Source: a virus (lineage: Duplodnaviria > Heunggongvirae > Uroviricota > Caudoviricetes). From it: a stretch of DNA of 44,708 nt. A program made the translations under genes and the position numbers. How positions within the stretch are numbered: position 1 is the first letter of the stretch; each line of letters starts with the position of its first letter. Shown here piece after piece: positions 1 to 44,708 of the stretch. The notes beneath the pieces are model-generated. The model was not told where the DNA came from. It saw only the letters and a list, made by a program, of their open reading frames with translations, and made no database searches. The stretch is from IMG/VR virus record IMGVR_UViG_2541047944_000003, positions 1-44,708 of that record, one strand, 5' to 3'.

Positions 1-237
1 TCATCCGTCGTTGACATGTGTGATTGTCTTCACTTCATATCCGTCATACGGAACATCAATTCTGCGACTGGAATCGTCGCGCTTCGGATATCCCTTTGTG
101 ATAATCAGGCGGTCATATTCCCGGAACATAATTCGCTTATTCCAGTAGTCATTACACAAGCGATACTCTTCCGTTTTCTCTCCGCGAATCATGGCATCGA
201 AGTATTCACCTTTGACGGCAAGTTGCAGGTTAGCCAC
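1..237 (-). CDS. hypothetical early-left operon protein (78 aa)
   Basis: Complete ORF with stop at 1-3; part of a tightly packed leftward gene string overlapping the next ORF. Confidence 0.45.
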   Translation of the reverse strand: MANLQLAVKGEYFDAMIRGEKTEEYRLCNDYWNKRIMFREYDRLIITKGYPKRDDSSRRIDVPYDGYEVKTITHVNDG

Positions 238-517
238 GACCTTCCTCCTTTGGCTTGTGAATTTGTATCGTCATGCCGCTTTGAGTGGTGACTACAACGA
301 CAGAACCAGGCTGAAGGCTGTTAAGATTGAATGCTTCGTAAAACGAATCCAATGCCAGTGCTTTTTTATTCTTTCGGTTCCACCAACGACATCCCTTGCT
401 ACAGGCTACATCGACAATCCACTGTCCACTCCTGTAAGCCATATAAAACCAGATGAGCAAAACCTGAAGGAATGCTATCCAGTCAATAATCGTATATTTC
501 GCGAAGGAGTCCATCAC
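230..517 (-). CDS. hypothetical small membrane protein (95 aa)
   Basis: ORF with hydrophobic segment (IIDWIAFLQVLLIWFYMAY); overlaps neighbours by a few nt. Confidence 0.4.
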   Translation of the reverse strand: MMDSFAKYTIIDWIAFLQVLLIWFYMAYRSGQWIVDVACSKGCRWWNRKNKKALALDSFYEAFNLNSLQPGSVVVVTTQSGMTIQIHKPKEEGRG

Positions 518-1227
518 TTCACCTCCTGTGGCGGTTCTGGTAGTGGCATCCAGTGAGTTGCCTGCTCAATACTATTACCCGGCTTAATCGTTACATCTCC
601 GCGCCGAAAGGTGCTTCCGGTATAGCGTGCGGCGCATATTAGCGGTTCAACCAGAGAGCTATCGAAATTCACCGAAATAAGCACGTTCTGGCCCTTTTCA
701 GGCATTCGATCACTACAGCTTATCCAACTATCCGGAGTTCCCGGATAGTTGCCATTTACATCGAAGTTTGGCTCTGCGTCCTGAACCAGGAGGATGTAAC
801 CATTCTTGGCTGTATCAAGTTCTAACGCCTCGGTGACGGTGCCGAAATAGCGATTACCTAAATCAGCATCACAAGTGCTTACATCAATGGAAACTTCCAT
901 GCCTTCGATTAATTCTGGCAAGTTGTAAGTTTGGCTTACAGGTTGGCTACCCTGAAGCATGGCGGCGCGGTGACACCAGATAATCCAGCCAAGCGCCATA
1001 TCCCATGCCATGTATTCTCTATCGCCATTTTTTGCCCTACGGCGATCTACAGATTCCCCGAAACGCTTCTCCATAAATAATTCATAGGCTGCTCGTTCAT
1101 CCGATACTGCTGCCAGTGATGCCAGTGCAATTTCATAAGCCCGGCGCTCAATATTGTCTCGCACGTCCAGGCTGCCTATGCGCTCTTTGATTTCTTTAAT
1201 CAATTCTTTGTCGGTAAAAGTAGTCAT
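514..1227 (-). CDS. DUF551-like prophage protein (237 aa)
   Basis: C-terminal W...HWMPLPEPP segment resembles DUF551 prophage proteins (from memory); operon context. Confidence 0.5.
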   Translation of the reverse strand: MTTFTDKELIKEIKERIGSLDVRDNIERRAYEIALASLAAVSDERAAYELFMEKRFGESVDRRRAKNGDREYMAWDMALGWIIWCHRAAMLQGSQPVSQTYNLPELIEGMEVSIDVSTCDADLGNRYFGTVTEALELDTAKNGYILLVQDAEPNFDVNGNYPGTPDSWISCSDRMPEKGQNVLISVNFDSSLVEPLICAARYTGSTFRRGDVTIKPGNSIEQATHWMPLPEPPQEVK

Positions 1228-1230
1228 GTG

Positions 1231-1539
1231 TTAGTCCTCATCCACTTCAACCCCATCTTTCAGCGTGATGCCGTGCCAATCATCAGCCCAACTGGTTAGC
1301 CCTGGCGCATCAATGCTAGGCATATAAACACTTGCAGTGTGGTAGCCCTTATCGTTATCAATGCTGGCAACGTGCTCGCCGTTGTATGCGCTCAGCGTGT
1401 CCAGGACGCTATAAAACTTTCCTCCGGCTGCCCTGAAATCCTTTACAGCCTTCACAAGGCGATTCCACGCTTTTTCCTGTTCTGGCGTCAGGTCGATTAA
1501 TTCCTGCAAAGTTGCCATATCACTCTCCTTTGATGTCAA
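1231..1539 (-). CDS. hypothetical protein (102 aa)
   Basis: ORF in leftward operon, 20-nt overlap with downstream ORF start. Confidence 0.45.
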   Translation of the reverse strand: MTSKESDMATLQELIDLTPEQEKAWNRLVKAVKDFRAAGGKFYSVLDTLSAYNGEHVASIDNDKGYHTASVYMPSIDAPGLTSWADDWHGITLKDGVEVDED

Positions 1540-1879
1540 TGTTTACAGCTTGGCAAGCCTCTTTGAGCACCAAGTCAACAGCGTCTTTCCATGCTCCGGT
1601 TTCGACTGGCGGATTTTCACGCTTAACCTGTTCATAGAAGCGCACTGCTTTAACCAGTCCTTCTGATGTCACCGGGACTGGCGGGGCAGTGAATAAGGCC
1701 TGAATCTCATAGCTCGGCCTGTCGTTGCAATCCTCTTTTGTCGGTACATATTTCCAGTCACCAACCCACGCCCCCCCCTGAGAGTCCGTAACGCCTTTTT
1801 TCACGTAGCGATATCGCCATGCAACTGGTTTTGCCCGCCCTGCCGTTTCATGTCCTTCCTGATAATTAATCTCGCTCAT
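1520..1879 (-). CDS. hypothetical protein (119 aa)
   Basis: ORF in leftward operon; its ATG overlaps the stop of the upstream mini-ORF (ATGAATGA). Confidence 0.45.
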   Translation of the reverse strand: MSEINYQEGHETAGRAKPVAWRYRYVKKGVTDSQGGAWVGDWKYVPTKEDCNDRPSYEIQALFTAPPVPVTSEGLVKAVRFYEQVKRENPPVETGAWKDAVDLVLKEACQAVNIDIKGE

Positions 1880-2052
1880 TCATAGCCCCACTCATCACAA
1901 TATGCTTCGACAGGTGTTTTTCCTGCTTCGTAGTCATCACGCCAGGCTTCAGCATCAGCAGCACTTCCACCACGTAACTCTGCATAATCCATTAACAGTT
2001 CATGCCATTCTTCAAAACTGACGTTGTATTTAGTTGAACCAAAATCAGCCAT
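1876..2052 (-). CDS. hypothetical small protein (58 aa, MADFGSTKYNVSFEEWHELLMDYAELRGG...)
   Basis: Translated by hand, below the ORF-track cutoff; stop overlaps next start, upstream ORF stop overlaps its start (translational coupling). Confidence 0.3.
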   Translation of the reverse strand: MADFGSTKYNVSFEEWHELLMDYAELRGGSAADAEAWRDDYEAGKTPVEAYCDEWGYE

Positions 2053-2227
2053 TTTGTTCTTCCTCCTCGTCTTTTATTTCGTGATATGAGTAATTGCAGT
2101 AGTTAAAGAAAATTTCTTTTGCTTCGTCATGAATTTCATCTGGTGTTGCGTCATCATCCACTTCGAATTCATCCTCGAAATCTCCACCGGCTATTCCCGT
2201 TTCAATAATTATTTTGAATTTTCGCAT
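2045..2227 (-). CDS. hypothetical acidic small protein (60 aa)
   Basis: ORF rich in Asp/Glu in the leftward operon. Confidence 0.3.
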   Translation of the reverse strand: MRKFKIIIETGIAGGDFEDEFEVDDDATPDEIHDEAKEIFFNYCNYSYHEIKDEEEEQNG

Positions 2228-2322
2228 TTCACTACCGCCCTTTCGGACGGCCTCCTGATGTTCTGAGGGTGCAGAAATCCCTCCGGTTAAGGATTAAATT
2301 TTATTTACAACACTAAGTTTAA

Positions 2323-2955
2323 TTATTCAGGCGAGCGAATCTGTTCCGCACAATGCAACAATGCTTCTGTCACTTCCTTAAGCGTTACGGTATCGGCATC
2401 ATCCAGTCCTGCAACTTTTACGTGCCTGACAAACGCCGCGCGAAGTTCGTCAAACGCCACCGCCCGTACATCAGCCAGGAAAGCATCGGTAGCTGGAGTT
2501 TCGCTGTGGTGTAGGGCATCGTTGATAATCATTGCAGCAACACCAGCCTGCCCTGCATCCGTGACCGACACATGCTCAAGAGTTACGGCCATTGCGTGTT
2601 TCAGCCCGGCGTTCTCTGCCACCAGCGCCGCGAGATTAGTCTCAAGCTCTGAAATTCGGCACGTGGCATCAATATTTGTGTCCTCCAAGCACTTAATTTC
2701 ACCAAGCAGCTCCAGTGCAACCTTTGGGTTGAAAGCTGCGATATAACGAGCATTGTTCTCTGCGTTTTTCTGTTCGTCGAATCCAGGCCAGTCGACAATA
2801 TCTCCGTGATGATTATCTCCTGGTGTGTGCACGGCGTACGTGCCGTATTTGCCCGGCGAAATAAATGCGACCCATTCGCCTTGTGTTGCCTTTTCTGCCG
2901 CCTCACGCAGTGCCTGATAGTCAATTTCGCTCACTGGTTGCCTCCTTTGCGCCAC
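2323..2955 (-). CDS. Ea22-like family prophage protein (210 aa)
   Basis: Central coiled-coil segment [17 protein letters not shown] resembles Ea22-like proteins (from memory). Confidence 0.5.
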
Positions 2956-3131
2956 ATCGCATTCAGATATTTGTTTTTATTCACTGAAGGAAAAGAATTT
3001 CTCTTAAGTAATTCCTCTCTCGATGGCATTGGCTTTACGCGTTGACGAATAATCATTTCCGCCGGAAGAATGCCGGGATTGTATGCAAGTCCTCTCATGG
3101 TAAATTCCTCAGTCATTACTGATAGCGCCAT
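2931..3131 (-). CDS. hypothetical small protein (66 aa)
   Basis: ORF in leftward operon, overlapping neighbours. Confidence 0.3.
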
Positions 3132-3405
3132 AGCGTGAGCGGTAATTACGCAGGCGCGGGTCGATATATTCAGGGAATTTGTCTATTGTCGCTTTTCGCA
3201 ACGGTCTCATTGCTGTTTCGTTTGTTCGGTCCTTCTCCTGTTTTAGCGCGAGTTGTATATCGCGTCGGTACATCCGTTCTGCTTTTGTTTCTGGTGGCAG
3301 AGTAAGAAATGCATCGAAATTGTTTTTGATATTTTCCAGCACCTCCAATACGGAATTGCCGGAACAGCGGCGCGCGTCGTCCGCACCATACAGAGGCGCT
3401 GGCAT
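3109..3405 (-). CDS. hypothetical protein (98 aa)
   Basis: ORF with AGGAGA ribosome-binding site upstream of ATG at 3405. Confidence 0.45.
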
Positions 3406-3418
3406 GATTTTCTCCTGA

Positions 3419-3934
3419 TTAAATTGCGTGAATAGCGTGACGAGGGAAGGGGAGGGTTACTGGCGCAAAAGGTATATCGTCGTCAAACTCCATAGGTGGT
3501 TCGCTGTGATTTACCTGCTTCTGAGGCTGCTGTTTTTGTTGCTGACCGTTATTTCGCTGAGGTGAAGACTGTTCATTGATTCCTTGCTTGCCACCAAGCA
3601 TTTGCATGGTTCCACCAACGCCCACGATAACTTCGGTAGTGAACCGATCCTGTCCGCTTTGATCCTGCCATTTTCTTGTCCGCAATTTTCCTTCAAGATA
3701 AACCTCAGAGCCTTTTCGCAGATATTCGCTGGCAATTTCTGCCAGTTTCCCGCTCATTACCACACGGTGCCACTCCGTCTGCTCCTTTTGCTCTCCAGTT
3801 TGCTTATCACGCCATTGTTCTGACGTAGCAACTGTAAGGTTTGCAAATGCCGTTCCTGATGGTGAATATCTGATTTCTGGATCATGCCCAAGGCGACCAA
3901 TAATGATCACCTTATTTACGCCTCTACTTCCCAT
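3419..3934 (-). CDS. ssb: single-stranded DNA-binding protein with 15-aa extension past the DDDIPF tip
   Basis: N-terminal OB-fold sequence ([39 protein letters not shown]...TEWHRVV), Gly/Gln-rich linker and acidic EFDDDIPF motif; ORF then continues [15 protein letters not shown] before the stop. Confidence 0.85.
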
Positions 3935-4642
3935 TTATGCCGCCTGTTTTAGTTCGTTAACTCTGATGTTCATTACCTGAACGCATTTAGCCTGCGCCTC
4001 CTCGTTGCCAGCCATTAATTGCCAGTCATGCTGATAACGCGCGATGAGTTTTTTCTTGTCAGTTTCTGTTGACGCATAATCGCTGAAGTCTTTCAGGATT
4101 TGTTCGCAGTCAACCGATGGAGATTTCTGGTTGGTATTTTCTGGTGATGGTTTGTTATCTGATGCTGGGATTGCCCATCCCGGCAGCGATGGAGGGAGCC
4201 AGTAAAATCCTGTTCCATCCTTCAGTTTTGCCCTGTGCCATCCCTGCTTTTTATCGATAGATGTTTGTGCGAAACCTTCCTCAAGGTTATACAGATACCG
4301 ACCGATTCCCCACTGAACGGCAGCGCGCTTCATTGCACCGGAACGACCACCTTTGACGGCTTCTACCTGCGTGTTTTCAGCAGCATCCCATTTGGTTACC
4401 CATTCGGAATCAATCTTTATTGATATGCCGCATTCAACGCCGCCGTTGTTGGGAATATCGCGGTATTCATTGCGCCATCCTGCTTTGCCGCAAACATCGT
4501 CCAGGCGTTTCATGATTGCCCGGTTCGTGACATAAGCCAGCACCATAGCCCACACTTTGCCATCGCGTGTTTTACCGCTTTGCTGTATTCGCCATTCGAT
4601 ATCTTCAGGGCTGAATGGCTCATTGAATTTATTCAAATCCAT
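3935..4642 (-). CDS. single-strand annealing recombinase (Rad52/Erf superfamily)
   Basis: Motif KGGRSGAMKRAAVQWGIGRYLY typical of Rad52-like annealing proteins; directly adjacent to ssb as a recombination module. Confidence 0.55.
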   Translation of the reverse strand: MDLNKFNEPFSPEDIEWRIQQSGKTRDGKVWAMVLAYVTNRAIMKRLDDVCGKAGWRNEYRDIPNNGGVECGISIKIDSEWVTKWDAAENTQVEAVKGGRSGAMKRAAVQWGIGRYLYNLEEGFAQTSIDKKQGWHRAKLKDGTGFYWLPPSLPGWAIPASDNKPSPENTNQKSPSVDCEQILKDFSDYASTETDKKKLIARYQHDWQLMAGNEEAQAKCVQVMNIRVNELKQAA

Positions 4643-4729
4643 AATTCACCTCAGAATGGACACGGCCCAAGTAAATAACGCTGATTTAATACTTCGGTCT
4701 TTGCCGCATTTAAAAATACGCGAACACCT

Positions 4730-4900
4730 TCACGATCTCCCTTCTGGCGATACATTAACGCCTGCTGCGTGTACATGCGTCTCTGTAACTTGCTCTCCTT
4801 CACTGTGGTTGCAAGTGACATGAATATCTCCTTCGTTACCGATTAATTCTTTCATCTGACGAATGAATTCTTCGTCTGACCAGTTATCTGTAAAACTCAT
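4730..4900 (-). CDS. hypothetical small protein in the kil position (56 aa)
   Basis: ORF starting MSFTDNW, ATGA overlap with the cIII-like stop; positional analogy only. Confidence 0.35.
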   Translation of the reverse strand: MSFTDNWSDEEFIRQMKELIGNEGDIHVTCNHSEGEQVTETHVHAAGVNVSPEGRS

Positions 4901-5067
4901 GGACGGCCTTGTTGTTTCAAAATATCCCAAAGCTTTTCGAGCAAACTTTTCATTCTTGGTTGTTTAAAGTCTGCTCCGGTTAAAATGTTTTTTCGTGAAT
5001 GCTGCACCGATAAAATTGGGTTGAAAGGGCGAACCGATGCCGCCCCTGCAATAGCGAACTGTTGCAT
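4897..5067 (-). CDS. cIII: CIII-like protein (FtsH inhibitor family)
   Basis: MQQFAIAG...LLEKLWDILKQ resembles lambda CIII (MQYAIAGW...LIDILNQ) from memory; AAGGAG RBS before ATG at 5067. Confidence 0.5.
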   Translation of the reverse strand: MQQFAIAGAASVRPFNPILSVQHSRKNILTGADFKQPRMKSLLEKLWDILKQQGRP

Positions 5068-5293
5068 AGGATGCTCCTTCTGTTTGATTGCATAACGAAA
5101 ACGCCTCGAGTGAAGCGTTATTGGTATGCATATAAAAAGGCCATCACATTGGAGGGCAAAAAAGATTTCCAATAATCAGAACAAGTCGGCTCCTGTTTAG
5201 TTACGAGCGACATTGCTCCGTGTATTCACTCGTTGGAATGAATACACAGTGCAGTGTTTATTCTGTTATTTATGCCAAAAATAAAGGCCACTA

Positions 5294-5494
5294 TCAGGCA
5301 GCTTTGTTGTTCTGTTTACCAAGTTCTCTGGCAATCATTGCCGTCGTTCGTATTGCCCATTTATCGACATATTTCCCATCTTCCATTACAGGAAACATTT
5401 CTTCAGGCTTAACCATGCATTCCGATTGCAGCTTGCATCCATTGCATCGTTTGAATTGTCCACACCATTGATTTGTATCAATAGTCGTAGTCAT
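5294..5494 (-). CDS. hypothetical Cys-rich small protein (66 aa)
   Basis: ORF with CxxxxxxCxxC pattern; overlaps upstream mini-ORF stop. Confidence 0.4.
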   Translation of the reverse strand: MTTTIDTNQWCGQFKRCNGCKLQSECMVKPEEMFPVMEDGKYVDKWAIRTTAMIARELGKQNNKAA

Positions 5495-5707
5495 ACGGAT
5501 AGTCCTGGTATTGTTCCATCACATCTTGAGGATGCTCTTCGAACTCTTCAAATTCTTCTTCCATATATCACCTTAAATAGTGGATTGCGGTAGTAAAGAT
5601 TGTGCCTGTCTTTTAACCACATCAGGCTCGGTGGTTCTCGTGTACCCCTACAACGAGAAATCGGATAAACTCTATTCACCCCTACAGAGAGCAAAAGAGA
5701 AACGCCG

Positions 5708-6289
5708 ATGAACAACTCATGGTGGCAGGAACTAATGCATTTTTTCCTGCAAGGAATGACACTTAAACAGTTGATTCATATGCTAATCATCCTGATCATA
5801 TTGATTATTGTTATGCCGGTAAGCGTAAAAGAATGGATAAACCTGCATAATCCAGAAATCCTTCCTCATTACTGGATGTATTACATCCTGTTGTTTTGCG
5901 TTAGCTATGTGCTTAACGGCGTTGTTAATTCCGCTTATCACGCTGTGACTGAAAGAATTGAGGTATTCGCTGCTCAGAAGCGCAAATCTAAAGAAGAAAA
6001 ATATGTGCAAGATTTGTTTGATTCGTTAACTCTTGGAGAAAGAGCGTATTTGGCATTCGCTGTAGCCGCTAATAACCAGCTACAAACGGAAAAGGGCGCT
6101 CATGAATCAATTTCATTGCTCAAAAAAGGACTCCTCGTTCGAAGGCCTCCTGCTGTTGGATATCCTGATACCGACCGTTTCGTTATCCCTGAAAGCTATA
6201 GACATGAGTGCTACATTAGGTTTGCCGGGAAGGCAGACAGCCTTATGGATGAACTTATCGCTCAGGATAAGCATGGCAAAAACAAGTAA
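5708..6289 (+). CDS. sieB: superinfection exclusion protein B-like membrane protein
   Basis: 193-aa protein with two strongly hydrophobic helices; rightward gene embedded in the leftward early operon between N and cIII, as sieB is in lambda. Confidence 0.55.
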   Translation: MNNSWWQELMHFFLQGMTLKQLIHMLIILIILIIVMPVSVKEWINLHNPEILPHYWMYYILLFCVSYVLNGVVNSAYHAVTERIEVFAAQKRKSKEEKYVQDLFDSLTLGERAYLAFAVAANNQLQTEKGAHESISLLKKGLLVRRPPAVGYPDTDRFVIPESYRHECYIRFAGKADSLMDELIAQDKHGKNK

Positions 6290-6305
6290 TTAGCAAATGA
6301 ATTTA

Positions 6306-6578
6306 TCATCTCGCCGTCAGTTGTTTTGATTTCCGGTAGCCTGCCGCGTAAAGAGCTACGTTCGGAAGACAAGTTGAACCTTCATATTTTCTGGTCAACG
6401 TTGTCAGAGTTATCACTTCTGCTCTCATTGCTGGTTTGCGCTTGCATTGCAAGACCACTCGTGAAGGGGTTGGCCTGTGTAGCTTGTCGGAGCTGATCGC
6501 CTCCTGACTTTGCAGATTTGCGCGACGAGCTCTACGGCGAGAAGCTGCGGTGCCTTTAAATTCTGTTTTTCTGGACAT
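6306..6578 (-). CDS. N: N-like transcription antitermination protein
   Basis: Arginine-rich motif TAASRRRARRANLQ near the N-terminus; GGAGGA RBS before ATG at 6578; sits between nutL and the early-left genes. Confidence 0.6.
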   Translation of the reverse strand: MSRKTEFKGTAASRRRARRANLQSQEAISSDKLHRPTPSRVVLQCKRKPAMRAEVITLTTLTRKYEGSTCLPNVALYAAGYRKSKQLTAR

Positions 6579-6676
6579 GGATTCCTCCCGAATAAACTTT
6601 GGCGATGCAATCTCGAAGCTCCTCCTGAGACGGTTGCTTCGGCATTGCATCCCACAGCTTATGTGGTTGGGTGATC

Positions 6677-6722
6677 TGGCTTTTCAGCCACGTAGTCGAG
6701 AGTCGACGTTGTTTAAAGAGCC
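6677..6722 (-). promoter_or_regulatory. nutL candidate (boxA GCTCTTTAAACAAC, boxB hairpin GGC-TGAAAA-GCC)
   Basis: On the minus strand; boxA and the TGAAAA-loop hairpin recur with the same spacing at nutR. Confidence 0.55.
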
Positions 6723-6769
6723 TGCCAGTCTGCTCCATTTGGCTTCCAGCGTCCTGCTGACGGTTAAAT

Positions 6770-6788
6770 AGTACGATATGTACTTTAC
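6770..6788. promoter_or_regulatory. OL operator site (GTAAAGTACATATCGTACT on minus strand)
   Basis: 16 of 19 positions identical to a site in OR at 9084-9102; contains inverted AGTAC half-sites. Confidence 0.5.
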
Positions 6789-6983
6789 GGGATCAATACA
6801 ATTTGTTGTAATTTGGCGTGGTTTTTTATAACGCTTTGTATTTAATAGTGTTGTTTTTTAGCGTGGATGTATTGCCTCGGCGATGTAAGGAGAGATCAGA
6901 ATTGCGTGGTTTAGTGGGTTGCATCTATTTATTTTTCAATAAATATAATTGGTTATGTGTTTTTAGGTGGGCGAACGTGAGGC

Positions 6984-7009
6984 AAAGAAAACCCGGCGCT
7001 GAGGCCGGG
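6984..7009 (-). terminator. intrinsic terminator after the cI-operon cargo genes
   Basis: Hairpin CCCGGC-gctgag-GCCGGG followed on the minus strand by a T-run, immediately after the stop at 7015. Confidence 0.6.
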
Positions 7010-7014
7010 TTGTA

Positions 7015-7767
7015 TTATGCTGCAAGTCTCTTAACCCAAGTCTCTCTTTTGGAGAATGGTAGAACTTGGCTTGATTCATGGAAGAGTAAGGAGAGTTGTT
7101 GCATTTGATCACCAATTGCTTCGCTGTCTATAACAACAAATCTGTTGTTATACTCCTCACTTGAAGCTTTAAGATCAATTAGTTTCCCAAGCAATGAGTA
7201 AGCACTATTCCAGCTTCCTCCGTGTTTCACGCTTGATGTAAAAACGTATTTAGGTATGTCGGTTTTTATTGTTACAGGGACGGTAATTTGATGTCCACTC
7301 AAGCCATATACGTTTTCACGAAGAGAAAGTGCGTCTCTAAGCTCTGTGTGATATAGATAATCAATAACCATACTTTCAAACTTTTCAGCTTGAACTGGCT
7401 GATACCAGTCTAACGACAAAGTTGATGCGAGTATACCAGCTCTAATTATGTTCGATGTAATCGCACCGACATCCTTTTCTGTTGCCCAAGCAATGATTTC
7501 TCCTCGAGCATTGAGTTCTGCGCCTTCTTTAAGCAGTAATTGTCGTATCTCATCAAGTCGTTTTTTGGTAAGCGAGATCCCTCTTGCCTCCATATTCATT
7601 AAGGCATCGCATCTGTCACTAACTAAATACCTACCATTGACTTCACGGATAAAGGCACCGACATGCTCTCCATCATCACAGTAAGTGAATGGACTGATAA
7701 TTCTCAAGGTCTTGCCTATTGGATGGCATTCGAAACCTAGTTGTGAGATCACTGTTGAGCACATCAT
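7015..7767 (-). CDS. hypothetical protein (250 aa), immunity-region cargo
   Basis: ORF downstream of cI, 4-nt overlap with upstream ORF, AT-rich codon usage unlike backbone; no recognisable motif. Confidence 0.6.
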   Translation of the reverse strand: MMCSTVISQLGFECHPIGKTLRIISPFTYCDDGEHVGAFIREVNGRYLVSDRCDALMNMEARGISLTKKRLDEIRQLLLKEGAELNARGEIIAWATEKDVGAITSNIIRAGILASTLSLDWYQPVQAEKFESMVIDYLYHTELRDALSLRENVYGLSGHQITVPVTIKTDIPKYVFTSSVKHGGSWNSAYSLLGKLIDLKASSEEYNNRFVVIDSEAIGDQMQQLSLLFHESSQVLPFSKRETWVKRLAA

Positions 7768-8321
7768 ATTCCAAACCCCATTTGCCCCGACTCATCTTCA
7801 AGCGGTAAAGGTATTCTCCCAGAGTAAGTTATGTTCAGATGTTTACAGAAGTAATTCCAATACCCTACCAGGTCATCTGGGTTTATGTCATCTTCGATTG
7901 GAAACGCTATTCTATCACTATAGTATCCAGCTTCTTCATAGTATACATGGTAGTGAGCACCGTAAATGATATCTTGGTACTTCGGATGATCGACCTTGTA
8001 ACTATTCGTGTGTTTGTCAAAGTGATAGGTATCTACCGCGAAAACCCTCTTGTTATGATAGAAAGCAATAATATTTATTTTAGGGTAAGAAATCGGGTCA
8101 TCAGGTTCTGAATCCTGATCTGGTTTCCATTTCAGTTCAAACTTTAGCCCTTGTATAGGTATACAATCCTCATCCAAGGGGATGATATGGGCTTGTAGCC
8201 ACATATCAGAGCGACTTGGTTTCTGTTTCCATTTAACGCCAGAAAAGTTAACTATTTTTTTACAATAAAGTACTTTATCAACTTCTACTTGGCTTGGCTG
8301 ATAATCATCTATTTTTGCCAA
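7764..8321 (-). CDS. hypothetical Tyr/His/Asp-rich protein (185 aa), immunity-region cargo
   Basis: ORF 40 bp downstream of cI stop, co-oriented with cI; no recognisable motif. Confidence 0.6.
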   Translation of the reverse strand: MAKIDDYQPSQVEVDKVLYCKKIVNFSGVKWKQKPSRSDMWLQAHIIPLDEDCIPIQGLKFELKWKPDQDSEPDDPISYPKINIIAFYHNKRVFAVDTYHFDKHTNSYKVDHPKYQDIIYGAHYHVYYEEAGYYSDRIAFPIEDDINPDDLVGYWNYFCKHLNITYSGRIPLPLEDESGQMGFGI

Positions 8322-8360
8322 TGTTTACCGCCCTGTAAATTGTAGATAAAAGTGGTTTCA

Positions 8361-9020
8361 TCACCCAAACGTCTCTTCAGGCCATTGGCTGGCGATAACT
8401 TTCCCCACAACGGAACAACTCTCATTGCATGGGATCATTGGGTATTGTGGGTTTAGTGGCTGTAGAAACACCTGACCGCTATCCCTGATCAGTTTCTTGA
8501 AGGTAAATTCATCACCACCAAGTCTGGCTATGCAGAAATCGCCGGGCTCAACAGCTTGCTCAGGGTCAACCAGAATTAACATCCCGTCAGGAAAGCTGGG
8601 TTTGGAACCTGTTGGTGCGGTCATTGAGTTACCTTCAACCTCAAGCCAGAATGCAGAGTCACTGGCTTTTTTGGTTGTGCTTACCAATCTCTCCGCATCG
8701 CCTTTGGTAAAGGTTCTGAGTTCTGGAGAGAACATCCCAGCCTGAACATGAGAAAAAACAGGGTACTCATATTGTTTTTTAACTGGGGCCGATGAGTATT
8801 CGCCAACAGGTGAAAATGTCCCGTCGTGGTTGAATGATATGTTATCAATACCAAGGTATTTAAACACCACACCAATATCACTAAGAGATGGATGACGAGA
8901 TCCGCGCAACCAGTGTCCAATCCCACCCTGCGTCATACCTAGCTCTTCGGCTAACTTCTCTTGAGTTATGCCGAGCTCTTTCATTCTGGATCTAGCCAGT
9001 TCATACCATTTCATTTTCAT
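8361..9020 (-). CDS. cI: CI-type prophage repressor (HTH DNA-binding domain plus S24 peptidase domain)
   Basis: C-terminal domain matches lambda CI as remembered ([19 protein letters not shown]...[12 protein letters not shown]); N-terminal HTH differs; TAAGGA RBS before ATG at 9020. Confidence 0.9.
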
Positions 9021-9131
9021 GTCCTTATTATTACGCTCTGTACTGGAACCATCCATGCACAATGTGTATTTTTATTTGTATTCGTAAAGTACATATTGTA
9101 TTTTTTTATTCGTGTTTACTATGGAGGGCAT
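9021..9131. promoter_or_regulatory. OR region with divergent promoters for cI and cro
   Basis: AT-rich 111-bp divergent intergenic region containing operator-like site at 9084-9102. Confidence 0.6.
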
Positions 9132-9347
9132 ATGAGCAACCTACGAAAATATCGAGAGTCACTGAATATCTCTCAAACAACACTTGCTAAGGCAGTTGGA
9201 TGCACACAGGGAGCTATCGGACATTGGGAATCTGGTCGTCGCTTCCCAGACCTTAAAACATGCCGTGCTCTTGTTGCGTGCCTAAACAAGTTAGGCGCAA
9301 AAGTCAGTCTTGATGACGTGTTCCCGCCGGAACACAAAGCCGCTTAA
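9132..9347 (+). CDS. cro: Cro-like HTH repressor (71 aa)
   Basis: HTH motif ISQTTLAKAVGCTQGAIGHWESG; GGAGGG RBS; divergent from cI. Confidence 0.75.
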   Translation: MSNLRKYRESLNISQTTLAKAVGCTQGAIGHWESGRRFPDLKTCRALVACLNKLGAKVSLDDVFPPEHKAA

Positions 9348-9357
9348 TAAGCGGATC

Positions 9358-9403
9358 CGCTCTTTGTAACAACGGACATTCGTCCTACGTCGCTGAAAAG
9401 CGA
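9358..9403 (+). promoter_or_regulatory. nutR candidate (boxA CGCTCTTTGTAACAAC, boxB hairpin TCGC-TGAAAA-GCGA)
   Basis: Immediately downstream of cro; same boxA core and TGAAAA loop as nutL. Confidence 0.55.
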
Positions 9404-9488
9404 GTTCCAAGATATCTGACCAACTAAGGCCATATGCGTTTCCACGCATACCTTTCAACTAACTATTCACTATTGGAAATCTTAAGAA

Positions 9489-9785
9489 ATGGAAAGAACA
9501 AGTTACAGCAAACTATCACAGCGTGACGTTGATCGCGCAGAAACAGATTTACTTATCAATCTGTCAGCTATTACCCAGCGCGGTCTGGCAAAGATGATTG
9601 GCTGTCATGAATCGAAGATAAGCAGAACGGACTGGAGATTTATTGCTTCGGTCTTGTGTGCTTTCGGGATGGCATCAGACATCAGTCCGATTAGCAGGGC
9701 TTTTAAGTATGCGCTTGATGGACTCACCAATAAAAAACGCCCGGCGGCAACCGAGCGTTCTGAACAAATCCAGATGGAATTCTGA
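9489..9785 (+). CDS. cII: CII-like transcriptional activator
   Basis: C-terminal 20 aa LTNKKRPAATERSEQIQMEF match lambda CII as remembered; N-terminal part differs. Confidence 0.8.
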   Translation: MERTSYSKLSQRDVDRAETDLLINLSAITQRGLAKMIGCHESKISRTDWRFIASVLCAFGMASDISPISRAFKYALDGLTNKKRPAATERSEQIQMEF

Positions 9786-9817
9786 GGTCATTACTGGATC
9801 AATCCACAGGAGTCATT

Positions 9818-10717
9818 ATGACAAATACAGCAAAAATACTCAACTTCTGCAGAGGTAACTTTGCCAAACAGGAGCGTAATGTGGCAGATCTCGATGATGG
9901 TTACGCCAGACTATCAAATATGCTGCTTGAGGCTTATTCAGGCGCAGATCTGACCAAGCGACAGTTTAAAGTGCTGCTTGCCATTCTGCGTAAAACCTAT
10001 GGATGGAATAAACCAATGGACAGAATCACCGATTCTCAACTTAGCGAGATTACAAAGTTACCCGTCAAACGGTGCAATGAAGCGAAGTTAGAACTCGTCA
10101 GAATGAATATTATCAAGCAGCAAGGCGGCATGTTTGGACCAAATAAAAACATCTCAGAATGGTGTATCCCTCAAAACGAGGGAAAATCCCCTAAAACGAG
10201 GGATAAAACATCCCTCAAATTGGGGGATTGCTATCCCTCAAAACAGGGGGACACAAAAGACACTATTACAAAAGAAAAAAGAAAAGATTATTCGTCAGAG
10301 AATTCTGGCGAATCCTCTGACCAGCCAGAAAACGACCTTTCTGTGGTGAAACCGGATGCTGCAATTCAGAGCGGCAGCAAGTGGGGGACAGCAGAAGACC
10401 TGACCGCCGCAGAATGGATGTTTGACATGGTGAAGACCATCGCGCCATCAGCCAGAAAACCGAATTTTGCAGGGTGGGCTAACGATATCCGCCTGATGCG
10501 TGAACGTGACGGACGTAACCATCGCGACATGTGTGTACTGTTCCGCTGGGCATGCCAGGACAACTTCTGGTCCGGTAACGTGCTGAGCCCGGCCAAACTC
10601 CGCGACAAGTGGACCCAGCTCGAAATCAACCGTAACAAGCAACAGGCAGGTGTGACAGCCTGCAAACCAAAACTCGACCTGACAAACACTGACTGGATTT
10701 ACGGGGTGGATTTATGA
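9818..10717 (+). CDS. O: replication initiator O (lambda-type)
   Basis: Near-identical to lambda O as remembered (MTNTAKILNF...TDWIYGVDL); contains ori iterons. Confidence 0.95.
   Translation: MTNTAKILNFCRGNFAKQERNVADLDDGYARLSNMLLEAYSGADLTKRQFKVLLAILRKTYGWNKPMDRITDSQLSEITKLPVKRCNEAKLELVRMNIIKQQGGMFGPNKNISEWCIPQNEGKSPKTRDKTSLKLGDCYPSKQGDTKDTITKEKRKDYSSENSGESSDQPENDLSVVKPDAAIQSGSKWGTAEDLTAAEWMFDMVKTIAPSARKPNFAGWANDIRLMRERDGRNHRDMCVLFRWACQDNFWSGNVLSPAKLRDKWTQLEINRNKQQAGVTACKPKLDLTNTDWIYGVDL
10166..10290. repeat. ori-lambda iterons (four ~18-bp repeats) plus adjacent AT-rich tract
   Basis: Repeats TCCCTCAAAACGAGGGA / TCCCCTAAAACGAGGGA / TCCCTCAAATTGGGGGA / TCCCTCAAAACAGGGGGA inside O, followed by AAAGAAAAAAGAAAAG. 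Confidence 0.85.
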
Positions 10718-11424
10718 AAAACATCGCCGCACAGATGGTTAATTTTGACCGTGAGCAGATGCGTCGGATCGCCAACAACATGCCGGAACAGTACGACGAA
10801 AAGCCGCAGGTACAGCAGGTAGCGCAGATCATCAACGGTGTGTTCAGCCAGTTACTGGCAACTTTCCCGGCGAGCCTGGCTAACCGTGACCAGAACGAAC
10901 TGAACGAAATCCGCCGCCAGTGGGTGCTGGCTTTTCGGGAAAACGGGATCACCACAATGGAACAGGTTAACGCTGGAATGCGCGTAGCCCGTCGGCAGAA
11001 TCGACCATTCCTGCCATCACCCGGGCAGTTTGTCGCCTGGTGCCGGGAAGAAGCATCCGTTACCGCCGGGCTGCCAAACGCCAGCGAGCTGGTTGATATG
11101 GTTTACGAGTATTGCCGGAAGCGTGGCCTGTATCCGGACGCAGAGTCTTATCCATGGAAATCAAACGCGCACTACTGGTTGGTTACCAACCTGTACCAGA
11201 ACATGCGGGCCAATGCGTTGACTGACGCGGAATTACGGCGCAAGGCTGCCGATGAACTGGCCTGTATGACCGCGCGAATTAACCGTGGTGAGGCGATCCC
11301 TGAACCGGTGAAACAACTTCCTGTCATGGGCGGCAGGCCGCTTAATCGTGTTCAGAGCTTGGAAAAAATTAAACAATTGCGTGCTAAACATGGATTATGT
11401 AGAGGGAAAAGGTTTAGTGGATGA
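10714..11424 (+). CDS. P: replication protein P (DnaB helicase loader)
   Basis: Near-identical to lambda P as remembered up to about residue 205; last ~30 aa differ. Confidence 0.9.
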   Translation: MKNIAAQMVNFDREQMRRIANNMPEQYDEKPQVQQVAQIINGVFSQLLATFPASLANRDQNELNEIRRQWVLAFRENGITTMEQVNAGMRVARRQNRPFLPSPGQFVAWCREEASVTAGLPNASELVDMVYEYCRKRGLYPDAESYPWKSNAHYWLVTNLYQNMRANALTDAELRRKAADELACMTARINRGEAIPEPVKQLPVMGGRPLNRVQSLEKIKQLRAKHGLCRGKRFSG

Positions 11425-11469
11425 AAGTAATGAGGTGATTTCCTTCTCTCCCACACTTCAAAAGATAGA

Positions 11470-11500
11470 GTTTATTATTTGAATTTACTATAATTTACTG
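11470..11500 (+). promoter_or_regulatory. putative promoter of the low-GC cassette
   Basis: Perfect TATAAT at 11488-11493 in AT-rich DNA about 55 bp upstream of the ATG; -35 element not clear. Confidence 0.3.
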
Positions 11501-11547
11501 ATAAAACAAAAGAATTGTAGAGCAATTTTCATTTGAGGATGAAGTAA

Positions 11548-13194
11548 ATGTGTGAAACCTATATTTTTAGGTTCCGTGACCTAGGAAAAAGTGAAGGATT
11601 TACCATCGAACAACACAATAACATTGCTCGCCAAGAAGGGAATGTTTGGTGGGGGTGGTGGGCTAAATCTGGTGAGCGTTTCCCATCACTGGAACTAAAA
11701 AATGCGGCAGAAAAAAATAAACAAATATATTTTTTTGATTCAGGGCGGCTTAAATTTTATACCGCTGTATTAAAGGATACTTGCTCGTCAGCTTTAGGGG
11801 ATATAAAAAAACAATCTCCTAAGGATGGTCGCAGAACCCCAGCATATTATAATGAGAATGAGTTGCTGGGATGGTTAAATGTTTCTGAGATTACAGAAAT
11901 TGATGCTTGTGATATCCTCAGAAAATTCACATATATTCCATTGGATGCATTGTTTGCAGGTAATAAAGATTTAGATGAGCAACTTTTCAACAAAATTGTC
12001 TTTTCTTCAGCTGAATTAAAAAAACAAGATAGAACTATTTGGAAGATTAGACCTGCAAATGATAAAGATTTACAGCATGAGTCATTAGCATCTCATTATG
12101 TTCCTTATAATTTCAGTCGGAAGTATAGCCAAAAAAAAGGGGAGTTTATAATTTGGCTTTCGGATATTCATTTTGATGGCGGAAATGGGAAACATGCATT
12201 TCCGACACAAGATAATGATCAGCTAAAATGTTTATCCTCTCGAGTGGTGGAGTTGGCTGGAAAATATAATAATGGGAGTAAATGTGCTGGGTTGGCTATT
12301 TCAGGTGATTTGACGTGGCAGTCACAGAAAGAGGGATTCAAGCAAGCTTTGAATTTTATCAAAGATGTTAGTTCTTCTCTTAGCCTGACAACGGATGATA
12401 TAATTATTTGTCCTGGGAATCACGATGTAGGTCTGGTTTCTAAAGATGAGTACTTTAAAATCGTGGGTAAGCCTGTAACGGATAAACCATGGAAAATTCT
12501 GGCGGAAAACTACCATAGAGAAAGTAAACTTAATTATATAAAATTTTATCGAGATTTTTTTCAAAGGGAACCTGAAGAAAATTTATCACAAGGAAGGAAA
12601 TTTTTACTAGGTGGCCATAAAGTTGTTGAAATAGCCGCATTGAACTCATGCGTATTACAACAAGTAAAAGATTCATTTTTGGGCATGGGATTTGTCGGTG
12701 AGCAACAACTCAGTGATGTTGCAAAATCTATGGGATGGATGAATGATAGCGGAGGTGATATACTCAAAAAGAAAGGTGTTATAAGAATTGCTATGCTTCA
12801 CCATCACCTAACTTCTATTAATGAAGTTGAAGATGCCTATCTTGATTCAAGATATAGTGTAACATTAGATGCAGAGCGATTATTACGTTGGGTAGTAAGG
12901 CATAAAGTTGATTATATTCTGCATGGTCATATGCACAGAAGTAGTTCTATTACAATAACAAAAAAACTATCTCCGTTAGAACCAGTGACGGATTCAAATC
13001 CTGAACATACATTCCAAATTGTTTCTTTGGGAAGTTCAGGAGTTGTTAGTTCGGAATTGCCAAGTCAGGATTGTGCTAACTATGCATGCGTACTGGATTT
13101 TTCTGGCGAAAAGCTAACTTTTAATTTTTTCAAGCTTGATAAACAGAGCGGAGAAAAAGTGGCGGCTACTTATATTGTTGAAGGTTTATTATGA
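11548..13194 (+). CDS. calcineurin-like metallophosphoesterase with unknown ~190-aa N-terminal domain (548 aa)
   Basis: Ordered motifs SDIHFDGG (DxH), ISGDLTW (GD), CPGNHD (GNHD), MLHHH, LHGHMH (GHxH); GAGGA RBS; AT-rich. Confidence 0.7.
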   Translation: MCETYIFRFRDLGKSEGFTIEQHNNIARQEGNVWWGWWAKSGERFPSLELKNAAEKNKQIYFFDSGRLKFYTAVLKDTCSSALGDIKKQSPKDGRRTPAYYNENELLGWLNVSEITEIDACDILRKFTYIPLDALFAGNKDLDEQLFNKIVFSSAELKKQDRTIWKIRPANDKDLQHESLASHYVPYNFSRKYSQKKGEFIIWLSDIHFDGGNGKHAFPTQDNDQLKCLSSRVVELAGKYNNGSKCAGLAISGDLTWQSQKEGFKQALNFIKDVSSSLSLTTDDIIICPGNHDVGLVSKDEYFKIVGKPVTDKPWKILAENYHRESKLNYIKFYRDFFQREPEENLSQGRKFLLGGHKVVEIAALNSCVLQQVKDSFLGMGFVGEQQLSDVAKSMGWMNDSGGDILKKKGVIRIAMLHHHLTSINEVEDAYLDSRYSVTLDAERLLRWVVRHKVDYILHGHMHRSSSITITKKLSPLEPVTDSNPEHTFQIVSLGSSGVVSSELPSQDCANYACVLDFSGEKLTFNFFKLDKQSGEKVAATYIVEGLL

Positions 13195-14027
13195 AATTAC
13201 TTATTACTGATTTGGATAATACACTGTACGATTGGGTGAGTTTTTACTCCCAGTCATTTAGTGCCATGGCAGAGCAATTATCTAAGGATATTGATGTGCC
13301 TTTGGATACGCTCCTGTCAGAATATAAAACCATTCATCAGAAGTTTGGTAACTCAGAAAAACCATTTGCTACTTTAGAGCTACCATCTGTGATATCTTAC
13401 TTTGGAACTAATGATAAAACGATTTTGCAGGAAAAACTTACTAATGTTTTTCAGGCGTTTAGCACAAAACGTAACCAGACATTAATGTTGTATCCTACTG
13501 TAAAAGAAACGCTGGAATTATTGAAGAAACGGGGGGTAAAAATTGTAGGGCATACTGAAGCTTTGGAGTTTAATTCTTTATATCGTCTGAATAAGCTTGG
13601 TATAATTGATTTTTTTGATCATCTTTATACATTGGAAGATATTCATAATATCCACCCGAATCCCAAAAATGCGAAAAAAATACCTGTGAAGGATGACTTT
13701 GTAATTAGATTGTCCTGCGCTGAGTCAAAGCCAAACCCTAAATTGCTTGAGCACATATGTTCTTTTGAAGGAGTTAGTGTTGAAGATGCGGTATACATTG
13801 GCGATTCTATAACTAAAGATATGTCCATGGCTAAAGCTGTGGGGGTTACTGCTGTTTGGGCTAATTATGGGCGACAGTTTTCACCTGAATTGTGGAAAGT
13901 TTTAGTGAAAATCACACACTGGAAAGATGCAGATGTGGAGAGGGAGGAACAACTTAGAAAAGCATTCTCCAATGTTAGACCTGATTATGTTGTTAATAGT
14001 TTTTCAGAGCTGCTGAATTTGAAATGA
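13191..14027 (+). CDS. HAD-superfamily phosphatase/hydrolase (278 aa)
   Basis: Motif I LITDLDNT (DxDxT), motif IV IGDSITKD; ATGA start/stop overlap with upstream gene. Confidence 0.7.
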   Translation: MKLLITDLDNTLYDWVSFYSQSFSAMAEQLSKDIDVPLDTLLSEYKTIHQKFGNSEKPFATLELPSVISYFGTNDKTILQEKLTNVFQAFSTKRNQTLMLYPTVKETLELLKKRGVKIVGHTEALEFNSLYRLNKLGIIDFFDHLYTLEDIHNIHPNPKNAKKIPVKDDFVIRLSCAESKPNPKLLEHICSFEGVSVEDAVYIGDSITKDMSMAKAVGVTAVWANYGRQFSPELWKVLVKITHWKDADVEREEQLRKAFSNVRPDYVVNSFSELLNLK

Positions 14028-14559
14028 GCATGTGCAGGCTCTAAATTTTTAATGATTTGGAGCTCTTTATGGGGTTGTTTTTTAATTTGGTGATTTTTCC
14101 CAATGTTGAGATGTTGTTGAACTCGTGAGTTATATTTAACGTATTTGATGTTAATGAAATAATAATATCACAATGCAAGCTCCCTGCATTTTCTTGTAGG
14201 GGCATGCTATTTAGAATAAGCTTATGGTCAAGATTAAATTATGAACTGCTATTTTGATGGGCTGTTTATTATCTTGGGGTTGTTTTCTTTTTGAGTTTTT
14301 ATGGTTGAGATGAACGTTTGTTAAATGTTTTAATACCCTTTGTTACAACATTCATCATTTTACTGTTTACTATCATGATGTTAGACTGAAATTATTAATT
14401 TGTGAAACTAATCATCTAATTTAACAATACAAAATTGAGATCCAATAATCAAAATGCCATAATAATGTCATCGGAGCCTGAACAACTCCGGTGACTTCTG
14501 CGCTAAACGGGGACGTTTATGCGCACACACAATCCAAACTCACTTCTTCCGTCACAGAT

Positions 14560-14583
14560 GCAGAAATGCACCTGCGTTTTTTT
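14560..14583 (+). terminator. weak intrinsic terminator candidate upstream of ybcN
   Basis: Short GCAG...CTGC stem followed by GTTTTTTT. Confidence 0.3.
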
Positions 14584-14616
14584 GCATCCAGCGTTTGACC
14601 TCTGCGGAGGTGAATC

Positions 14617-15072
14617 GTGAACCTCCTACAAGATGGCATCAAATTGCATCGTGGTAACTTCACCGCTATCGGTCAGCAGATCCAGCCTTATCTGGAGGAC
14701 GGCAAATGCTTTCGCATGGTGCTTAAACCGTGGCGCGAGAGACGCAGTCTTTCCCAGAATGCACTTAGCCACATGTGGTACAGCGAAATCAGTGAATACC
14801 TCATAAGCAGGGGGAAATCGTTCGCTACTGCAGCATGGGTAAAAGATGCTCTCAAACACACTTATCTCGGTTATGAAACCAAAGAACTGGTTGATGTCGT
14901 AACCGGTGAAATCACCACCATTCAGTCATTACGTCATACCTCCGATCTCGATACCGGAGAGATGTATGTCTTCCTGTGTAAGGTTGAAGCCTGGGCGATG
15001 AATATTGGCTGCCACCTGACTATTCCGCAGAGCTGCGAGTTCCAGCTGCTGCGCGACAAGCAGGAGGCGTAA
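14617..15072 (+). CDS. ybcN: YbcN-like protein (DLP12 nin-region protein)
   Basis: 151-aa product matching DLP12 YbcN as remembered; GTG start after GGAGG. Confidence 0.6.
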
Positions 15073-15242
15073 TGGCTACACCGCTTATTCGTGTCATGAA
15101 CGGACACATCTACAGAGTACCAAATCGTCGTAAGCGTAAACCGGAGCTGAAGCCTTCCGAAATACCAACACTGCTCGGATATACCGCCAGCCTGGTTGAT
15201 AAAAAATGGTTGCGACTGGCAGCAAGGAGGAATCATGGCTGA
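15072..15242 (+). CDS. ninE: NinE-like small protein (56 aa)
   Basis: Small basic ORF ([25 protein letters not shown]...) translated by hand between ybcN and ybcO; stop overlaps ybcO start. Confidence 0.4.
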   Translation: MATPLIRVMNGHIYRVPNRRKRKPELKPSEIPTLLGYTASLVDKKWLRLAARRNHG

Positions 15243-15525
15243 TTTGAGAAAAGCAGCGCGTAGTCGGGAATGCCAGGTAAGAATCCCTGGCGTATGTAAT
15301 GGCAATCCTGAAACGTCAGTACTGGCACATATCCGGCTGGCTGGATTGTGCGGCACCGGTATCAAACCGCCAGACCTGATTGCCACCATTGCATGTTCTG
15401 CCTGCCACGACGAAATCGACCGTCGCACGCATTTTGTTGACGCTGGATATGCAAAAGAATGTGCGCTGGAAGGTATGGCGAGAACACAGGTTATCTGGCT
15501 GAAAGAGGGGGTAATTAAGGCGTGA
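15235..15525 (+). CDS. ybcO: DUF1364-family protein YbcO
   Basis: [37 protein letters not shown]... with four Cys; AGGAGG RBS. Confidence 0.65.
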
Positions 15526-15884
15526 ATACTTACTGCATCACACTACCCTGGCCGCCGAGCAATAATCGCTATTACCGCCATAATCGCGGACGCACGCATA
15601 TCAGCGCAGAGGGGCAGGCATACCGCGATAATGTCGCCCGAATCATTAAAAACGCAATGCTGGATATCGGCCTGGCTATTCCTGTGAAAATCAGCATTGA
15701 GTGCCACATGCCGGATCGCCGTCGCCGTGACCTTGATAATCTGCAAAAGGCCGCTTTTGACGCACTCACCAAAGCAGGTTTCTGGCTGGATGATGCTCAG
15801 GTCGTTGATTACCGCGTTGTGAAGATGCCCGTTACCAAAGGTGGGAAGCTAGAGCTGACTATCACTGAACTGGGAGATGAATGA
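15522..15884 (+). CDS. rusA: Holliday junction resolvase RusA
   Basis: 120-aa product matching DLP12 RusA as remembered ([23 protein letters not shown]...). Confidence 0.85.
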
Positions 15885-16021
15885 TGTTTGAGTCTTATAT
15901 GGCAGAACGTCTTCGCCGCCGCTGGGTGCGCCTGCGCTTATATCGTTTTCCTGGTTCTGTTTTGACCGATTACCGGATACTGAAGAATTACGCCAAAACA
16001 CTGAAAGGAGCATGTGTATGA
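15881..16021 (+). CDS. ylcG: YlcG-like small protein (46 aa)
   Basis: [41 protein letters not shown]..., ATGA overlap with rusA stop. Confidence 0.6.
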
Positions 16022-16106
16022 AGTCAGAGATAACAATCGACTAATACTGTTTTGTTGATTTTTGCTTGTAATTGGCGTTCTGGCCTAATTTTTGTGGAGT
16101 AAGTTG

Positions 16107-16490
16107 ATGCGTGATGTTCAGATGGTTCTTGAGCGTTGGGGGGCGTGGGCAGCTAATAATCATGAAGATGTGACCTGGTCGTCCATTGCTGCCGGTTTTA
16201 AGGGATTAATTCCTTCAAAAGTAAAATCTCGCCCGCAATGTTGTGACGATGACGCGATGATCATTTGCGGGTGCATGGCCCGTCTGAAAAAGAACAACAG
16301 CGATTTACACGATTTATTAGTAGATTATTATGTATGTGGTATGACATTCATGTCACTGGCAAGTAAGCATTGCTGCTCGGATGGTTATATCGGGAAAAGG
16401 TTACAGAAGGCTGAGGGCATAATTGAAGGGATGTTAATGGCATTAGATATCCGGTTAGATATGGATATCGTTGCTAATAATTCTAATTGA
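16107..16490 (+). CDS. Q: late-gene antiterminator Q (QuuD-like)
   Basis: [25 protein letters not shown]... with Cys cluster [12 protein letters not shown], matching DLP12 QuuD as remembered. Confidence 0.8.
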
Positions 16491-16514
16491 TATGCAATTA
16501 TTTACTAAAAGTTA

Positions 16515-16541
16515 TTAAAAATGGGGCGTGGAAACGCCCCC
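16515..16541 (-). terminator. intrinsic terminator candidate for the porin gene
   Basis: Hairpin GGGGCG-tggaaa-CGCCCC with a T-run on the minus strand. Confidence 0.45.
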
Positions 16542-16627
16542 AAAGTAAAGGGTAATATATAACAGAAGGTTTATATAGTAAGAAGCAAGGTAGTGCTTCT
16601 AAAGGAAGTGGCTTGAGGGCTCCACTT

Positions 16628-16668
16628 ATATGTTGCGGAGGCAAAGCCTCCCGCAACATATCTTTTTC
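16628..16668 (+). terminator. strong intrinsic terminator downstream of Q (tR'-like candidate)
   Basis: Long hairpin ATATGTTGCGGAGG-caaag-CCTCCCGCAACATAT followed by CTTTTT. Confidence 0.6.
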
Positions 16669-16678
16669 GTAAGTCAGA

Positions 16679-17761
16679 TTAGAACTGATAAACCAGACCT
16701 ACAGCGACGATGTCGTCGGTATCAATACCAGCTGTTTTGGTAAACTTACTATCGTCAATTAAGTTGATTTTGTAATCAACAAAAGTGGACATGTTTTTAT
16801 TAAAGTAGTAAGTAGCACCGACATCGACATACTTGACTAAGTCTCGGTCACCATGAACACCAAGGTCTTTACCTTTTGACTGAAGGTAAGCAACAGATGG
16901 GCGCAGACCGAAGTCAAACTGATATTGTGCTACTGCTTCAAAGTTTTGTGCTTTGTTTGCAATATGGTTATTACCAAAAACGGTCATATTCTGAGTTTCA
17001 GAATATGTGGTAGCCAGATAGATATTGTTCGCATCATATTTCAGGCCTGCAGCCCATACTTCCGCATTTTTGCCGGAGGCATTGAATTTGCTCTTACCAT
17101 AGGCGACCTGACCGTCAGTGCGATCTGATTTAGCATAGGTTGCACCCACGCCGAATCCTTCATACTCATAAGTAGTGGAGAAACCGAAACCATCACCATT
17201 GGCTTCAGTTACGTCAGTGCGGTCATTTTTACCCTGATACTGAGCAGCAAAGTTCAGGCCATCGACCAGACCAAAGAAGTCGTTGTTACGATAAGTTGCA
17301 ACACCAGTAGTGCGACCAGTCATGAACACATCTGTTTGGGTCCAGGTATCACCACCGAATTCTGGCAGAACGTCAGTCCACGCACCGATGTCGTATGCTA
17401 CACCGTAGTTACGGCCGTAATCGATTGAGCCGTAATCACCAAATTTCAGGCCTGCAAATGCAAGACGGGTTTTGTCTTTGGAAGAACCTTGAGATTCAGC
17501 ACGGTTGCCTTTGAATTCATATTCCCACTGACCGAAACCAGTCAGTTGATCGTTGATTTGGGTTTCACCTTTGAAGCCAAGACGGGCATAAGTAGTATCA
17601 CCATCATCTGCATCATTAGAGGAGAAGTAGTGCTTGGCATTAACTTTCCCGTATAGATCCAGCTTGTTACTGTCTTTATTATAAATTTCAGCTGCCTGAG
17701 CAGACATCGCCATCAGTACTGATGCAGCTACAGCAGAAATTGCCACTGTTAATTTTTTCAT
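16679..17761 (-). CDS. nmpC: OmpC-family outer membrane porin (NmpC/Lc-like)
   Basis: Signal peptide [39 protein letters not shown] start and C-terminal VGLVYQF typical of enterobacterial general porins; intact, no IS interruption. Confidence 0.85.
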
Positions 17762-18187
17762 TGTACGCCCTTTTTTTGAACTATTATTAAAAAATGATGT
17801 CACTGCGCGATAAATATTCATCTAATCAATGTGATTATTTCAAGATGTAAGTTTTAGTTTCTCATTTAATTTGTGAAGTAGATCTCTATTTTTATCTGAA
17901 CCTTTTCTATCTAATCCTATTCATGGCTCTTGTTTGAACGAAAATAAATCTATTAGCTAATTTATATTAATGGCACTTATTTATAAGCACTCTATAATTC
18001 TTTAGCTTAATTTAAACAAACTAAAAATAACATCGGAAATTATTCATTGGTTATTTGTTGAAGTTTTCTTATGTATTTGTGGTGGTGTTTTGAACACTCG
18101 GTGGCATTCTCACAAATATCATTTAGTAGTTTACGTACGTAAAAAATTGGTTATGCTGTTAAGAGTGGTTACTTCGTCACACAGCTT

Positions 18188-18220
18188 AAACCCGCCGTCG
18201 AGCGGGTTTTTCCATTTTTT
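18188..18220 (+). terminator. intrinsic terminator candidate upstream of the lysis cassette
   Basis: Hairpin AAACCCGC-cgtcga-GCGGGTTT followed by TTCCATTTTTT. Confidence 0.5.
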
Positions 18221-18349
18221 GAGTCTCGATATTAGCTGATAACCCAATACCTGAGTTATTCACTGACTCCGAATCTGTTACGTTTCTGCCTTTATTGCGA
18301 TACGTAGTATCCCCTTAATTTACACCCGCTTTGTCTGCGAGGTGGGGTT

Positions 18350-18565
18350 ATGAAATCCATGGATAAGTTAACAACGGGTGTCGCCTATGGCACCTCAGCA
18401 GGTAGTGCCGGGTACTGGTTTTTACAGTTGCTCGATAAAGTCACGCCCTCACAGTGGGCGGCAATAGGTGTGCTGGGTAGTCTGGTATTTGGCTTGCTGA
18501 CGTATCTGACAAACCTTTATTTCAAGATTAAAGAAGATAAGCGTAAGGCTGCGAGAGGTGAATAA
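18350..18565 (+). CDS. S: class II holin (pinholin, S21-type)
   Basis: 71-aa product with two TM segments and dual-start MKSMDK motif, matching phage 21 S as remembered. Confidence 0.85.
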
Positions 18566-19062
18566 TGTCGCCATCATTACGCAAGGCTATTGCTGCTGCT
18601 ATTGGTGGTGGGGCTGTTGCCATAGCGTCTGTGCTCATCACTGGTCCGAGTGGTGACGATGGCCTGGAAGGTGTCAGCTACATACCATACAAAGATATTG
18701 TTGGTGTATGGACTGTATGTCACGGGCATACAGGAAAAGACATCATGCTCGGTAAAACGTATACCAAAGCAGAATGCAAAGCACTCTTGAATAAAGACCT
18801 TGCCACTGTCGCCAGACAAATTAACCCGTACATCACAGTCGATATACCGGAAACAACGCGCGGCGCTCTTTACTCATTCGTTTACAACGTGGGCGCTGGC
18901 AATTTCAGAACATCGACGCTTCTTCGCAAAATAAACCAGGGCGATATCAAAGGCGCATGTGATCAGCTACGGCGCTGGACATACGCTGGCGGTAAGCAAT
19001 GGAAAGGGCTGATGACTCGCCGTGAGATTGAGCGTGAAGTCTGTTTGTGGGGGCAACAATGA
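18565..19062 (+). CDS. R: SAR endolysin (lysozyme with N-terminal signal-anchor-release domain)
   Basis: Gly/Ala-rich hydrophobic N-terminus ([18 protein letters not shown]) then lysozyme-like domain; follows holin with 1-nt overlap. Confidence 0.8.
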
Positions 19063-19502
19063 GCAGAGTAACCGCGATTATCTCCGCTCTGGTTATCTGC
19101 ATCATCGTCTGCCTGTCATGGGCTGTTAATCATTACCGTGATAACGCCATCGCCTACAAAGAGCAGCGCGACAAAGCCGCATCTACTATCGCTGACATGC
19201 AGAAGCGTCAACGTGATGTAGCAGAACTCGACGCCAGATACACAAAGGAGCTTGCTGATGCTAACGCGACTATCGAAAGTCTACGTGCTGATGTTTCTGC
19301 TGGTCGTAAGTGGCTGCACGTCAAAGCAGTCTGTCCGGACAAGCATAAAACCACCGCCGCCTCCGGCGTGGATGATGCTTCCAGCCCCAGACTTACTGAC
19401 ACCGCTCAACGGGATTATTTCGTTCTCAGAGAGCGCATCGAAACCATAACTAACCAATTGAATGGCCTGCAAGAGTATGTGAGATCACAGTGCTCATATT
19501 AG
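19059..19502 (+). CDS. Rz: i-spanin Rz
   Basis: N-terminal TM helix then coiled-coil; ATGA overlap with endolysin stop. Confidence 0.75.
19252..19449 (+). CDS. Rz1: o-spanin Rz1 (lipoprotein) embedded in Rz in the +1 frame
   Basis: Lipobox LVVSGC followed by proline-rich [10 protein letters not shown], as in lambda Rz1. Confidence 0.7.
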
Positions 19503-19576
19503 AAAAGTCGTATCATAAGATTTTTGTATATGGATGCATTATGTCTGTAAGCGACTCGTCAGAACCGTATTGATAT

Positions 19577-21148
19577 TTACTGAGAGCTCAGATCAACTTT
19601 CCAGGGCAACAGATCGCGTACCCGGTTTGCCGGCCAGTCCTGGATATGTTCAATGACGTAACGCAGCCACTTTTCTGGCTCCACATTGTTCAGACGGCAT
19701 GTGCCGATCAGCGAGTACAACACCGCCGCATGTTCACCACCGCTGTCGGAACCCGCGAACATCCAGTTTTTCCGGCCTACGGCCACTCCCCGTAAGGCGT
19801 TCTCTGCGATGTTGTTGTCGATTTCCACCCAGCCATTACTGCAGTACACGTTCAGTGCATCCCACTGTTTCAGCAGGTATGCGAACGCTTTTGCCGTATC
19901 TGAGTGACGCGACAGTGTTTTCATCTGTTGCTGTATCCAGTCATACAGTGACTGCATCAGTGGCGCGGCTCTGGCTTTTCTTGCCGCCAGACGCTGTTCT
20001 GCTGAACAGCCCCGGACCTCTGCCTCGATGGCATACAGTTCACCGATACGCTGCAGGGCTTCCGTGGTGATGTAGGTGGACGCTCTTGCATGCACATCGT
20101 GGATTTTTCTCCGGGCATGAGCCATACACGCGGCTTCCGTTATTCTGCCGGATTCGTATAACGCCCGGTAACCACCGTAAGCATCGGCCTGAAGCACACC
20201 GCTGTAACCGGCCAGGTGATTTTGTGGATGGATACCTTTCCGGTCCGGACTGTACGCGAACCAGACCGCCGGGGGCATCTGTGAACCGGCGTTACGGTCA
20301 TCACGGACGTAGACCCACAGCCGGGCTGTCCGGGTTTTACCGCTGCCCGGCTCCTGGACCGGGACGGGGATATCATCAGCATGGACTTTACCGGGCATCA
20401 GCACATACTGGCGCAGGACGTCATACAGCGGCTCCAGCAGTTCAGCAACAGCACCTGTCCAGCGCCCCAGTGTGGCACGGCTCAGCTCCACTCCCTGACG
20501 ACGGTATATTTCTGACTGGCGGTATAACGGCAGATGGTCTGCATATTTCCCGGTGACAACATGGGCCAGAAGCCCCGCTCCGGCATAACTGCGTGCAATG
20601 GGTTTTGAAGGTACTGGTGCCTGCACGATATGGTCGCACCGGCAACAGGCCTGTTTCGGACGTTGTGTTTCGATAACCTTAAAGGCGCTGCTGATAAGCT
20701 CCAGTTGCTCTGACACATCACATCCCAGAGAACTGAGTTCACCACCACAGGCAGGACAGCATTCCTCTTCCGGCCGGATAACCCGGGTTTCACGGGGAAG
20801 TGAGGCCGGTAACGGTTTACGGGCTGAAGACTGGCGCAGGGCGGATGGCAGTACCGGGTCATATTGCTCACCCAGCGTTTCCGCCATTTCTTCCTGAAGT
20901 GCGCTGATTCGCTCCTGTGCTTCCTGTATCTGCCGTTCGGTTTTTGCACGAAGTTTTTCTGAGCTTTTACCGAACTGCATACGTTGCAGTTTCGCAACCA
21001 GCGCCTTCAGCCGGTTGATTTCGGAAGCATAAGCCGCCACCCGCTGTGAGAGCAGGCGGTTGTATTCAGCCATCTGGCGGATGGTGTCCTGTTGCGTCTG
21101 CAACAGTGCCCGCAGGCGGGCGTTCTCATGAGCAAGTGAGGTGTCCAT
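19577..21148 (-). CDS. tnpC: IS66-family transposase TnpC (523 aa)
   Basis: Coiled-coil N-terminus, Cys-rich zinc-ribbon region and DDE-type core typical of IS66 transposases. Confidence 0.85.
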
Positions 21149-21167
21149 ATCCTCACTTTACAACGGG

Positions 21168-21515
21168 TTATATGCGGATTCCAGCGCGTTCCGTTCGTTT
21201 CGGGTGCTTCCAGTTGATACCTTCAAGAAGCATGGATAACTGAGCCGGAGTAAGGTGCACCTTGCCGTCACGGGTGACTGGCCAGACGAAGCGGCCCCGC
21301 TCCAGGCGTTTGGTGAAGAGGCACAGTCCGTCACTGTCAGCCCACAACACTTTTATCTGGTCACCCCGGCGTCCGCGGAAGATGAACAGGTGTCCGGAGA
21401 ACGGGTCATCCTTCAGGACGTTCTGAACTTTTGATGCCAGGCCGTTAAAGCCATTTCGCATATCGGTGATACCTGCAACCAGCCAGATACGCGAACCTGC
21501 AGGGAGAGATATCAT
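21168..21515 (-). CDS. tnpB: IS66-family accessory protein TnpB (Orf2)
   Basis: 115-aa product with GITDMRNGFNGLA...IFRGRRGDQIKVLW typical of IS66 Orf2. Confidence 0.8.
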   Translation of the reverse strand: MISLPAGSRIWLVAGITDMRNGFNGLASKVQNVLKDDPFSGHLFIFRGRRGDQIKVLWADSDGLCLFTKRLERGRFVWPVTRDGKVHLTPAQLSMLLEGINWKHPKRTERAGIRI

Positions 21516-22192
21516 CAGTGGCTGCTCCCTTTTATTTCGCGGATAAGTGTCTGTAATAACGCCGGCGTCAGTTTACCTTTAAGCCTGAGAGTTCCGGCCG
21601 GCAGAACCAGCTCACAACACAGACTGTCGGACGGTGTATTTATCTGCTCTGGTTCCTGTGCGGGGGCCGGGATTTTATTATCCGGCTCCGGCGTTAACGT
21701 CACGGGAAGCAGTGCCGGCATATTTTTTCCGGAAGGCAGCAGGCCACCTTTCCGGTATTGATGACGCCAGTTGAAGAGCAGGTTATCGTTGATTCCGTTT
21801 TCCCGGGCGATCTGCGCCACACAGGCTCCGGGCTGCAGTGACTGCTCCACTAAGGCGATTTTAAACTCATAAGGGAAGTTGGGCCGCCGGGGACGTTTTT
21901 TTACCACGGGGGCTTCGGATATAACGGTGCTTTCAGGACGTACGACTGGTACCGTGGAAAATTGTCCGTAAAGGCAGGCATCAAGTTCCTGCTCCGACAT
22001 GCCTGCGGGCAAAGGCCACGAAAGGCCAGCTCTCCGAAAGCGCACGAACATACTACAAACTGTTGATTTTGGTACACCCAGGCGACGCCCGGCCACAACC
22101 CGGGGTAAATGTTCTTCAAAGTGAAGACGTAAAGCTTCAGTGATCCAGGTCCGGTGTTTCATACGATAGTGTCCATTAAAAATGATGGACAT
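21515..22192 (-). CDS. tnpA: IS66-family accessory protein TnpA (Orf1) with extended N-terminal HTH-like region
   Basis: C-terminal half carries IS66 Orf1-like KRPRRPNFPYEFKIALVEQS segment; true start uncertain. Confidence 0.65.
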   Translation of the reverse strand: MSIIFNGHYRMKHRTWITEALRLHFEEHLPRVVAGRRLGVPKSTVCSMFVRFRRAGLSWPLPAGMSEQELDACLYGQFSTVPVVRPESTVISEAPVVKKRPRRPNFPYEFKIALVEQSLQPGACVAQIARENGINDNLLFNWRHQYRKGGLLPSGKNMPALLPVTLTPEPDNKIPAPAQEPEQINTPSDSLCCELVLPAGTLRLKGKLTPALLQTLIREIKGSSH

Positions 22193-22247
22193 TATTTTTG
22201 TAGAGCCGGAGGAAACAGACCAGACGGTTTAAATGAGCCGGTTACTT

Positions 22248-22622
22248 ATGTCTCAATACGCTCACGCCGCTTTAATCGCTTATCATTTGGTTGCTGATAG
22301 CTCAATGCATCCTCGTGATGCATGGGATGCAGCTGTCGCAGAGGTTACGGAAAGCGAATCGTCAAGAAAGAAGATATGCCCACGGGCAACATTTCTCGCC
22401 CTGGCGGATAGCGGTTATCTGAAGAATGTAAAACCACAGCATGGGGAGAGAAAGGGCGGTAAGTTGTATCAAAGGGCAATTGAAGTTGCGAATCTGATTC
22501 TTGATTTACCCGGAATCAGCAAAGCGGAGTTAGTTGATAAAACTTGCTATAAAGACAGGCAAGGGTCTTATGACATTGCTCTAACTCTCGCTCAGCACGG
22601 ATTACTCCAGCATCCTCAATAA
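22248..22622 (+). CDS. hypothetical protein (124 aa); start codon lies inside the IS66 target-site duplication
   Basis: ORF MSQYAHAALIAYHLV...; an in-frame upstream ATG at 22233 lies within the IS terminal repeat. Confidence 0.5.
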   Translation: MSQYAHAALIAYHLVADSSMHPRDAWDAAVAEVTESESSRKKICPRATFLALADSGYLKNVKPQHGERKGGKLYQRAIEVANLILDLPGISKAELVDKTCYKDRQGSYDIALTLAQHGLLQHPQ

Positions 22623-22639
22623 GATATTAAGTGATTTAT

Positions 22640-22663
22640 GGCCTCGCTTTTAGCGGGGCTTTT
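22640..22663 (+). terminator. intrinsic terminator after the 124-aa gene
   Basis: Hairpin GCCTCGC-tttta-GCGGGGC followed by CTTTTT. Confidence 0.5.
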
Positions 22664-23027
22664 TCATATCTGAATCTCACCATGCATATCATCACCTGAC
22701 TGGAACGTCAGGAGAATTCGTTACCGGGATTCGATAAAGGTATTCAAGCCTGACACATTATGCGCTGTATCGTCGCCGTATTCCTGCATTAACCATGACC
22801 GTAGCCCGACGGGGAACTCCTTCTGCGTGAGTGTGCGGGAATAATCAAAAACGATGCACACCGGGTTTTTACCGCGTTTATGGTTCGCGGGGGTGTCCCT
22901 CATGCTCGCCAGTCCTGTGCGGGGGTGGAAGAAACAGGACGTGTATTCAGGTCTGTCAGATATTGAATTCATTGCGAATAAACCAGAACGCCTGCGGGTC
23001 CTTTCCGGCGATCCGACAGGTTACGGG

Positions 23028-23039
23028 GCGGCGACCTCG
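23028..23039. other. cosN cohesive-end site (GGGCGGCGACCT)
   Basis: Matches the lambda 12-nt cohesive end as remembered, preceded by ...CGACAGGTTACG and followed by cosB-like sequence before Nu1. Confidence 0.85.
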
Positions 23040-23214
23040 CGGTTTTTCACTATTTATGAAAATTTTCCGGTTTAAGGCGTTTCCGTTCTTCTTCGCCGTA
23101 ACCTAATGTTTTTATTTAAAACACCCCCTGAAAAGAAAGGAAACGACAGGTGCTGAAAACGGGCTTTTTGGCCTCTGTCGTTTCCTTTCTCTGTTTTTGT
23201 CCGTGGAATGAACA

Positions 23215-23734
23215 ATGGAAGTCAACAAAAAGCAGCTGGCTGATATTTTCGGTGCGAGTATCCGTACCATTCAGAACTGGCAGGAGCAGGGAATGCCCGT
23301 TCTGCGAGGCGGTGGCAAGGGTAATGAGGTGCTTTATGATTCTGCCGCCGTCATAAAATGGTATGCCGAAAGGGATGCTGAAATTGAGAACGAAAAGCTG
23401 CGCCGGGAGGTTGAAGAACTGCGGCTGGCCAGCGAGGCAGATCTTCACCCCGGAACACTTGAATTTGAGCGCCATCGCCTGACCCGTGCTCAGGCGACGG
23501 CGCAGGAACTGAAAAATGCCAAAGAATCGGCTGAAGTGGTGGAAACCGCATTCTGTACTTTCGTGCTGTCGCGTATAGCAAGGGAAATATCCAGTATTCT
23601 CGACGGTATTCCTCTGTCGGTGCAGCGACGTTTTCCTGAGCTGGATAACCGGCATATTGATTTCCTGAAACGGGATATCATCAAAGCCATGAACAAAGCA
23701 GCCGCGCTGGATGAACTGATACCGGGGTTGCTGA

Positions 23735-23760
<26 letters not shown>
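23215..23760 (+). CDS. nu1: terminase small subunit Nu1
   Basis: Near-identical to lambda Nu1 as remembered (MEVNKKQLADIFGASIRTIQNWQEQGMPV...). Confidence 0.95.
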
Positions 23761-27441
<3,681 letters not shown>

Positions 27442-27461
<20 letters not shown>

Positions 27462-28761
27462 TCTCCCGCATATTGCCAGCATGGCCTTTAATGAGCCGCT
27501 GATGCTTGAACCCGCCTATGCGCGGGTTTTCTTTTGTGCGCTTGCAGGCCAGCTTGGGATCAGCCGCCTGACGGATGCGGTGTCCGGCGACAGCCTGACT
27601 GCCCAGGAGGCACTCGCGACGCTGGCATTATCCGGTGATGATGACGGCCCACGACAGACCCGCAGTTATCAGGTCATGAACGGCATCGCCGTGCTGCCGG
27701 TGTCCGGCACGCTGGTCAGCCGGACGCGGGCGCTGCAGCCGTATTCGGGAATGACCGGTTACAACGGCATTATCGCCCGTCTGCAACAGGCTGCCAGCGA
27801 CCCGATGGTGGACGGCATTCTGCTCGATATGGACACGCCCGGCGGAATGGTGGCAGGGGCATTTGACTGCGCTGACATCATCGCCCGTGTGCGTGACATA
27901 AAGCCGGTATGGGCGCTGGCCAATGACATGAACTGCAGTGCAGGGCAGCTGCTTGCCAGCGCCGCCTCCCGGCGTCTGGTCACGCAGACCGCCCGGACAG
28001 GCTCCATCGGCGTCATGATGGCTCACAGTAATTACGGTGCTGCGCTGGAGAAACAGGGCGTGGAAATCACGCTGATTTACAGCGGCAGCCATAAGGTGGA
28101 TGGCAACCCCTACAGCCATCTTCCGGATGACGTCCGGGAGACACTGCAGTCCCGGATGGATGCAACCCGCCAGATGTTTGCGCAGAAGGTGTCGGCATAT
28201 ACCGGCCTGTCCGTGCAGGCTGTGCTGGATACCGAGGCTGCAGTGTACAGCGGTCAGGAGGCCATTGATGCCGGACTGGCTGATGAACTTGTCAACAGCA
28301 CCGATGCGATCACCGTTATGCGTGATGCACTGGATGCACGTAAATCCCGTCTCTCAGGAGGGCGAATGACCAAAGAGACTCAATCAACAACTGTTTCAGC
28401 CACTGCTTCGCAGGCTGACGTTACTGACGTGGTGCCAGCGACGGAGGGCGAAAACGCCAGCGCGGCGCAACCGGACGTGAACGCGCAGATCACCGCAGCG
28501 GTTGCGGCAGAAAACAGCCGCATTATGGGGATCCTCAACTGTGAGGAGGCTCACGGACGCGAAGAACAGGCGCGCGTTCTGGCAGAAACCCCCGGTATGA
28601 CCGTGGAAACGGCCCGCCGCATTCTGGCCGCAGCACCACAGAGTGCACAGGCGCGCAGTGACACTGCGCTGGATCGTCTGATGCAGGGGGCACCGGCTCC
28701 GCTGGCTGCAGGTAACCCGGCATCTGATGCCGTTAACGATTTGCTGAACACACCAGTGTAA
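27442..28761 (+). CDS. C: head maturation protease/scaffold C (with in-frame Nu3 in its 3' part)
   Basis: GTG start at 27442 giving TAELRNLPHIASMAF... as in lambda C; the 484-aa ORF-track entry overextends upstream. Confidence 0.9.
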
Positions 28762-28770
28762 GGGATGTTT

Positions 28771-29103
28771 ATGACGAGCAAAGAAACCTTTACCCATTAC
28801 CAGCCGCTGGGCAACAGTGACCCGGCACATACGGCAACCGCGCCCGGCGGATTGAGTGCGAAAGCGCCTGCAATGACCCCGCTGATGCTGGACACCTCCA
28901 CCCGTAAGCTGGTTGCGTGGGATGGCACTACCGACGGTGCTGCCGTTGGCATTCTGGCGGTTGATGCTGACCAGACCAGCACCACGCTGACGTTCTACAA
29001 GTCAGGCACGTTCCGTTATGAGGATGTGCTCTGGCCGGAGGCTGCCAGCGACGAGACGAAAAAACGGACCGCGTTTGCCGGAACGGCAATCAGCATCGTT
29101 TAA
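28771..29103 (+). CDS. D: head decoration protein D
   Basis: [40 protein letters not shown]... as in lambda D. Confidence 0.95.
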
Positions 29104-29157
29104 CCTTACCCTTCATCACTAAAGGCCGCCTGTGCGGCTTTTTTACGGGATTTTTTT

Positions 29158-30183
29158 ATGTCGATGTACACAACCGCCCAGCTGCTGGCGGCAAATGAGA
29201 AGAAATTTAAGTTTGATCCGCTGTTTCTGCGTCTCTTTTTCCGTGAGAGCTATCCCTTCACCACGGAGAAAGTCTATCTCTCACAAATTCCGGGACTGGT
29301 AAACATGGCGCTGTACGTTTCGCCGATTGTTTCCGGTGAGGTTATCCGATCCCGTGGCGGCTCCACCTCTGAATTTACACCGGGATATGTCAAACCCAAG
29401 CATGAGGTGAATCCGCAGATGACCCTGCGTCGCCTGCCGGATGAAGATCCACAGAATCTGGCGGACCCGGCTTACCGCCGCCGTCGCATCATCATGCAGA
29501 ACATGCGAGACGAAGAGCTGGCCATTGCTCAGGTCGAAGAGATGCAGGCAGTTTCTGCCGTGCTTAAGGGCAAATACACCATGACCGGTGAAGCCTTCGA
29601 TCCGGTTGAAGTGGATATGGGCCGCAGTGCGGCGAACAACATCACACAGTCCGGTGGTACGGAGTGGAGCAAGCGTGACAAGTCCACGTATGACCCGACC
29701 GACGATATCGAAGCCTACGCGCTGAACGCCAGCGGCGTGGTGAATATCATCGTGTTTGATCCGAAAGGCTGGGCGCTGTTCCGTTCCTTCAAAGCCGTCA
29801 AGGAGAAGCTGGATACCCGTCGCGGCTCTAATTCCGAGCTGGAGACAGCGGTAAAAGACCTGGGCGAAGCGGTGTCCTATAAGGGGATGTATGGCGATAC
29901 GGCGATCGTCGTGTATTCCGGACAGTACGTGGAAAACGACGTCAAAAAGAACTTCCTGCCGGACAACACGATGGTGCTGGGGAACACTCAGGCACGCGGT
30001 CTGCGCACCTATGGCTGCATTCAGGATGCGGACGCACAGCGCGAAGGTATTAACGCCTCTGCCCGCTACCCGAAAAACTGGGTGACCACCGGCGATCCGG
30101 CGCGTGAGTTCACCATGATTCAGTCAGCACCGCTGATGCTGCTGGCTGACCCTGATGCGTTCGTGTCCGTACAACTGGCGTAA
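29158..30183 (+). CDS. E: major capsid protein E
   Basis: 341-aa product near-identical to lambda E as remembered. Confidence 0.95.
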   Translation: MSMYTTAQLLAANEKKFKFDPLFLRLFFRESYPFTTEKVYLSQIPGLVNMALYVSPIVSGEVIRSRGGSTSEFTPGYVKPKHEVNPQMTLRRLPDEDPQNLADPAYRRRRIIMQNMRDEELAIAQVEEMQAVSAVLKGKYTMTGEAFDPVEVDMGRSAANNITQSGGTEWSKRDKSTYDPTDDIEAYALNASGVVNIIVFDPKGWALFRSFKAVKEKLDTRRGSNSELETAVKDLGEAVSYKGMYGDTAIVVYSGQYVENDVKKNFLPDNTMVLGNTQARGLRTYGCIQDADAQREGINASARYPKNWVTTGDPAREFTMIQSAPLMLLADPDAFVSVQLA

Positions 30184-30224
30184 TCATGGCCCTTCGGGGC
30201 CATTTTCTCTCTGTGGAGGAGTCC

Positions 30225-30620
30225 ATGACGAAAGATGAACTGATTGCCCGTCTCCGCTCGCTGGGTGAACAACTGAACCGTGATATCAGCCTGACGGGGA
30301 CGAAAGAAGAACTGGCGCTCCGTGTGGCAGAGCTGGAAGAAGAGCTTGATGACACGGGCGACACTGCCGGTCAGGATACCCCTCTCAGCCCGGAAAATGT
30401 GCTGACCGGACATGAAAATGAGGTTGTATCAGCGCAGCCGGATACCGTGACTGATACGGCTGATCTGGTCACGGTTGTGGCACTGGTGACGCTGCATACT
30501 GATGCACTTCACGCCACGCGGGATGAGGCTGTGGCATTTGTGCTGCCGGGAACGGCGTTCCGTGTCTCTGCCGGTGTGGCAGCTGAAATGACAGAGCGCG
30601 GCCTGGCCAGAATGCAATAA
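30225..30620 (+). CDS. FI: DNA packaging protein FI
   Basis: MTKDELIARLRSLGEQLNRD... as in lambda FI. Confidence 0.9.
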   Translation: MTKDELIARLRSLGEQLNRDISLTGTKEELALRVAELEEELDDTGDTAGQDTPLSPENVLTGHENEVVSAQPDTVTDTADLVTVVALVTLHTDALHATRDEAVAFVLPGTAFRVSAGVAAEMTERGLARMQ

Positions 30621-30631
30621 CGGGAGGCGCT

Positions 30632-30985
30632 GTGGCTGATTTCGATAACCTGTTCGATGCTGCCATTGCCTGCGCCGATGAAACGATACGCGGGTACATG
30701 GGAACGTCAGCCACCATGACATCCGGTGAGCAGTCCGGTGCTGTGATACGTGGTGTTTTTGATGACCCTGAAAATATCAGCTATGCCGGACAGGGCGTGC
30801 GCGTTGAAGGCTCCAGCCCGTCCCTGTTTGTCCGGACTGATGATGTGCGGCAGCTGCGGCGCGGCGACACGCTGATCATCGGTGAGGAAAACTTCTGGAT
30901 AGACCGGATTTCGCCGGATGATGGCGGAAGCTGTCATCTCTGGCTTGGTCGGGGCGTACCGCCTGCCGTTAACCGTCGCCGCTGA
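30632..30985 (+). CDS. FII: head-tail connector protein FII
   Basis: MADFDNLFDAAIA...HLWLGRGVPPAVNRRR as in lambda FII. Confidence 0.95.
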   Translation: MADFDNLFDAAIACADETIRGYMGTSATMTSGEQSGAVIRGVFDDPENISYAGQGVRVEGSSPSLFVRTDDVRQLRRGDTLIIGEENFWIDRISPDDGGSCHLWLGRGVPPAVNRRR

Positions 30986-30996
30986 AAGGGGGATGT

Positions 30997-31575
30997 ATGG
31001 CCATAAAAGGTCTTGAGCAGGCCGTTGAAAACCTCAGCCGTATCAGCAGAACGGCGGTGCCCGGTGCCGCCGCAATGGCCATTAACCGCGTTGCTTCATC
31101 CGCGATATCGCAGTCGGCGTCACAGGTTGCCCGTGAGACAAAGGTACGCCGGAAACTGGTAAAGGAAAGGGCCAGGCTGAAAAGGGCCACGGTCAAAAAT
31201 CCGCAGGCCAGAATCAAGGTTAACCGGGGGGATTTGCCCGTAATAAAGCTGGGTAACGCGCGGGTTGTCCTGTCCCGACGCAGGCGTCGTAAAAAGGGGC
31301 AGCGTTCATCCCTGAAAGGTGGCGGCAGCGTGCTTGTGGTGGGAAACCGTCGTATTCCCGGCGCGTTTATTCAGCAACTGAAAAATGGCCGGTGGCATGT
31401 CATGCAGCGTGTGGCCGGGAAAAACCGTTACCCCATTGATGTGGTGAAAATCCCGATGGCGGTGCCGCTGACCACGGCGTTTAAACAGAATATTGAGCAG
31501 ATACGGCGTGAACGTCTTCCGAAAGAGCTGGGCTATGCGCTGCAGCATCAACTTAGGATGGTAATAAAGCGATGA
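30997..31575 (+). CDS. Z: tail assembly protein Z
   Basis: 192-aa product as in lambda Z. Confidence 0.95.
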   Translation: MAIKGLEQAVENLSRISRTAVPGAAAMAINRVASSAISQSASQVARETKVRRKLVKERARLKRATVKNPQARIKVNRGDLPVIKLGNARVVLSRRRRRKKGQRSSLKGGGSVLVVGNRRIPGAFIQQLKNGRWHVMQRVAGKNRYPIDVVKIPMAVPLTTAFKQNIEQIRRERLPKELGYALQHQLRMVIKR

Positions 31576-31967
31576 AACATACTGATATCCGTGCAGCCGT
31601 ACTGGATGCACTGGAGAGGCATGACACCGGGGCGACGTTTTTTGATGGTCGCCCCGCTGTTTTTGATGAGGCGGATTTTCCGGCAGTTGCCGTTTATCTC
31701 ACCGGCGCTGAATACACGGGCGAAGAGCTGGACAGCGATACCTGGCAGGCGGAGCTGCATATCGAAGTTTTCCTGCCTGCTCATGTGCCGGATTCAGAGC
31801 TGGATGCGTGGATGGAGTCCCGGATTTATCCGGTGATGAGCGATATCCCGGCACTGTCAGATTTGATCACCAGTATGGTGGCCAGTGGCTATGACTACCG
31901 GCGCGACGATGATGCGGGCCTGTGGAGTTCAGCCGATCTGACTTATGTCATTACCTATGAAATGTGA
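31572..31967 (+). CDS. U: tail terminator protein U
   Basis: 131-aa product as in lambda U. Confidence 0.95.
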
Positions 31968-31974
31968 GGACGAT

Positions 31975-32715
31975 ATGCCAACACCAAATCCTCTGGCACC
32001 GGTGAAAGGGGCCGGGACCACACTGTGGGTTTATAACGGGAGCGGCGACCCTTACGCAAACCCGCTTTCAGACGTTGACTGGTCGCGTCTGGCAAAGGTT
32101 AAAGACCTGACGCCCGGCGAACTGACCGCTGAGTCCTATGACGACAGCTATCTCGATGATGAAGATGCGGACTGGACTGCGACCGGACAGGGGCAGAAAT
32201 CAGCCGGAGATACCAGCTTCACGCTGGCGTGGATGCCCGGAGAGCAGGGGCAGCAGGCGCTGCTGGCGTGGTTTAATGAAGGTGATACCCGTGCCTATAA
32301 AATCCGCTTCCCGAACGGCACGGTCGATGTGTTCCGCGGCTGGGTCAGCAGCATCGGTAAGGCGGTGACAGCGAAGGAAGTGATCACCCGTACGGTGAAG
32401 GTCACCAATGTGGGCCGTCCGTCAATGGCAGAAGATCGCAGCACGGTAACAGCGGCAACCGGCATGACCGTGACGCCTGCCAGCACCTCGGTGGTTAAAG
32501 GGCAGAGCACGACGCTGACCGTGGCATTCCAGCCGGAAGGCGCAACCGACAAGAGCTTCCGTGCGGTGTCTGCGGATAAAACAAAAGCCACCGTGTCGGT
32601 CAGTGGTATGACCATCACCGTGAAAGGTGTTGCTGCAGGCAAGGTCAACATTCCGGTCGTATCCGGTAATGGTGAGTTTGCTGCGGTTGCAGAAATCAAC
32701 GTCACCGCCAGTTAA
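31975..32715 (+). CDS. V: major tail tube protein V
   Basis: Start [20 protein letters not shown] after GAGGA RBS; lambda V-like including C-terminal Ig-like domain. Confidence 0.95.
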
Positions 32716-32730
32716 TCCGGAGAATCAGCG

Positions 32731-33153
32731 ATGTTCCTGAAAACCGAATCATTTGAACATAACGGCGTGACCGTCACGCTTTCTGAACTGTCAGCCCTGC
32801 AGCGTATTGAGCATCTCGCCCTGATGAAACGGCAGGCAGAACAGGCGGAGTCAGACAGCAACCGGAAGTTTACTGTGGAAGACGCCATCAGAACCGGTGC
32901 TTTTGTGGTGGCGATGTCCCTGTGGCATAACCATCCACAGAAGACAAAGCAGCCGTCCATGAATGAAGCCGTTAAACAGATTGAGCAGGAAGTGCTTACC
33001 ACCTGGCCCGCGGAGGCAATTTCTCATGCTGAAAACGTGGTGTACCGGCTGTCCGGTATGTATGAGTTTGTGGTGAATGATACTCCTGAACAGGCAGATG
33101 ACGCCGGGCCTGCAGAGCCTGTTTCTGCGGGAAAGTTTTCGACGGTGAGCTGA
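32731..33153 (+). CDS. G: tail assembly chaperone G
   Basis: MFLKTESFEHNGVTVTLSELSALQRIEHLALMKRQ... as in lambda G. Confidence 0.95.
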   Translation: MFLKTESFEHNGVTVTLSELSALQRIEHLALMKRQAEQAESDSNRKFTVEDAIRTGAFVVAMSLWHNHPQKTKQPSMNEAVKQIEQEVLTTWPAEAISHAENVVYRLSGMYEFVVNDTPEQADDAGPAEPVSAGKFSTVS

Positions 33154-33569
33154 GTTTTGCCCTGAAACTGGCGCGAGAGATGGGGCGACCCGACTGGCGC
33201 GCCATGCTTGCCGGGATGTCATCCACGGAGTACGCCGACTGGCACCGCTTTTACAGTACCCATTATTTTCATGATGTTCTGCTGGATATGCACTTTTCCG
33301 GGCTGACGTACACCGTACTCAGCCTGTTTTTCAGCGATCCGGATATGCATCCGCTGGATTTCAGTCTGCTTAACCGGCGCGAGGCTGACGAAGAGCCTGA
33401 AGATGATGTGCTGATGCAGAAAGCGGCAGGGCTTGCCGGAGGCGTCCGCTTTGGTCCGGACGGGAATGAAGTTATCCGCGCTTCCCCGGATGTGGCTGAA
33501 ATGACGGAGGATGACGTAATGCTGATGACAGTATCAGAAGGGATCGCAGGAGGAGTCCGGTATGGCTGA
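32731..33569 (+). CDS. T: tail assembly chaperone G-T fusion made by programmed -1 frameshift
   Basis: Slippery heptamer G-GGA-AAG at 33129-33135 in the G zero frame; the -1 frame continues into the T reading frame (...GKVFDGELSFALKLAREMGRPDWRAML...). Confidence 0.85.
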
Positions 33570-36123
33570 ACCGGTAGGCGATCTGGTCGTTGATTTAAGT
33601 CTGGATGCGGCCAGGTTTGACGAGCAGATGGCCAGAGTCAGGCGTCATTTTTCCGGTACGGAAAGTGATGCGAAAAAAACAGCGGCAGTCGTTGAACAGT
33701 CGCTGAGCCGACAGGCGCTGGCTGCACAGAAAGCGGGGATTTCCGTCGGGCAGTATAAAGCCGCCATGCGTATGCTGCCTGCACAGTTCACCGACGTGGC
33801 CACGCAGCTTGCAGGCGGGCAAAGTCCGTGGCTGATCCTGCTGCAACAGGGTGGTCAGGTGAAGGACTCCTTCGGCGGGATGATCCCCATGTTCAGGGGG
33901 CTTGCCGGTGCGATCACCCTGCCGATGGTGGGGGCCACCTCGCTGGCGGTGGCGACCGGTGCGCTGGCGTATGCCTGGTATCAGGGCAACTCAACCCTGT
34001 CCGATTTCAACAAAACGCTGGTCCTTTCCGGTCATCAGTCGGGTCTGACGGCAGATCGTATGCTGGTCCTGTCCAGAGCCGGGCAGGCGGCAGGGCTGAC
34101 GTTTAACCAGACCAGCGAGTCACTCAGTGCACTGGTTAAGGCGGGGGTAAGCGGTGAGGCTCAGATTGCGTCCATCAGCCAGAGTGTGGCGCGTTTCTCC
34201 TCTGCATCCGGCGTGGAGGTGGACAAGGTCGCTGAAGCCTTCGGGAAGCTGACCACAGACCCGACGTCGGGGCTGACGGCGATGGCACGCCAGTTCCATA
34301 ACGTGACGGCGGAGCAGATTGCGTATGTTGCTCAGTTGCAGCGTTCCGGCGATGAAGCCGGGGCATTGCAGGCGGCGAACGAGGCCGCAACGAAAGGGTT
34401 TGATGACCAGACCCGCCGCCTGAAAGAGAACATGGGCACGCTGGAGACCTGGGCAGACAGGACAGCGCGGGCATTCAAATCCATGTGGGATGCGGTGCTG
34501 GATATTGGTCGTCCTGATACCGCGCAGGAGATGCTGATTAAGGCAGAGGCCGCGTTTAAGAAAGCAGACGATATCTGGAATCTGCGCAAGGATGATTATT
34601 TTGTTAACGATGAAGCACGGGCGCGTTACTGGGATGATCGTGAAAAGGCCCGTCTTGCGCTTGAAGCCGCCCGAAAGAAGGCTGAGCAGCAGACTCAACA
34701 GGACAAAAATGCGCAGCAGCAGAGCGATACCGAAGCGTCACGGCTGAAATATACCGAAGAGGCGCAGAAGGCTTACGAACGCCTGCAGACGCCGCTGGAG
34801 AAATATACCGCCCGTCAGGAAGAACTGAATAAGGCACTGAAAGACGGGAAAATCCTGCAGGCAGATTACAACACGCTGATGGCGGCAGCGAAAAAGGATT
34901 ATGAAGCGACGCTGAAAAAGCCGAAGCAGTCCGGCGTGAAGGTGTCTGCGGGCGATCGTCAGGAAGACAGTGCTCATGCTGCCCTGCTGACGCTTCAGGC
35001 AGAACTCCGGATGCTGGAGAAGCATGCCGGAGCGAATGAGAAAATCAGCCAGCAGCGCCGGGATTTGTGGAAGGCGGAGAATCAGTTCGCGGTACTGGAG
35101 GAGGCGGCGCAACGTCGCCAGCTGTCTGCACAGGAGAAATCCCTGCTGGCGCATAAAGACGAGACGCTGGAGTACAAGCGCCAGCTGGCTGCACTTGGCG
35201 ATAAGGTCACGTATCAGGAGCACCTGAATGCGCTGGCGCAGCAGGCGGATAAATTCGCACAGCAGCAACGGGCAAAACGGGCCGCCATTGATGCGAAAAG
35301 CCGGGGGCTGACTGACCGGCAGGCAGCGCGGGAAGCCACGGAACAGCGCCTGAAGGAACAGTATGGCGATAATCCGCTGGCGCTGAATAACGTCATGTCA
35401 GAGCAGAAAAAGACCTGGGCGGCTGAAGACCAGCTTCGCGGGAGCTGGATGGCAGGCCTGAAGTCCGGCTGGAGTGAGTGGGAAGAGAGCGCCACGGACA
35501 GTATGTCGCAGGTTAAAAGTGCTGCCACGCAGACCTTTGATGGTATTGCACAGAATATGGCGGCGATGCTGACCGGCAGTGAACAGAACTGGCGCAGCTT
35601 CACCCGCTCCGTGCTGTCCATGATGACAGAAATTCTGCTTAAGCAGGCAATGGTGGGGATTGTCGGGAGTATCGGCAGCGCCATTGGCGGTGCTGCCAGT
35701 GGTGGAGCATCAGCGTCAGGTGGTACAGCCATTCAGGCCGCTGCGGCGAAATTCCATTTTGCGACCGGGGGATTTACGGGAACCGGCGGCAAATATGAGC
35801 CAGCGGGGATTGTTCACCGTGGTGAATTTGTCTTCACGAAGGAGGCAACCAGCCGGATTGGCGTGGGGAATCTCTACCGGCTGATGCGCGGCTATGCCAC
35901 CGGCGGTTATGTCGGTACACCGGGCAGTCTGGCGGACAGCCGGTCGCAGGCGTCCGGGACGTTTGAGCAGAATAACCATGTGGTGATTAACAACGACGGC
36001 ACGAACGGTCAGATAGGGCCACAGGCACTGAAGGCTGTTTATGACGTAGCCCGTAAGGCGGCAATGGATGTTGTGACCGGGCAGATGCGCGATGGTGGTC
36101 TGTTCTCCGGAGGTGGACGATGA
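33562..36123 (+). CDS. H: tail tape measure protein H
   Basis: 853-aa product matching lambda H length and sequence. Confidence 0.95.
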   Translation: MAEPVGDLVVDLSLDAARFDEQMARVRRHFSGTESDAKKTAAVVEQSLSRQALAAQKAGISVGQYKAAMRMLPAQFTDVATQLAGGQSPWLILLQQGGQVKDSFGGMIPMFRGLAGAITLPMVGATSLAVATGALAYAWYQGNSTLSDFNKTLVLSGHQSGLTADRMLVLSRAGQAAGLTFNQTSESLSALVKAGVSGEAQIASISQSVARFSSASGVEVDKVAEAFGKLTTDPTSGLTAMARQFHNVTAEQIAYVAQLQRSGDEAGALQAANEAATKGFDDQTRRLKENMGTLETWADRTARAFKSMWDAVLDIGRPDTAQEMLIKAEAAFKKADDIWNLRKDDYFVNDEARARYWDDREKARLALEAARKKAEQQTQQDKNAQQQSDTEASRLKYTEEAQKAYERLQTPLEKYTARQEELNKALKDGKILQADYNTLMAAAKKDYEATLKKPKQSGVKVSAGDRQEDSAHAALLTLQAELRMLEKHAGANEKISQQRRDLWKAENQFAVLEEAAQRRQLSAQEKSLLAHKDETLEYKRQLAALGDKVTYQEHLNALAQQADKFAQQQRAKRAAIDAKSRGLTDRQAAREATEQRLKEQYGDNPLALNNVMSEQKKTWAAEDQLRGSWMAGLKSGWSEWEESATDSMSQVKSAATQTFDGIAQNMAAMLTGSEQNWRSFTRSVLSMMTEILLKQAMVGIVGSIGSAIGGAASGGASASGGTAIQAAAAKFHFATGGFTGTGGKYEPAGIVHRGEFVFTKEATSRIGVGNLYRLMRGYATGGYVGTPGSLADSRSQASGTFEQNNHVVINNDGTNGQIGPQALKAVYDVARKAAMDVVTGQMRDGGLFSGGGR

Positions 36124-36449
36124 AAACCTTCCGCTGGAAAGTGAAACCCGGTATGGATGTAGCTTCGGCCCCTTCCGTAAGAAAGGTGCGCTTTGGTGAT
36201 GGCTATTCCCAGCGAGCGCCTGCCGGGCTGAACGCTGACCTGAAAACGTACAGCGTGACGCTTTCTGTTCCCCGTTGGGAGGCCACAGCGCTGGAGTCGT
36301 TTCTGGCTGAGCACGGGGGCTGGAAAGCCTTTCTGTGGACGCCGCCTTATGAGTGGCGGCAGATAAAGGTGACCTGCGCAAAATGGTCGTCGCGGGTCAG
36401 TATGCTGCGTGTTGAGTTCAGCGCAGAGTTTGAACAGGTGGTGAACTGA
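36120..36449 (+). CDS. M: tail tip protein M
   Basis: 109-aa product as in lambda M. Confidence 0.95.
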   Translation: MKTFRWKVKPGMDVASAPSVRKVRFGDGYSQRAPAGLNADLKTYSVTLSVPRWEATALESFLAEHGGWKAFLWTPPYEWRQIKVTCAKWSSRVSMLRVEFSAEFEQVVN

Positions 36450-37147
36450 TGCAGGATATCCGGCAGGAAACACTGAATGAATGCACCCGTGCGGAGCAGT
36501 CGGCCAGCGTGGTGCTCTGGGAAATCGATCTGACAGAGGTCGGTGGAGAGCGTTATTTTTTCTGTAATGAGCAGAACGAAAAAGGTGAGCCGGTCACCTG
36601 GCAGGGGCGACAGTATCAGGCGTATCCCATTCAGGGGAGCGGTTTTGAACTGAATGGCAAAGGCACCAGTACGCGCCCCACGCTGACGGTTTCTAACCTG
36701 TACGGTATGGTCACCGGGATGGTGGAAGATCTGCAGAGTCTGGTCGGCGGAACGGTGGTCAGGCGTAAGGTTTACGCCCGTTTTCTGGATGCGGTGAATT
36801 TCGTCAACGGAAACAGCGATGCCGATCCGGAGCAGGAGGTGATCAGCCGCTGGCGCGTCGAGCAGTGCAGCGAACTGAGCACGGTCAGTGCCTCCTTTGT
36901 GTTGTCCACGCCGACGGAAACGGATGGTGCTGTTTTTCCGGGGCGCATCATGCTGGCCAACACCTGCACCTGGACCTATCGCGGTGATGAGTGCGGTTAT
37001 AGCGGTCCGGCGGTCGCGGATGAATATGACCAGCCGACGTCCGATATCACGAAGGATAAATGCAGCAAATGCCTGAGCGGTTGTAAGTTCCGCAATAACG
37101 TCGGCAACTTTGGCGGCTTCCTTTCCATTAACAAACTTTCGCAGTAA
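36449..37147 (+). CDS. L: tail tip protein L
   Basis: 232-aa product as in lambda L, including C-terminal Cys cluster. Confidence 0.95.
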   Translation: MQDIRQETLNECTRAEQSASVVLWEIDLTEVGGERYFFCNEQNEKGEPVTWQGRQYQAYPIQGSGFELNGKGTSTRPTLTVSNLYGMVTGMVEDLQSLVGGTVVRRKVYARFLDAVNFVNGNSDADPEQEVISRWRVEQCSELSTVSASFVLSTPTETDGAVFPGRIMLANTCTWTYRGDECGYSGPAVADEYDQPTSDITKDKCSKCLSGCKFRNNVGNFGGFLSINKLSQ

Positions 37148-37152
37148 ATCCC

Positions 37153-37896
37153 ATGACACAGACAGAATCAGCGATTCTGGCGCACGCCCGGCGATGTGCG
37201 CCAGCGGAGTCGTGCGGCTTCGTGGTGAGAACGCCGGAGGGGGAAAGATATTTTCCCTGCGTGAATATCTCCGGTGAGCCGGAGGATTATTTCCGGATGT
37301 CGCCGGAGGACTGGCTGCAGGCAGAAATGCAGGGTGAGATTGTGGCGCTGGTCCACAGTCATCCCGGTGGTCTGCCCTGGCTGAGTGAGGCCGACCGGCG
37401 GCTGCAGGTGCAGAGTGATTTGCCGTGGTGGCTGGTCTGCCGGGGGGCGATTCATAAGTTCCGCTGTGTGCCGCATCTCACCGGGCGGCGCTTTGAGCAC
37501 GGGGTGACGGACTGTTACACGCTGTTCCGGGACGCTTACCATCTGGCGGGGATTGAGATGCCGGACTTTCATCGTGAGGATGACTGGTGGCGTAACGGCC
37601 AGAATCTCTATCTTGATAATCTGGAGGCCACAGGGCTGTATCAGGTGCCGTTGTCAGCGGCGCAGCCGGGCGATGTGCTGCTGTGCTGCTTTGGTTCATC
37701 GGTGCCGAATCATGCCGCCATTTACTGTGGTGACGGCGAGCTGCTGCACCATATTCCTGAACAACTGAGCAAACGAGAGAGGTACACCGACAAATGGCAG
37801 CGACGCACACACTCCCTCTGGCGTCACCGGGCATGGCACGCATCTGCCTTTACGGGGATTTACAACGATTTGGCCGCCGCATCGATCTTCGTGTGA
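37153..37896 (+). CDS. K: tail tip assembly protein K (JAB/MPN plus NlpC/P60-like)
   Basis: 247-aa product as in lambda K with HSHP motif. Confidence 0.95.
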   Translation: MTQTESAILAHARRCAPAESCGFVVRTPEGERYFPCVNISGEPEDYFRMSPEDWLQAEMQGEIVALVHSHPGGLPWLSEADRRLQVQSDLPWWLVCRGAIHKFRCVPHLTGRRFEHGVTDCYTLFRDAYHLAGIEMPDFHREDDWWRNGQNLYLDNLEATGLYQVPLSAAQPGDVLLCCFGSSVPNHAAIYCGDGELLHHIPEQLSKRERYTDKWQRRTHSLWRHRAWHASAFTGIYNDLAAASIFV

Positions 37897-38465
37897 AAAC
37901 AGGGGCTGAAGCCATCCGGGCGCTGGCCACGCAGCTTCCGTCGTTTCGTCAGAAACTGAGCGACGGCTGGTATCAGGTACGGATTGCCGGGCGGGATGTC
38001 AGCACGTCCGGATTAACGGCGCAGTTACATGAGGCTCTGCCTGATGGCGCTGTGATTCATATTGTTCCCAGAGTCGCCGGGGCCAAGCCCGGAGGTGTAT
38101 TCCAGATTGTCCTGGGAGCAGCCGCCATTGCCGGATCATTCTTTACCGCCGGAGCCACCCTTGCAGCATGGGGGGCAGCCATTGGGGCCGGTGGTATGAC
38201 CGGCATCCTGTTTTCTCTCGGTGCCAGTATGGTGCTCGGTGGTGTGGCGCAGATGCTGGCACCGAAAGCCCGGACGCCCACAGCGACCAGCACGGATAAC
38301 GGTAAGCAGAACACCTATTTCTCCTCACTGGATAACATGGTTGCCCAGGGCAATGTTCTGCCCGTTCTGTTCGGTGAAATGCGCGTGGGGTCACGTGTGG
38401 CATCTCAGGAAATCAGTACAGCTGATGAAGGTGATGGTGGTGAAATCGTGGTGATTGGTCGCTGA
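37794..38465 (+). CDS. I: tail tip assembly protein I
   Basis: 223-aa product overlapping the K 3' end as in lambda. Confidence 0.9.
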   Translation: MAATHTLPLASPGMARICLYGDLQRFGRRIDLRVKTGAEAIRALATQLPSFRQKLSDGWYQVRIAGRDVSTSGLTAQLHEALPDGAVIHIVPRVAGAKPGGVFQIVLGAAAIAGSFFTAGATLAAWGAAIGAGGMTGILFSLGASMVLGGVAQMLAPKARTPTATSTDNGKQNTYFSSLDNMVAQGNVLPVLFGEMRVGSRVASQEISTADEGDGGEIVVIGR

Positions 38466-38525
38466 TGGAACATGTTTTATGTGAAACCGCCTGCGGGCGG
38501 TTTTGTCGTTTATGGAGCATGAGGA

Positions 38526-41500
38526 ATGGGTAAAGGCAGCAGTAAGGGGCATACCCCGCGCGAAGCGAAGGACAACCTGAAATCCACGCAGTTGCTGAGT
38601 GTGATCGATGTCATCAGCGAAGGGCCGGTTGAAGGTCCGGTGGATGGGTTAAAAAGCGTGCTGCTGAACAGTACGCCGGTGCTGGACAGTGAGGGGAATA
38701 CCAATATCTCCGGTGTCACGGTGGTGTTCCGGGCAGGTGAGCAGGAGCAGACACCGCCGGAGGGGTTTGAATCCTCCGGCTCCGAGACGGTGCTGGGTAC
38801 GGAAGTGAAATATGACACGCCGATCACCCGCACCATCACGTCGGCAAACATCGACCGTCTGCGTTTTACTTTCGGCGTGCAGGCACTGGTGGAAACCACC
38901 TCAAAAGGGGACCGGAATCCGTCGGAAGTCCGCCTGCTGGTTCAGATACAGCGTAACGGTGGCTGGGTGACGGAAAAAGACATCACCATTAAGGGCAAAA
39001 CCACCTCACAGTATCTGGCCTCGGTGGTGGTGGATAACCTGCCGCCGCGCCCGTTTAATATCCGGATGCGCAGAATGACGCCGGACAGCACCACAGACCA
39101 GCTGCAGAACAAAACGCTCTGGTCGTCATACACCGAAATTATCGATGTGAAACAGTGCTACCCGAACACGGCACTGGTCGGCGTGCAGGTGGATTCGGAG
39201 CAGTTCGGCAGCCAGCAGGTGAGCCGTAATTATCATCTGCGCGGGCGCATTCTGCAGGTGCCGTCGAACTATGATCCGGAAAAACGCACTTACAGCGGTA
39301 TCTGGGACGGAACGTTAAAACCGGCATACAGCAACAACATGGCCTGGTGTCTGTGGGATATGCTGACCCATCCGCGCTACGGCATGGGGAAACGTCTTGG
39401 TGCGGCGGATGTGGATAAATGGGCGCTGTATGTCATCGGCCAGTACTGTGACCAGTCTGTACCGAATGGTTTTGGTGGAACGGAGCCGCGCATCACCTGT
39501 AACGCTTACCTGACCACACAGCGTAAGGCGTGGGATGTTCTCAGTGATTTCTGCTCGGCGATGCGCTGTATGCCGGTATGGAACGGGCAGACGCTGACGT
39601 TCGTGCAGGACCGACCGTCGGATAAGGTGTGGACCTATAACCGCAGTAATGTGGTGATGCCGGATGATGACGCGCCGTTCCGCTACAGCTTCAGCGCCCT
39701 GAAGGACCGCCATAATGCCGTTGAGGTGAACTGGATTGACCCGAACAACGGCTGGGAGACGGCAACAGAGCTCGTGGAGGACACGCAGGCCATTCTCCGT
39801 TACGGTCGTAACGTCACGAAGATGGATGCCTTTGGCTGTACCAGCCGGGGGCAGGCACACCGCGCCGGGCTGTGGCTGATTAAAACAGAACTGCTGGAAA
39901 CGCAGACCGTGGATTTCAGCGTCGGCGCAGAAGGGCTTCGCCATGTACCGGGCGATGTTATTGAAATCTGTGATGATGACTATGCCGGTATCAGCACCGG
40001 TGGTCGTGTGCTGGCGGTGAACAGCCAGACCCGGACGCTGACGCTCGACCGTGAAATCACGCTGCCATCCTCCGGTACCACGCTGATAAGCCTGGTTGAC
40101 GGAAGTGGCAATCCGGTCAGCGTGGAGGTTCAGTCCGTCACCGACGGCGTGAAGGTAAAAGTGAGCCGTGTTCCTGACGGTGTTGCTGAATACAGCGTGT
40201 GGGGGCTGAAGCTGCCGACGCTGCGCCAGCGCCTGTTCCGCTGCGTGAGTATCCGTGAGAACGACGACGGCACGTATGCCATCACCGCCGTGCAGCATGT
40301 ACCGGAAAAAGAGGCCATCGTGGATAACGGGGCGCACTTTGACGGCGACCAGAGCGGCACGGTGAATGGTGTCACGCCGCCAGCGGTGCAGCACCTGACC
40401 GCCGAAGTCACCGCAGACAGCGGGGAATACCAGGTGCTGGCGCGCTGGGACACGCCGAAGGTGGTGAAGGGCGTGAGCTTCCTGCTCCGTCTGGCCGTGG
40501 CAGCGGACGACGGCAGTGAGCGGCTGGTCAGCACGGCCAGGACGACGGAAACCACATACCGCTTCAGGCAACTGGCGCTGGGGAACTACAGGCTGACAGT
40601 CCGGGCAGTAAATGCGTGGGGGCAGCAGGGCGATCCGGCGTCGGTATCGTTCCGGATTGCCGCACCGGCAGCGCCGTCGCGGATTGAGCTGACGCCGGGC
40701 TATTTTCAGATAACTGCCACGCCGCATCTTGCGGTTTATGATCCGACGGTACAGTTTGAGTTCTGGTTCTCGGAAACGCGGATTACCGATATCAGGCAGG
40801 TTGAAACCACAGCCCGCTATCTTGGCACGGCGCTGTACTGGATAGCCGCCAGTATCAATATCAAACCGGGCCGTGATTATTATTTTTACATCCGCAGTGT
40901 GAACACCGTTGGCAAATCGGCATTTGTGGAGGCTGTTGGCCAGCCGAGTGATGATGCATCCGGCTATCTGGATTTTTTCAAAGGAGAGATAGGGAAAACC
41001 CATCTGGCTCAGGAGTTGTGGACGCAGATTGATAACGGTCAGCTTGCGCCTGACCTGGCGGAAATCAAAACGTCCATCACGGATGTCAGTAATGAAATCA
41101 CGCAGACCGTCAATAAGAAACTGGAAGACCAGAGTGCAGCGATCCAGCAGATACAGAAGGTTCAGGTTGATACAAATAATAACCTGAACAGCATGTGGGC
41201 TGTGAAGCTGCAGCAGATGCAGGACGGACGCCTTTATATCGCGGGTATTGGTGCCGGTATTGAAAACACCCCTGACGGCATGCAGAGTCAGGTGCTGCTG
41301 GCGGCAGACAGGATTGCGATGATTAATCCTGCGAATGGCAACACAAAGCCGATGTTTGTTGGGCAGGGCGATCAGATATTCATGAACGAAGTGTTCCTGA
41401 AATATCTGACGGCTCCCACCATTACCAGCGGTGGCAATCCCCCAACGTTTTCACTGACACCTGATGGTCGATTTTCTGCGAAAAATGCGGATATCAGCGG

Positions 41501-42008
41501 TAACGTGAACGCGAACTCCGGGACGCTCAACAACGTCACGATTAATCAGAACTGTCGGATTCTGGGAAAACTGTCAGCTAACCAGATTGAAGGTGATATT
41601 GTCAAAACGGTGGGAAAAGCCTTTCCGAGAAATGGCAGTTATGCCAGCGGTACAATAACGGTCACTGTGTACGATGACCAGGCTTTTGACCGTCAGATAG
41701 TAGTCCCCCCCGTTCTGTTTCGTGGGGGTAAGCATGAAAACTTCAACAGCAACAACCAACAGTCATACTGGTATTCAACCTGTAAGCTGCAGGTACTGAA
41801 GAACGGACAGGAAATCTTTCAGCAACCCGCGACGGATGTCAGCAGGGTATTTTCATCAGTCATTGATATGCCTGCCGGACACGGCCATGTCACCCTGACT
41901 TTCAATGTTTCTTCATATGGTGCTAATAACTGGACGCCAACGACCAGTATCAGCGACCTTCTTGTTGTTGTGATGAAGAAATCTACAGCCGGTATCAGTA
42001 TCAGTTGA
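38526..42008 (+). CDS. J: central tail fiber / host specificity protein J with divergent C-terminal receptor-binding region
   Basis: N-terminal ~800 aa match lambda J as remembered; C-terminal ~350 aa differ and the protein is 1160 aa versus 1132 aa in lambda. Confidence 0.95.
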
Positions 42009-42027
42009 ATTTTATAACCCAGATACG

Positions 42028-42051
42028 GGCGCCAGAAATGGCGCCTTTTTT
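42028..42051 (+). terminator. intrinsic terminator downstream of J
   Basis: Palindromic stem GGCGCC-agaaat-GGCGCC followed by TTTTTT. Confidence 0.6.
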
Positions 42052-42066
42052 ATTTGTGGAGTGAAT

Positions 42067-44127
42067 ATGGCAGTACAGATTTCAGGCGTGCTGAAAGACG
42101 GTGCAGGAAAACCGATACAGAACTGCACCATTCAGCTCAAAGCAAAACGTAACAGCACCACGGTTGTGGTGAACACGGTGGCCTCAGAAAATCCGGATGA
42201 AGCCGGACGTTACAGCATGGATGTCGAGTATGGCCAGTACAGCGTTATCCTGTTGGTTGAAGGTTTTCCGCCTTCACATGCCGGGGCTATCACCGTGTAT
42301 GAGGATTCTAAGCCGGGGACATTGAATGATTTTCTGGGCGCTGCAACAGAAGATGATGTTCGTCCGGAGGCACTGTATCGTTTTGAAAAGATGGTGGAAG
42401 AGGTGGCACGCAACGCTGAAGCCGCCTCTCAGAGCGCAGCGGCAGCAAAGAAATCAGAAACAGCAGCGGCATCGTCCAGGAATGCGGCGAAAACATCAGA
42501 GACGAATGCAGGTAACAGCGCGAAAGCGGCAGCTTCTTCAAAAACAGCCGCACAAAACGCAGCAACAGCGGCAGAACGTTCAGAGACAAATGCCCGTGCG
42601 TCAGAAGAAGCCTCCGCAGACAGTGAAGAGGCTTCCCGCCGTAATGCAGAGTCAGCCGCTGAAAATGCCGGAGTCGCCACCACAAAAGCGCGGGAGGCCG
42701 CAGCAGACGCAACAAAGGCCGGGCAGAAAAAGGATGAGGCTCTGTCGGCAGCGACACGGGCTGAAAAGGCGGCAGACCGCGCAGAAGTCGCAGCGGAAGT
42801 GACTGCAGAGCCCTATGCGAATATAGTGCCGCCGCTGCCTGATGTGTGGATACCGTTTAACGATTCACTGGATATGATTGCGGGTTTTTCTCCGGGCTAT
42901 AAAAAAATAGCTATTGGTGACGATGTGGTTCAGGTCGCCAGTGATAAACAGGTTAATTTCAGTCGCGCATCAACGGCAACATATATCAACAAATCTGGCG
43001 AACTGAAAACGGCGGAAATTAATGAGCCGCGATTTGAGTGTGATGGCCTGCTTATTGAGGGACAAAGAACGAACTACATGCTCAATTCGGAAAGTCCAGC
43101 CAGCTGGGGGAAGTCATCAAACATGGATGTGCCCGAAACCGGGACGGATAGTTTTGGTTTTACTTATGGAAAGTTTGTCTGCAACGATTCTCTGGTTGGG
43201 CAAACTTCGGCTATTAATATGGCATCAATTGCTGCAACAAAGTCAGTTGATGTCTCAGGCGATAACAAGTACGTGACAACCTCATGCCGTTTTAAAACAG
43301 AACGACAGGTAAGGTTACGTATACGGTTTGATAAGTATGATGGTAGTGCAACAACTTTTCTTGGCGATGCGTACATTGATACGCAAACGCTTGAAATTAA
43401 TATGACAGGTGGTGCTGCCGGCAGAATTACGGCACGAGTCAGGAAGGATAAGACCACAGGCTGGATTTTTGCAGAGGCAACGATTCAGGCAATTGATGGT
43501 GAGTTAAAAATAGGCTCTCAGATACAGTATTCTCCTGAGCAGGGTGGGGCAACAGTATCTGGTGACTATATTTATCTTGCCACCCCACAAGTAGAGAATG
43601 GGCCGTGTGTATCATCATTTATTATTTCAGGAGGCAGCGCAACGACAAGAGCCAGTGATTTGGTTAGTATCCCCACCAGAAATAATCTTTATAAGTTACC
43701 ATTTACTTTTTTACTTGAGATTCATAAAAACTGGGATATTGCACCAAACGCCGCACCCCGCGTGTGGGATATAGCAGCAGCCAATACCGGGCAATCAGCA
43801 ATTGCAGCAATCAACAGAGGTAGTGGTAAGTTATATATGAGTCTGTCAAACCCTTCAGGCTCGTATGTTAATAGCGCAGCGACAGATGTATTTGCAGAGA
43901 AAACCACATTTGGATGTATTGCAAAAGCTGATGGTCACTTTCATGTGGTGACAAATGGTAAAGCGGTTAATGAAGTTTATTGTGAATATAATGGCGTGAC
44001 CGCTGATAAAAATATCCGATTTGGAGGGCAGACGAATACTGGAGAACGACATCTGTTTGGCCATATTCGCAATTTCCGCATATGGCATAAAGAATTAAAT
44101 GACAGGCAATTAAAAGAGGTCGTATGA
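42067..44127 (+). CDS. stf: side tail fiber protein with lambda Stf-like N-terminus and unrelated AT-richer C-terminal domain (686 aa)
   Basis: MAVQISGVLKDGAGKPIQNCTIQLKAKRNSTTVVVNTV... matches lambda Stf N-terminus as remembered; Ala/Ser-rich repeat then novel C-terminal region. Confidence 0.8.
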   Translation: MAVQISGVLKDGAGKPIQNCTIQLKAKRNSTTVVVNTVASENPDEAGRYSMDVEYGQYSVILLVEGFPPSHAGAITVYEDSKPGTLNDFLGAATEDDVRPEALYRFEKMVEEVARNAEAASQSAAAAKKSETAAASSRNAAKTSETNAGNSAKAAASSKTAAQNAATAAERSETNARASEEASADSEEASRRNAESAAENAGVATTKAREAAADATKAGQKKDEALSAATRAEKAADRAEVAAEVTAEPYANIVPPLPDVWIPFNDSLDMIAGFSPGYKKIAIGDDVVQVASDKQVNFSRASTATYINKSGELKTAEINEPRFECDGLLIEGQRTNYMLNSESPASWGKSSNMDVPETGTDSFGFTYGKFVCNDSLVGQTSAINMASIAATKSVDVSGDNKYVTTSCRFKTERQVRLRIRFDKYDGSATTFLGDAYIDTQTLEINMTGGAAGRITARVRKDKTTGWIFAEATIQAIDGELKIGSQIQYSPEQGGATVSGDYIYLATPQVENGPCVSSFIISGGSATTRASDLVSIPTRNNLYKLPFTFLLEIHKNWDIAPNAAPRVWDIAAANTGQSAIAAINRGSGKLYMSLSNPSGSYVNSAATDVFAEKTTFGCIAKADGHFHVVTNGKAVNEVYCEYNGVTADKNIRFGGQTNTGERHLFGHIRNFRIWHKELNDRQLKEVV

Positions 44128-44402
44128 AAGATTTAACTTTGAAGTTTCATGACAAACTGCAGTTTAAGGCCTTCCTGTCATCTCTTGGCTGGGCGGAAGA
44201 TGAAGACCTCCAGAATAAACTGTTAGTTGATGAAATTGGTTTCACCTACACAGAAACAGGGGTAACAGAAGAGGGAGAACCTGTCTGTATCCGGAATGAT
44301 GGTTATTTTGTCAACATTCGCATTCTTGATGACTTGTTTGATGTTTCTGTATTCTCTGATTATGTCGTGGAGCTGGAAACACCGCTTCGGGAATGGAGCT
44401 GA
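44124..44402 (+). CDS. hypothetical acidic protein (92 aa) downstream of stf, possibly fiber-associated
   Basis: ATGA overlap with stf stop; no similarity to lambda Tfa recognised. Confidence 0.45.
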   Translation: MKDLTLKFHDKLQFKAFLSSLGWAEDEDLQNKLLVDEIGFTYTETGVTEEGEPVCIRNDGYFVNIRILDDLFDVSVFSDYVVELETPLREWS

Positions 44403-44414
44403 AAGGAGGAAATA

Positions 44415-44708
44415 ATGGATATAAGCCCCTTACTTCATGCACTTTGTGCTGTGGCTGCGCAGATACTGGTTGGTCTTTTTACCGGAAACTGGGCTTACGG
44501 AGCGATAGCCGGTTGTACGTTCTTCATTGCGCGTGAACATACCCAGGCAGAATATCGCTGGATTGAAATGTTCGGGCATGGCAAGCGAATGAATATGCCG
44601 TGGTGGGGCGGTTTTGATCCGCGTGCTTGGGATGTGGCAAGCCTGATGGATTTTGCTGTGCCGGTGGTGGCGTGTCTGCTGGTCTGGCTGTTGGTTAATC
44701 GTGGGTGA
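44415..44708 (+). CDS. hypothetical membrane protein (97 aa)
   Basis: ORF with GGAGG RBS, two hydrophobic segments, stop at window end. Confidence 0.45.
   Translation: MDISPLLHALCAVAAQILVGLFTGNWAYGAIAGCTFFIAREHTQAEYRWIEMFGHGKRMNMPWWGGFDPRAWDVASLMDFAVPVVACLLVWLLVNRG

What the first reader, a model, noticed from the sequence alone, without database searches (positions are those of the whole stretch)
3419..3934. Prophage SSB whose conserved C-terminal DDDIPF tip is buried by a 15-residue extension
The protein has a canonical SSB OB-fold, Gly/Gln-rich linker and acidic ...EFDDDIPF motif, but the reading frame continues ([15 protein letters not shown]) to a stop only 14 nt before the next gene, running over that gene's RBS. 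In characterised SSBs the terminal Phe carboxylate is needed to dock partner proteins. An internalised tip could abolish or retarget those interactions (for example a dominant-negative SSB, or one specific for the adjacent Rad52/Erf-type recombinase), or it could reflect a stop-loss mutation.
Basis: partly seen in the sequence, partly recalled or inferred. Interest (0 to 1): 0.5.

Follow-up and report, generated by a model that had tools for sequence, protein, structure and literature searches.

The report
Conserved peptide capping mobile-element SSB tips
This prophage's single-stranded-DNA-binding protein carries a conserved 15-residue peptide after the normally terminal partner-docking tip; the same add-on recurs on SSB-type proteins of many phages and plasmids, so it is a selected, apparently undescribed module rather than a sequencing or stop-loss accident.

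Summary
Window 3419-3934 (-) encodes a 171-aa SSB ending ...[11 protein letters not shown] + [15 protein letters not shown]. It is not a stop-loss or assembly artefact. 116 of the 120 closest protein clusters carry the tail. All 40 distinct DNA haplotypes from viral loci encode exactly 15 residues, and the codons are under purifying selection (omega ~0.28, p ~1e-20). The same tip+tail module ends proteins of at least three phage families (PHROG 44, 4477, 3284), in prophages, virulent rV5/phi92-like phages, phage-like plasmids and IncN conjugative plasmids. It never occurs without the tip and was absent from 77 of 80 SSBs sampled one per bacterial species, most of them presumably the host's own ssb. 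Tailed and untailed alleles coexist among near-identical proteins, exchanged by recombination or split by an inserted endonuclease gene (Sf6 type). No neighbouring gene tracks the tail: it occurs with Rad52-, ERF-, Sak4- and RecT-type modules and with none. This argues against specificity for the adjacent recombinase. AlphaFold2 models leave it disordered and undocked. Best reading: a portable short linear motif that removes the free terminal carboxylate canonical SSB partners need, so it blocks or retargets host-factor docking. The partner is unknown. Novelty: new variant of a known kind. Interest 0.6.

The parts
3419..3934 (-). ssb gene, 171 codons plus TAA; the start ATG directly follows the TAA of the upstream Rad52-family gene
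   Evidence: Pfam SSB E 2e-38; PHROG 44 E 7e-67
3620..3919 (-). OB-fold DNA-binding/tetramerisation domain (residues 6-105)
   Evidence: best match to solved SSB structures 7f2n and 1eqq; AF2 strands 8-113
3500..3619 (-). Gln/Gly-rich disordered linker (residues 106-145)
   Evidence: sequence; pLDDT below 50 from residue 114
3467..3499 (-). host-like acidic SSB-Ct tip [11 protein letters not shown] (residues 146-156), here internal
   Evidence: tip codons in tailed SSBs have omega ~0.07
3422..3466 (-). 15-residue post-tip tail [15 protein letters not shown] (residues 157-171); the feature in question
   Evidence: conserved family, constant length, omega ~0.28
3464..3466 (-). Ala157 codon: the junction where Sf6-type relatives carry an inserted endonuclease ORF; their DNA identity to the window resumes at the next codon (CCAGTAAC...)
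3406..3418 (-). 13-nt spacer TCAGGAGAAAATC holding the Shine-Dalgarno sequence of abc2; not overlapped by ssb
3109..3405 (-). abc2 (P22-type anti-RecBCD protein 2), the downstream neighbour
   Evidence: PF11043 E 1e-37
3935..4642 (-). Rad52/22-family single-strand annealing protein, the upstream neighbour
   Evidence: PF04098 E 9e-26; PHROG 1097

Best explanation
The gene encodes an intact mobile-element SSB whose C-terminus is a two-part, horizontally exchanged module. The first part is the host-mimicking acidic SSB-Ct tip (...DFDDDIPF). It is followed directly by a conserved 15-residue peptide with the consensus A-P-[VI]-[TG]-L-[PQ]-[FY]-[PGA]-[RK]-H-[AT]-I-[HY]-[AVS]-[IL]-COOH. The peptide is a disordered short linear motif, not an accident of a lost stop codon. 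By turning the tip's terminal Phe into an internal residue, it removes the free alpha-carboxylate that canonical SSB-interacting proteins anchor. The tailed SSB should therefore no longer act as a general docking hub for host enzymes such as ExoI, RecQ, PriA or the chi subunit. Instead, tip plus tail most likely forms an extended ligand for, or a block against, a factor common to gamma-proteobacterial hosts rather than a phage-encoded neighbour. Shown here: that the tail exists, is conserved, is under purifying selection, is portable between protein families, is polymorphic among close relatives, and is predicted disordered. Inferred: loss of canonical docking, action in trans, and a host-encoded partner. 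Unknown: the partner's identity.
For: Conservation: 116 of 120 nearest cluster representatives (73-95% identity; E. coli, Klebsiella, Citrobacter, Enterobacter, Salmonella) carry the tail. In 228 dereplicated viral loci, 134 are tailed and every tail has 15 residues, with more than 25 protein variants and 40 DNA haplotypes. Selection: 123.7 synonymous against 95.3 nonsynonymous events on a minimum spanning tree, omega ~0.28, binomial p 9e-21; the tip is still at omega 0.07. Portability: the same module is on an IncN plasmid SSB, on three other plasmids (two phage-like, one from Vibrio), on Vibrio phage OB-fold proteins, on the mEp013 SSB, on rV5/phi92-type proteins (PHROG 4477; 32 of 105 representatives tailed) and on a PHROG 3284 protein. 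In families 4477 and 3284 the profile match ends within a residue or two of the tip. The tail is never seen without the tip, apart from the endonuclease capture. Mobile-element specificity: 77 of 80 SSBs sampled one per species stop at the tip. No neighbour tracks it. Disorder: pLDDT 23-34 and 36-45, undocked in both bodies. Requirement for the carboxylate: PMC10164576.
Against: Functional phages exist with untailed versions of the same SSB in the same module (Sf6, ES18), so the tail is dispensable for viability. Strong constraint on the internal tip (omega 0.07) could instead mean the tip is later exposed by processing. The AF2 models are monomers, one of them with a shallow alignment, so absence of docking is weak evidence. 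The omega estimate uses uncorrected counts on short sequences.
Confidence: 0.5

Rival explanations
1. Pure mask ('stealth' or dominant-negative SSB): the tail has no partner of its own and only prevents host SSB-interacting proteins, notably the 3'-5' exonuclease ExoI/SbcB, from being recruited to element ssDNA, or prevents the element's SSB from titrating host factors.
For: Canonical pockets need the free alpha-carboxylate. All contexts (recombination modules, an IncN plasmid, virulent phages) involve exposed element ssDNA. Host ExoI and a tip-bearing phage SSB-like protein are reported as opposing regulators of the DRT10 defence system.
Against: Any extension would mask the carboxylate, yet length is fixed at 15 residues and about 11 positions are conserved across three protein families. 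That implies sequence-specific recognition beyond masking.
Confidence: 0.2
2. Pro-peptide or degron: the tail is removed by a protease after Phe156 to unmask the tip at the right time, or its nonpolar C-terminus (...H-A-I-COOH) targets the SSB for turnover.
For: The internal tip remains as constrained as in normal SSBs (omega 0.07). The F|A-P junction is nearly invariant (A in 51 and P in 49 of 57 tails). The last residue is hydrophobic in almost all tails (I, L, V or F in 56 of 57).
Against: No protease is known or found nearby. A degron would not need 15 conserved positions. The resemblance to ClpX C-terminal signals is recalled from memory only and was not tested.
Confidence: 0.1
3. The first half of the tail is a beta-sliding-clamp-binding motif, so that element SSBs recruit the host clamp and polymerase to ssDNA.
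For: P-[VI]-[TG]-L-[PQ]-[FY] matches positions 2, 4 and 6 of the hexapeptide motif Q-phi-x-L-x-L; compare Hda QLSLPL. One natural variant reads AQVTLPF.
Against: The Gln at position 1, reported among the most important positions, is Pro in 49 of 57 tails and Gln in 1. The conserved second half (R-H-A-I-H-A-I) is unexplained. No binding test was possible.
Confidence: 0.1
4. Docking peptide specific for the adjacent Rad52/Erf-type recombinase.
For: In the window, ssb is translationally coupled to a Rad52-family gene. Cognate SSB tails stimulate phage annealing proteins, as for HK620 Sak4 and SSB (PMC5928155).
Against: The same tail occurs with Rad52-like, ERF-like, Sak4-like and RecT/YqaJ modules and with no recombinase at all (an IncN plasmid, rV5/phi92 phages). 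The same Rad52-like gene also pairs with untailed SSBs.
Confidence: 0.05
5. Not a protein feature: a stop-loss, assembly error or neutral read-through, or codons kept for a DNA/RNA-level role (coupling to abc2, or a homing-endonuclease target).
For: A single 15-codon extension is expected by chance about half the time. An endonuclease ORF does insert exactly at the tip/tail junction in relatives.
Against: Excess of silent changes. The tail persists with unrelated downstream genes and when a 573-nt cassette separates it from abc2. P22 and HK629 have abc2 without this sequence upstream. There is a 100% identical copy in an independent complete genome.
Confidence: 0.03

Closest known systems
E. 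coli SSB and the SSB-Ct tip paradigm (OB fold, disordered linker, terminal DDDIPF docking many genome-maintenance proteins)
   Same: OB fold (Pfam SSB; about 60-70% identical to enterobacterial SSBs with solved structures), disordered linker, and an identical acidic motif PPM[ED]FDDDIPF.
   Different: The motif is not terminal. Fifteen conserved residues follow it, so the alpha-carboxylate contact that defines canonical docking cannot form in the same way.
Phage HK620 SSB with Sak4 (PMC5928155): a cognate phage SSB in the same genomic slot, erf/sak4 - ssb - abc2
   Same: Same module position upstream of abc2. A C-terminal hexapeptide similar to DDDIPF is needed to stimulate the phage annealing protein.
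   Different: The HK620 SSB ends at its tip (NDYPPF-COOH) and has no post-tip peptide.
Bas52_0087, the SSB-like trigger of the DRT10 defence system (bioRxiv 10.64898/2026.04.29.721553)
   Same: A phage ssDNA-binding-type protein with a disordered C-terminal region bearing FDDDIPF. It is probably the same family as Mydo gp260 and phi92 gp156 (PHROG 4477), of which 30% of representatives carry the tail.
   Different: The preprint discusses only the tip. Whether Bas52_0087 has a tail was not determined here; the Vequintavirus homologue I read (JLBYU08) has none.
Beta-clamp-binding hexapeptides (Q-phi-x-L-x-L, for example Hda QLSLPL)
   Same: An aliphatic residue at position 2, Leu at 4, Pro tolerated at 5 and an aromatic or aliphatic residue at 6 match the first half of the tail.
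   Different: The tail lacks the Gln at position 1, and its conserved second half has no counterpart in the clamp motif.
Free-standing homing-type endonuclease insertions in phage genes (Sf6 gene 26, PHROG 2340)
   Same: Explains the untailed Sf6/IME10-type alleles: the ORF sits exactly between the IPF codon and the tail codons, and arrives with a variant tip (DDSDIPF).
   Different: The window itself has no insertion and represents the uninterrupted state.

Membership tests
Bacterial-type SSB (Pfam PF00436 / PHROG 44) | N-terminal OB-fold DNA-binding domain | tested here: met
   PF00436 residues 6-105, E 2e-38; PHROG 44, E 7e-67; PDB SSB hits at E 1e-63
Bacterial-type SSB (Pfam PF00436 / PHROG 44) | Disordered Gly/Gln/Pro-rich linker followed by the acidic motif D-D-D-I-P-F | tested here: met
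   Sequence; pLDDT below 50 from residue 114
Bacterial-type SSB (Pfam PF00436 / PHROG 44) | The acidic motif is the extreme C-terminus, with a free alpha-carboxylate on Phe | tested here: not met
   15 residues follow Phe156; the feature is defined in PMC10164576
Bacterial-type SSB (Pfam PF00436 / PHROG 44) | Homotetramer that binds ssDNA and recruits host partner proteins | not testable with these tools
   Only monomer prediction was available; there is no binding assay
P22/lambdoid recombination module (annealing protein - abc1 or ssb - abc2) | Synteny: an annealing-protein gene, then ssb, then abc2 in one operon | tested here: met
   the same order is seen in Sf6, g341c, HK75 and ES18
Sporadic stop-loss / read-through artefact | The extension is restricted to one assembly or lineage and evolves neutrally | tested here: not met
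   116 of 120 clusters tailed; omega 0.28, p 9e-21; present in three PHROG families
Beta-clamp-binding motif (Q-phi-x-L-x-[LF]) | Gln at position 1 | tested here: not met
   Pro in 49 of 57 non-redundant tails, Gln in 1; consensus taken
Beta-clamp-binding motif (Q-phi-x-L-x-[LF]) | Aliphatic residue at position 2, Leu at 4, Leu/Phe at 6 | tested here: met
   V or I in 50 of 57, L in 55 of 57, F or Y in 53 of 57
Beta-clamp-binding motif (Q-phi-x-L-x-[LF]) | Binds the DnaN hydrophobic cleft | not testable with these tools
   No complex prediction or binding assay was available
Endonuclease-split ssb allele (Sf6 type) | Stop directly after IPF, followed by a PHROG 2340 endonuclease ORF that ends in the tail peptide | tested here: not met
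   The window reads through uninterrupted; split alleles were found in 28 of 228 viral loci

The most novel reading that the evidence does not exclude
Tip plus tail is a portable hijack or counter-defence peptide of mobile elements. It converts the promiscuous, low-affinity SSB-Ct tip into a specific ligand or inhibitor of one host protein, for example ExoI/SbcB, the beta clamp, or a sensor of an SSB-triggered defence system. On this reading, the presence/absence polymorphism among near-identical SSBs, seen independently in two protein families, reflects an arms race with host systems that read SSB C-termini.
Probability: 0.25. Interest if true: 0.8.

Novelty: new variant of a known kind. Interest (0 to 1): 0.6.

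Why it matters
The accepted picture of bacterial SSB is that its last residues, ending in a free Phe carboxylate, form the universal docking site for more than a dozen genome-maintenance enzymes. Here a large, recurrent class of phage and plasmid SSB-type proteins keeps that site intact but buries it under a conserved 15-residue peptide, and swaps this cap on and off by recombination. If the cap blocks or redirects host-factor docking, it would be a simple and widespread way for mobile elements to control what the host does to their single-stranded DNA. That bears on recombineering efficiency, on plasmid establishment after conjugation, and on the growing list of defence systems triggered by phage SSBs. 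It is directly testable with peptides and with isogenic tail deletions.

Tried and rejected
1. Tail as part of the abc2 module: rejected. P22 (abc1-abc2) and HK629/TL-2011a lack this sequence upstream of abc2, and g341c keeps the tail on ssb with an exonuclease gene in between.

2. Downstream ORFs of the diverged tail subtypes as remote Abc2 homologues: an iterated HMM search recruited nothing beyond the Abc2 cluster.

3. Gene-neighbourhood enrichment for a partner gene: only the endonuclease and exonuclease cassettes and Abc2 differed, and these reflect relatedness, not the tail.

4. AF2 monomer models of two tailed proteins: the tails are disordered and undocked.

6. The genome-contig scan returned mostly SSBs that stop at the tip (one genome per species), useful only as a negative control.

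7. The representative search returned many truncated or frameshifted proteins; only a handful of extra tails were usable.

8. Foldseek of the rV5-type model against the PDB: no significant hit.

9. Literature string searches for LPFPRH and DIPFAP: zero papers.

10. PADLOC scan of the SSB: no hit.

11. My first regular expressions for tailed and split alleles were wrong and were corrected.

Full report
**1. What is in the window**

ORF 3419..3934 on the minus strand encodes 171 residues. Residues 6-105 match Pfam SSB (E 2e-38). The protein falls in PHROG 44, and its OB fold aligns to solved enterobacterial SSB structures at E ~1e-63. A Gln-rich linker leads to [11 protein letters not shown] (residues 146-156). 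The frame then continues through [15 protein letters not shown] to TAA.

The gene starts immediately after the TAA of a Rad52/22-family gene (3935-4642). It is followed, after a 13-nt spacer TCAGGAGAAAATC, by a P22-type abc2 gene (3109-3405). The surrounding window is a lambdoid prophage, with N, SieB, a cI-like repressor, and ORFs of the size and order expected for terminase, portal and tail genes. The 801-nt region is 100% identical to E. coli MS15236, and related sequence occurs in 661 of 5,426 complete E. coli genomes.

**2. The extension is not sporadic**

- Among annotated phages, ECP1, HZ41, CP-1639, g341c, epsilon34, HK75, mEp235 and mEpX2 align through residue 171. Sf6, IME10, N7 and ES18 stop aligning at residue 156.
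- g341c and HK75 are only about 70% identical in the core yet have the identical tail. Hafnia phage Pocitis76 (61% identical) has APIGLMHPTHAIFSI, the same length.
- Of the 120 best cluster representatives in the 5.8-billion-protein search (73-95% identity; E. coli, Klebsiella, Citrobacter, Enterobacter, Salmonella), 116 carry a tail of the form [AS]P[VIL]TLPFPRH[ATV][IVM][HY][AV][IL].
- Four scans of viral contigs gave 228 dereplicated loci: 134 tailed, 28 'split', 64 untailed and 2 other. Every tail has 15 residues. There are more than 25 protein variants and 40 DNA haplotypes.

**3. Selection**

I counted substitutions on a minimum spanning tree of the 40 tail haplotypes with Nei-Gojobori path counting. 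This gave 123.7 synonymous and 95.3 nonsynonymous changes over 12 synonymous and 33 nonsynonymous sites. That is omega ~0.28, with a binomial p of 9e-21 against neutrality. For comparison, the OB fold is at 0.11 and the 11-codon tip in these same tailed genes is at 0.07. So the tail is constrained as protein, and the now-internal tip is still strongly constrained. Synonymous sites are saturated between distant haplotypes, which makes this estimate conservative.

**4. How untailed alleles arise**

In Sf6-type phages, ssb ends ...NFDDSDIPF*. A 159-residue ORF follows that ends ...[17 protein letters not shown], and the DNA from CCAGTAAC to the abc2 ATG is essentially identical to the window. That ORF is a phage endonuclease (PHROG 2340, E 3e-47), and the profile match covers only residues 1-143, which leaves the tail outside. 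So a mobile endonuclease gene, arriving with its own variant tip, has been inserted exactly between the IPF codon and the tail codons. This accounts for 28 of the 30 untailed alleles among the 80 closest viral loci.

ES18 carries a different HNH gene and has lost the tail. Elsewhere, untailed SSBs have OB domains up to 100% identical to tailed ones. In the cleanest pair (L247 against L246), a cassette of about 70 nt holding the tip with or without the tail has been replaced between conserved flanks, and the tip codons differ at silent sites. That indicates recombination rather than a point mutation. Tailed and untailed are therefore two alleles circulating in the same module.

**5. No neighbouring gene tracks the tail**

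The gene upstream of tailed ssb can be Rad52-like, ERF-like, a Sak4-like Walker-A ATPase, or RecT/YqaJ-exonuclease. Recognisable Abc2 accompanies only the TLPFPRH subtype, and the other subtypes have unrelated downstream ORFs. P22 and HK629 have abc2 without the tail sequence upstream. This argues against both a recombinase-specific and an Abc2-specific role.

**6. The module is portable across element types and protein families**

- **Plasmids.** An IncN conjugative plasmid SSB ends [25 protein letters not shown]; its gene lies beside repA, a TrfB-related gene and an antirestriction gene. Tails also occur on two phage-like plasmids and on a Vibrio plasmid.
- **Counts.** A 27-residue tip+tail query covers at least 80% of its length, which requires the tail, in 133 plasmid and 169 phage records.
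- **Other bodies.** The hits include proteins with different bodies: Proteus phage Mydo gp260 (406 aa), phi92 gp156 (315 aa), Vibrio phage OB-fold proteins and mEp013 gp25.
- **An independent family.** Mydo gp260 and phi92 gp156 have no Pfam SSB domain and belong to PHROG 4477. In that family, all 105 cluster representatives end in a host-like ...DFDDDIPF. Of these, 32 add a 15-16-residue tail of the same consensus, again patchily among 91%-identical relatives.
- **Tail never without tip.** A DNA pattern scan for A-P-I-G-L-Q-Y-G in viral contigs found nine sites. Seven are tails directly after an IPF tip, including a PHROG 3284 protein, and two are chance matches. No tail occurred without a tip.
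- **Family profiles end near the tip.** In PHROG 4477 and 3284 the profile match ends within a residue or two of the tip's final Phe.
- **Control.** 77 of 80 SSBs sampled one per species, most of them presumably the host's own ssb, stop at the tip. At least one of the three exceptions (Mixta) sits in a phage-type recombination module.
- **Consensus.** From 57 non-redundant 15-mers in two families: A51 P49 [V31/I19] [T28/G27] L55 [P33/Q20] [F32/Y21] [P41/G8/A7] [R44/K4] H50 [A30/T15] I51 [H29/Y24] [A33/V11/S7] [I35/L18].

**7. Structure**

AlphaFold2 of the window protein, with 45 homologues, orders only the OB fold; residues 114-171 have pLDDT 23-34. A tailed PHROG 4477 member folds confidently into two beta-rich domains and a helical domain, with a disordered C-terminal region (residues 351-405, pLDDT 36-45). 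Foldseek found nothing significant. The weak hits are mostly OB-fold proteins, in line with a preprint that describes the Bas52 homologue as a two-OB-fold SSB-like protein bearing FDDDIPF. The tail docks on neither body, which fits a short linear motif that acts in trans. This evidence is weak, because the models are monomers.

**8. Mechanism**

Published work defines SSB-Ct pockets by three features: a hydrophobic pocket for the terminal Phe, a basic lip that anchors its alpha-carboxyl group (one of the most important contacts), and a basic ridge for the Asp residues (PMC10164576). With 15 residues after the Phe, that contact cannot form.

My best-supported reading is that tip plus tail is a composite docking or blocking peptide aimed at a factor shared by gamma-proteobacterial hosts. 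The reasons are that the tail is portable between unrelated bodies and element lifestyles, is never separated from the tip, and follows no phage gene.

Whether it only masks the tip or also recruits something is open. Recent reports bear on this. Phage SSBs trigger several defence systems (DARNA, Retron-Eco8, AbpAB, Hna, DRT10), and ExoI/SbcB opposes a tip-bearing phage SSB-like trigger. Together these give a plausible selective setting for an on/off polymorphism, but I have no direct evidence for it.

The first half of the tail resembles the hexapeptide clamp-binding motif but lacks its key Gln. I treat that as a lead only.

**9. Novelty**

Full-text searches for the motif strings LPFPRH and DIPFAP returned no papers. 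The only prior trace I found is the Sf6 GenBank note that gene 26 'contains 14 contiguous amino acids identical to E. coli SSB'. The library excludes most subscription-journal papers, so absence there is not proof. I class this as a new variant of a known kind: an SSB-Ct-bearing mobile-element SSB with a conserved post-tip module.

Noticed in passing
window 3935-4110 (-), the C-terminal ~55 residues of the Rad52-family protein; compare L181 1366-1980, L246 1632-2504, L010 1623-2501: Annealing proteins of different core families (Rad52-like, ERF-like, Sak4-like ATPase) that sit just upstream of phage ssb share a similar C-terminal segment ending ...EL(K/N)xAA. BLAST single-linkage clustering even merged Rad52-like and ERF-like proteins through it. 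It could be a portable SSB- or nuclease-docking domain analogous to the Red-beta C-terminal domain. It occurs with both tailed and untailed SSBs.
   Followed up: no
L001 1984-2463 (Sf6 gene 26) and 28 viral loci, e.g. L130 2984-3463; the corresponding site in the window is 3464-3466: A PHROG 2340 endonuclease ORF is inserted exactly between the IPF codon and the tail codons of ssb. It brings a variant tip (DDSDIPF plus stop) and reads through the captured 14 tail codons to the old ssb stop. This looks like a free-standing homing-type endonuclease that targets the most conserved stretch of ssb.
   Followed up: partly
L002 2016-2564 (g341c gene 29) and about 26 of 80 close viral loci; absent from the window: A 573-nt cassette encoding an Rv2179c-like 3'-5' exonuclease (PF16473, E 2e-73) is present or absent between ssb and abc2 in otherwise near-identical modules.
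   Followed up: no
window 7015-7767 and 7764-8321 (-): A two-gene cassette lies between the N gene (6306-6650) and the cI-like repressor (8361-9062), in the position rexAB occupies in lambda (position recalled from general knowledge). It matches the PADLOC candidate defence system PDC-M24: the B component at E 5e-10 and the A component weakly at E 5e-4. Pfam finds DUF1828 and, below its cut-off, DUF6978. SieB lies nearby at 5708-6289 (+).
   Followed up: partly
L349 3543-4160 (Enterobacter plasmid p60214CZ_1, which carries phage head and lysis genes): A gene annotated as a Shedu immune nuclease family protein lies immediately downstream of, and convergent with, a tailed ssb.
   Followed up: no
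P0160, P0263, P0240, P0138, P0146; L053 (Motiliproteus), L022 (Scandinavium): Other SSB lineages carry shorter or different post-tip peptides that often begin A-P or A-Q (APVPFY, AQVPYLAGI, APEFR, APIGLQYPALLSVM, ARLGMQWRGGELII). This suggests that capping of the IPF tip is more widespread and varied than the 15-residue family described here.
   Followed up: no

Follow-up and report, generated by a model that had tools for sequence, protein, structure and literature searches.

What does the inverted repeat in the leader of the N transcript do, and is it related to the processing hairpin of lambda? The window, by which we mean the whole 44,708-nt stretch of viral DNA that was analyzed, contains the immunity-left region of a lambdoid phage, and the initial annotation had pointed to a nested stem-loop between nutL and the N start codon as a possible analog of the lambda N-leader hairpin. 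An RNase III-type element in the N leader has been known in lambda since the 1980s. We put at roughly two in three the probability that the hairpin is a minimal, VT2-Sakai-type member of the lambda-type RNase III-processed N-leader hairpins controlling N translation, a reading that draws on comparison of sequences and predicted folds.

The setting is that of a typical immunity region. On the minus strand, a cI-type repressor is followed by two accessory genes, a terminator, and then pL, nutL and N (Table 1). The 671 bases around the hairpin share 99.3% identity with Escherichia phages ev207, ev017 and PhiR57_1 and 94.4% identity with VT2-Sakai and many other Stx-converting phages. A consensus promoter scan did not call pL, and the stretch of VT2-Sakai (AP000422) that aligns with it is annotated as 'putative major leftward promoter'. 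The alignment of GTCAGCAGGACGC with the lambda pL +1 sequence ATCAGCAGGACGC provisionally places the start of the pL transcript at G6761. The boxB elements of nutL and nutR have an identical loop on stems that differ by a compensatory change. Along the pL transcript, boxB is followed by the hairpin, the N Shine-Dalgarno sequence and the N start codon in turn, so the placement between nutL and N first proposed for the element stands.

Table 1. Features of the N leader region in the window, with the stems of the leaders compared (stem sequences as RNA, 5' base and stem strand … 3' stem strand and base)
Feature	Coordinates	Strand	Remarks
N antiterminator gene	6306..6578	-	90 aa, AUG 6578; VT2-Sakai annotates the same 273-nt CDS
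N Shine-Dalgarno	6583..6589	-	GGGAGGA; 5 nt before the AUG, 2 nt past the hairpin base
Full N-leader hairpin	6592..6662	-	71 nt; folds and covariation across related leaders
Lower stem	6662-6652 with 6602-6592	-	includes the G6655×A6599 mismatch
Bulge	G6603	-	
Upper stem	6651-6644 with 6611-6604	-	
2×2 internal loop	6643-6642 / 6613-6612	-	
Inner stem	6641-6636 with 6619-6614	-	6 bp
Apical loop	6635-6620	-	16 nt
Putative RNase III scissile steps	6600..6653	-	G6652^G6651 (5' strand), C6601^A6600 (3' strand)
nutL	6677..6721	-	boxA, spacer dyad, boxB; aligned stretch in VT2-Sakai is 'putative N-utilization leftward'
nutL boxB	6690-6677	-	UGGCUGAAAAGCCA
nutL spacer dyad	6707-6695	-	GUCGA-CUC-UCGAC; between boxA and boxB
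nutL boxA	6721-6712	-	GCUCUUUAAA
pL promoter	6768..6796	-	-35 TTGATC 6796-6791, 17-nt spacer, -10 TACTAT 6773-6768
Terminator downstream of cI operon	7011-6990	-	terminator scan
Accessory gene	7015-7767	-	Pfam match, see text
Accessory gene	7764-8321	-	Pfam match, see text
cI-type repressor	8361-9062	-	
nutR	9358-9403		spacer dyad GGAC-AUUC-GUCC 9374-9385
nutR boxB	9390-9403		UCGCUGAAAAGCGA
Window stem		-	CUGUGG GAUGCAAU … AUUGCAUC G CCAAAG
Lambda stem	+83-88 (CUUUGG), +196-201 (CCAAAG)		CUUUGG GGUGUGUG … CACACACC A195 CCAAAG; AUG +223
Lambda variant stem			UGUGUGUG … CACACACA
933W-type stem			CUUUGG GGUGUGGUG … CACCACACC A CCAAAG
MG40-type stem			CUUUGG GGUGAAUGCAG … CUGUAUUCACC A CCAAAG
P22 stem			GUUUGG ACUGGCG … CGCCAGU A CCAAAG
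L174-type stem			GAAAGCG … CGCUUUC
L175-type stem			GAUGCGAUG … CAUCGCAUC
L176-type stem			GAUUGCUG … CAGCAAUC
L279-type stem			GAUUGGAUG … CAUCCAAUC

The hairpin is larger than the element first noticed, which corresponds to its upper part only. All four words quoted in the initial annotation are present on the plus strand, with GATGCAAT at 6604-6611, CGAAGC at 6614-6619 and GCTTCG at 6636-6641, but ATTGCATC lies at 6644-6651 rather than 6654-6661, ten bases to the left of the position first given, and the nested element measures 48 nt (6604-6651, upper and inner stems plus loop) instead of about 58 nt. Its two arms (6604-6619 and 6636-6651) are 16 nt each, 88% complementary and 16 nt apart, and in the minus-strand RNA they read 5' GAUGCAAU GC CGAAGC, the loop AACCGUCUCAGGAGGA, then GCUUCG AG AUUGCAUC 3'. 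Pairing continues below the upper stem, where UGG (6654-6652) pairs with CCA (6602-6600) across the bulged G6603 and, past the G×A mismatch, AUAAGCU (6662-6656) pairs with AGUUUAU (6598-6592). In the complete 71-nt structure, 24 base pairs are interrupted by a single G×A mismatch, a bulged G and a 2×2 internal loop.

Structure prediction with free-energy estimates bears out the claim of a stable element. The 75-nt segment 6664-6590 has a predicted fold of -33.4 kcal/mol (z = -6.1), and the shorter segment 6661-6600, also as minus-strand RNA, one of -26.4 kcal/mol (z = -3.3); as none of 200 shuffles folds as well as the latter, the stem-loop is more than chance. Within the full 183-nt leader, the upper and inner stems pair with a probability of about 1.0 and the lower stem with one of 0.83-0.86. 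Rfam covariance models gave no match at 6590-6664 at E <= 10, nor did they match the leaders of lambda, 933W and MG40, an absence that is uninformative because the known lambda element is itself not in Rfam.

An inverted repeat this close to a gene might also be incidental to coding, with the region specifying an N-terminal extension of N, and an in-frame ATG at 6650 does open 24 stop-free codons that would yield a 114-aa protein as in AP005153 (345 nt). We consider this barely credible and rejected it, as the 90-aa form fills the Pfam family and neither the upstream frame nor its start codon is conserved. N_peptide (PF25694) spans N residues 1-90 with E = 3e-32, and homologues begin at the same methionine (MSRKTEFKG, MTRRTQFKG and MTRRTAFNG). 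The strong GGGAGGA stands before AUG 6578 and has no counterpart before 6650, and the position of the Shine-Dalgarno sequence is conserved in all related leaders. These leaders mostly have either no in-frame upstream ATG or one followed by stops; a 1-nt loop deletion in one variant (L014) shifts the upstream frame, POCJ13 has GTG in place of ATG at the position of 6650, and substitutions keep pairing rather than codons. The window N has 40% identity to 933W N and a C-terminal motif in common with P22 gp24.

Several database records nevertheless start N inside the 5' strand of the hairpin. They include AP005153 (an Stx1 phage; L002 1811-2155, 114 aa), Salmonella phage MG40 (L085 547-1011, 155 aa) and the lambda RefSeq entry NC_001416 (L087 38-439, 133 aa), and the 114-, 133- and 155-aa forms look like start-codon misannotations.

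Among close relatives, the leader varies little. From nutL to the AUG, that of VT2-Sakai is identical except for one base beside the start codon. Among IMG/VR loci with the same N, the 80 closest contain 17 variants of the last 102 nt, and together with 64 phage records they have near-identical leaders with wobble-type variation only. Two substitutions recur in the stem, A6660->G and C6636->U, and give G·U and U·G wobbles in the minus-strand RNA; other recurrent changes fall mostly in the apical loop, the bulge and the internal loops, A6613->G adds a pair, and two singletons among the window-type variants disrupt one. A subtype at 90% identity (Shigella phage POCJ13 and phiSTEC1589-Stx1c) keeps the hairpin with one wobble change and carries a disruptive G6653->C that breaks one of two otherwise near-invariant G-C pairs, and therefore constraint on this site may be relaxed in the subfamily. 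A search of genome contigs with N returned four loci. Informative covariation came only from leaders of more distant N types, not from these close relatives.

We therefore compared the leaders of lambda, 933W, Salmonella phage MG40 and P22, together with IMG/VR loci carrying relatives of 933W-, MG40- and lambda-type N. Their common layout runs from boxB through YUUUGG, the 5' strand of a variable stem, an apical module, the 3' strand of that stem and one bulged purine to CCAAAG, which is followed by about 10-15 nt, GGAG(G) and the AUG. The variable stem is wholly different in sequence between leader types and its pairing is always kept (Table 1). Even the base can be compensated, as in a lambda-N subtype where CUUUGG/CCAAAG has become CUUUGA/UCAAAG, and below the base the window has AUAAG/UUUAU where the 933W type has GUGAA/UUCAU, which includes a G-C to A-U double change. 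The spacing between the two anchors is 54-55 nt in the window type, the shortest among the surveyed types, and 65-223 nt in the others.

The extent of covariation was estimated from a gapless alignment of 40 distinct rows, many of them related, in which the 21-nt 5' arm and the 22-nt 3' arm at the two anchors were connected through an artificial GAAA linker. MFE folds served to find the 5' anchor, manual placement at the usual anchor span of the family was used for three rows, and two rows that have no bulge (L231 and L237) were left out. In this alignment, which leans somewhat toward the structure because of the MFE-fold anchoring and the linker, a 19-pair helix with a 1-nt 3' bulge has standard pairs in 94.5% of 760 cells, compared with 36-45% in a control in which the 3' partners were slid by 1-3 columns. 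Changes on both sides occur at 9 of the 19 pairs, in 110 cells, and the covariation score of 0.46 was reached by none of 500 column shuffles. G·U pairs are frequent (columns 3/45, 7/41 and 6/42). On the opposite strand they would turn into A·C, and it is therefore the pL-strand RNA, not the DNA, that is under constraint.

This strand specificity bears on a further explanation, in which the repeat either acts before N as an intrinsic terminator or as an attenuator, or is a DNA palindrome, for example one that binds a protein or takes part in recombination. In its favor, the leader hairpin is strong and the inverted repeat folds on the other strand as well (-29.7 kcal/mol). The stem, however, is followed by UCGGGAGG, which has no U-tract, and a terminator scan of 6200-7100 returned only the terminator of the cI operon at 7011-6990 and a plus-strand match at 6695-6707, with none at the hairpin, so a terminator is excluded. 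The strand-specific G·U pairs and the conserved single-strand bulge speak for pL-strand RNA over a DNA element, and taken as a whole this explanation has next to no probability.

The closest known counterpart is the lambda N-leader stem itself, the subject of Steege et al. (1987, J Biol Chem), Kameyama et al. (1991, Mol Microbiol) and Wilson et al. (1997, Genes Dev; 2002, EMBO J). On the pL transcript, the two occupy the same place, past nutL boxB and immediately ahead of the N Shine-Dalgarno sequence, from which they are equally distant, with a base that ends about 18-21 nt before the AUG, and they share the 3' base CCAAAG, the GG/CC step and the single bulged purine on the 3' strand. The window hairpin differs in its length (71 nt versus about 120 nt), in its top (a 6-bp stem with a 16-nt loop, where lambda has a multi-branched domain), in its 5' base (CUGUGG with the G×A mismatch versus CUUUGG), and in an upper stem of unrelated sequence (GAUGCAAU versus GGUGUGUG); RNase III cleavage has been demonstrated for lambda only. 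Because the base of the stem aligns with that of lambda, and compensatory changes link it with the lambda, 933W, MG40-type and P22-type leaders around a core that fits RNase III preferences, the relationship suggested by the initial annotation appears to go beyond analogy.

The leaders of the 933W/H-19B type, the MG40 type and P22 (gene 24) agree with the window in their conserved flanks, bulge and register; they differ in that their anchors stand 65-223 nt apart and CCAAAG occurs in a further, upstream copy, which the window does not have. Franklin reportedly noted in 1985 that the N leaders of lambda, 21 and P22 share a conserved form and not a sequence. The upstream copy (CCAAAG-UGAR-CUUUGG) can pair with the 5' base strand and is seen near 441-460 of L086, in L085, in L307 and in many of L088-L226. 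The resulting mini-hairpin and the long stem are mutually exclusive, and lambda has CAAAGC…GCUUUG in the same place; judged from the sequences, the mini-hairpin could be a co-transcriptional folding intermediate or a switch. In the window, only a weak CCAC…GUGG alternative pairing is found (6666-6652).

Does the conserved part of the helix resemble a processing site? The lambda site presumably lies in the base of the stem beside the N ribosome-binding site, with cuts that we take to be 88^89 and 197^198. On the lambda sequence, such cuts fall at CUUUGG^GGUG and CC^AAAG, bracket the pairs G87-C197 and G88-C196, and leave the expected 2-nt 3' overhang. Carried over to the window by homology, they would correspond to the putative scissile steps of Table 1, between which lie the pairs G6653-C6601 and G6652-C6602, with U6654-A6600 on the flank and U6656-A6598 and U6649-A6606 at the fourth positions. 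The equivalent columns are the least variable of the alignment: 12/36 and 13/35 are G-C in 38 and 40 of the 40 rows, 11/37 is U-A in all 40, and 9/39 and 16/31, which are never G-C, each have A-U or U-A in 39 rows and an unpaired cell in the remaining one. The near-invariant core thus consists of two G-C pairs next to a U-A pair, with A-U or U-A four steps off.

Rules for RNase III targets in vivo are available from Altuvia et al. (2018), who found that in about 90% of targets the two positions flanked by the cuts are paired, mostly as G-C or C-G, that the surroundings of the cuts follow a WSSW pattern, that D/D' strongly favors A-U or U-A, with G-C there being disruptive to binding, and that the enzyme's binding valley holds about 22 bp. 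In a qualitative comparison, the invariant core fits these published preferences. The window departs from the leader consensus in having CUGUGG instead of CUUUGG, which places the G×A mismatch two layers off the putative cut. With 24 pairs in about 27 layers, the helix offers some 10-11 stacked layers on each side of the putative cuts, and so the 71-nt hairpin is about the minimum that would fill the RNase III binding site. A double cut, if placed as proposed, would free a 51-nt hairpin (6651-6601) and leave the N mRNA with a 22-nt leader. Our literature search found no paper on RNase III and the N leaders of Stx-type phages.

Another possibility is that the 5' strand belongs to the nut site, as a boxC-like part that helps assemble the antitermination complex, for example through a contact with NusA, and has no part in controlling N translation. 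In lambda, we take the equivalent strand GGUGUGUG to be the boxC of nutL. A published account gives boxC as a part of nut, boxC comes after the nut-like site in rrn operons, and nutR of the window is likewise trailed by a small hairpin (9433-9450). What makes this possibility a very slim one is that the upper stem is not conserved in sequence and covaries freely (GAUGCAAU, GGUGAAUG, GAAAGCG, GAUUGCUG and ACUGGCG), which favors a helix over a sequence-specific protein site, and that the boxC of rrn operons is dispensable for antitermination. In the rrn leader (boxB-boxA-boxC), too, a site that loads Nus factors is followed by a strand that forms one side of an RNase III helix, although that helix encloses 16S rRNA over a distance of about 1.7 kb and functions in rRNA maturation, whereas the window has a local mRNA-leader hairpin. 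Because the boxC of rrn operons is one strand of an RNase III helix, the boxC view converges on the RNase III reading that we prefer.

If the window hairpin is an RNase III-processed control element, it may work as follows. Transcription from pL would begin near 6761 and yield nutL and then the 71-nt hairpin, whose base lies 2 nt before the N Shine-Dalgarno sequence. Intact, the hairpin would occupy the landing zone of the ribosome and hold N translation down, and it would also hold nutL, plus whatever N-Nus complex is bound there, near the start of N, which would lower translation further. Host RNase III may then bind the helix of about 22 layers and cut both strands at the GG/CC step, approximately at G6652^G6651 and C6601^A6600. 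The cut would take off nutL and the hairpin and leave the N mRNA with a short, unstructured leader that is better translated, so that N synthesis would track the activity of host RNase III.

Published work on lambda is in line with this scheme. N mRNA is counted among the transcripts that RNase III regulates positively, with reference to Kameyama et al. (1991), and repression of N translation by N and Nus factors at nutL, with a highly structured leader in between, is described with reference to Wilson et al. (1997, 2002). In the window, the base of the hairpin is at -14 from the AUG, within the region covered by the 30S subunit. The MFE model has CC..CC (6670-6665) pairing weakly with the G's of the Shine-Dalgarno sequence, whose pairing is about 0.5 in the leader and 0.71 in the 3' fragment, the fragment folds being marginal (-6 to -8 kcal/mol); the 3' fragments do not come out clearly more accessible, and the calculations therefore lend direct occlusion little support. 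The proposed translational role would draw mainly on homology to lambda, together with the geometry of nutL, as formation of the hairpin leaves only about 17 unpaired nt between boxB (6677) and the Shine-Dalgarno sequence (6589).

That same geometry would serve a purely structural element that is never cut, one that packs the leader so that nutL-bound N-Nus adjoins the N ribosome-binding site or that binds RNase III without cleavage. The published view is that structure between nutL and the Shine-Dalgarno sequence may compact the RNA loop enough for N-mediated repression. In the regulation of lambda N mRNA, the rnc70 allele, whose product binds and is defective in cleavage, shows dominance over wild type, and the POCJ13 subtype has a broken G-C pair in the core. 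We regard an uncut role as unlikely, though less so than the other alternatives, as the invariant core matches the RNase III cleavage motif and not a generic stem, and RNase III processing of the homologous lambda stem is established (Steege et al., 1987; Kameyama et al., 1991). The structural role is compatible with the RNase III reading, since both have been proposed for lambda.

The apical modules, 31-200 nt long, are entirely different between phages on flanks that are fixed, and may for this reason be interchangeable cassettes, each serving its own function. Such cassettes could act, for example, as trans-acting phage small RNAs or as ribosome or 16S decoys, instead of being structural filler. 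We think this reading very unlikely; for the window, it would mean that the apical module is freed by the double cut as a discrete small RNA, the 51-nt 6651-6601 with AGGAGGA in its loop. This Shine-Dalgarno-like motif (6626-6620, minus strand) is exposed in the apical loop and mostly kept in window-type variants. It was rejected as a general feature because the apical modules of the other types of leader show no enrichment for GGAG/GAGG. Three leaders (L204, L205 and L208) have a 115-nt apical insert with GAUGGUUCGACUCCAUC about 40 nt upstream of the 3' CCAAAG that resembles a tRNA T-arm; a tRNA in this insert was also considered and rejected, as the L204 type carries GGTTCGACTCC and yet ARAGORN detects no tRNA.

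We found no description of the VT2-Sakai-type leader hairpin in the literature or annotation consulted, and that it is an ordinary regulatory feature of its phage group is well supported. After infection or induction, N is the first regulator to be produced; in VT2-Sakai and the related Stx-converting phages with the same leader, its cascade runs on to Q and the expression of toxin. Should RNase III gate N as in lambda, the physiology of the host would influence prophage induction by way of a 71-nt element. The combination of a conserved base, a covarying stem and a free apical module could seed an RNA family model, as Rfam has none for the N-leader element, and the window version, being the shortest surveyed, could be a natural minimal substrate for studying N control.

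Smaller structures accompany the nut sites. Both nutL and nutR contain a small dyad within the stretch that separates boxA from boxB, similar to the small hairpin in the nut-site spacer of H-19B (Neely and Friedman 2000), which reportedly was called the 'reducer'. Although that of nutL belongs to the same leader, such spacer hairpins lie inside nut and are distinct from the hairpin at 6662-6592. Two hairpins have been described for H-19B nutR, and in the window the hairpin UAUGCGU-UUCC-ACGCAUA (9433-9450, plus strand) stands about 30 nt past nutR boxB, while the palindrome CCGCUUAAUAAGCGG (9340-9354, plus strand) precedes nutR directly after the cro stop codon.

The neighboring genes also merit brief mention. 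The two accessory genes between cI and pL overlap and occupy the position of lambda rexA/rexB; that at 7015-7767 matches DUF1828, and that at 7764-8321 has a weak match to DUF6978 below the Pfam cutoff. They may be exclusion or defense genes expressed in the lysogen. Downstream of N and convergent with it, as in lambda and P22, lies a homologue of the superinfection-exclusion protein SieB (5708-6289, plus strand; Pfam E = 2.5e-22). Two short contigs (JAJXBQ010000280.1 and JAJXBQ010000254.1) carry an E. coli-phage N region with 98% protein identity and belong to a metagenome-assembled genome labeled Segatella copri, in which this region is probably a binning contaminant.

Follow-up and report, generated by a model that had tools for sequence, protein, structure and literature searches.

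Whether two similar elements on the early transcripts of a phage serve as N-utilization (nut) sites, and if so for which N protein, is the question raised by the DNA analysed here (the window, 44,708 nucleotides), in which N, cI, cro, cII, O and P follow one another as is typical of a lambdoid immunity region. The two elements are very probably nutL and nutR of a lambdoid phage carrying a 90-residue N of the VT2-Sakai type, a function that we infer from homology and co-variation. Sites of this kind are already known: the matching stretches are annotated as 'putative N-utilization' features, nutL and nutR, in the GenBank record of Shiga-toxin phage VT2-Sakai (AP000422), which makes the finding itself an ordinary one. 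An earlier note on this DNA, which had missed these annotations, placed one site on the leftward transcript upstream of N and the other on the rightward transcript directly after cro. Both placements were correct, and the reading as N-utilization sites is supported by the gene context, the VT2-Sakai annotation and the H-19B homologue (PMC3526286). The left arm comprises the following features.

6768..6796, minus strand: putative early leftward promoter pL (-35 TTGATC at 6796-6791, 17-nt spacer, -10 TACTAT at 6773-6768)
6708..6722, minus strand: predicted nutL boxA, GGCUCUUUA with an rrn-type consensus core, then AACAAC
6707-6695, minus strand: nutL spacer hairpin GUCGA-CUC-UCGAC (DNA GTCGA-CTC-TCGAC), folding at -4.9 kcal/mol
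6694-6691, minus strand: nutL UACG linker (DNA TACG), CUACG with the last stem base included, between spacer hairpin and boxB
6690-6677, minus strand: nutL boxB UGGCU-GAAA-AGCCA, TGGCTGAAAAGCCA, with a 5-bp stem and a GNRA tetraloop, the predicted N-binding hairpin
6306..6578, minus strand: N antiterminator, 90 aa (Pfam PF25694 N_peptide, E 3.4e-32; PHROG 271)

Since a consensus promoter scan picked up neither pL nor pR, both were assigned from their homology with records that carry annotation; the position of pL coincides with that annotated in VT2-Sakai, and its transcript probably begins close to 6761 with (G)UCAGCAGGACGC, a leader common to phage 21 and H-19B. The nutL boxA stretch GCTCTTTAAACAAC (minus strand, 6721-6708) opens a site (6721-6677) that lies about 40 nt past this presumed start and precedes the N ATG by 99 nt, a start codon with the Shine–Dalgarno sequence GGAGG 5 nt ahead of it. 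The N protein encoded downstream of nutL carries an N-terminal arginine-rich motif, FKGTAASRRRARRANLQ (GTAASRRRARRANLQ being residues 9-23), and shares 100% identity with the N of VT2-Sakai and 57-58% with those of H-19B, 933W and HK106; a phmmer search of N against PDB chains returned nothing even at E values up to 10, because the N peptides deposited there are too short to score. In the 400 nt preceding N, CTACG occurs a single time in 16/16 sequences (15 diverse loci and the window), and the nutL boxB is unchanged in 79/79 loci that have the 90-aa N and available upstream DNA. The right arm is laid out as follows.

9076..9104, plus strand: putative early rightward promoter pR, mapped by homology from the VT2-Sakai annotation
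9132..9347, plus strand: cro, 71-aa HTH protein (Pfam HTH_3, E 4.2e-12), named Cro in related phage records
9358..9373, plus strand: predicted nutR boxA, CGCUCUUUG then UAACAAC, starting 11 nt past the cro stop
9374-9385, plus strand: nutR spacer hairpin GGAC-AUUC-GUCC (DNA GGAC-ATTC-GTCC), folding at -5.2 kcal/mol
9386-9389, plus strand: nutR UACG linker (DNA TACG), invariant among relatives
9390-9403, plus strand: nutR boxB UCGCU-GAAA-AGCGA, TCGCTGAAAAGCGA, the predicted N-binding hairpin
9433..9458, plus strand: tR1 region, a putative Rho-dependent terminator containing the hairpin AUGCGU-UUCC-ACGCAU
9489..9785, plus strand: cII (Pfam Phage_CII, E 7e-34)

The cro start codons of the window and VT2-Sakai coincide at window position 9132, and the cro stop codon (9345-9347) falls within the hairpin CCGCUUAAUAAGCGG. 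The nutR boxA stretch is GCTCTTTGTAACAAC (plus strand, 9359-9373), and the 14-nt nutR boxB is itself annotated, putatively, as NutR in Salmonella phage g341c. The site lies 86 nt upstream of cII, the first gene requiring readthrough of tR1; the tR1 region matches in position the VT2-Sakai feature 'putative rho dependent terminator for pR transcript', and the homologous nutR/tR1 region of H-19B is Rho-dependent (PMC3526286).

Both sites thus consist, at the RNA level, of a boxA close to consensus (xGCUCUUU) followed by ACAAC, a spacer hairpin of 4-5 bp, UACG, and a boxB with stem NNGCU/AGCNN, a U–A closing pair and the same GNRA-type loop, GAAA, on either arm. The boxA upstream of each boxB has the form (C/U)GCUCUU(U)A, as expected of a nut site, and the earlier note's GCTCTTT(N)AACAAC is indeed present on both arms, the gap being 1 nt long at nutL but 2 nt at nutR; its spacing of about 24 nt holds (25 and 24 nt) if one counts from the last base of GCTCTTT up to the hairpins as it drew them. 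The conserved spacer hairpin and CUACG in between had escaped it. The composite pattern GCTCTTT N{1,2} AACAAC N{15,25} GCTGAAAAGC matches twice in the 44.7 kb, counting both strands together, and in 0/100 dinucleotide-preserving shuffles (expected 0); one copy lies on each early transcript, leftward between pL and N and rightward directly 3' of the cro stop, ahead of tR1 and cII. The single pieces are common, boxA alone (up to 2 mismatches) giving 3 matches against 1.15 expected, yet the only perfect NNNCU-GA(N1-3)A-AGNNN hairpins in the whole window are the two boxBs. Searched in full against Rfam with gathering thresholds, the window matched no family.

The structure of boxB was examined by folding and by stem covariation. 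In isolation, the nutL boxB folds at -7.1 kcal/mol (z -3.43) and the nutR boxB at -6.5 kcal/mol (z -2.70), each as 5 bp closed by a tetraloop. Among 17 distinct tetraloop boxBs, 100% of the stem cells pair, two pairs showing changes on both sides, with a covariation score of 0.385 where shuffles gave 0.08 (0/500); this count was restricted to boxBs of equal length anchored on CTACG, which avoids selecting for complementarity. The spacer hairpin is likewise retained, with six different stems among relatives, every one of which pairs: in nutL the stem is kept around a loop of CUC, ACUC, ACAC, AUC or GCAC, and in nutR the variants GGGC/GUCC (with G.U) and GGCC/GGCC preserve pairing. Spacer pairing was counted by an outside-in script, because MAFFT, applied to 29 distinct spacer-plus-boxB segments, misaligned the variable spacer stems and placed the tetraloop/pentaloop gap at the 3' end. 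The UACG linker is unchanged in 71 distinct nut sites.

The earlier note had drawn the hairpins as GGC-TGAAAA-GCC and TCGC-TGAAAA-GCGA. These letters are present, but both stems extend to 5 bp around GAAA. That boxB should instead be a 3-4 bp stem bearing a UGAAAA hexaloop, with the flanking U and A unpaired and an N-binding surface like that of phage 21, is unlikely. The covarying pairs are the outer ones, whereas the three inner pairs, including U–A, are invariant, so that covariation cannot tell a tetraloop from a hexaloop and leaves the flanking U and A free of covariation proof of pairing; moreover, the arginine-rich motif of the window N shares 54% identity with its counterpart in phage 21, whose boxB has a six-base loop, CUAACC (PMC12550061). 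Against this, ViennaRNA pairs U with A in both the minimum-energy and the centroid structures at both sites, the pair is kept as U.G in the nutR of SPN9CC, the H-19B and HK106 boxBs are annotated at 15 nt, corresponding to 5 bp plus a pentaloop, and a U–A closing pair is needed for binding by lambda N, according to the passage of PMC12027372 that cites Tan and Frankel (1995). The hexaloop of phage 21 has itself been described as a four-nucleotide GNRA-like fold flanked by a C–C pair (PMC12550061).

A second alternative is that the hairpins act mainly as terminators, as RNase III or other processing sites, as transcript stabilisers, or within a long-range fold in which boxA or other upstream sequence pairs with the 3' arm of boxB; we consider this very improbable. 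In 60-nt contexts with arbitrary cuts, minimum energy does favour upstream pairing with the boxB 3' arm (-14.2 versus -12.0 kcal/mol for nutL, -16.5 versus -13.1 kcal/mol for nutR), and the title of Neely and Friedman (2000) names 'alternative NUT RNA structures' for H-19B. In transcripts folded from the pR start, however, the nutR alternative disappears and the boxB stem reaches a probability of at least 0.91. For nutL, the probability of boxB in context ranges from 0.11 to 0.87 in equilibrium folding, varying with the 3' end, as an upstream CUGGC competes for the 3' arm. This competitor persists across E. coli variants and only there; in relatives with different flanks, boxB folds at a probability of 0.8-1.0. 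A conserved pairing of boxA with the boxB 3' arm was rejected, given the loss of its nutR version in natural transcripts and the lack of covariation between the first boxA base and the boxB stem among relatives, for which reason the GCUCUUU/AAAAGC complementarity looks like a by-product. A terminator role was rejected because no U-run follows either hairpin, and neither is listed in the terminator scan.

The notion that the elements are decayed relics of a defective prophage, with the 90-aa N an inactive, internally deleted form of a 127-aa N and GAAA a GACAA minus one base, can be dismissed as most improbable: the window N does lack about 37 residues of H-19B N (in two gaps, the larger of 29 central residues) and the nutR loop does differ from that of H-19B by a single-base deletion, but the same N and loops are unchanged in at least 74 loci of more than 25 immunity types and occur in the isolated phages VT2-Sakai, 1717, 2851, ev207, 2G7b and PhiR57_1, the nutL and nutR loops are alike despite differing stems, the full-length 120-aa N of Salmonella g341c and S135 has a related motif and GAAA loops, and distant genera show the same pairing of N with loop, with GCAA on both arms in Atlantibacter, matched changes in both arms and the protein that independent decay would not produce.

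For the preferred reading as nut sites, specificity is supported by the natural co-variation of N and loop. In 160 related loci (phylogenetically non-independent) spanning 51 immunity-region types, the loop follows the N type in 149/150 loci where nutR was found: the 90-aa N is accompanied by a GAAA nutR in 74/75 such IMG/VR loci, and the 127-aa N by a GACAA nutR in 75/75. Both N types are seen with three of the 51 distinct immunity segment types, and flank polymorphisms are common to 90-aa-N and 127-aa-N loci. The one exception, with a 90-aa N and a lambda-type GAAAA nutR, means either that N–loop specificity is not absolute or that this element is defective. The loop on both arms tracks the arginine-rich motif in other genera as well. 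In Citrobacter, Atlantibacter, Erwinia, Enterobacter, Pantoea and Klebsiella prophages whose N contains RRRERR[AS]xLQ, all nutL boxBs are GAAA or GCAA tetraloops, and so are the nutR boxBs except in two Klebsiella loci, in which nutR was not found. This co-variation of N type with loop type supports the specificity for the window N that the note had claimed, and the loop (GAAA here; GACAA in H-19B, 933W and HK97) is likely to be what sets specificity, in correspondence with the arginine-rich motif.

On the model of lambda and H-19B, RNA polymerase starting from pL or pR would transcribe the nut site, whereupon the N-terminal arginine-rich motif GTAASRRRARRANLQ would bind the GNRA-fold loop and U–A closing pair of boxB, boxA would be bound by NusB/NusE, and NusA would bind N and the spacer. 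The resulting RNA-tethered complex, acting through the conserved C-terminus of N (CLPNVALYAAGYRKSKQLTAR), would let polymerase pass the Rho-dependent tR1 as well as terminators farther downstream on either arm. These roles of N and the Nus factors at the window sites, and antitermination itself, are extrapolated from the studied phages; a literature search found no experiment on the VT2-Sakai-type N, the window sites or a natural tetraloop boxB, although such work may exist.

We further propose, tentatively, that these nut sites may represent a natural N/boxB class in which a GNRA tetraloop, GAAA or GCAA, from which no base is extruded is combined with a phage 21-like motif (G-[ST]-A-x-S/G-RRR-x-R-R-A-x-L-Q), an H-19B-like N body and a structured-spacer frame, and that may be widespread among Stx phages as well as among prophages of Salmonella, Citrobacter, Atlantibacter, Erwinia, Enterobacter, Pantoea and Klebsiella. 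If this holds, the class would be orthogonal to both the H-19B (GACAA) and the lambda (GAAAA) systems, and an extruded loop base would be dispensable for assembly of the N antitermination complex. The N/nut pair probably controls the early genes, and indirectly Q and the late and toxin genes, in many Shiga-toxin phages and their relatives, so that correct annotation of the sites is useful, if routine. What goes beyond the 'putative' GenBank features is the description of boxB as a true GNRA tetraloop, the inclusion of the spacer hairpin and CUACG in the site, and the observation that the loop follows the arginine-rich motif of N over dozens of immunity modules that are unrelated to one another, a natural experiment suggesting that specificity is set by the loop. 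If it showed no cross-reaction with those of lambda and P22, a third pair of N peptide and hairpin, and a compact one, could in addition be used for RNA tethering.

The window sites are worth comparing with those of known phages. VT2-Sakai is the nearest: its nutL core is identical, its nutR differs in flanking bases only, and both lie in the same places with respect to pL, N, cro, tR1 and cII, although the N–cI interval encodes DUF1828 and DUF6978-like proteins in the window and H0092 and H0093 in VT2-Sakai; the annotated nutR feature of 40 nt ends within the boxB loop and carries no structural description. With its 90-aa N, nutL boxB UGGCUGAAAAGCCA and nutR boxB UCGCUGAAAAGCGA, the window belongs to the VT2-Sakai-type N/nut group, and the 90-aa N is found also in Stx1-converting phage AP005153, Nil2, 1717, 2851 and YYZ-2008. 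Salmonella phages epsilon34, g341c and S135 share the nutR boxB UCGCU-GAAA-AGCGA and have nutL tetraloop hairpins with CGGCU or AGGCU stems, and their arginine-rich motif ends in RRRERRAALQ; however, their 120-aa N keeps the central region, their nutL spacer stem is AUUCA/UGAAU, and their nutR has no good boxA (CACCACUUCC). A novel BoxB specificity had been predicted for the N type of epsilon34 in its genome paper (PMC2629481).

Lambda and P22, whose N proteins bind boxB through an arginine-rich motif (PMC2724277, PMC12027372, PMC12550061), have nut sites at the same positions (nutL after pL and upstream of N, nutR after cro) and share with the window a boxA, a spacer and a 5-bp boxB with a U–A closing pair and a GNRA-type loop. 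Their pentaloops, GAAAA and GAAGA in lambda with the fourth base extruded, and GACAA in P22 with the third base extruded and touching the peptide, contain an extra base that the window loop lacks. The spacer is single-stranded and NusA-binding in lambda but a structured hairpin in the window, and the window boxA is nearer the rrn consensus (GCUCUUUA) than is lambda boxA (GCUCUUA), the respective sequences being UGCUCUUUA for rrn and CGCUCUUA for lambda (PMC2724277). Phage 21 (OL657228) resembles the window in its pL leader through boxA (about 4 differences in about 52 nt) and over 28 residues of the arginine-rich motif (GTAKSRYKARRAEL against GTAASRRRARRANL), beyond which a pairwise BLASTP of the two N proteins gave no alignment. 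Its boxB has a longer stem and is accompanied by neither a spacer hairpin nor CUACG, and the window accordingly falls outside the phage 21 type (CUAACC hexaloop, 5-7 bp stem, unstructured spacer). The phage 21 loop presents a four-base GNRA-like fold without an extruded base (PMC12550061, which cites the NMR structure 1NYB), and the window loop may do likewise.

The closest experimentally studied relative is the nutR of H-19B (PMC3526286, PMC4499122), which supports N-dependent antitermination, its spacer and boxB being protected by N together with NusA/NusG, and for which two hairpins were reported, with RNase T1 sensitivity read accordingly (PMC3526286). H-19B, 933W, HK97 and HK106 have the same architecture of boxA, ACAA(C/U), spacer hairpin, CUACG and 5-bp boxB; the spacer hairpin GGACAUUCGUCC and boxB stem UCGCU/AGCGA of H-19B nutR are identical to those of the window, and the 933W stretch from nutR to cII (tR1 and the cII flank) is about 93% identical, with a nutR core that is that of H-19B. 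The N proteins share FKG..SRRR, EAISS..LHRPT and the C-terminal CLPNVALYAAGYRKSKQLTAR, although the H-19B-type N, of 127 aa, is about 37 residues longer. The differences lie in the loop (the P22-like pentaloop GACAA against GAAA), in the arginine-rich motif (NSRSRRRERLKAKALA against TAASRRRARRANLQ), in the boxA, weaker in the H-19B type (CGCUAUUUU at nutR, CGCACUACU at nutL), and in the nutL spacer stem (GAUUC/GAAUC). With a spacer hairpin and CUACG immediately 5' of boxB, the window sites fall into the same structured-spacer subclass; having GAAA with AASRRRARRANLQ in place of GACAA with RSRRRERLKAKALA, they constitute a sister specificity class to the H-19B/933W/HK97 type rather than members of it.

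The two matched elements on the early transcripts of the window are best explained, by analogy with lambda and H-19B, as the functional nutL and nutR sites of its 90-aa, VT2-Sakai-type N protein. They lie in a typical lambdoid immunity region, in which the O and P genes come after cII:

Features of the immunity region
5708-6289, plus strand: SieB-type superinfection exclusion gene (Pfam SieB, E 2.5e-22; PHROG 1301, E 3.1e-122)
6306-6578, minus strand: N-like gene (Pfam N_peptide, E 3.4e-32)
within 6630-6660, minus strand: hairpin CCACA-UAAGC-UGUGG followed by GAUG, in the N leader between nutL and N
6721-6677, minus strand: nutL, GCTCTTTAAACAAC-GTCGACTCTCGAC-TACG-TGGCTGAAAAGCCA, upstream of N
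6990-7011, minus strand: strong intrinsic-terminator-like hairpin AACCCGGCCTCAGCGCCGGGTT followed by TTCTTT
within 7015-8321, minus strand: genes for a DUF1828 protein (250 aa) and a DUF6978-like protein (185 aa), downstream of cI
8361-9020, minus strand: cI-like repressor gene (HTH_3 plus Peptidase_S24)
9132-9347, plus strand: cro-like HTH gene
9359-9403, plus strand: nutR, GCTCTTTGTAACAAC-GGACATTCGTCC-TACG-TCGCTGAAAAGCGA, eleven bases past the cro stop codon
9489-9785, plus strand: cII (Phage_CII), 3' of cro

A composite pattern of boxA, a gap of 15-25 nt and GCTGAAAAGC matched the window exactly twice and never in 100 dinucleotide-preserving shuffles, and a scripted search of both strands for perfect NNNCU-GA(N1-3)A-AGNNN hairpins returned only the nutL and nutR boxB elements, confirming that the shared boxA and boxB arrangement reported in the earlier note is not due to chance. 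The boxA sequences (GGCUCUUUA in nutL and CGCUCUUUG in nutR) are near the rrn consensus (UGCUCUUUA; that of lambda is CGCUCUUA)(PMC2724277).

Among the neighboring genes, the SieB-type gene is convergent with N and lies directly past its end. The DUF1828/DUF6978-like pair occupies the position of rexAB in lambda, resembles PDC-M24, a candidate defence system, in weak PADLOC hits (E 4.7e-10 for B and 4.8e-4 for A), and also matches PHROGs 1960 and 2017, both without known function; VT2-Sakai carries other genes in its place. The hairpin AACCCGGCCTCAGCGCCGGGTT, at the end of the cI-moron operon and just upstream of pL, corresponds in position to the VT2-Sakai feature annotated as 'terminator for pRM transcript'. 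The hairpin in the N leader could be a boxC-like or processing element; a similar UUUGGG(A/G)UG motif is kept at the same place in relatives, including H-19B.

In isolation, each boxB folds into a stem of 5 bp capped by a GAAA tetraloop: UGGCU-GAAA-AGCCA in nutL (-7.1 kcal/mol, z -3.43) and UCGCU-GAAA-AGCGA in nutR (-6.5 kcal/mol, z -2.70). In this predicted fold, the outer U and A of the six-base TGAAAA loop first assigned to the hairpins pair with each other. These two bases match the closing U-A of the lambda, P22, and H-19B boxB, a pair necessary for N binding in lambda (PMC12027372, citing Tan and Frankel 1995). Each site also contains a previously overlooked spacer hairpin (GUCGA-CUC-UCGAC in nutL, GGAC-AUUC-GUCC in nutR), directly followed by an invariant UACG. 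For covariation, sequences were anchored on CTACG, which avoids selection for complementarity; this motif occurs exactly once within 400 nt upstream of N in 16/16 sequences (15 diverse loci and the window), and in 15 of the 16 it directly precedes a perfect tetraloop hairpin with a stem of 5 bp. Across 17 distinct tetraloop boxBs, all 85 of 85 cells pair, with double-sided changes in the outer pairs (first pair U-A, A-U, and C-G; second pair G-C, C-G, and A-U) and a covariation score of 0.385, compared with 0.08 in shuffles (0/500); slid controls collapse. The inner three pairs, the closing U-A among them, do not vary among these boxBs and thus provide no evidence for or against pairing. The six kinds of spacer stem, GUCGA, GGAC, GGCC, GGGC (with G.U), GGUGA, and GAUUC(A/G), all pair, and in close relatives most of the variation in the spacer hairpins is held by the loops.

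The stable folding of both sites, proposed earlier as a check, is predicted for the isolated boxBs and for nutR in its transcript, but only variably for nutL. In 60-nt excerpts, the minimum-energy structures pair upstream sequence with the boxB 3' arm. In transcripts starting from the inferred promoters, the boxB probability of nutR is at least 0.91 at all 3' ends tested, whereas that of nutL ranges from 0.11 to 0.87. The competitor in nutL is CUGGC just upstream of boxA, which is present in the E. coli variants and absent from most relatives. This competition is a caveat and not a refutation, and the local boxB hairpin should form first during transcription, and N would be expected to stabilize it.

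The relation of the loop to the type of N was followed in IMG/VR loci, 80 with the 90-aa N and 80 with the 127-aa N of the H-19B/933W/HK106 type. With the 90-aa N, nutL is UGGCU-GAAA-AGCCA wherever the upstream DNA is present, and nutR is UCGCU-GAAA-AGCGA in 74 of the 75 loci in which it was found; with the 127-aa N, nutL is GCGCU-GACAA-AGCGC and nutR is UCGCU-GACAA-AGCGA (75/75). The DNA between nutL and nutR falls into 51 distinct clusters (≥95% identity over ≥90% of length), of which three are shared by both N types, with nutR tracking N in each locus. Polymorphisms 5' (the cro 3' end) and 3' of nutR are common to both N groups, and only the 3' half of boxA and the loop vary with the N type. 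As the 160 loci were not sampled independently of one another, no p-value is given. More distant relatives follow the same rule, in agreement with the earlier proposal that these sites are specific to this N: phiSTEC1589 (N 86% identical) has GCAA in nutL and GAAA in nutR, the Salmonella phages g341c and S135 (120-aa N, motif SAAGRRRERRAALQ) have GAAA on both arms, and SPN9CC, with an H-19B-like N motif, has GACAA in nutR. In RRRERR[AS]xLQ prophages of Citrobacter, Atlantibacter, Erwinia, Enterobacter, Pantoea, and Klebsiella, the nutL tetraloop is GAAA or GCAA, as is that of nutR (GCAA at both sites in Atlantibacter), except in the two Klebsiella loci, where a search for nutR did not find it. 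Such a pattern across recombinant backgrounds would be expected from selection for a matched protein-RNA pair.

The sole mismatch among the 150 loci with nutR is L048 (IMGVR_UViG_2531839234_000006; nutR near 1086, N at 3877), which combines the 90-aa N and a GAAA nutL with a lambda-type cro end and nutR (CGCTCTTACACATTCCAGCCCTGAAAAAGGGC), hinting either that this N tolerates a GAAAA pentaloop or that the element is a defective recombinant. In SPN9CC (L168), the CTACG some 120 nt 5' of N precedes GCTCCGTCAACGAGC, with a 4-bp stem, a 7-nt loop, and no GACAA or GAAA boxB; nutR in this phage, UCGCU-GACAA-GGCGA, is closed by a U.G pair, leaving the two arms without an obvious match.

The finding is correct but ordinary, as public records already carry the sites as 'putative'. 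Many Stx phages and E. coli phages match the window at 94-99% identity in the N region and at 98-100% in the cro-nutR region. In the record of VT2-Sakai (AP000422), whose N is 100% identical to that of the window, the stretches matching nutL and nutR are labelled 'putative N-utilization leftward' and 'putative N-utilization rightward'; a 'putative rho dependent terminator for pR transcript' comes shortly after nutR, and the operators, pL, and pR are marked as well. The same 14-nt nutR boxB is annotated in g341c as 'Putative NutR (similar to NutR Epsilon34)', and, judging by the N-terminus, the authors of the epsilon34 genome paper expected N proteins of that type to have a novel BoxB specificity (PMC2629481). 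No experimental test of this N/boxB pair was found in the literature searched, a search of limited reach.

The analysis itself shows that the sites are present and where they lie, their predicted folds, the covariation, and the coupling of the loop to N. By analogy with lambda and H-19B, N would bind the GAAA-loop boxB, NusB/NusE would bind the near-consensus boxA, and NusA would bind N and the spacer; the resulting complex would take the polymerase past the putative Rho-dependent terminator tR1 and then past later terminators.

The leftward site and N appear to be mosaic. The pL leader through boxA (UCAGCAGGACGCUGGAAGCCAAAUGGAGCAGACUGGCAGGCUCUUUAA; 6714-6761, minus strand) is nearly identical to that of phage 21 (L182, 3293-3342), whereas nutL from the spacer onward follows the H-19B plan of spacer hairpin and boxB frame, placing an apparent recombination joint just after boxA. 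Over 28 residues, the arginine-rich motif of N shares 54% identity with its phage 21 counterpart, and in the central LHRPT segment and at the C-terminus N resembles that of H-19B. In P22-type GACAA loops, the extruded C contacts the peptide, and phage 21 N recognizes a four-base GNRA-like fold within a CUAACC hexaloop (PMC12550061); the pairing of a phage 21-like motif with a loop lacking an extruded base is therefore structurally plausible, although purely as a hypothesis.

The closest experimentally studied relative is H-19B, which shares with 933W and HK106 the nut plan of the window (boxA, ACAA(C/U), spacer hairpin, CUACG, and 5-bp boxB), with a nutR spacer hairpin and boxB stem identical to those of the window. 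These phages have the GACAA loop known from P22 and encode an N of 127 aa with the motif NSRSRRRERLKAKALA. For H-19B, N-dependent antitermination at nutR/tR1 has been demonstrated in vivo and in vitro, and is abolished by mutations in the arginine-rich motif of N; two hairpins were described in nutR, with its RNase T1 sensitivity interpreted in that light, and N together with NusA/NusG protects the spacer and boxB (PMC3526286). From this validated site, the nutR of the window differs essentially by one loop base fewer and a few boxA positions.

What the first reader, a model, noticed from the sequence alone, without database searches (positions are those of the whole stretch)
7015..8321. Unknown AT-rich two-gene operon downstream of cI, in the position lambda uses for rexAB
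Two translationally coupled ORFs (185 aa rich in Tyr/His/Asp, then 250 aa) sit directly downstream of cI on the same strand and end at a clean intrinsic terminator (6984-7009). In lambda this slot holds rexA/rexB, expressed from the repressor promoter in lysogens and acting in phage exclusion. The codon composition is visibly AT-rich relative to the phage backbone, and I recognise no catalytic motif or transmembrane segment. This is a strong candidate for lysogen-expressed exclusion or defence cargo of unknown mechanism.
Basis: partly seen in the sequence, partly recalled or inferred. Interest (0 to 1): 0.8.

Follow-up and report, generated by a model that had tools for sequence, protein, structure and literature searches.

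The report
Two-gene cassette replacing lambda rexAB
A lambda-like prophage carries two overlapping genes of unknown function in exactly the place where phage lambda keeps its rexAB exclusion genes; everything about their position says they are made in lysogens and probably act against other phages, but nobody has tested this and the mechanism is unknown.

Summary
Two overlapping minus-strand genes, A (8321..7764, 185 aa, TTG start) and B (7767..7015, 250 aa), follow cI after an unstructured 39-nt spacer and end at a strong hairpin terminator. The segment is AT-rich (39.5% GC against 50.4%).

The segment 7012-8359 replaces lambda rexA-rexB base for base. The flanks are 90-93% identical to lambda, from the cI stop codon to the terminator after rexB.

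In 80 of 80 viral contigs with a B relative, an A relative overlaps its start. In 66 of these the next upstream same-strand ORF is a cI-type repressor, from at least 18 repressor groups. The same order occurs in Salmonella, Klebsiella, Aeromonas, Thorsellia and a Pseudomonas phage.

B is a YbjN/secretion-chaperone-like domain (DUF1828) joined to a PD-(D/E)xK-fold domain (DUF1829) that lacks the canonical catalytic motif. A is a confident beta-rich model with no solved analogue and an invariant D..HxN..HxH cluster.

The pair is a remote relative of the untested PADLOC candidate PDC-M24. These exact proteins are listed as "predicted novel defense genes" by DefensePredictor (2026) but are absent from its table of tested units. 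The same proteins occur in CFT073 and Nissle 1917.

Verdict: a very well supported but unproven lysogen-expressed anti-phage candidate, already flagged computationally, with an open mechanism.

The parts
8361..9056 (-). cI repressor. The N-terminal HTH domain is of the type found in Stx1/Stx2 phages; the C-terminal S24 domain is 93% identical in DNA to lambda cI. It is the presumed first gene of the operon.
   Evidence: Pfam HTH_3 and Peptidase_S24. Annotated cI in PhiR57_1 and CFT073. Window 8360-8771 matches lambda 37226-37637 at 93%.
8322..8360 (-). 39-nt cI-A spacer with no terminator and no stable structure. A G-rich stretch (GGGCGG) lies a few nucleotides upstream of the TTG start.
   Evidence: Sequence. 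No terminator-like site between cI and A. Fold z = +1.0.
7764..8321 (-). Gene A: 185 aa, 21.8 kDa, pI 5.3, TTG start. Soluble, beta-rich protein with an invariant W31, R92, (D97), (H104), N106, H123, H125 cluster and a conserved C-terminal S-G-Q tail.
7015..7767 (-). Gene B: 250 aa, 28.1 kDa. Residues 1-118 are DUF1828 with a YbjN/type III secretion chaperone-like fold. Residues 129-250 are DUF1829 with a PD-(D/E)xK fold; the conserved residues are G155-x-S157-G158-H159, T177, D198 and R209, and there is no canonical D..(D/E)xK.
6984..7011 (-). Intrinsic terminator that closes the operon. It is the same hairpin that follows rexB in lambda and lies in the conserved flank, not in the cassette.
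   Evidence: Terminator scan. Fold -17.2 kcal/mol, z = -3.2. The same hairpin and U-tract follow rexB in lambda. Shared with 2G7b and Stx1 phage flanks.
7012..8359 (.). The exchangeable cassette: the segment that differs from lambda (which has rexA-rexB here) and from phages 2G7b and Stx1/Stx2 (other cargo) between conserved flanks.
   Evidence: blastn break points: against 2G7b 7011 | 8359, against Stx1 phage 7012 | 8363; against lambda 7011 | 8360, corresponding to lambda 35826 | 37226.

Best explanation
A and B form a mobile two-gene cassette that rides in the repressor operon of temperate phages. It is transcribed with cI from the maintenance promoter in lysogens and stops at the lambda-type terminator. 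It most likely protects the lysogen against other phages, as the Rex system it replaces does.

Shown:
- The cassette replaces rexAB exactly.
- No terminator lies between cI and A.
- A and B are coupled by overlapping stop and start codons.
- The pair is inherited as a unit and sits behind many unrelated repressors.
- A keeps a weak start codon (GTG or TTG) almost everywhere.
- B is a chaperone-like domain joined to a nuclease-fold domain that lacks the classical active site.
- A is a soluble protein of unfamiliar fold with an invariant Asp/His/Asn/His/His cluster.

Inferred working model:
- The two proteins form a low-abundance cytoplasmic complex.
- B's YbjN/secretion-chaperone-like domain holds A, possibly through A's conserved and poorly ordered C-terminal tail, or it binds a phage product.
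- Infection releases or activates an enzymatic activity that stops phage development. That activity would be A's probable metal-binding His cluster, a non-canonical His-based site in B's nuclease-fold domain, or both.
- The target would most plausibly be nucleic acid, possibly at the cost of the cell.
- Unlike Rex, no membrane component is involved.
For: Slot:
- Window 6890-7011 matches lambda 35708-35826 at 90%, and 8360-8771 matches lambda 37226-37637 at 93%. The cassette therefore replaces lambda 35827-37225, which is rexA-rexB.
- Phages with the same cI carry other cargo between the same break points.
- The identical pair sits behind a different cI and a different N in Stx1_121427, and behind lambda-type cI in L036-38.

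Linkage:
- In 80 of 80 IMG/VR loci an A relative overlaps B's start.
- 66 of 80 have an S24 repressor as the next upstream same-strand ORF, and 7 have a 131-aa HTH ORF like the short Salmonella prophage repressors. The S24 repressors form at least 18 clusters at 60% identity.
- The same order is found in Salmonella, Klebsiella, Aeromonas, Thorsellia and a Pseudomonas phage.
- Identity to A and identity to B across the loci correlate at r = 0.97.

Expression design:
- The spacer is unstructured and the terminator strong.
- A starts with GTG (55 loci), TTG (24) or ATG (1). The A/B junction is ATGA in 58 loci; in the 3 of the other 22 that were inspected the overlap is 13 nt.

Proteins:
- DUF1829 belongs to Pfam clan PDDEXK.
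- A's model is confident (pLDDT 85.5) with no solved analogue.

Independent predictions:
- The only PADLOC families hit are PDC-M24A and PDC-M24B, each by the matching partner.
- DefensePredictor scores B at log-odds 5.64 and A at 4.90, against a cut-off of 4.
- In that paper's tested set, 9 of 19 units with a score of 4-6.6 defended.

Precedent and distribution:
- DS-34, a validated system in the same paper, is a prophage repressor gene plus the gene directly downstream of it.
- The pair occurs in 241 of 5426 complete E. coli genomes, always on the chromosome and once per genome.
Against: - No experiment on this pair was found. The pair is absent from DefensePredictor's table of tested units.
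- Brenes and Laub 2025, which used phages that carry the pair, could not be read.
- Transcription with cI is inferred from sequence only.
- PADLOC support for A is weak: E >= 2e-4, only 8 of 25 family members, and only the C-terminal third of A matches. PDC-M24 is itself an untested candidate.
- B lacks an invariant acidic-x-Lys motif. K173 is lost in the Pseudomonas relative, so nuclease activity is doubtful.
- The related DUF1829 domain in DS-6B is proposed to be an antitoxin-like, DNA-binding partner, not an enzyme.
- A's His cluster could be structural. Coordinates of the model could not be inspected, so clustering of the residues in 3D was not verified.
- Strict linkage to repressors would equally fit a role in the lysis-lysogeny switch.
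Confidence: 0.6

Rival explanations
1. The pair tunes the phage's own lysis-lysogeny decision or prophage maintenance and does not attack other phages. RexA has been reported to bias the lambda switch in this way. For example, the pair might bind DNA or the switch proteins, or sense host state, to stabilise or release lysogeny.
For: The pair is linked almost exclusively to the repressor gene across at least 18 repressor groups. This suits a function tied to the switch as well as it suits mere lysogenic expression. The abstract of the RexA structure paper (listed, PMC11077077) states that RexA acts independently of RexB on the bistable switch. The DUF1829-like domain in DS-6B is proposed to be DNA-binding.
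Against: The cassette works behind repressors with unrelated DNA-binding domains and different operators, so any interaction would have to be independent of sequence and of the partner repressor. Phages with the same cI do without it and carry unrelated cargo. This is the pattern of accessory genes, not of switch components. AT-rich composition and two independent defence predictors point the other way.
Confidence: 0.15
2. The pair is a toxin-antitoxin-like addiction cassette. It stabilises itself or the prophage, or kills cells when repressor-operon transcription stops, and has no anti-phage role of its own.
For: Two tightly coupled genes with conserved weak start codons, inherited as a unit. 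The cassette is mobile between phages. A DUF1829-like domain serves in the proposed antitoxin-like partner of the HipA-like kinase DS-6A.
Against: Neither protein resembles a known toxin or antitoxin in Pfam, NCBIfam or PADLOC. Both are large compared with the toxins and antitoxins of classical type II pairs (established knowledge). Many toxin-antitoxin pairs in prophages act in defence anyway, so this reading overlaps with the main one. Toxicity could not be tested here.
Confidence: 0.1
3. The pair is a lysogenic-conversion cargo that changes host physiology, such as stress tolerance, metabolism or host colonisation, and has nothing to do with phages.
For: It is present in uropathogenic and probiotic strains of the same lineage (CFT073, Nissle 1917, clone D i14) and in the E. 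coli type strain. YbjN-family proteins, which B's N-domain resembles in fold, include regulators of biofilm and exopolysaccharide (8q8o and AmyR).
Against: Both proteins lack signal peptides and membrane segments. The slot is one that holds exclusion genes in lambda. The pair is spread across phages of very different hosts (Aeromonas, Pseudomonas, Thorsellia) with different lifestyles. Defence predictors score both genes positively.
Confidence: 0.1

Closest known systems
Lambda RexA/RexB exclusion system
   Same: Exactly the same genomic slot. Both are two genes directly after cI on the same strand, bounded by the cI stop codon and the same terminator hairpin, in flanks 90-93% identical to lambda. 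They are presumably made in lysogens from the repressor promoter.
PADLOC candidate system PDC-M24 (A + B)
   Same: A two-gene architecture in which each partner hits only its own model. All 16 B-family members tested match PDC-M24B over the full length, with E down to 8e-12. Some A-family members match PDC-M24A.
   Different: The relationship is remote. A matches at E >= 2e-4, in 8 of 25 members, and only over its C-terminal third. PDC-M24 is a computational candidate, and no functional report was found in the held library.
DefensePredictor predictions and its validated systems DS-6 (HipAD) and DS-34
   Same: The exact proteins WP_000968518.1 (B) and WP_001062368.1 (A) are listed as predicted novel defence genes. 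DS-6B carries a DUF1829-like domain. DS-34 is a repressor gene plus the gene downstream of it, validated as defensive.
   Different: A-B is absent from the table of tested units. DS-6B pairs DUF1829 with DUF3037 and a HipA-like kinase, not with DUF1828 and protein A, and its DUF1829 match is weak (HHpred 0.78). The downstream protein of DS-34 is an AbiZ-like membrane protein unrelated to A or B.
PD-(D/E)xK nucleases used as defence effectors (type II restriction enzymes; Can2/Card1)
   Different: The defining D...(D/E)xK residues are not conserved. The invariant residues are GxSGH, T177, D198 and R209. The N-terminal domain is not a CARF or a DNA-recognition domain.
YbjN family and class I type III secretion chaperones

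Membership tests
Lambda RexAB | Location directly downstream of cI in the repressor operon, ending at the operon terminator | tested here: met
   The flanks align to lambda up to the cI stop (37226) and from the rexB stop (35826); the hairpin is the same.
Lambda RexAB | Homology to RexA and RexB | tested here: not met
Lambda RexAB | A membrane component (RexB is a polytopic membrane protein; this rests on established knowledge) | tested here: not met
   Maximum 19-residue hydropathy is 0.45 (A) and 1.19 (B); there is no transmembrane segment.
PADLOC PDC-M24 | A protein matching the PDC-M24B model | tested here: met
   E = 4.7e-10 over residues 2-249 of 250. 16 of 16 family members match.
PADLOC PDC-M24 | An adjacent protein matching the PDC-M24A model | tested here: inconclusive
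   E = 4.8e-4, residues 104-163 only. 8 of 25 family members match, at E >= 2e-4. No other PADLOC family is hit.
PADLOC PDC-M24 | Demonstrated anti-phage activity | not testable with these tools
   No functional report found. PDC entries are candidates.
Pfam DUF1828 / DUF1829 two-domain proteins | DUF1828 domain above the curated cut-off | tested here: met
   33.5 bits against a cut-off of 22, residues 26-110.
Pfam DUF1828 / DUF1829 two-domain proteins | DUF1829 domain | tested here: inconclusive
   hmmscan here does not report it. HHblits in DeWeirdt et al. Table S5 gives 98.8% probability for residues 155-241. The fold agrees.
PD-(D/E)xK nuclease superfamily (B, C-terminal domain) | Alpha-beta-beta-beta-alpha-beta core fold | tested here: met
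PD-(D/E)xK nuclease superfamily (B, C-terminal domain) | Conserved catalytic D ... (D/E)-x-K | tested here: not met
   No invariant acidic residue at the start of strand 2 (H159 sits there instead). No E/D-x-K on strand 3. K173 is replaced in the Pseudomonas relative.
Pfam DUF6978 (A) | Score above the curated cut-off | tested here: not met
   22.0 bits against a cut-off of 29.6, C-terminal third only. Distant A relatives reach 19.5-22.9 bits.
Histidine-triad, cupin or His-Me-finger enzymes (A) | The fold of the family around the HxH motif | tested here: not met
Type II toxin-antitoxin pair | One partner toxic, neutralised by the other | not testable with these tools
   No toxin or antitoxin family hit. 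This needs expression experiments.

The most novel reading that the evidence does not exclude
A and B constitute a mechanistically new, membrane-independent exclusion or abortive-infection system that has taken over the Rex slot in many temperate phages. A protein of a previously unseen fold, with a probable metal-binding His cluster, would be the effector. A partner built from a secretion-chaperone-like domain and a catalytically rewired nuclease fold would hold or trigger it. The system could account for part of the unexplained phage resistance of Nissle 1917 and CFT073.
Probability: 0.3. Interest if true: 0.75.

Novelty: new variant of a known kind. Interest (0 to 1): 0.55.

Why it matters
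If the pair defends, it would be a natural functional replacement of RexAB, one of the oldest and least understood phage exclusion systems, by unrelated soluble proteins. It could be compared directly in otherwise near-identical phages that carry rexAB, A-B, a 283-aa gene or a 173-aa gene behind the same or similar cI.

It would also define the cI-to-terminator interval of lambdoid phages as an exchange hotspot with sharp borders. That interval could then be mined in the way the P2/P4 hotspots were.

The pair is in 4.4% of complete E. coli genomes, including CFT073 and the probiotic Nissle 1917, and is common in Salmonella prophages. A phenotype would therefore matter for phage therapy and for host-range prediction.

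Protein A offers a new fold with a conserved His cluster. B offers a test case of a PD-(D/E)xK fold with a replaced active site.

Tried and rejected
- Homology to RexA/RexB: none.
- Sequence searches of the PDB with single proteins and with profiles: only noise. The hits were designer Kelch-like SAKe repeat proteins, DARPins and enteropeptidase.
- BFVD fold search for A: one uncharacterised siphovirus protein, which is uninformative.
- AlphaFold-database fold search: the library was not available.
- Literature on DUF1828, DUF6978 and PDC-M24: nothing functional.
- The phage Fc02 paper on overlapping exclusion genes next to a repressor concerns unrelated small genes upstream of a Mu-like repressor.
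- Bury et al. 2018 on Nissle prophage 3: I first took their protective gene 'pr' for this cI. Their Table S2 shows that pr (1294) lies on the other side of cI (1293). The two hypothetical genes 1291 and 1292 between sieB and cI match A and B by position only. That paper therefore gives no direct evidence on A-B.
- Brenes and Laub 2025 is presumably the source of the PhiR phages that carry the pair (an inference from the record names and their ECOR13 host). It is not held.
- N-terminal domain of B as the catalytic domain: its striking DDGEH, E60 and R62 residues are not kept in the Pseudomonas relative. They are more likely lineage-specific interface residues.

Full report
**1. What is in the sequence**

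On the minus strand, cI (8361..9056; HTH_3 plus Peptidase_S24) is followed by a 39-nt spacer and then two ORFs. ORF A runs 8321..7764 (185 aa, TTG start). ORF B runs 7767..7015 (250 aa).

A's stop and B's start share ATGA. Four bases after B's TAA comes a GC-rich 8-bp hairpin followed by UUUUCUUU (7011..6984). It folds at -17.2 kcal/mol, and none of 200 shuffles folds as well. The cI-A spacer has no terminator-like site and no stable fold (z = +1.0).

The two genes are AT-rich: GC is 0.38 and 0.41, and GC3 is 0.36 and 0.34. For comparison, cI has GC 0.46 and the window 0.50. The segment lies at the 6th percentile of equal-sized windows. A has 10.8% Asp, 8.6% Tyr and 4.3% His. Neither protein has a membrane-strength hydrophobic stretch.

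**2. Both are real, conserved, coupled genes**

B has 47 relative clusters of about 250 aa at 47-84% identity, in Salmonella, Yersinia, Klebsiella, Serratia, Photorhabdus, Aeromonas and Thorsellia. A has 26 clusters. In an exhaustive HMMER search of 1.84 billion representative proteins, A has only 32 hits. A's family is therefore small.

A scan of IMG/VR returned 80 loci with a B relative. In all 80, an A relative lies directly upstream with an overlapping stop and start. The junction is ATGA in 58 loci. In the 3 of the other 22 that I inspected, the overlap is 13 nt.

Identity to A and identity to B across these loci correlate at r = 0.97, so the pair travels as a unit. Non-synonymous divergence is 0.10-0.34 per site while synonymous sites are saturated.

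A's start codon is GTG in 55 loci, TTG in 24 and ATG in 1. A conserved weak start followed by coupling to B suggests low, fixed-ratio expression (inference).

**3. The slot**

Aligning the window with lambda itself gives two blocks. Window 6890-7011 matches lambda 35708-35826 at 90%; this block ends at the rexB stop codon and includes the same hairpin. Window 8360-8771 matches lambda 37226-37637 at 93%; this block is the C-terminal half of cI up to its stop. The 1348 bases between them (7012-8359) replace lambda 35827-37225, which is rexA-rexB.

The same break points separate this window from phage 2G7b/PhiR11_1 and from Stx1/Stx2 phages. Those phages have the same cI (98%) but carry one 283-aa ORF and one 173-aa ORF respectively. 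Neither has a Pfam or PADLOC match.

Conversely, the identical A-B pair sits behind a different cI and a different N gene in Stx1a phage Stx1_121427. It also sits behind lambda-type cI in several IMG/VR contigs.

Of the 80 viral loci:
- 66 have an S24-type repressor as the next same-strand ORF upstream of A;
- 7 have a 131-aa HTH ORF like the short repressors of the Salmonella prophages;
- 5 have an extra 113-aa gene in between, which matches another PADLOC candidate, PDC-S43.

The S24 repressors fall into at least 18 clusters at 60% identity. The same order (repressor, then A, then B, divergent from a cro-like gene) is seen in Salmonella, Klebsiella, Aeromonas caviae and Thorsellia prophages.

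It is also seen in Pseudomonas phage phPA-G, where B is only 29.5% identical and the A relative is an unannotated ORF. In Thorsellia and Pseudomonas another gene or a gap lies between the repressor and A.

The interval from the cI stop to the terminator is thus an exchange hotspot with sharp borders, and A-B is one of its recurrent occupants.

**4. The proteins**

- PD-(D/E)xK enzymes (Can2 10.1, PspGI 9.8, BstEII 9.4, NgoMIV 9.3, Bax1, VC1899, Cfr10I, MunI, NucS, AgeI).

The canonical catalytic residues are missing. With the Pseudomonas relative included, the invariant residues of this half are G155, S157, G158, H159, P164, T177, W186, G194, D198 and R209. There is no acidic-x-Lys on strand 3.

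In the N-terminal half, the eye-catching DDGEH, E60 and R62 are lineage-specific. Only C3, C14, D32, D51, D54 and G89-E90 and a few other residues (mostly Gly, Ser, Pro) are invariant.

Across 25 relatives down to 21% identity, W31, R92, N106, H123, H125, F158 and P173 are invariant. D97, H104, K22 and Q180 are nearly so. H104-x-N106 and H123-x-H125 lie on predicted strands, so each pair points to one face. I read this as a probable metal or ligand site (inference; I could not inspect coordinates).

The C-terminal S-G-Q tail is conserved but poorly ordered in the monomer model (pLDDT 68 for residues 171-180 and 43 for 181-185). Such a tail is a candidate for docking onto a partner (inference).

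**5. What is known**

PADLOC's only hits are PDC-M24B for B and PDC-M24A for A. B matches over its full length at E = 5e-10, and 16 of 16 family members match. A matches weakly, in 8 of 25 members. The pair is therefore a remote branch of a two-gene candidate. No functional report on that candidate was found.

PHROGs places the proteins in families of unknown function.

DeWeirdt, Mahoney and Laub (Science 2026, PMC13092281) list exactly these proteins as "Predicted novel defense gene": WP_000968518.1 (B, log-odds 5.64) and WP_001062368.1 (A, 4.90), against a cut-off of 4. Neither accession appears in Table S6, which lists the tested transcription units.

In Table S6, 9 of the 19 units scoring 4-6.6 defended. 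This gives an empirical prior near one half before the positional evidence is added.

The same paper reports DUF1829 as newly implicated in defence, through DS-6B of HipAD. It also validates DS-34, a repressor gene plus the gene downstream of it.

The pair is present at >= 99% identity in 241 of 5426 complete E. coli genomes, once per genome and always chromosomal. These include CFT073, Nissle 1917 and the type strain.

Bury et al. 2018 suspected further genes of Nissle prophage 3 in its resistance to lambda and Stx phages. Their table lists two hypothetical genes between sieB and cI that are absent from the comparison strains. By position these correspond to A and B, but nothing was tested.

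Brenes and Laub 2025 presumably isolated the PhiR phages that carry the pair. This is an inference from the record names and their ECOR13 host. The paper could not be read. The GenBank records of those phages call both genes hypothetical.

**6. Explanation and rivals**

Best supported (0.6): a lysogen-expressed, cytoplasmic two-protein anti-phage cassette that replaces Rex. The shown and inferred steps are listed in the Best explanation section.

Rivals:
- a modulator of the phage's own switch or maintenance (0.15);
- an addiction-type pair without an anti-phage role (0.1);
- a host-physiology cargo (0.1).

None is excluded by sequence alone. The accessory pattern argues for defence cargo: the pair is optional behind one and the same cI, it is portable between unrelated repressors, its composition is foreign, and two independent predictors score it positively.

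A Rex-like mechanism (membrane depolarisation) is unlikely, because there is no membrane protein.

**7. Novelty and score**

The kind of element is known: exclusion or defence cargo in the repressor operon. The proteins are uncharacterised, A's fold is unfamiliar, and B's nuclease fold has a replaced active site. However, the pair has already been flagged computationally twice, and no experiment supports any function.

I rate it a new variant of a known kind, with interest 0.55. It is a clean, testable candidate in model strains, with an unusually sharp comparative argument. It is not a surprise to specialists.

Noticed in passing
window 11548-14027 (+): A second AT-rich cargo (GC 0.36) lies right after replication gene P, where related prophages have ren. 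It is a 548-aa PUA-like plus metallophosphoesterase protein overlapping a 278-aa HAD hydrolase. The pair is 77-78% identical to DS-9A/DS-9B, a defence system validated in DeWeirdt et al. 2026. The window therefore carries at least one experimentally supported defence system besides SieB.
   Followed up: yes
window 19577-22192 (-): An IS66-family element with three ORFs (HTH_Tnp_1, TnpB_IS66 and DDE_Tnp_IS66) is inserted in the late region between the lysis and terminase genes. It may have inactivated the prophage.
   Followed up: partly
window 16679-17821 (-): A 380-aa general porin gene (Porin_1, E = 2e-151) lies on the opposite strand downstream of Q. It is annotated OmpD in phage PhiR57_1 and is a lysogenic-conversion cargo.
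   Followed up: no
window 8361-9056 (-): cI is a mosaic. Its C-terminal S24 half is 93% identical in DNA to lambda cI, while the N-terminal DNA-binding half is the type shared at 98% with Stx1/Stx2 phages (Stx1 converting phage, 1717, 2851, the PA series). This lysogen should therefore be immune to those Stx phages.
   Followed up: partly
L008 2141-2992 (phage 2G7b) and L009 2476-2997 (Stx1 converting phage ORF b63): Alternative occupants of the same slot between cI and the terminator: a 283-aa protein and a 173-aa protein, neither with any Pfam or PADLOC match. They are further untested candidates for lysogen-expressed cargo.
   Followed up: partly
L052-L057, about 2052-2393: In one lineage a 113-aa gene sits between the repressor and A. 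It matches the PADLOC single-gene candidate PDC-S43 (E = 2e-36), so two candidate systems are stacked in the repressor operon.
   Followed up: partly
L018 2920-3504 (Pseudomonas phage VB_PaD_phPA-G, PP083311.1): An unannotated ORF overlapping the start of the B relative is an A relative: it has the HPHLH motif and a GQMGFDV C-terminus. The deposited annotation leaves a gap there. A 216-aa gene (weak PDC-S48 match) lies between cI and this ORF.
   Followed up: yes
window 8319-8321 and 80 related loci: Gene A almost never starts with ATG: GTG in 55 loci, TTG in 24 and ATG in 1. Many of the loci are near-identical, so the counts are not independent. Still, GTG or TTG recurs across the 13 loci printed, which span about 40-100% identity to A.
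   Followed up: partly
window 5708-6289 (+): A SieB superinfection-exclusion gene (PF14163) lies between N and ral, as in lambda. The immunity-left region thus carries two exclusion-type loci within 2.6 kb.
   Followed up: no

Follow-up and report, generated by a model that had tools for sequence, protein, structure and literature searches.

The non-coding interval between a Metis defence operon and ybcN in a lambdoid prophage is probably an ordinary moron flank joined to the standard leader block

The window analysed here, a 44,708-nt stretch of DNA from a virus of the Caudoviricetes (IMG/VR record IMGVR_UViG_2541047944_000003, positions 1 to 44,708), has the gene neighbours of DLP12 and phage 82: the replication protein gene P (10714-11424) on the left, and orf33, ybcN, ninE, ybcO, rusA and a porin gene on the right. 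Between P and orf33/ybcN sits a foreign low-GC block with two genes, misA and misB, followed by a long stretch of DNA without a gene (Table 1). Because the homology shared with the lambdoid backbone stops at 11350-11362, within the 3' end of P, and resumes at a ragged edge of 14429-14475, the block can be placed at about 11363-14428. Its GC content of 0.30-0.41, against 0.50-0.58 outside, forms a trough that coincides with these limits.

Table 1. Features in and around the interval 14028-14616, in window coordinates.
Feature	Positions	Strand	Description
misA	11548-13194	+	PUA-like plus calcineurin-like phosphoesterase, 548 aa
misB	13191-14027	+	HAD phosphatase, 278 aa
AT-rich 3' flank ("tail") of the lambdoid Metis cassette	14028-14428	.	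no gene or family match
Stem-loop after misB	14037-14064	+	11-bp stem, ten bases past the misB stop; then CTTTAT and a T-rich tract
19-codon ORF	14069-14128	+	MGLFFNLVIFPNVEMLLNS; GGAG 6 nt upstream
Motif copy 1	14071-14113	+	GGGGTTGTTTT, 23 nt, GTTGAGATG; box 1 lies within the T-rich tract 3' of the stem-loop
Second stem-loop	14175-14207	+	lineage-specific; z -3.5 in the window
Motif copy 2	14276-14312	+	GGGGTTGTTTT, 17 nt, GTTGAGATG; local structure not significant (z -0.55)
Conserved lambdoid backbone upstream of ybcN/ninB	14429-14616	+	nucleotide homology
Sigma-70-like promoter match	14435-14463	+	TTGAGA, 17 nt, TG-CATAAT
10-bp inverted repeat / hairpin	14467-14495	+	conserved CCTGAACAA loop; z -4.1
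orf33-type 33-codon ORF	14519-14620	+	stop overlaps the ybcN GTG start (14617)
Terminator-like hairpin	14556-14588	+	T7 run; inside orf33

A foreign block of deviating base composition between conserved backbone genes is the mark of a lambdoid moron. In the moron concept of Juhala, Hendrix and co-workers, such an accessory block reportedly carries its own promoter and terminator. The present block resembles this picture in its position between P and ybcN/ninB, in a promoter-like TATAAT (11489-11494) within its 185-nt upstream flank, and in the stem-loop and T-rich tract of its 3' flank, these being sequence matches. It differs in the length of that 3' flank, unusually long at 401 nt compared with about 4-44 nt in HN257, PhiR26_1 and K-12. 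The same slot is occupied by ren in lambda, by ybcK/ybcL/ybcM in K-12, by a SIR2 gene in strain H3 and by other genes elsewhere. Between the last gene of the slot and the backbone block lie about 4 to about 540 nt, the upper value belonging to the SIR2 moron of H3, and this range shows that a long tail is specific to its cargo rather than a requirement of the slot.

The cargo itself has a clear identity. The product of misA contains the Pfam domains PF24405 and PF00149 and scores 531 bits against NCBIfam NF053862 "anti-phage phosphoesterase" (cutoff 420), and that of misB falls into HAD families. A PUA-like plus calcineurin-like phosphoesterase protein followed by an HAD phosphatase is the arrangement that characterizes type I Metis (bioRxiv 10.1101/2025.11.05.686725), also described as PUA-Cal-HAD (PMC12871103). 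PADLOC matches the cassette as Hydrolase (4e-57), RefSeq uses the names misA and misB in one sister genome, and the aromatic motif VWWGWW at residues 33-38 of the translated misA corresponds to a motif described for PUA-Cal-HAD (PMC12871103). Judged by domain content and family score, misA and misB form the anti-phage operon known as type I Metis or PUA-Cal-HAD, a two-gene abortive-infection system whose trigger is m6-dAMP (bioRxiv 10.1101/2025.11.05.686725; PMC12871103). The likeness lies in the two genes directly upstream of our interval, which have the defining domains and pass the NCBI curated cutoff; the difference is that published systems are two-gene operons and that the tested E. coli E308 locus has other downstream sequence. 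Since Metis operons from other strains defend on their own with different downstream DNA (as reported in these papers; locus E308), the tail is no required part of the system, and the searched portions of the Metis and PUA-Cal-HAD papers (bioRxiv 10.1101/2025.11.05.686725; PMC12871103) mention no downstream non-coding element. The tail is outside the described Metis system.

A first-pass annotation had read 14028-14616 as some 590 bp of AT-rich, non-coding DNA belonging to the inserted cassette. Much of this description survives for the left part of the interval. Neither strand of 14028-14616 has an ORF that reaches 60 aa, the longest being 54 aa (14041-14205, minus strand), 48, 35 and 33 aa, and 14028-14428 is both AT-rich (GC 0.30-0.33) and seen only together with the cassette. 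Farther right the description fails: GC is 0.44-0.50 in segments covering 14400-14849, the last 188 bp are common lambdoid backbone, and a 33-codon ORF is annotated there by RefSeq and in the phage 82 entry X92588. What had been taken as one unit is instead two pieces, a cassette flank (14028-14428) and a segment of backbone (14429-14616).

The backbone piece matches at least 2819 of 5426 complete E. coli genomes, including the DLP12 prophage of K-12, at 80-96% identity, and also phage 82, HK639, phi80 and others. Within it, 14447-14614 is 94% identical to positions 62-229 of X92588, an entry that annotates a putative -35/-10, an inverted repeat, the orf33 ribosome-binding site, orf33 and the start of orf151 (ninB). 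Alongside this homology, the window has the inverted repeat, the 33-codon ORF and the hairpin with a T run of a lambdoid ybcN/ninB leader. On its nucleotide homology, then, 14429-14616 is a member of the known phage 82 / DLP12 leader block and not of the cassette; no difference of substance sets it apart, and in K-12 DLP12 too the block precedes ybcN. A published function for the leader block was not found, and a literature search for ylcH gave unrelated matches only.

Several elements within the leader can be aligned with those of other phages. The fold of a 190-nt backbone segment has a z of -3.6, and the -10 of the sigma-70-like match corresponds by position to the annotated putative -10 of phage 82. 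When ten lambdoid sequences are aligned over the inverted repeat, compensatory changes occur at 4 of its 10 pairs, and pairing holds in 95% of cells; phage 82 labels this repeat a "possible regulator-binding site", and the phi80 annotation places an inverted repeat, IR4, in this region as well. The orf33-type ORF has no NCBIfam family, and in the HK639/phi80 group the frame of its upstream half is not conserved. The weak terminator-like hairpin that had been noted before ybcN is indeed present inside this ORF. Its block is nearly invariant among lambdoid phages, even in those that have not kept the orf33 frame, with 6 of 13 pairs never varying and none covarying, and conservation here looks to be at the nucleotide rather than the protein level.

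The tail has a much narrower distribution. It matches at least 12 of 5426 complete E. coli genomes (8 of the 12 listed are one bovine clone), at least 5 IMG/VR contigs and at least 1 metagenome contig. Carriers of the cassette include E. coli FHI_NMBU_03 and OkiPb strains. All matches listed have the arrangement P-misA-misB-tail-orf33 at 97-99% identity; a search for homologous intergenic regions, which had been suggested with the first-pass annotation, finds the tail only downstream of the same misB among these matches. It is absent from INPHARED phages and PLSDB plasmids (blastn 'distant'), and the flanks of 80 other Metis loci contain nothing similar. The flank search used blastn with word size 7 and tblastx against 83 loci, 81 of them Metis, and its sole match was the sister allele.

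Three tail alleles occur in the collections. Compared with the common sister allele, the tail of the window differs over its 401 nt by 8 substitutions (2.0%) and two 1-nt indels. In the 2484 coding nt of misA plus misB there are 9 synonymous and 6 non-synonymous changes, and in the 123 nt of upstream intergenic DNA (the promoter region) there are none. Because the divergence of the tail, with its indels, is close to the synonymous rate of misAB (about 1.5% per site, a rough estimate), the tail as a whole appears to evolve about neutrally, and purifying selection may act on short elements within it (n=3 alleles). Four of the substitutions fall in the first 90 nt: two keep pairing in a stem, one is synonymous and one changes V to I in the 19-codon ORF. 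All four are "tolerable", which is weakly compatible with some constraint. The plus strand of the tail has an AT skew of -0.16 to -0.22 and a positive GC skew, and a Rho-loading (rut) role is unlikely because G exceeds C over the first ~250 nt.

Two local hairpins stand out in the folding of the tail, the first being the stem-loop directly after misB. Its 68-nt fold has a free energy of -18.3 kcal/mol (z -3.9), and after CTTTAT comes GGGGTTGTTTTTT, the first box of motif copy 1. Both stem substitutions in the sister allele (n=2) preserve pairing, one turning U.G into C-G and the other G-C into G.U. The E308-type locus, a second E. coli Metis lineage at 80% nucleotide identity that lies beside a Hachiman system, and the Buttiauxella locus both lose blast homology just before the misB stop, and both have a stem-loop at the same place after that stop, also with a trailing CTTTAT. 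RNAalifold on four sequences, which amount effectively to two independent lineages, gives 11 pairs with 2 compensatory changes, 4 one-sided changes and none broken. At seven further loci, from more distant Metis relatives, a strong hairpin lies within ~90 nt of the misB stop, and by eye these hairpins look like intrinsic terminators.

A conserved position at the operon end and pairing kept among relatives, two signs by which a terminator may be recognized, are thus both found at 14037-14083. The stem is AU-rich with 3 G-C pairs, and the T tract is interrupted (CTTTATGGGGTTGTTTTTT; tail CUUUAUGGGGUUGUUUUUU). A scan for consensus intrinsic terminators leaves 14037-14083 of the window uncalled but calls its E308-type counterpart. 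Like the terminators of other Metis loci, the element lies some 10-90 nt past the misB stop and consists of a stem-loop and then a T-rich stretch; its stem is nearest to the E308-type, with which it shares CTTTAT, and is unlike the GC-rich canonical ones. From position and pairing, 14037-14083 is most likely the misAB operon terminator or a 3'-end hairpin. The second stem-loop is bulged in the window, and in sister alleles an extra G gives a perfect 10-bp stem (z -4.7); the scan flags it as terminator-like, with a weak T tail. Farther on, the folds of 14255-14330 and 14330-14430 do not surpass those of shuffles.

The first-pass annotation had offered three functional readings of the interval: a small RNA locus, a set of repeated protein-binding sites or the remnant of a decayed gene. 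According to the first, in its fuller form, the tail would give rise to a small RNA, to a 19-aa hydrophobic peptide (14069-14128) or to both, for example as a type I toxin-antitoxin-like pair or as a 3' UTR-derived sRNA. This would fit with the GGAG 6 nt before the ATG, with the synonymous and conservative nature of the two substitutions in the ORF, with promoter-like sites on the minus strand (14231-14204 and 14406-14357) and with the two stable hairpins of the tail. The searches do not bear it out. Covariance models of Rfam 15 have no match at gathering score anywhere in the window, and at E<=5 the sole match in 13900-14700 is a chance snoRNA (18.8 bits; gathering score 45). Taken whole, the tail folds weakly better than shuffles on the plus strand (z -2.0) and no better on the minus strand (z -0.9), and it has 1-nt indels and near-neutral divergence.

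The peptide fares no better. The 3' arm of the conserved stem explains the GGAG, the ATG is ATA in the E308-type flank, and the translation has a hydrophobic run of just about 9 residues, includes Pro, Asn and Glu, and has no protein match. We regard the 19-codon ORF as spurious, and also the 54-aa minus-strand ORF, which keeps neither its ATG nor its stop in sister alleles and has no homologues. Sib/Ibs loci are repeated type I toxin-antitoxin loci, and they resemble the tail in having units of a few hundred bp repeated in a non-coding gap, with a possible hydrophobic ORF of about 19 aa. They differ in that the tail has no Rfam Sib match, its peptide does not form a transmembrane helix, the related flank does not keep the start of the ORF, and copy 2 has an in-frame stop. 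In other words, what would identify a type I toxin-antitoxin locus is missing here, namely a full hydrophobic helix in the 19-aa ORF, a conserved ATG, a minus-strand fold beyond that of shuffles and an Rfam match. A small RNA or peptide is in our judgement highly improbable.

The tail could also be what remains of a third cassette gene, for example one for a small membrane protein. The T-rich plus strand, with the skews given above, would suit such an origin, as would hydrophobic stretches in frame +3 and the frameshifting indels that separate the alleles. However, hydrophobic translations are expected from a T-rich composition alone, and the Metis systems of this type that are known consist of two genes. 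Translated in all six frames, the tail matches nothing in plasmids and phages (tblastn, E<=1) or among 5.8 billion proteins (E<=0.1), and the tblastx comparison with the other Metis flanks is equally empty. We consider a decayed gene very unlikely.

The remaining reading concerns the duplicated motif. Both of its boxes do occur twice, as had been described, in copies 205 bp apart, except that copy 2 starts at 14276 and not at 14277: GGGGTTGTTTT starts at 14071 and again at 14276, GTTGAGATG starts at 14105 and again at 14304, and neither has a further occurrence in the 44.7-kb window. Allowing 1 mismatch adds a single unrelated match for the 11-mer in the window, and a search with mismatches finds the motif neither in the misA promoter region nor in the rest of the window. 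Chance was assessed with 1000 dinucleotide shuffles of 14028-14430 (self-alignment on a subset of 300). An exact direct repeat of at least 11 nt arises in 12% of shuffles, and an 11-mer pair with a shared 9-mer no more than 30 nt after each in 1.2%. In self-alignment the top score is 24 (14030-14113 with 14224-14312), where shuffles score 17.3 +/- 2.5 and 1.3% reach 24.

Self-comparison, proposed at the outset as a check on the repeat, gives a divided answer. In the window the repeat is nominally above chance (p ~0.01, uncorrected for its having been picked in a scan of the whole window), but in the common sister allele it is not significant: the best self-alignment there has a score of 19, a value that shuffles of the window's own tail also give. 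Copy 1 reads GGGGTTATTTT in every other allele, and ATTGAGATG in all but one. We conclude that the motif repeat is above chance only marginally.

One explanation for these similarities is that the copies go back to a true old tandem duplication in which the 3' flank of Metis, stem-loop included, was repeated as a unit of about 205 bp, and that copy 2 has since become degenerate and functionless. The self-alignment reaches well past both boxes, with the score given above, and the boxes, spaced 33 and 27 nt apart, are in the same reading register. The E308-type 3' flank, moreover, aligns best with the copy-2 region, at 14222-14273 (TTATGGT..CAAGAT..TTTATTATC), with a score of 17, compared with 14 for copy 1 (p ~0.1). 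This E308 similarity, however, is suggestive without reaching significance (p 0.04-0.27, depending on the search space), the self-alignment of the common allele is not significant, and the two copy-1 substitutions, at 14077 and 14105, are unpolarised for want of an outgroup. There is also an ascertainment bias, as the finding was chosen for its repeat. We hold the duplication to be a possible but tentative history, at somewhat less than even odds. It overlaps our preferred explanation of the interval and differs from it only in taking the repeat as real history rather than chance.

Alternatively, the copies might be paired operator- or iteron-like sites for a phage or host regulator of nin/Q read-through or of Metis expression. 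Two collinear copies 205 bp apart, or about 20 helical turns, with a nominal p of ~0.01, in a region where promoter-like sites exceed those in shuffles (7 against 2.6), would be compatible with such a role. The comparison among alleles speaks against it, as both copy-1 boxes are mutated in the common allele and in most sister alleles, and neither the misA promoter nor any other part of the window has a further copy. The boxes are without dyad symmetry, and the cassette encodes MisA and MisB only, with no regulator gene. A degenerate scan of IMG/VR for the composite motif returned the same cassette and three unrelated GC-rich matches, roughly the number expected by chance on an approximate estimate, and Metis works without the window's tail DNA. 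Operators or iterons would be expected to be conserved among relatives, to recur at promoters and to have a cognate DNA-binding protein in the cassette; here the copies are not conserved, no further copies lie at promoters and no such protein is encoded. We give binding sites scant credence.

A more speculative reading gives the tail an active role. It may yield a 3' UTR-derived sRNA or a micro-peptide from 14069 that tunes Metis toxicity, or the motif pair may bind a factor that gates read-through. This is a very long shot. If it were true in its last form, with a factor gating read-through from a constitutively expressed defence operon into nin/Q, immunity would be coupled to prophage induction.

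The explanation that we prefer, with a probability of roughly 70%, is that 14028-14616 consists of two unrelated non-coding pieces: the captured 3' flank of Metis, in which the first ~60 nt end the transcript and the remainder is unconstrained, and the standard ybcN/ninB leader, the motif being an eroded duplication or chance. We hypothesize that 14028-14428 entered the prophage as the 3' flank of the misA-misB defence moron, and that the moron took the place of ~11363-14428 in a DLP12-like lambdoid prophage, between P and orf33/ybcN. The misAB transcript would be made in the lysogen from the moron's own putative promoter, and the stem-loop and T-rich tract in the first ~60 nt of the tail would terminate it or stabilise its 3' end. 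Such termination would probably help to keep the transcript out of the nin/Q region. The second, lineage-specific stem-loop would come next, and the other ~300 bp of the tail would be AT-rich DNA without constraint. Within it, the duplicated motif would be either the worn trace of an old tandem duplication of ~200 bp of the 3' flank or a chance likeness in T-rich DNA, and whichever its origin it would not be maintained by selection. The leader at 14429-14616 would then follow, with its promoter-like site, covarying inverted repeat, orf33 mini-ORF and terminator-like hairpin.

Seen in this way, the interval is an ordinary moron flank joined to lambdoid backbone. The analysis removes a candidate small-RNA or binding-site locus, and the interval itself matters little; the gap is the junction of a known defence moron (Metis / PUA-Cal-HAD) and a standard lambdoid backbone. 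Its value lies in what it says of its neighbours. The conserved stem-loop after misB is a probable marker for where the Metis operon has its 3' end and could serve as a guide for minimal functional clones. The moron can now be delimited exactly, at ~11363-14428, with the replaced 3' end of P included. Finally, the slot between P and ninB in prophages of the DLP12/82 type, which holds Metis here and SIR2 in H3, provides evidence for a recurrent landing site of defence genes.

The cassette with the HAD gene is a type I Metis (MisA/MisB) operon, the PUA-Cal-HAD anti-phage system published in 2025-2026 (bioRxiv 10.1101/2025.11.05.686725; PMC12871103), and it is carried as a moron inside the DLP12/82-like prophage. 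This lambdoid allele shares only ~80% nucleotide identity with the chromosomal allele of the second E. coli lineage (E308-type), which adjoins a Hachiman system. On the left, common lambdoid homology ends within gene P, and so the last ~20 codons of P are part of the inserted block. In other words, sequence comparison indicates that P received its new C-terminus with the moron.

The E308-type Metis operon is followed by a ~655-bp gap without an ORF and then by hamA of the Hachiman system. This gap and the AT-rich tail downstream of misB in the window have a stem-loop in common, but their remaining sequence is unrelated. A short conserved string, CCCCACCAC.. CATTAA, lies ~30-60 nt past the misB terminator in L111, L113, L114 and L115, distant prophage-borne Metis loci that all have it just 3' of the terminator. 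This string could be a sequence of the junction or attachment type.

Upstream of orf33 (33 codons) and ybcN lies an inverted repeat whose loop, CCTGAACAA, looks invariant while its stem covaries in alignment A4 of lambdoid sequences, a comparison that took in phage 82, DLP12, HK639, KO-TP1, CobraSix, HK225 and phi80. Judged from this alignment, the repeat is a conserved structured element. Further along, a ~35-nt block, GTCACAGATGCAGAAATGCACCTGCG.TTTT.TGCAT, hardly varies between distant lambdoid phages, although these do not preserve the orf33 reading frame on its upstream side. The conservation looks nucleotide-level rather than protein-level, and the block is possibly a tR2-like terminator or binding site. 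The TGA stop of orf33 overlaps the GTG start of ybcN (GTGA), which suggests translational coupling of this mini-ORF to ybcN.

Features of the window and of the comparison loci
Feature	Locus	Coordinates
End of common lambdoid homology	window (3' end of gene P, 11350-11424)	11350-11362
Metis cassette	window	11548-14027
Inverted repeat	window	14467-14495
Conserved ~35-nt block	window	14553-14590
orf33/ybcN overlap	window	14617-14620
ORF-less gap 3' of E308-type Metis	L083 (E. coli E308)	5554-6208
ORF-less gap 3' of E308-type Metis	L003 (Buttiauxella)	4838-5492
Slot cargo: SIR2-family gene + ~540-bp non-coding tail	L091 (E. coli H3, NZ_CP010167.1)	1-1800
Slot cargo: ybcK/ybcL/ybcM	L093 (K-12)	
Slot cargo: ren	L090 (lambda)	

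Among the prophages compared (L090, L091 and L093), the cargo between P and orf33/ninB differs from one to the next. This slot looks like a hotspot for defence and accessory genes.

Follow-up and report, generated by a model that had tools for sequence, protein, structure and literature searches.

Phage-borne porins of the Lc/NmpC type have long been known from DLP12/PA-2-like prophages of E. coli, and the locus described here already has two described counterparts: lc of phage PA-2, deposited in 1986 (GenBank J02580; Blasband, Marcotte and Schnaitman 1986), and nmpC of the K-12 prophage DLP12. The PA-2 record holds the same gene in the same place and orientation, with R and Rz downstream; it annotates a 23-aa signal peptide and an upstream CRP site, both of which are also present in our sequence, and no S, late promoter or 3' UTR RNA. 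DLP12 shows the gene order ybcN-ninE-ybcO-rusA-ylcG-quuD-nmpC-essD-rrrD-rzpD, with nmpC split by IS5 after codon 346. In PA-2 lysogens, Lc replaces OmpC, the receptor of PA-2. The nmpC 3' UTR has been described as the small RNA IpeX, which is processed from the porin mRNA, is about 167 nt long, lies between the porin stop codon and quuD (PMC12197685) and represses ompC and ompF (PMC12197685; PMC5069750).

We analysed a 44,708-nt tailed-phage sequence (Caudoviricetes; IMG/VR record IMGVR_UViG_2541047944_000003), hereafter the window, whose gene order at this locus is identical to that of DLP12. Unlike DLP12, which is a remnant, the window runs on into terminase, head and tail genes, with an IS66 element after Rz, and its porin gene is intact. 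The PA-2 record matches the window with 89% DNA identity over 83% of a 2.6-kb query. We consider it likely (probability about 0.85) that the window carries a DLP12/PA-2-type right arm in which a self-contained porin lysogeny module fills a cargo slot separating Q from its cognate late promoter and is not part of the late transcription unit. The directly observed basis of this reading comprises the gene content, the terminators, the homology and position of the late promoter (PR') cassette, the covariation of Q with a palindrome in that cassette, and the frequency of the layout among related loci.

The porin gene and its 3' UTR

The porin gene (16679–17761, minus strand) lies antisense between Q (16107–16490) and the holin gene S (18350) of a lambdoid prophage. 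Its reading frame extends over 16679–17821 in the ORF list, and the start is most likely the ATG at 17761, giving a protein of 360 aa. The Pfam Porin_1 match (PF00267) spans the whole model (positions 1–337 of 337, E 2.2e-151), and residues 24–360 can be aligned along their whole length with solved chains of OmpC, OmpK36 and PhoE. The frame is uninterrupted by insertion sequences and ends in an aromatic residue (...GLVYQF), while the first 23 residues (17693–17761) read as a signal peptide, as annotated in PA-2 lc. Compared with the 365-aa PA-2 Lc protein, the porin is 90.7% identical over 365 aa, with the differences concentrated in a few variable segments. The sequence-only reading of this DNA had called a full-length OmpC-family porin on the minus strand, with a signal peptide and no IS interruption, and the domain match, the structure alignment and the intact ORF confirm this. 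Its view of the porin as a lysogenic-conversion gene is likewise supported; the idea is an old one, being the established reading for PA-2 lc (GenBank J02580) and DLP12 nmpC, and the arrangement itself is ordinary. The C-terminus of the phage J protein, examined with regard to receptor use and OmpC self-exclusion, has its best match in mEp460-type J.

Upstream of the gene, the porin 5' UTR and promoter region (17762–17900, minus strand) has an identity of 0.94–0.99 among porin-bearing sequences. The CRP site annotated in PA-2 maps to 17869–17889 and is invariant in the window, PA-2 and K-12; no porin promoter hexamers were identified within 17762–17900.

Downstream, fold, conservation and a match to phage 434B define a 166-nt porin 3' UTR (16513–16678, minus strand), a putative homologue of IpeX. 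It is predicted to fold into five hairpins (-53.6 kcal/mol, z -6.4). Among 23 distinct porin-bearing sequences, the stretch 16490–16669 has a mean pairwise identity of 0.93–0.985 (30-nt blocks), exceeding that of parts of the porin coding sequence. The Q–porin spacer and the part of 434B that derives from DLP12 share 92.6% identity over 201 nt, and 16491–16680 was found only in the company of the porin (36 of 36 records). The IpeX family is absent from Rfam, and an Rfam search of 15900–18700 at a permissive threshold returned only sau-19 and Trp_leader, at chance level and both well below the gathering score. Both the 166-nt length and the intrinsic-terminator end agree with the reported IpeX, and the Q–porin spacer matches this published small RNA, the porin 3' UTR.

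The porin/IpeX transcript ends at a minus-strand intrinsic terminator (16513–16540; stem 16523–16540, U run 16513–16522), called by consensus scan and fold (-13.8 kcal/mol, z -4.0) and present as the same element at other porin loci. This terminator had been overlooked in the sequence-only reading. At their 3' ends, the predicted porin/IpeX and Q transcripts would share about 150 nt (16513–16668) and could act on one another as antisense RNAs. Two small open reading frames were set aside as non-coding: a 53-aa minus-strand ORF (16498–16659), which has no Pfam match and lies wholly inside the porin 3' UTR region, and 'ORF1' of PA-2, which overlaps the 3' end of the porin gene.

Q and the terminator that follows it

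Q (16107–16490, plus strand) encodes a 127-aa late antiterminator of the QuuD type (PF06530, E 1.5e-53); the ORF list places its start at TTG 16092. The protein is 95% identical to DLP12 Q, 80% to the Q of VT2-Sakai/933W and 32% to Q21, and it matches the solved Q21 chains 6p18 and 6jnx. Beyond the gene, a plus-strand hairpin (stem 16628–16661) is followed by C and TTTTT to 16667, together forming an intrinsic terminator (16628–16668; -21.9 kcal/mol, z -6.7) that none of 200 shuffled sequences equalled in folding. A consensus scan missed it because a C precedes the T run. This terminator probably ends the Q (early-right) transcript.

Its complement forms the first stem-loop of the IpeX-like RNA, so that the same hairpin could be read as a structural IpeX stem only, with an incidental likeness to a plus-strand terminator and no insulation of Q transcription. 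We regard this as rather unlikely, although its helix comes first in the predicted 3' UTR fold and is the strongest there, and the T run is short (5 T after C) and uncalled by the consensus scan. With 14 bp of GC-rich stem ahead of CUUUUU, the element makes a plausible terminator, and the two roles can coexist. Moreover, plus-strand terminators lie directly after Q, at most 75 nt away, in front of unrelated minus-strand cargo lacking IpeX at other loci (L072, L013, L064, L031 and L015). As a terminator, the element would stop unmodified early-right transcription after Q and could keep convergent transcripts off the porin and IpeX in the lysogen. In lytic growth, N-type antitermination may still carry early transcripts across the porin in antisense.

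The late promoter cassette and the predicted start of late transcription

The window segment 18126–18212 is homologous to the late promoter, qut and first terminator that directly follow Q in 933W/VT2-Sakai; homology to VT2-Sakai opens 4 nt before the -35 and closes in the T run of the terminator, and the match to the annotated Stx-phage segment covers 18127–18211. Within the cassette, PR' (18130–18157, plus strand; -35 TTTACG, 16-nt spacer, -10 TATGCT) has its aligned counterpart in the late promoter annotated for VT2-Sakai and for SC370, and the DLP12 cassette is almost identical base for base. The second 'CRP site' of the PA-2 record coincides with the proposed PR' leader. The distance from PR' to the StxS 3' end has been given as 258 nt (PMC7547250), which puts the 933W start 7 nt after the annotated -10. 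The corresponding window position is 18164 (about 577,229 on the plus strand of K-12 MG1655), and the most likely site for late transcription to begin is thus close to 18164, downstream of the porin.

Both hexamers match the consensus at 4 of 6 positions, which is weak, and PR' was not called by the promoter scan. Positions 2 (A) and 6 (T) of the -10 are conserved across 80 distinct modules. The related loci were gathered by requiring 16 nt of the cassette to match exactly, which makes the conservation of that core circular, and the IMG/VR contigs are redundant. Among the 23 distinct porin-bearing sequences, identity over 18140–18199 is 0.997. The PR' core motif occurs once in the window, with no second copy.

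A perfect palindrome, TTTACGTACGTAAA, covers the -35 (18130–18143, plus strand). Its sequence covaries across loci with the class of the Q C-terminal helix, in adjacent and displaced layouts alike; the 933W version reads TTTACGATCGTAAA and a further class AACGCGTACGCAAA. This covariation suggests that the palindrome is the probable Q-binding element (QBE), and it offers a simple means of locating late promoters in the Q933W/QuuD family. At the putative transcript start, the invariant block TAAGAGTGGTTAC (18160–18172, plus strand; one exact copy in the window) forms part of qut. It covers about -4 to +9 and is present in PA-2, 434B, K-12 DLP12, VT2-Sakai, SC370 and SfII; its TAAGAG resembles the TAAGCTG of phage 21, at a different offset. 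No clear TAnnnT pause element was found downstream of TAAGAGTGGTTAC.

The late terminator tR' (18188–18220, plus strand) corresponds to about +25 to +55 of the PR' transcript and consists of a stem (18188–18209) followed by TTTTTCCATTTTTT. It was called by the terminator scan, and its homologue in VT2-Sakai is the first terminator annotated behind PR'. The fold taken by itself is weak (-12.2 kcal/mol, z -2.3); a hairpin with a T run nevertheless occupies this position in 42 of 55 distinct leaders, comprising 30 different hairpin sequences, versus 24 of 275 shuffles. Folds, scan and conservation thus uphold the earlier observation that plus-strand terminators flank the porin at 16628–16668 and 18188–18220, and the second is the late terminator because the PR' cassette homologue sits downstream of the porin. 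As the only candidate late terminator of the window, it may be leaky, since the Stx-phage hairpin homologous to 18188–18215 is evidently read through without Q, given that the StxS 3' end lies 258 nt beyond PR' (PMC7547250). Gene calls and Pfam place the lysis cassette beyond it (18350–19502, plus strand), with S (18350–18565, an S21-type holin), R (18565–19062, a SAR-type lysozyme) and Rz (19047–19502) with embedded Rz1, an order matching essD-rrrD-rzpD/rzoD of DLP12.

Together, these elements suggest how the locus would operate. The porin would be a 'moron' that brings along an upstream control region, a signal peptide, a structured 3' UTR and a minus-strand terminator of its own. Late transcription would begin at PR' (18130–18157), near 18164 and 186 nt upstream of S, and since this start lies downstream of the porin, the porin would be outside the late transcription unit. 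Without Q, PR' transcripts would stop at 18188–18220; Q would bind the palindrome at 18130–18143 and modify RNA polymerase, which could then read into S-R-Rz and beyond. The lysogen, in turn, would make the porin, and the 3' UTR would lower host OmpC and OmpF, altering permeability and the display of phage receptors.

An improbable alternative is that the main Q-responsive lysis promoter lies further upstream, with 18130–18157 a relic or a secondary site. A σE-like plus-strand site (17778–17804; GAACTA, 16 nt, TCACT), whose spacing as read from the sequence is compatible with σE, apparently corresponds to the published DLP12 'essDp'. The DLP12 lysis promoter was cloned as -121 to +650, citing Rueggeberg 2015 (PMC7918800), and the forward primer Pdlp12Fw, stated as -121, maps to 17689–17708, which would place the published +1 near 17810 (about 576,874 on the plus strand of K-12); the reverse primer from the same source has no window match within 3 mismatches. 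This apparent placing of a Q-responsive, σE-type promoter near 17778–17810 rather than at 18130–18157 counts against our main reading. Work by Toba in 2013 and by Rueggeberg in 2015 is said to have found essD expression dependent on Q and RpoE. The region is also conserved (0.986–0.988 among the 23 distinct porin-bearing sequences), but the stretch doubles as porin 5' UTR and promoter, which accounts for this conservation, and it has no counterpart in 933W, SfII or other cargo types. The 18126–18212 cassette, by contrast, is common to 933W, SfII and other cargo types and covaries with Q. Loading of Q-family proteins furthermore requires a promoter-proximal σ70-dependent pause beside the QBE (bioRxiv 10.1101/651190). 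Transcripts from near 17810 would be about 380 nt long by the time they reached the terminator at 18188–18220. The candidate, too, lies downstream of the porin coding sequence and therefore does not rescue the sequence-only model.

That model, in which PR' follows Q immediately, as in lambda, 21, 82 and 933W, and Q-modified polymerase reads through both terminators and 1.1 kb of antisense porin before S, leaving the porin an antisense gene inside the late operon that is silenced by late transcription, draws on the canonical cassette with PR' immediately after Q (bioRxiv 10.1101/651190; phage 21 and VT2-Sakai), on a terminator 140–180 nt after Q, about where tR' is expected, and on the antisense cargo known inside the phi80 late operon (PMC11364771), but it is very hard to sustain: the promoter scan found no σ70-like plus-strand site, and we found no copy of the family promoter or leader motif, in 16491–16680 directly after Q, a stretch that corresponds to the porin 3' UTR/IpeX and travels only with the porin, while the complete 933W promoter-qut-terminator homologue, with the palindrome matching the Q class, sits at 18126–18212. 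Thus the intact antisense porin between Q and S and its role in lysogenic conversion stand, but its placement in the late leader, and with it the claim that late transcripts are Q-antiterminated through some 1.7 kb of antisense porin, does not; the late promoter maps, computationally, downstream of the porin. A σ70-like site within the spacer (17970–17998; ATGGCA, 17 nt, TATAAT) was rejected as late promoter, being in the least conserved part of the spacer (0.79–0.89) and having no 933W or SfII counterpart. No relic of a Q 3' end, as left by duplication or by insertion within Q, was found upstream of PR'.

Layout among related loci and known systems

The same 2.6-kb arrangement occurs in 36 phage records, PA-2 lc and 434B among them, and of 5426 complete E. 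coli genomes, 2392 carry at least 80% of the 2.6-kb locus. We examined 95 loci in which Q lies upstream of a PR' motif. In 34 of them the cassette adjoins Q (gaps of -2 to 44 nt), while the remaining 61 have gaps of 624–3041 nt, filled with mostly minus-strand cargo such as porin, Kiwa and other defence genes. In the window, 1.64 kb separate the Q stop codon from the -35, and the promoter is not immediately after Q; since Q and promoter are similarly displaced in 61 of the 95 loci, this is a common variant layout and does not exclude the window from the Q21/Q933W family. Besides the porin with IpeX, the slot has been seen to hold Kiwa, a KAP NTPase, an HNH protein and other defence candidates. 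For the Q933W/QuuD family at large, the evidence is evenly poised for a broader proposal: the Q-to-PR' junction may be reserved for cargo that is expressed in lysogeny, almost invariably encoded on the minus strand, kept clear of the late unit and often protected from early-right read-through by a plus-strand terminator directly after Q, with the promoter palindrome and the Q C-terminal helix as a readable specificity code.

Because the late promoter of this Q family can be kilobases from Q, a position between Q and the lysis genes does not by itself put a gene in the late transcript. Correcting the plausible but wrong reading bears on the annotation of the very common DLP12/PA-2-type prophages, and on predicting whether their cargo, porins and defence systems alike, is expressed in lysogens and shut off or unaffected in lytic growth. 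It is already established that the porin and its 3' UTR RNA remodel the porin content of the outer membrane, and this bears on phage adsorption and on the entry of antibiotics.

Compared with 933W/VT2-Sakai, the window has a homologous Q (family PF06530), -35, -10, leader and hairpin terminator. Phage 21, annotated in the order -35, QBE, -10, start, pause element and terminator at +2 to +50, likewise has a short terminated leader, but its QBE is a direct repeat, whereas the putative QBE of the window is a palindrome. In both 933W and phage 21, Q reaches at its 3' end up to the promoter or into it; in the window the promoter is 1.64 kb off, with the porin module between. The cargo of Stx phages (tRNAs and stx) lies on the plus strand downstream of PR', in contrast to the minus-strand cargo upstream of PR' in the window. 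The phi80 taiEcA 'noncontiguous operon' similarly places a lysogeny-expressed minus-strand gene near Q-controlled late genes, and there the late transcript crosses the antisense immunity gene and lowers its expression (PMC11364771). Since the late promoter of the window lies downstream of the porin, coupling of the phi80 type is not expected here.

A complete porin gene and its terminators

The minus-strand ORF at 16679-17821 matches Porin_1 over the whole model (E 2e-151), which upholds the sequence-only reading that a complete porin is encoded between Q and the lysis genes. Translation likely begins at the ATG at 17761, for a protein of 360 aa; AEIYNK follows a 23-residue porin leader, at the position where the solved OmpC, OmpK36, and PhoE chains start aligning, and the C-terminus is ...VYQF. 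The 127-aa Q antiterminator (16107-16490, PF06530) lies 5' of the porin on the plus strand, and domain matches place an S21-type holin (18350-18565), a lysozyme (18565-19062), and Rz (19047-19502) downstream. The CRP site annotated in phage PA-2 maps to 17869-17889 and is invariant across the window, PA-2, and K-12. Identity among phage copies falls to 0.69-0.81 in the porin segments 16730-16759, 16850-16879, 17060-17119, and 17210-17239, compared with >0.9 in the rest of the gene, as expected if these were surface loops under diversifying selection. Over its last 300 aa (41106-42005, plus strand), the tail-tip protein J shares 99.7% identity with an mEp460-type phage and 88% with an Stx2a phage; comparison with these matches gave no receptor assignment.

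The two plus-strand terminators reported to flank the porin are likewise present. The first (16628-16668) has a 14-bp stem (-21.9 kcal/mol, z -6.7), and the second (18188-18220), an 8-bp GC-rich stem followed by a T run, was matched by the terminator scan, its hairpin being modest as a fold alone (z -2.3). Terminator scan and folding further identified a minus-strand terminator at 16513-16540 that had been overlooked. It forms the 3' end of a 166-nt RNA running from 16678 to 16513 on the porin strand, with five hairpins (-53.6 kcal/mol, z -6.4). The Q-porin spacer is found solely alongside the porin (36/36 records), and its identity of 0.93-0.985 among 23 distinct porin-bearing sequences exceeds that of parts of the porin CDS. 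Rfam contains no model for such an RNA; judged by sequence, the spacer matches IpeX, a published small RNA from the nmpC 3' UTR. The complement of the first IpeX stem is the plus-strand terminator 16628-16668, which probably also serves as the terminator of the Q transcript, since terminators on the plus strand recur within 75 nt 3' of Q ahead of unrelated cargo (loci L072, L013, L064, L031, and L015). Termination at 16668 and a porin transcript end at 16513 imply that the predicted Q and porin transcripts overlap by ~150 nt at their 3' ends.

Predicted position of the late promoter

When the porin-S spacer served as query in a sensitive search, 18127-18211 matched ~300 Stx-phage records. In VT2-Sakai and SC370, the matched segment lies directly after Q and is annotated as "putative late promoter", "Q-utilization", and "rho-independent terminator". 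Counterparts align for the -35 TTTACG, the 13-nt block TAAGAGTGGTTAC, and the hairpin and T run; at the aligned -10, TATGCT in the window faces TATCAT in the annotated segment. Local homology runs from 18126 (4 nt 5' of the -35) to 18212 (in the T run), and upstream of 18126 this alignment shows no remnant of the Q 3' end. Experiments have established the late promoter in Stx phages. VT2-Sakai Q shares 80% identity with the window's Q, and Q21 only 32%; a shared target is therefore expected. The 258 nt from PR' to the StxS 3' end (PMC7547250) fit a start 7 nt past the annotated -10, from which we infer a late transcript start near 18164 in the window. The layout of the family is set out in the curated phage 21 record, where a -35, Q-binding element (QBE), and -10 precede the start, followed by a pause element, with the terminator at +2 to +50, and a general Q late cassette has been described (bioRxiv 10.1101/651190). 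TAAGAGTGGTTAC occurs as a single copy in the window, and the promoter scan found no sigma-70-like plus-strand site between Q and the porin. Together with the homology, these results place the late promoter computationally downstream of the porin, and they contradict the earlier proposal that the porin lies within the late-operon leader and that late transcripts are Q-antiterminated through ~1.7 kb of antisense porin sequence.

A different start for lysis-gene transcription is suggested by a sigma-E-like site (GAACTA, 16 nt, TCACT) near 17778-17810 on the plus strand. According to the cloning description in a later paper (PMC7918800), the DLP12 lysis promoter was cloned as -121 to +650 "after Rueggeberg 2015"; the forward primer given there maps to 17689-17708, placing the +1 near 17810, which the site adjoins. 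On this description, the site is apparently the published DLP12 promoter essDp. The PR' homologue follows 354 nt downstream, and the porin start codon abuts the site in a back-to-back arrangement; the site, too, is downstream of the porin CDS. The hairpin at 18188-18215 may also be leaky: its Stx-phage homologue (764-786 in locus L003) must be read through without Q, because StxS RNA ends 258 nt past PR' at a second terminator (PMC7547250). The terminator scan detected no second plus-strand terminator before S in the window, and some basal lysis-gene expression in this prophage is therefore possible, which would fit reports of DLP12 lysis-gene activity in uninduced cells (PMC7918800).

A predicted, displaced late promoter linked to Q

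Related loci were collected by scanning IMG/VR for exact matches to the 16-nt TGNTAAGAGTGGTTAC and locating Q homologues in the returned loci. This choice makes conservation of the core circular, and IMG/VR contains redundant entries; information comes from the flanks, gap distribution, and covariation. Of the 95 loci in which Q precedes the motif, 34 show the canonical adjacent promoter, with the Q stop -2 to 44 nt from the motif, and the displaced layout is common, with 624-3041 nt between Q and motif in the remaining 61. The insert is a porin in 27 of these 61; the others carry cargo of unrelated kinds, almost always encoded on the minus strand, including a lipoprotein and, in loci L008, L013, L021, L028, L031, L054, L066, and L077, Kiwa KwaA/KwaB, a KAP NTPase (PDC-S20), an HNH protein (PDC-M68A), PDC-S42, PDC-M53A, an NYN protein, or an esterase. 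Terminators with a hairpin and T run are kept in 42/55 distinct leaders, through 30 different hairpin sequences (shuffled controls, 24/275). Among the 23 porin-bearing sequences, identity is 0.997 over 18140-18199 and 0.74-0.95 in the AT-rich surroundings. Elsewhere in the window, a two-gene plus-strand cassette of low GC (11548-14027, ~0.36) separates the replication genes from the nin region. Its products are a 548-aa protein of PUA-like plus calcineurin-like phosphoesterase type and a 278-aa HAD hydrolase matching the PADLOC "Hydrolase" model (4e-57); the cassette has the appearance of a second module of cargo or defence genes.

A palindrome over the late-promoter -35 (18130-18143 in the window) varies in step with the Q C-terminal helix in at least seven pairings (window, L003-L128). 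TTTACG(AT/TA)CGTAAA, the class of 933W and the window, accompanies ...CSD..IGKRL.KAEG; GCGGTCCGC accompanies ...KDEKLIRIEIQ, AACGCGTACGCAAA ...CSDGTIRKELQ, and TTCGTTACGAA ...CSEGKIR. Each of these pairings occurs in adjacent and displaced layouts alike, the behaviour expected of a QBE, and the 18126-18212 cassette is thus tied to the window's Q at any distance. The palindrome is probably the QBE of the Q933W branch, in contrast to the direct-repeat QBE annotated for phage 21.

With the late promoter downstream of the porin, the lysogen would transcribe the porin leftward from its own control region, including the CRP site, to 16513, and an IpeX-like RNA would arise from its 3' UTR. Stray rightward reads through Q would end at 16668, a putative insulating role for that terminator. 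PR' (18130-18157) would be constitutively active and, if the downstream terminator is efficient, end at 18188-18220; on induction, Q would bind the palindrome, load on polymerase near the start, and pass the terminator into S-R-Rz and beyond. As the porin lies 5' of the PR' unit, antitermination through antisense porin sequence would not be needed; antiterminated early-right transcripts might still cross the porin in lytic growth. An IS66-family element (19577-22192, minus strand; TnpC 19577-21148, TnpB 21168-21515, HTH/TnpA 21515-22192) sits directly after Rz/Rz1 in the late operon, before the terminase genes, an insertion that may weaken late expression of the prophage.

Relation to known loci

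From the NinB-like gene through Rz, gene order equals that of K-12 DLP12 (ybcN-ninE-ybcO-rusA-ylcG-quuD-nmpC-essD-rrrD-rzpD), in which nmpC is split by IS5, whereas the window's porin is complete. The 2.6-kb Q-to-S stretch is near-complete in 36 phage records, including PA-2 (1986) and 434B, and at least 80% of it is found in 2392/5426 complete E. coli genomes. The PA-2 record (J02580) annotates lc with a signal peptide and two "CRP binding sites", leaves S unannotated, and labels the endolysin ORF2 under the gene name Rz. One of these CRP sites (1730-1750) corresponds to 18164-18184 in the window, which is conserved late-promoter leader common to phages without a porin. The window's porin belongs to the Lc/NmpC group, and the locus is already well known; the element that the sequence-only reading added, a porin inside the late operon, is unsupported. 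Two side results may be less fully documented: the general slot for minus-strand cargo between Q and PR', and the pairing of palindrome with Q helix. In phage phi80, taiEcA is an antisense gene inside the late operon (PMC11364771), and its defining feature, a late promoter upstream of the antisense gene, is absent from the window. The window's late cassette represents the Q933W branch of the Q21/Q933W family, from which it departs in that its promoter stands apart from Q.

Follow-up and report, generated by a model that had tools for sequence, protein, structure and literature searches.

A recent ISCro1 insertion between Rz and a DUF6979 gene in a lambda-like Escherichia coli prophage

Insertion sequences of the IS66 family are typically bounded by inverted repeats that begin with GTAA. 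In phage lambda, neither terminators nor polarity should hinder the RNA polymerase modified by Q, and the accessory gene bor, which the prophage expresses, is encoded on the strand opposite the late genes. The IS66-family member ISCro1 is given in the literature a length of 2,699 bp and an 8-bp target duplication (PMC12115866). The sole published measurement of this element beside a gene comes from E. coli ST131, where its presence upstream of afaA lowered promoter activity and brought the transcript down by about 2.5 log2-fold (PMC8764528). Terminal outward promoters were found by a promoter-trap survey in IS5, IS3 and IS21, with IS66 not listed (PMC3281130), and our literature search for outward promoters in IS66-family elements returned none.

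The sequence analysed here (44,708 nucleotides, hereafter the window) belongs to a lambda-like E. coli prophage. We are highly confident that the locus downstream of its lysis genes is best explained by the recent movement of an intact ISCro1 into this prophage, with a presumably small effect on the gene that follows. This is an ordinary transposition event by a well-known mobile element. The features of the locus are collected in Table 1.

Table 1. Features of the ISCro1 insertion locus and its surroundings (positions within the window).
Feature	Position	Strand	Details
Rz spanin gene	19047-19502	+	Pfam Phage_lysis, E 3.6e-40
Rz1, embedded in Rz	about 19252-19449		lipobox LVVSGC
8-bp target-site duplication, left copy	19539-19546	.	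TTATGTCT; read from sequence
ISCro1	19547-22245	- (transposition genes)	2,699 bp; intact tnpA, tnpB, tnpC
IRR, terminal inverted repeat, tnpC side	19547-19568	.	GTAAGCGACTCGTCAGAACCGT
tnpC, DDE transposase, 523 aa	19577-21148	-	Pfam DDE_Tnp_IS66 (PF03050), E 8.7e-103
tnpB, IS66 accessory protein, 115 aa	21168-21515	-	Pfam TnpB_IS66 (PF05717), E 4.7e-40
tnpA, IS66 accessory protein, 225 aa	21515-22192	-	Pfam HTH_Tnp_1, E 8.6e-15
IRL, terminal inverted repeat, tnpA side	22224-22245	.	reverse complement GTAACCGGCTCATTTAAACCGT; includes in-frame ATG 22233
8-bp target-site duplication, right copy	22246-22253	.	TTATGTCT; supplies ATG of DUF6979 gene
DUF6979 gene (phrog_5039), 124 aa, intact	22248-22622	+	Pfam PF22399, E 6.4e-29
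Intrinsic terminator-like hairpin	22640-22668	+	9 pairs, 6 G-C, then T run
Lambda-type cosN core (presumed)	23026-23037	+	GGGCGGCGACCT; undisturbed, about 780 bp past IS
Nu1	starts 23215		Pfam, E 1.3e-95

Identity of the element and its target site

As judged from its sequence, the element is a known insertion sequence, ISCro1, present in full. Many E. coli copies are 100% identical to it across positions 1-2699, their ISCro1 label being the RefSeq annotation (NCBI PGAP pipeline) 'IS66-like element ISCro1 family'. The left end starts GTAAGCGACTCG at 19547 and the right end closes TGAGCCGGTTAC at 22245. The terminal inverted repeats are imperfect, agreeing at 16 of their first 22 positions, and both begin with GTAA. 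The gene layout is likewise that of an IS66 element, as tnpA and tnpB lie upstream of tnpC on one strand with tight spacing; the tnpA stop and the tnpB start share one nucleotide (TGATG), 19 nt separate tnpB from tnpC, and the latter also contains the Pfam domains zf-IS66, LZ_Tnp_IS66 and DDE_Tnp_IS66_C. The coordinates of tnpA agree with the RefSeq annotation (NCBI PGAP pipeline) of identical ISCro1 copies. Five further independent copies with 100% identity, found in different E. coli genomes, all have their ends at precisely these bases, and every one is flanked by a perfect 8-bp duplication of its own. The original prediction of an IS66-family element with imperfect inverted repeats and ends at 19547 and 22245 is thus borne out, the Pfam domains and the full-length identity specifying it as ISCro1 and the five further copies confirming its ends.

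The perfect 8-bp direct repeat that had been predicted is likewise present on both sides of the element, and its right copy contains, as proposed, the start codon of the DUF6979 gene (ATG 22248), while the ATG in the left copy (19541) now heads only a 10-codon open reading frame (MSVSDSSEPY, then a stop) that runs into the IS. A single 8-mer is matched by chance in about 1 of 65,536 cases by our own arithmetic. The alignment to related prophages that had been suggested as a check revealed an uninterrupted junction in E. coli CU42ET-1 (O99:H6), a natural empty site with 100% identity over 800 bp to the reconstructed sequence lacking the IS. This site has a single TTATGTCT (L001 4393-4400), which contains the annotated ATG of the 124-aa DUF6979 gene, and the alignments of the left and right flanks overlap there by exactly the eight bases of the repeat. 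Given the odds for an 8-mer, the single copy in the empty site and the overlap of the flanks, the duplication is not a product of chance. The two refutation tests set out originally both spoke for the insertion, the element ends being judged from the other copies.

An alternative origin of the junctions is an assembly artefact, in which a repeat-induced chimera has put a copy of the IS into the prophage. In its favor, ISCro1 is multicopy in many genomes, with up to 34 places per genome, and the occupied junction was not found in the GTDB species representatives, IMG/VR or the complete E. coli genomes. A mis-join would, however, not create a perfect duplication of exactly the 8-bp length of this IS, and the flanks rejoin to the natural empty site with base precision, which makes an artefact extremely improbable. 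Transposition thus remains the preferred origin. The DUF6979 gene is carried by 248 of 5,426 complete E. coli genomes, and since the Rz-DUF6979 junction is contiguous in every one of these 248, the distribution shows an insertion that is private to one strain and recent, with no sign of age. The recency originally proposed is further upheld by the perfect duplication and by the 100% identity of the IS to other copies.

ISCro1 landed in the 38-nt spacer between Rz and the DUF6979 gene, with a staggered 8-bp target cut spanning positions -2 to +6 of the latter; an ATG accordingly stands in both repeat copies, and the coding sequence is left untouched. The tnpA-side end of the IS now lies 2 nt upstream of the DUF6979 start codon, and the sequence that natively preceded this gene, with a conserved Shine-Dalgarno-like GGA (-9 to -7) in it, has been displaced by 2.7 kb.

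The conserved setting between Rz and cos

The lysis genes upstream of the insertion end with Rz, and the element lies, as predicted, between Rz/Rz1 and cos in the slot where related phages carry bor. The motif GGGCGGCGACCT is one that we take to be cosN from the lambda cohesive-end sequence. The native order of Rz and DUF6979 is conserved and is found in viable phages such as 4A7. Phage 4A7 and Salmonella prophages have the same gene order, and those Salmonella prophages which have it differ in holin, Q and terminase types while the spacer is nearly identical. In phages of this type, Q and the holin are separated by a 1.1-kb convergent porin gene, through which the late transcript must already pass. 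The terminator-like hairpin directly 3' of the DUF6979 gene is present in the empty-site locus too. Of the features expected of a 'moron', an accessory gene that like bor is expressed independently, a terminator directly downstream is therefore in place, while a scan of the empty-site locus for a promoter of its own recovered no promoter-like + strand site ahead of the gene. The latter result fits co-transcription with the lysis genes. Rfam and tRNA scans across the whole window gave no matches. The length of the prophage including the IS is estimated at about 47 kb, with the parts outside the window sized from relatives; the packaging range of lambda includes this length, and the idea that the added 2.7 kb makes the genome too long to package was rejected for this reason.

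The DUF6979 assignment is well above threshold (101.1 bits against a Pfam cut-off of 27, residues 1-121 aligning to model positions 1-127), and the protein matches PHROG 5039 (E 5.8e-71), a group without an assigned function. The start at 22248 corresponds to the one annotated in phage 4A7 and for the empty-site genomes, and the homologues begin at this methionine. The AlphaFold model (pLDDT 95.6) is confidently predicted as all-helical. Searches against PDB sequences gave nothing significant with either the single protein or a 47-sequence profile (best E 1.7 and 0.32, respectively), Foldseek comparison of the model with viral structures gave no match below E 1, PADLOC gave no match, and a literature search recovered no paper mentioning DUF6979. 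A K-x-C-P-R motif is conserved among the homologues; a link between this motif and the active site of MGMT was considered and dropped, as the MGMT match lacked significance and was not seen again in the profile search. In lambdoid phages of E. coli and Salmonella, DUF6979 accompanies the lysis cassette, and this association is conserved.

Expected effect on the DUF6979 gene

During lytic growth, the Q-modified RNA polymerase starting at the late promoter would transcribe through the lysis genes and then through the IS, which it would traverse antisense to the transposase genes before reaching DUF6979, cos and the head genes. The gene would be translated from a start context similarly weak to that of the empty site. 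By analogy with Q antitermination in lambda, the consequence of the insertion is most likely small, and in the lysogen the gene is probably as silent, or nearly so, as it was before the insertion.

The IS may, on the other hand, have silenced or strongly reduced DUF6979, as the native initiation region and any promoter in the spacer are cut off and 2.7 kb of convergently transcribed DNA lies in between. We regard this outcome as unlikely. What has been displaced, the Shine-Dalgarno-like GGA/AGGA (-10 to -7) together with the 38-nt spacer, is conserved between E. coli and Salmonella, tnp transcription runs convergent to late transcription, and the transcript of afaA fell by about 2.5 log2-fold with the same element upstream (PMC8764528). 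The conserved native spacer may hold a signal, for instance a weak promoter or a region for translation initiation, whose displacement could have a larger effect than the energy estimates indicate. These estimates nevertheless argue against silencing. The predicted anti-Shine-Dalgarno duplex energies are -3.1 kcal/mol for the native context and -4.0 kcal/mol for the junction, both equally weak, so that pairing at the junction is predicted to be at least equal to the native, and the start region is predicted to be similarly accessible in both. In addition, the scan identified no promoter-like site in the native spacer that could have been cut off, and the disregard of terminators and polarity expected of the Q-modified polymerase, which is established lambda biology, would carry transcription across the element.

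The opposite possibility is that the IS end activates or remodels DUF6979, either through an outward or hybrid promoter acting in the lysogen or through initiation at ATG 22233. This in-frame ATG in the IS terminus, which had been pointed out originally, does exist and opens a 129-aa reading frame with five added N-terminal residues (MSRLL). A strong GGAGG (-9.3 kcal/mol) is found upstream of it; however, the distance of 19 nt exceeds the usual Shine-Dalgarno spacing of 5-10 nt and is too long for a normal Shine-Dalgarno, and the ATG is enclosed by a predicted hairpin (22225-22240). Open reading frames annotated in RefSeq (NCBI PGAP pipeline) begin in the same IS end and run outward in other copies, and at least one frame thus permits read-out from the IS end, although this frame differs from that of DUF6979. 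A consensus pattern scan of the IS end and across the junction (22100-22260) detected no sigma-70-like promoter on the + strand, such a scan being crude and one that weak or non-sigma-70 promoters would escape. The families with outward promoters in the promoter-trap survey, IS5, IS3 and IS21, did not include IS66 (PMC3281130), and expression of the neighbor fell in the only direct test of ISCro1 (PMC8764528). Activation or remodeling is accordingly quite improbable. The original suggestion that expression is likely rewired corresponds to this reading and is not favored, since the scan detected no outward promoter-like site, the ribosome-binding contexts are equally weak and the published ISCro1 case is one of reduced transcription (PMC8764528).

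A small effect thus remains the preferred reading, and the significance of the locus lies mainly in annotation and in its being a clean example of very recent ISCro1 transposition. There is only a slight chance that the tnpA-side end of ISCro1 supplies expression signals, be it a low-level outward transcript or a start at ATG 22233 yielding the 129-aa protein. If it did, a phage gene of the late operon would have become lysogen-expressed or N-terminally extended, which would represent an IS-driven step in the domestication of a prophage gene. The occupied site and its base-identical empty counterpart may also serve as a natural control for the effect of an IS66-family element on a downstream gene or a late operon.

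Comparison with known systems

ISCro1, first named in Citrobacter rodentium ICC168, is widespread on E. coli chromosomes and plasmids, and the copy described here is identical to it over 2,699 bp. The tnpA-tnpB-tnpC layout, the ends and the 8-bp target duplication are all alike, and the insertion site alone differs, being located 2 nt upstream of the DUF6979 gene of a lambdoid prophage. The afaA case involves the same IS, likewise upstream of a gene, but there the element (reported as 2,824 bp) lies 440 bp upstream and within a regulatory region (PMC8764528), whereas the prophage copy is separated from the ATG by 2 nt and sits inside a phage late operon. The map slot of the DUF6979 gene is that of bor in lambda and of other accessory genes located between Rz and cos; Bor is encoded between Rz and Nu1 in relatives, and a terminator follows the DUF6979 gene. 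The two proteins nevertheless have no sequence relation, and the DUF6979 gene is found on the late-gene strand, natively 38 nt after Rz.

Identity of the element and its insertion site

As originally predicted, an IS66-family element interrupts the window at the start codon of a 124-aa gene, here recognized as a DUF6979 gene (PF22399, phrog_5039), and on re-reading of the window sequence the positions given for the element, its repeats, the start codon and an in-frame ATG were all correct. The element begins with GTAAGCGACTCG and ends with TGAGCCGGTTAC, its inward-read ends agreeing at 16 of the first 22 positions, and is flanked on both sides by the octamer TTATGTCT. Its 2,699 bp are identical (100% over the full length) to many E. 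coli chromosomal and plasmid copies, labelled in RefSeq as 'IS66-like element ISCro1 family transposase' together with tnpA and tnpB, and 1,493 of 5,426 complete genomes contain the element at a coverage of 80% or more. Five identical copies from different genomes all terminate at exactly the same bases, each with a perfect 8-bp duplication of its own (TGCTGTGT, ATTTTTCC, CGCTCGTG, AGATATTA and CGTTAAAA), which bears out the predicted ends. In a case from the literature, 'a 2699 bp ISCro1' generated an 8-bp target-site duplication (PMC12115866). Taken together, the identity, the shared ends, the duplications and this published case indicate that the element is, judged on its sequence, a complete and presumably active ISCro1 of the IS66 family; every IS66/ISCro1 membership feature tested was found. 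The transposase genes point toward Rz and away from the 124-aa gene, which is abutted by the tnpA-side end (22245), by convention the IRL.

A natural empty site is found in E. coli O99:H6 CU42ET-1, which, in a search of complete genomes, matched at 100% all 800 bp of a query from which the IS and one repeat copy had been deleted. Its flanks align to window positions 15147-19546 (99.3%) and 22246-22956 (100%) and share exactly eight bases, a single TTATGTCT, within which lies the initial ATG of a CDS annotated in RefSeq as 'DUF6979 family protein'. The octamer was thus duplicated by the insertion, as had been proposed. The DUF6979 gene occurs once in each of 248 of the 5,426 complete genomes, and the contiguous Rz-DUF6979 junction is found in the same number (248). 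The IS-occupied junction was found in none of the 5,426, and an exact 36-mer spanning it was absent from GTDB species representatives and from IMG/VR. The perfect duplication, an IS sequence without any difference from other copies and the lack of another carrier in the collections searched mark the insertion as recent, in agreement with the original prediction, and as private to the source strain.

The DUF6979 gene in its prophage setting

The window is a lambda-like prophage, and the insertion lies, as first described, between Rz/Rz1 and cos, in the slot that holds Bor in other relatives.

Features of the prophage in window order
Feature	Position	Strand	Details
Rad52-like recombinase, SSB			
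SieB homologue	5708-6289	plus	superinfection exclusion; early-left region; Pfam E 2.5e-22
N	6306-6650		
Two-gene unit at lambda rexAB position	7015-8321	minus	250-aa DUF1828 protein; 185-aa protein weakly similar to DUF6978
cI-like repressor	8361-9062		
O, P			
Two genes of the nin region	11548-14027	plus	548-aa protein with Pua-like and calcineurin-like phosphoesterase domains, then 278-aa HAD-family hydrolase
Q			
OmpC-like porin	16679-17821	minus	380-aa ORF, convergent to late transcription
P21-type holin, lysozyme, Rz/Rz1			
Left repeat copy	19539-19546		
ISCro1	19547-22245		
tnpA		minus	225-aa ORF; HTH_Tnp_1
tnpB		minus	115-aa ORF; TnpB_IS66, E 4.7e-40
Transposase ORF		minus	523 aa; DDE_Tnp_IS66 (E 8.7e-103) with IS66 zinc-finger, leucine-zipper and C-terminal domains
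In-frame ATG in element end	22233	plus	would yield 129-aa ORF
Right repeat copy	22246-22253		
DUF6979 gene	22248-22622	plus	124 codons; ATG within right repeat copy
Terminator-like hairpin, strong	22640-22668		
Small ORF	22721-22972	minus	
GGGCGGCGACCT	23026-23037		cosN (lambda cohesive-end sequence)
Nu1, large terminase			
Head and tail ORFs			full-length set

In the isolated phage 4A7 the porin-holin-endolysin-spanin-DUF6979 order is uninterrupted, a few hundred bases from the genome end. In Salmonella prophages whose holin, Q and terminase are of another type, DUF6979 again lies 38 nt after Rz; the spacer is almost identical in E. coli and Salmonella, with a Shine-Dalgarno-like motif at -10 to -7 (GGA and AGGA, respectively). 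This fixed place immediately behind Rz suggests an accessory gene that is expressed late. At E<=0.001 the family counts 233 cluster representatives, most of them 120-140 aa long, with conserved positions that include Ala25-Trp26 and a K-x-C-P-R..F..L motif, and its AlphaFold model is all-helical and confident (pLDDT 95.6). For this conserved phage late-region gene, neither sequence nor fold searches returned an informative relative, nor was there a PADLOC match.

The porin gene has the same placement in phage 4A7 and in DLP12-type annotation, and late transcription has to read through it in antisense. For the small ORF before cosN, which had no Pfam or PHROG match, the annotations of CU42ET-1, SE15 and phage 4A7 give a hypothetical protein of 60 aa. 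In PADLOC, the rexAB-position pair matches components B (E 4.7e-10) and A (E 4.8e-4) of the candidate defence system PDC-M24, and the nin hydrolase matches model PDLC03008 'Hydrolase' (E 4e-57); the nin phosphoesterase/hydrolase pair may represent defence or counter-defence cargo. Relatives have their integrase about 2.1 kb to the left of the window start, and their prophages extend about 90 bp past the window end. The resulting length with the IS, roughly 47 kb (outer parts taken from relatives), rules out overfilling of the head by the extra 2.7 kb.

Expression across the insertion

A promoter scan found no plus-strand promoter-like site upstream of the DUF6979 gene in the empty site, which fits co-transcription with the lysis genes rather than an own promoter, and none within the IS end or spanning the occupied junction. 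In lambda, Q-modified RNA polymerase from the late promoter ignores terminators. By analogy, such a polymerase, which in this phage type already has to get past the convergent 1.1-kb porin gene, should likewise read through the IS, in antisense to its tnp genes, and on into DUF6979 and the structural genes. The best reading is a recent, largely neutral hitch-hiking insertion. The main alternative, that DUF6979 expression is lowered, has a parallel in ISCro1 upstream of afaA, where transcript and promoter activity were both reduced (PMC8764528), and is considered rather unlikely. The IS separates the Shine-Dalgarno-like GGA from the ATG, its edge lying 2 nt from the latter, and behind the native leader the left repeat copy now opens just a 10-codon ORF entering the IS. 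Computed pairing with the 16S 3' end comes out weak both ways (-3.1 kcal/mol natively, -4.0 at the occupied junction, compared with -7.9 and -7.1 at the holin and R starts), and accessibility of the start region is predicted to be similar. The element leaves the coding sequence whole, with no difference from the CU42ET-1 allele, and cos, 780 bp beyond the insertion, is untouched.

Activation of the gene, or an N-terminal extension of its product, is very improbable. In a promoter-trap survey, terminal outward promoters were reported for the IS5, IS3 and IS21 families and not for IS66, though IS66 members were captured (PMC3281130). Upstream of the in-frame ATG in the element's end a GGAGG pairs strongly (-9.3 kcal/mol) but is 19 nt distant, and this ATG is located in a small predicted hairpin. 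At two loci with other ISCro1 copies, RefSeq (NCBI PGAP pipeline) annotates CDSs under the names 'transposase' and 'helix-turn-helix transcriptional regulator' whose GTG start lies within the tnpA-side end and which extend outward into the adjoining DNA (L004 2923-3297 and L005 2923-3299, corresponding to about window position 22169 onward, plus strand). The tnpA-side end is thus open outward in a frame that can fuse to neighbouring sequence; in the window this frame stops at 22297 and differs from that of DUF6979.

The observation of an IS66-family insertion with an 8-bp duplication is therefore confirmed, and the original interpretation is supported in all respects save the proposed 'rewiring' of late-gene or cargo expression, which the available evidence does not favour. 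IS insertion in a prophage is commonplace; C. rodentium carries more than half of its IS copies on mobile elements (PMC3072379). The window copy conforms to the known behaviour of ISCro1.
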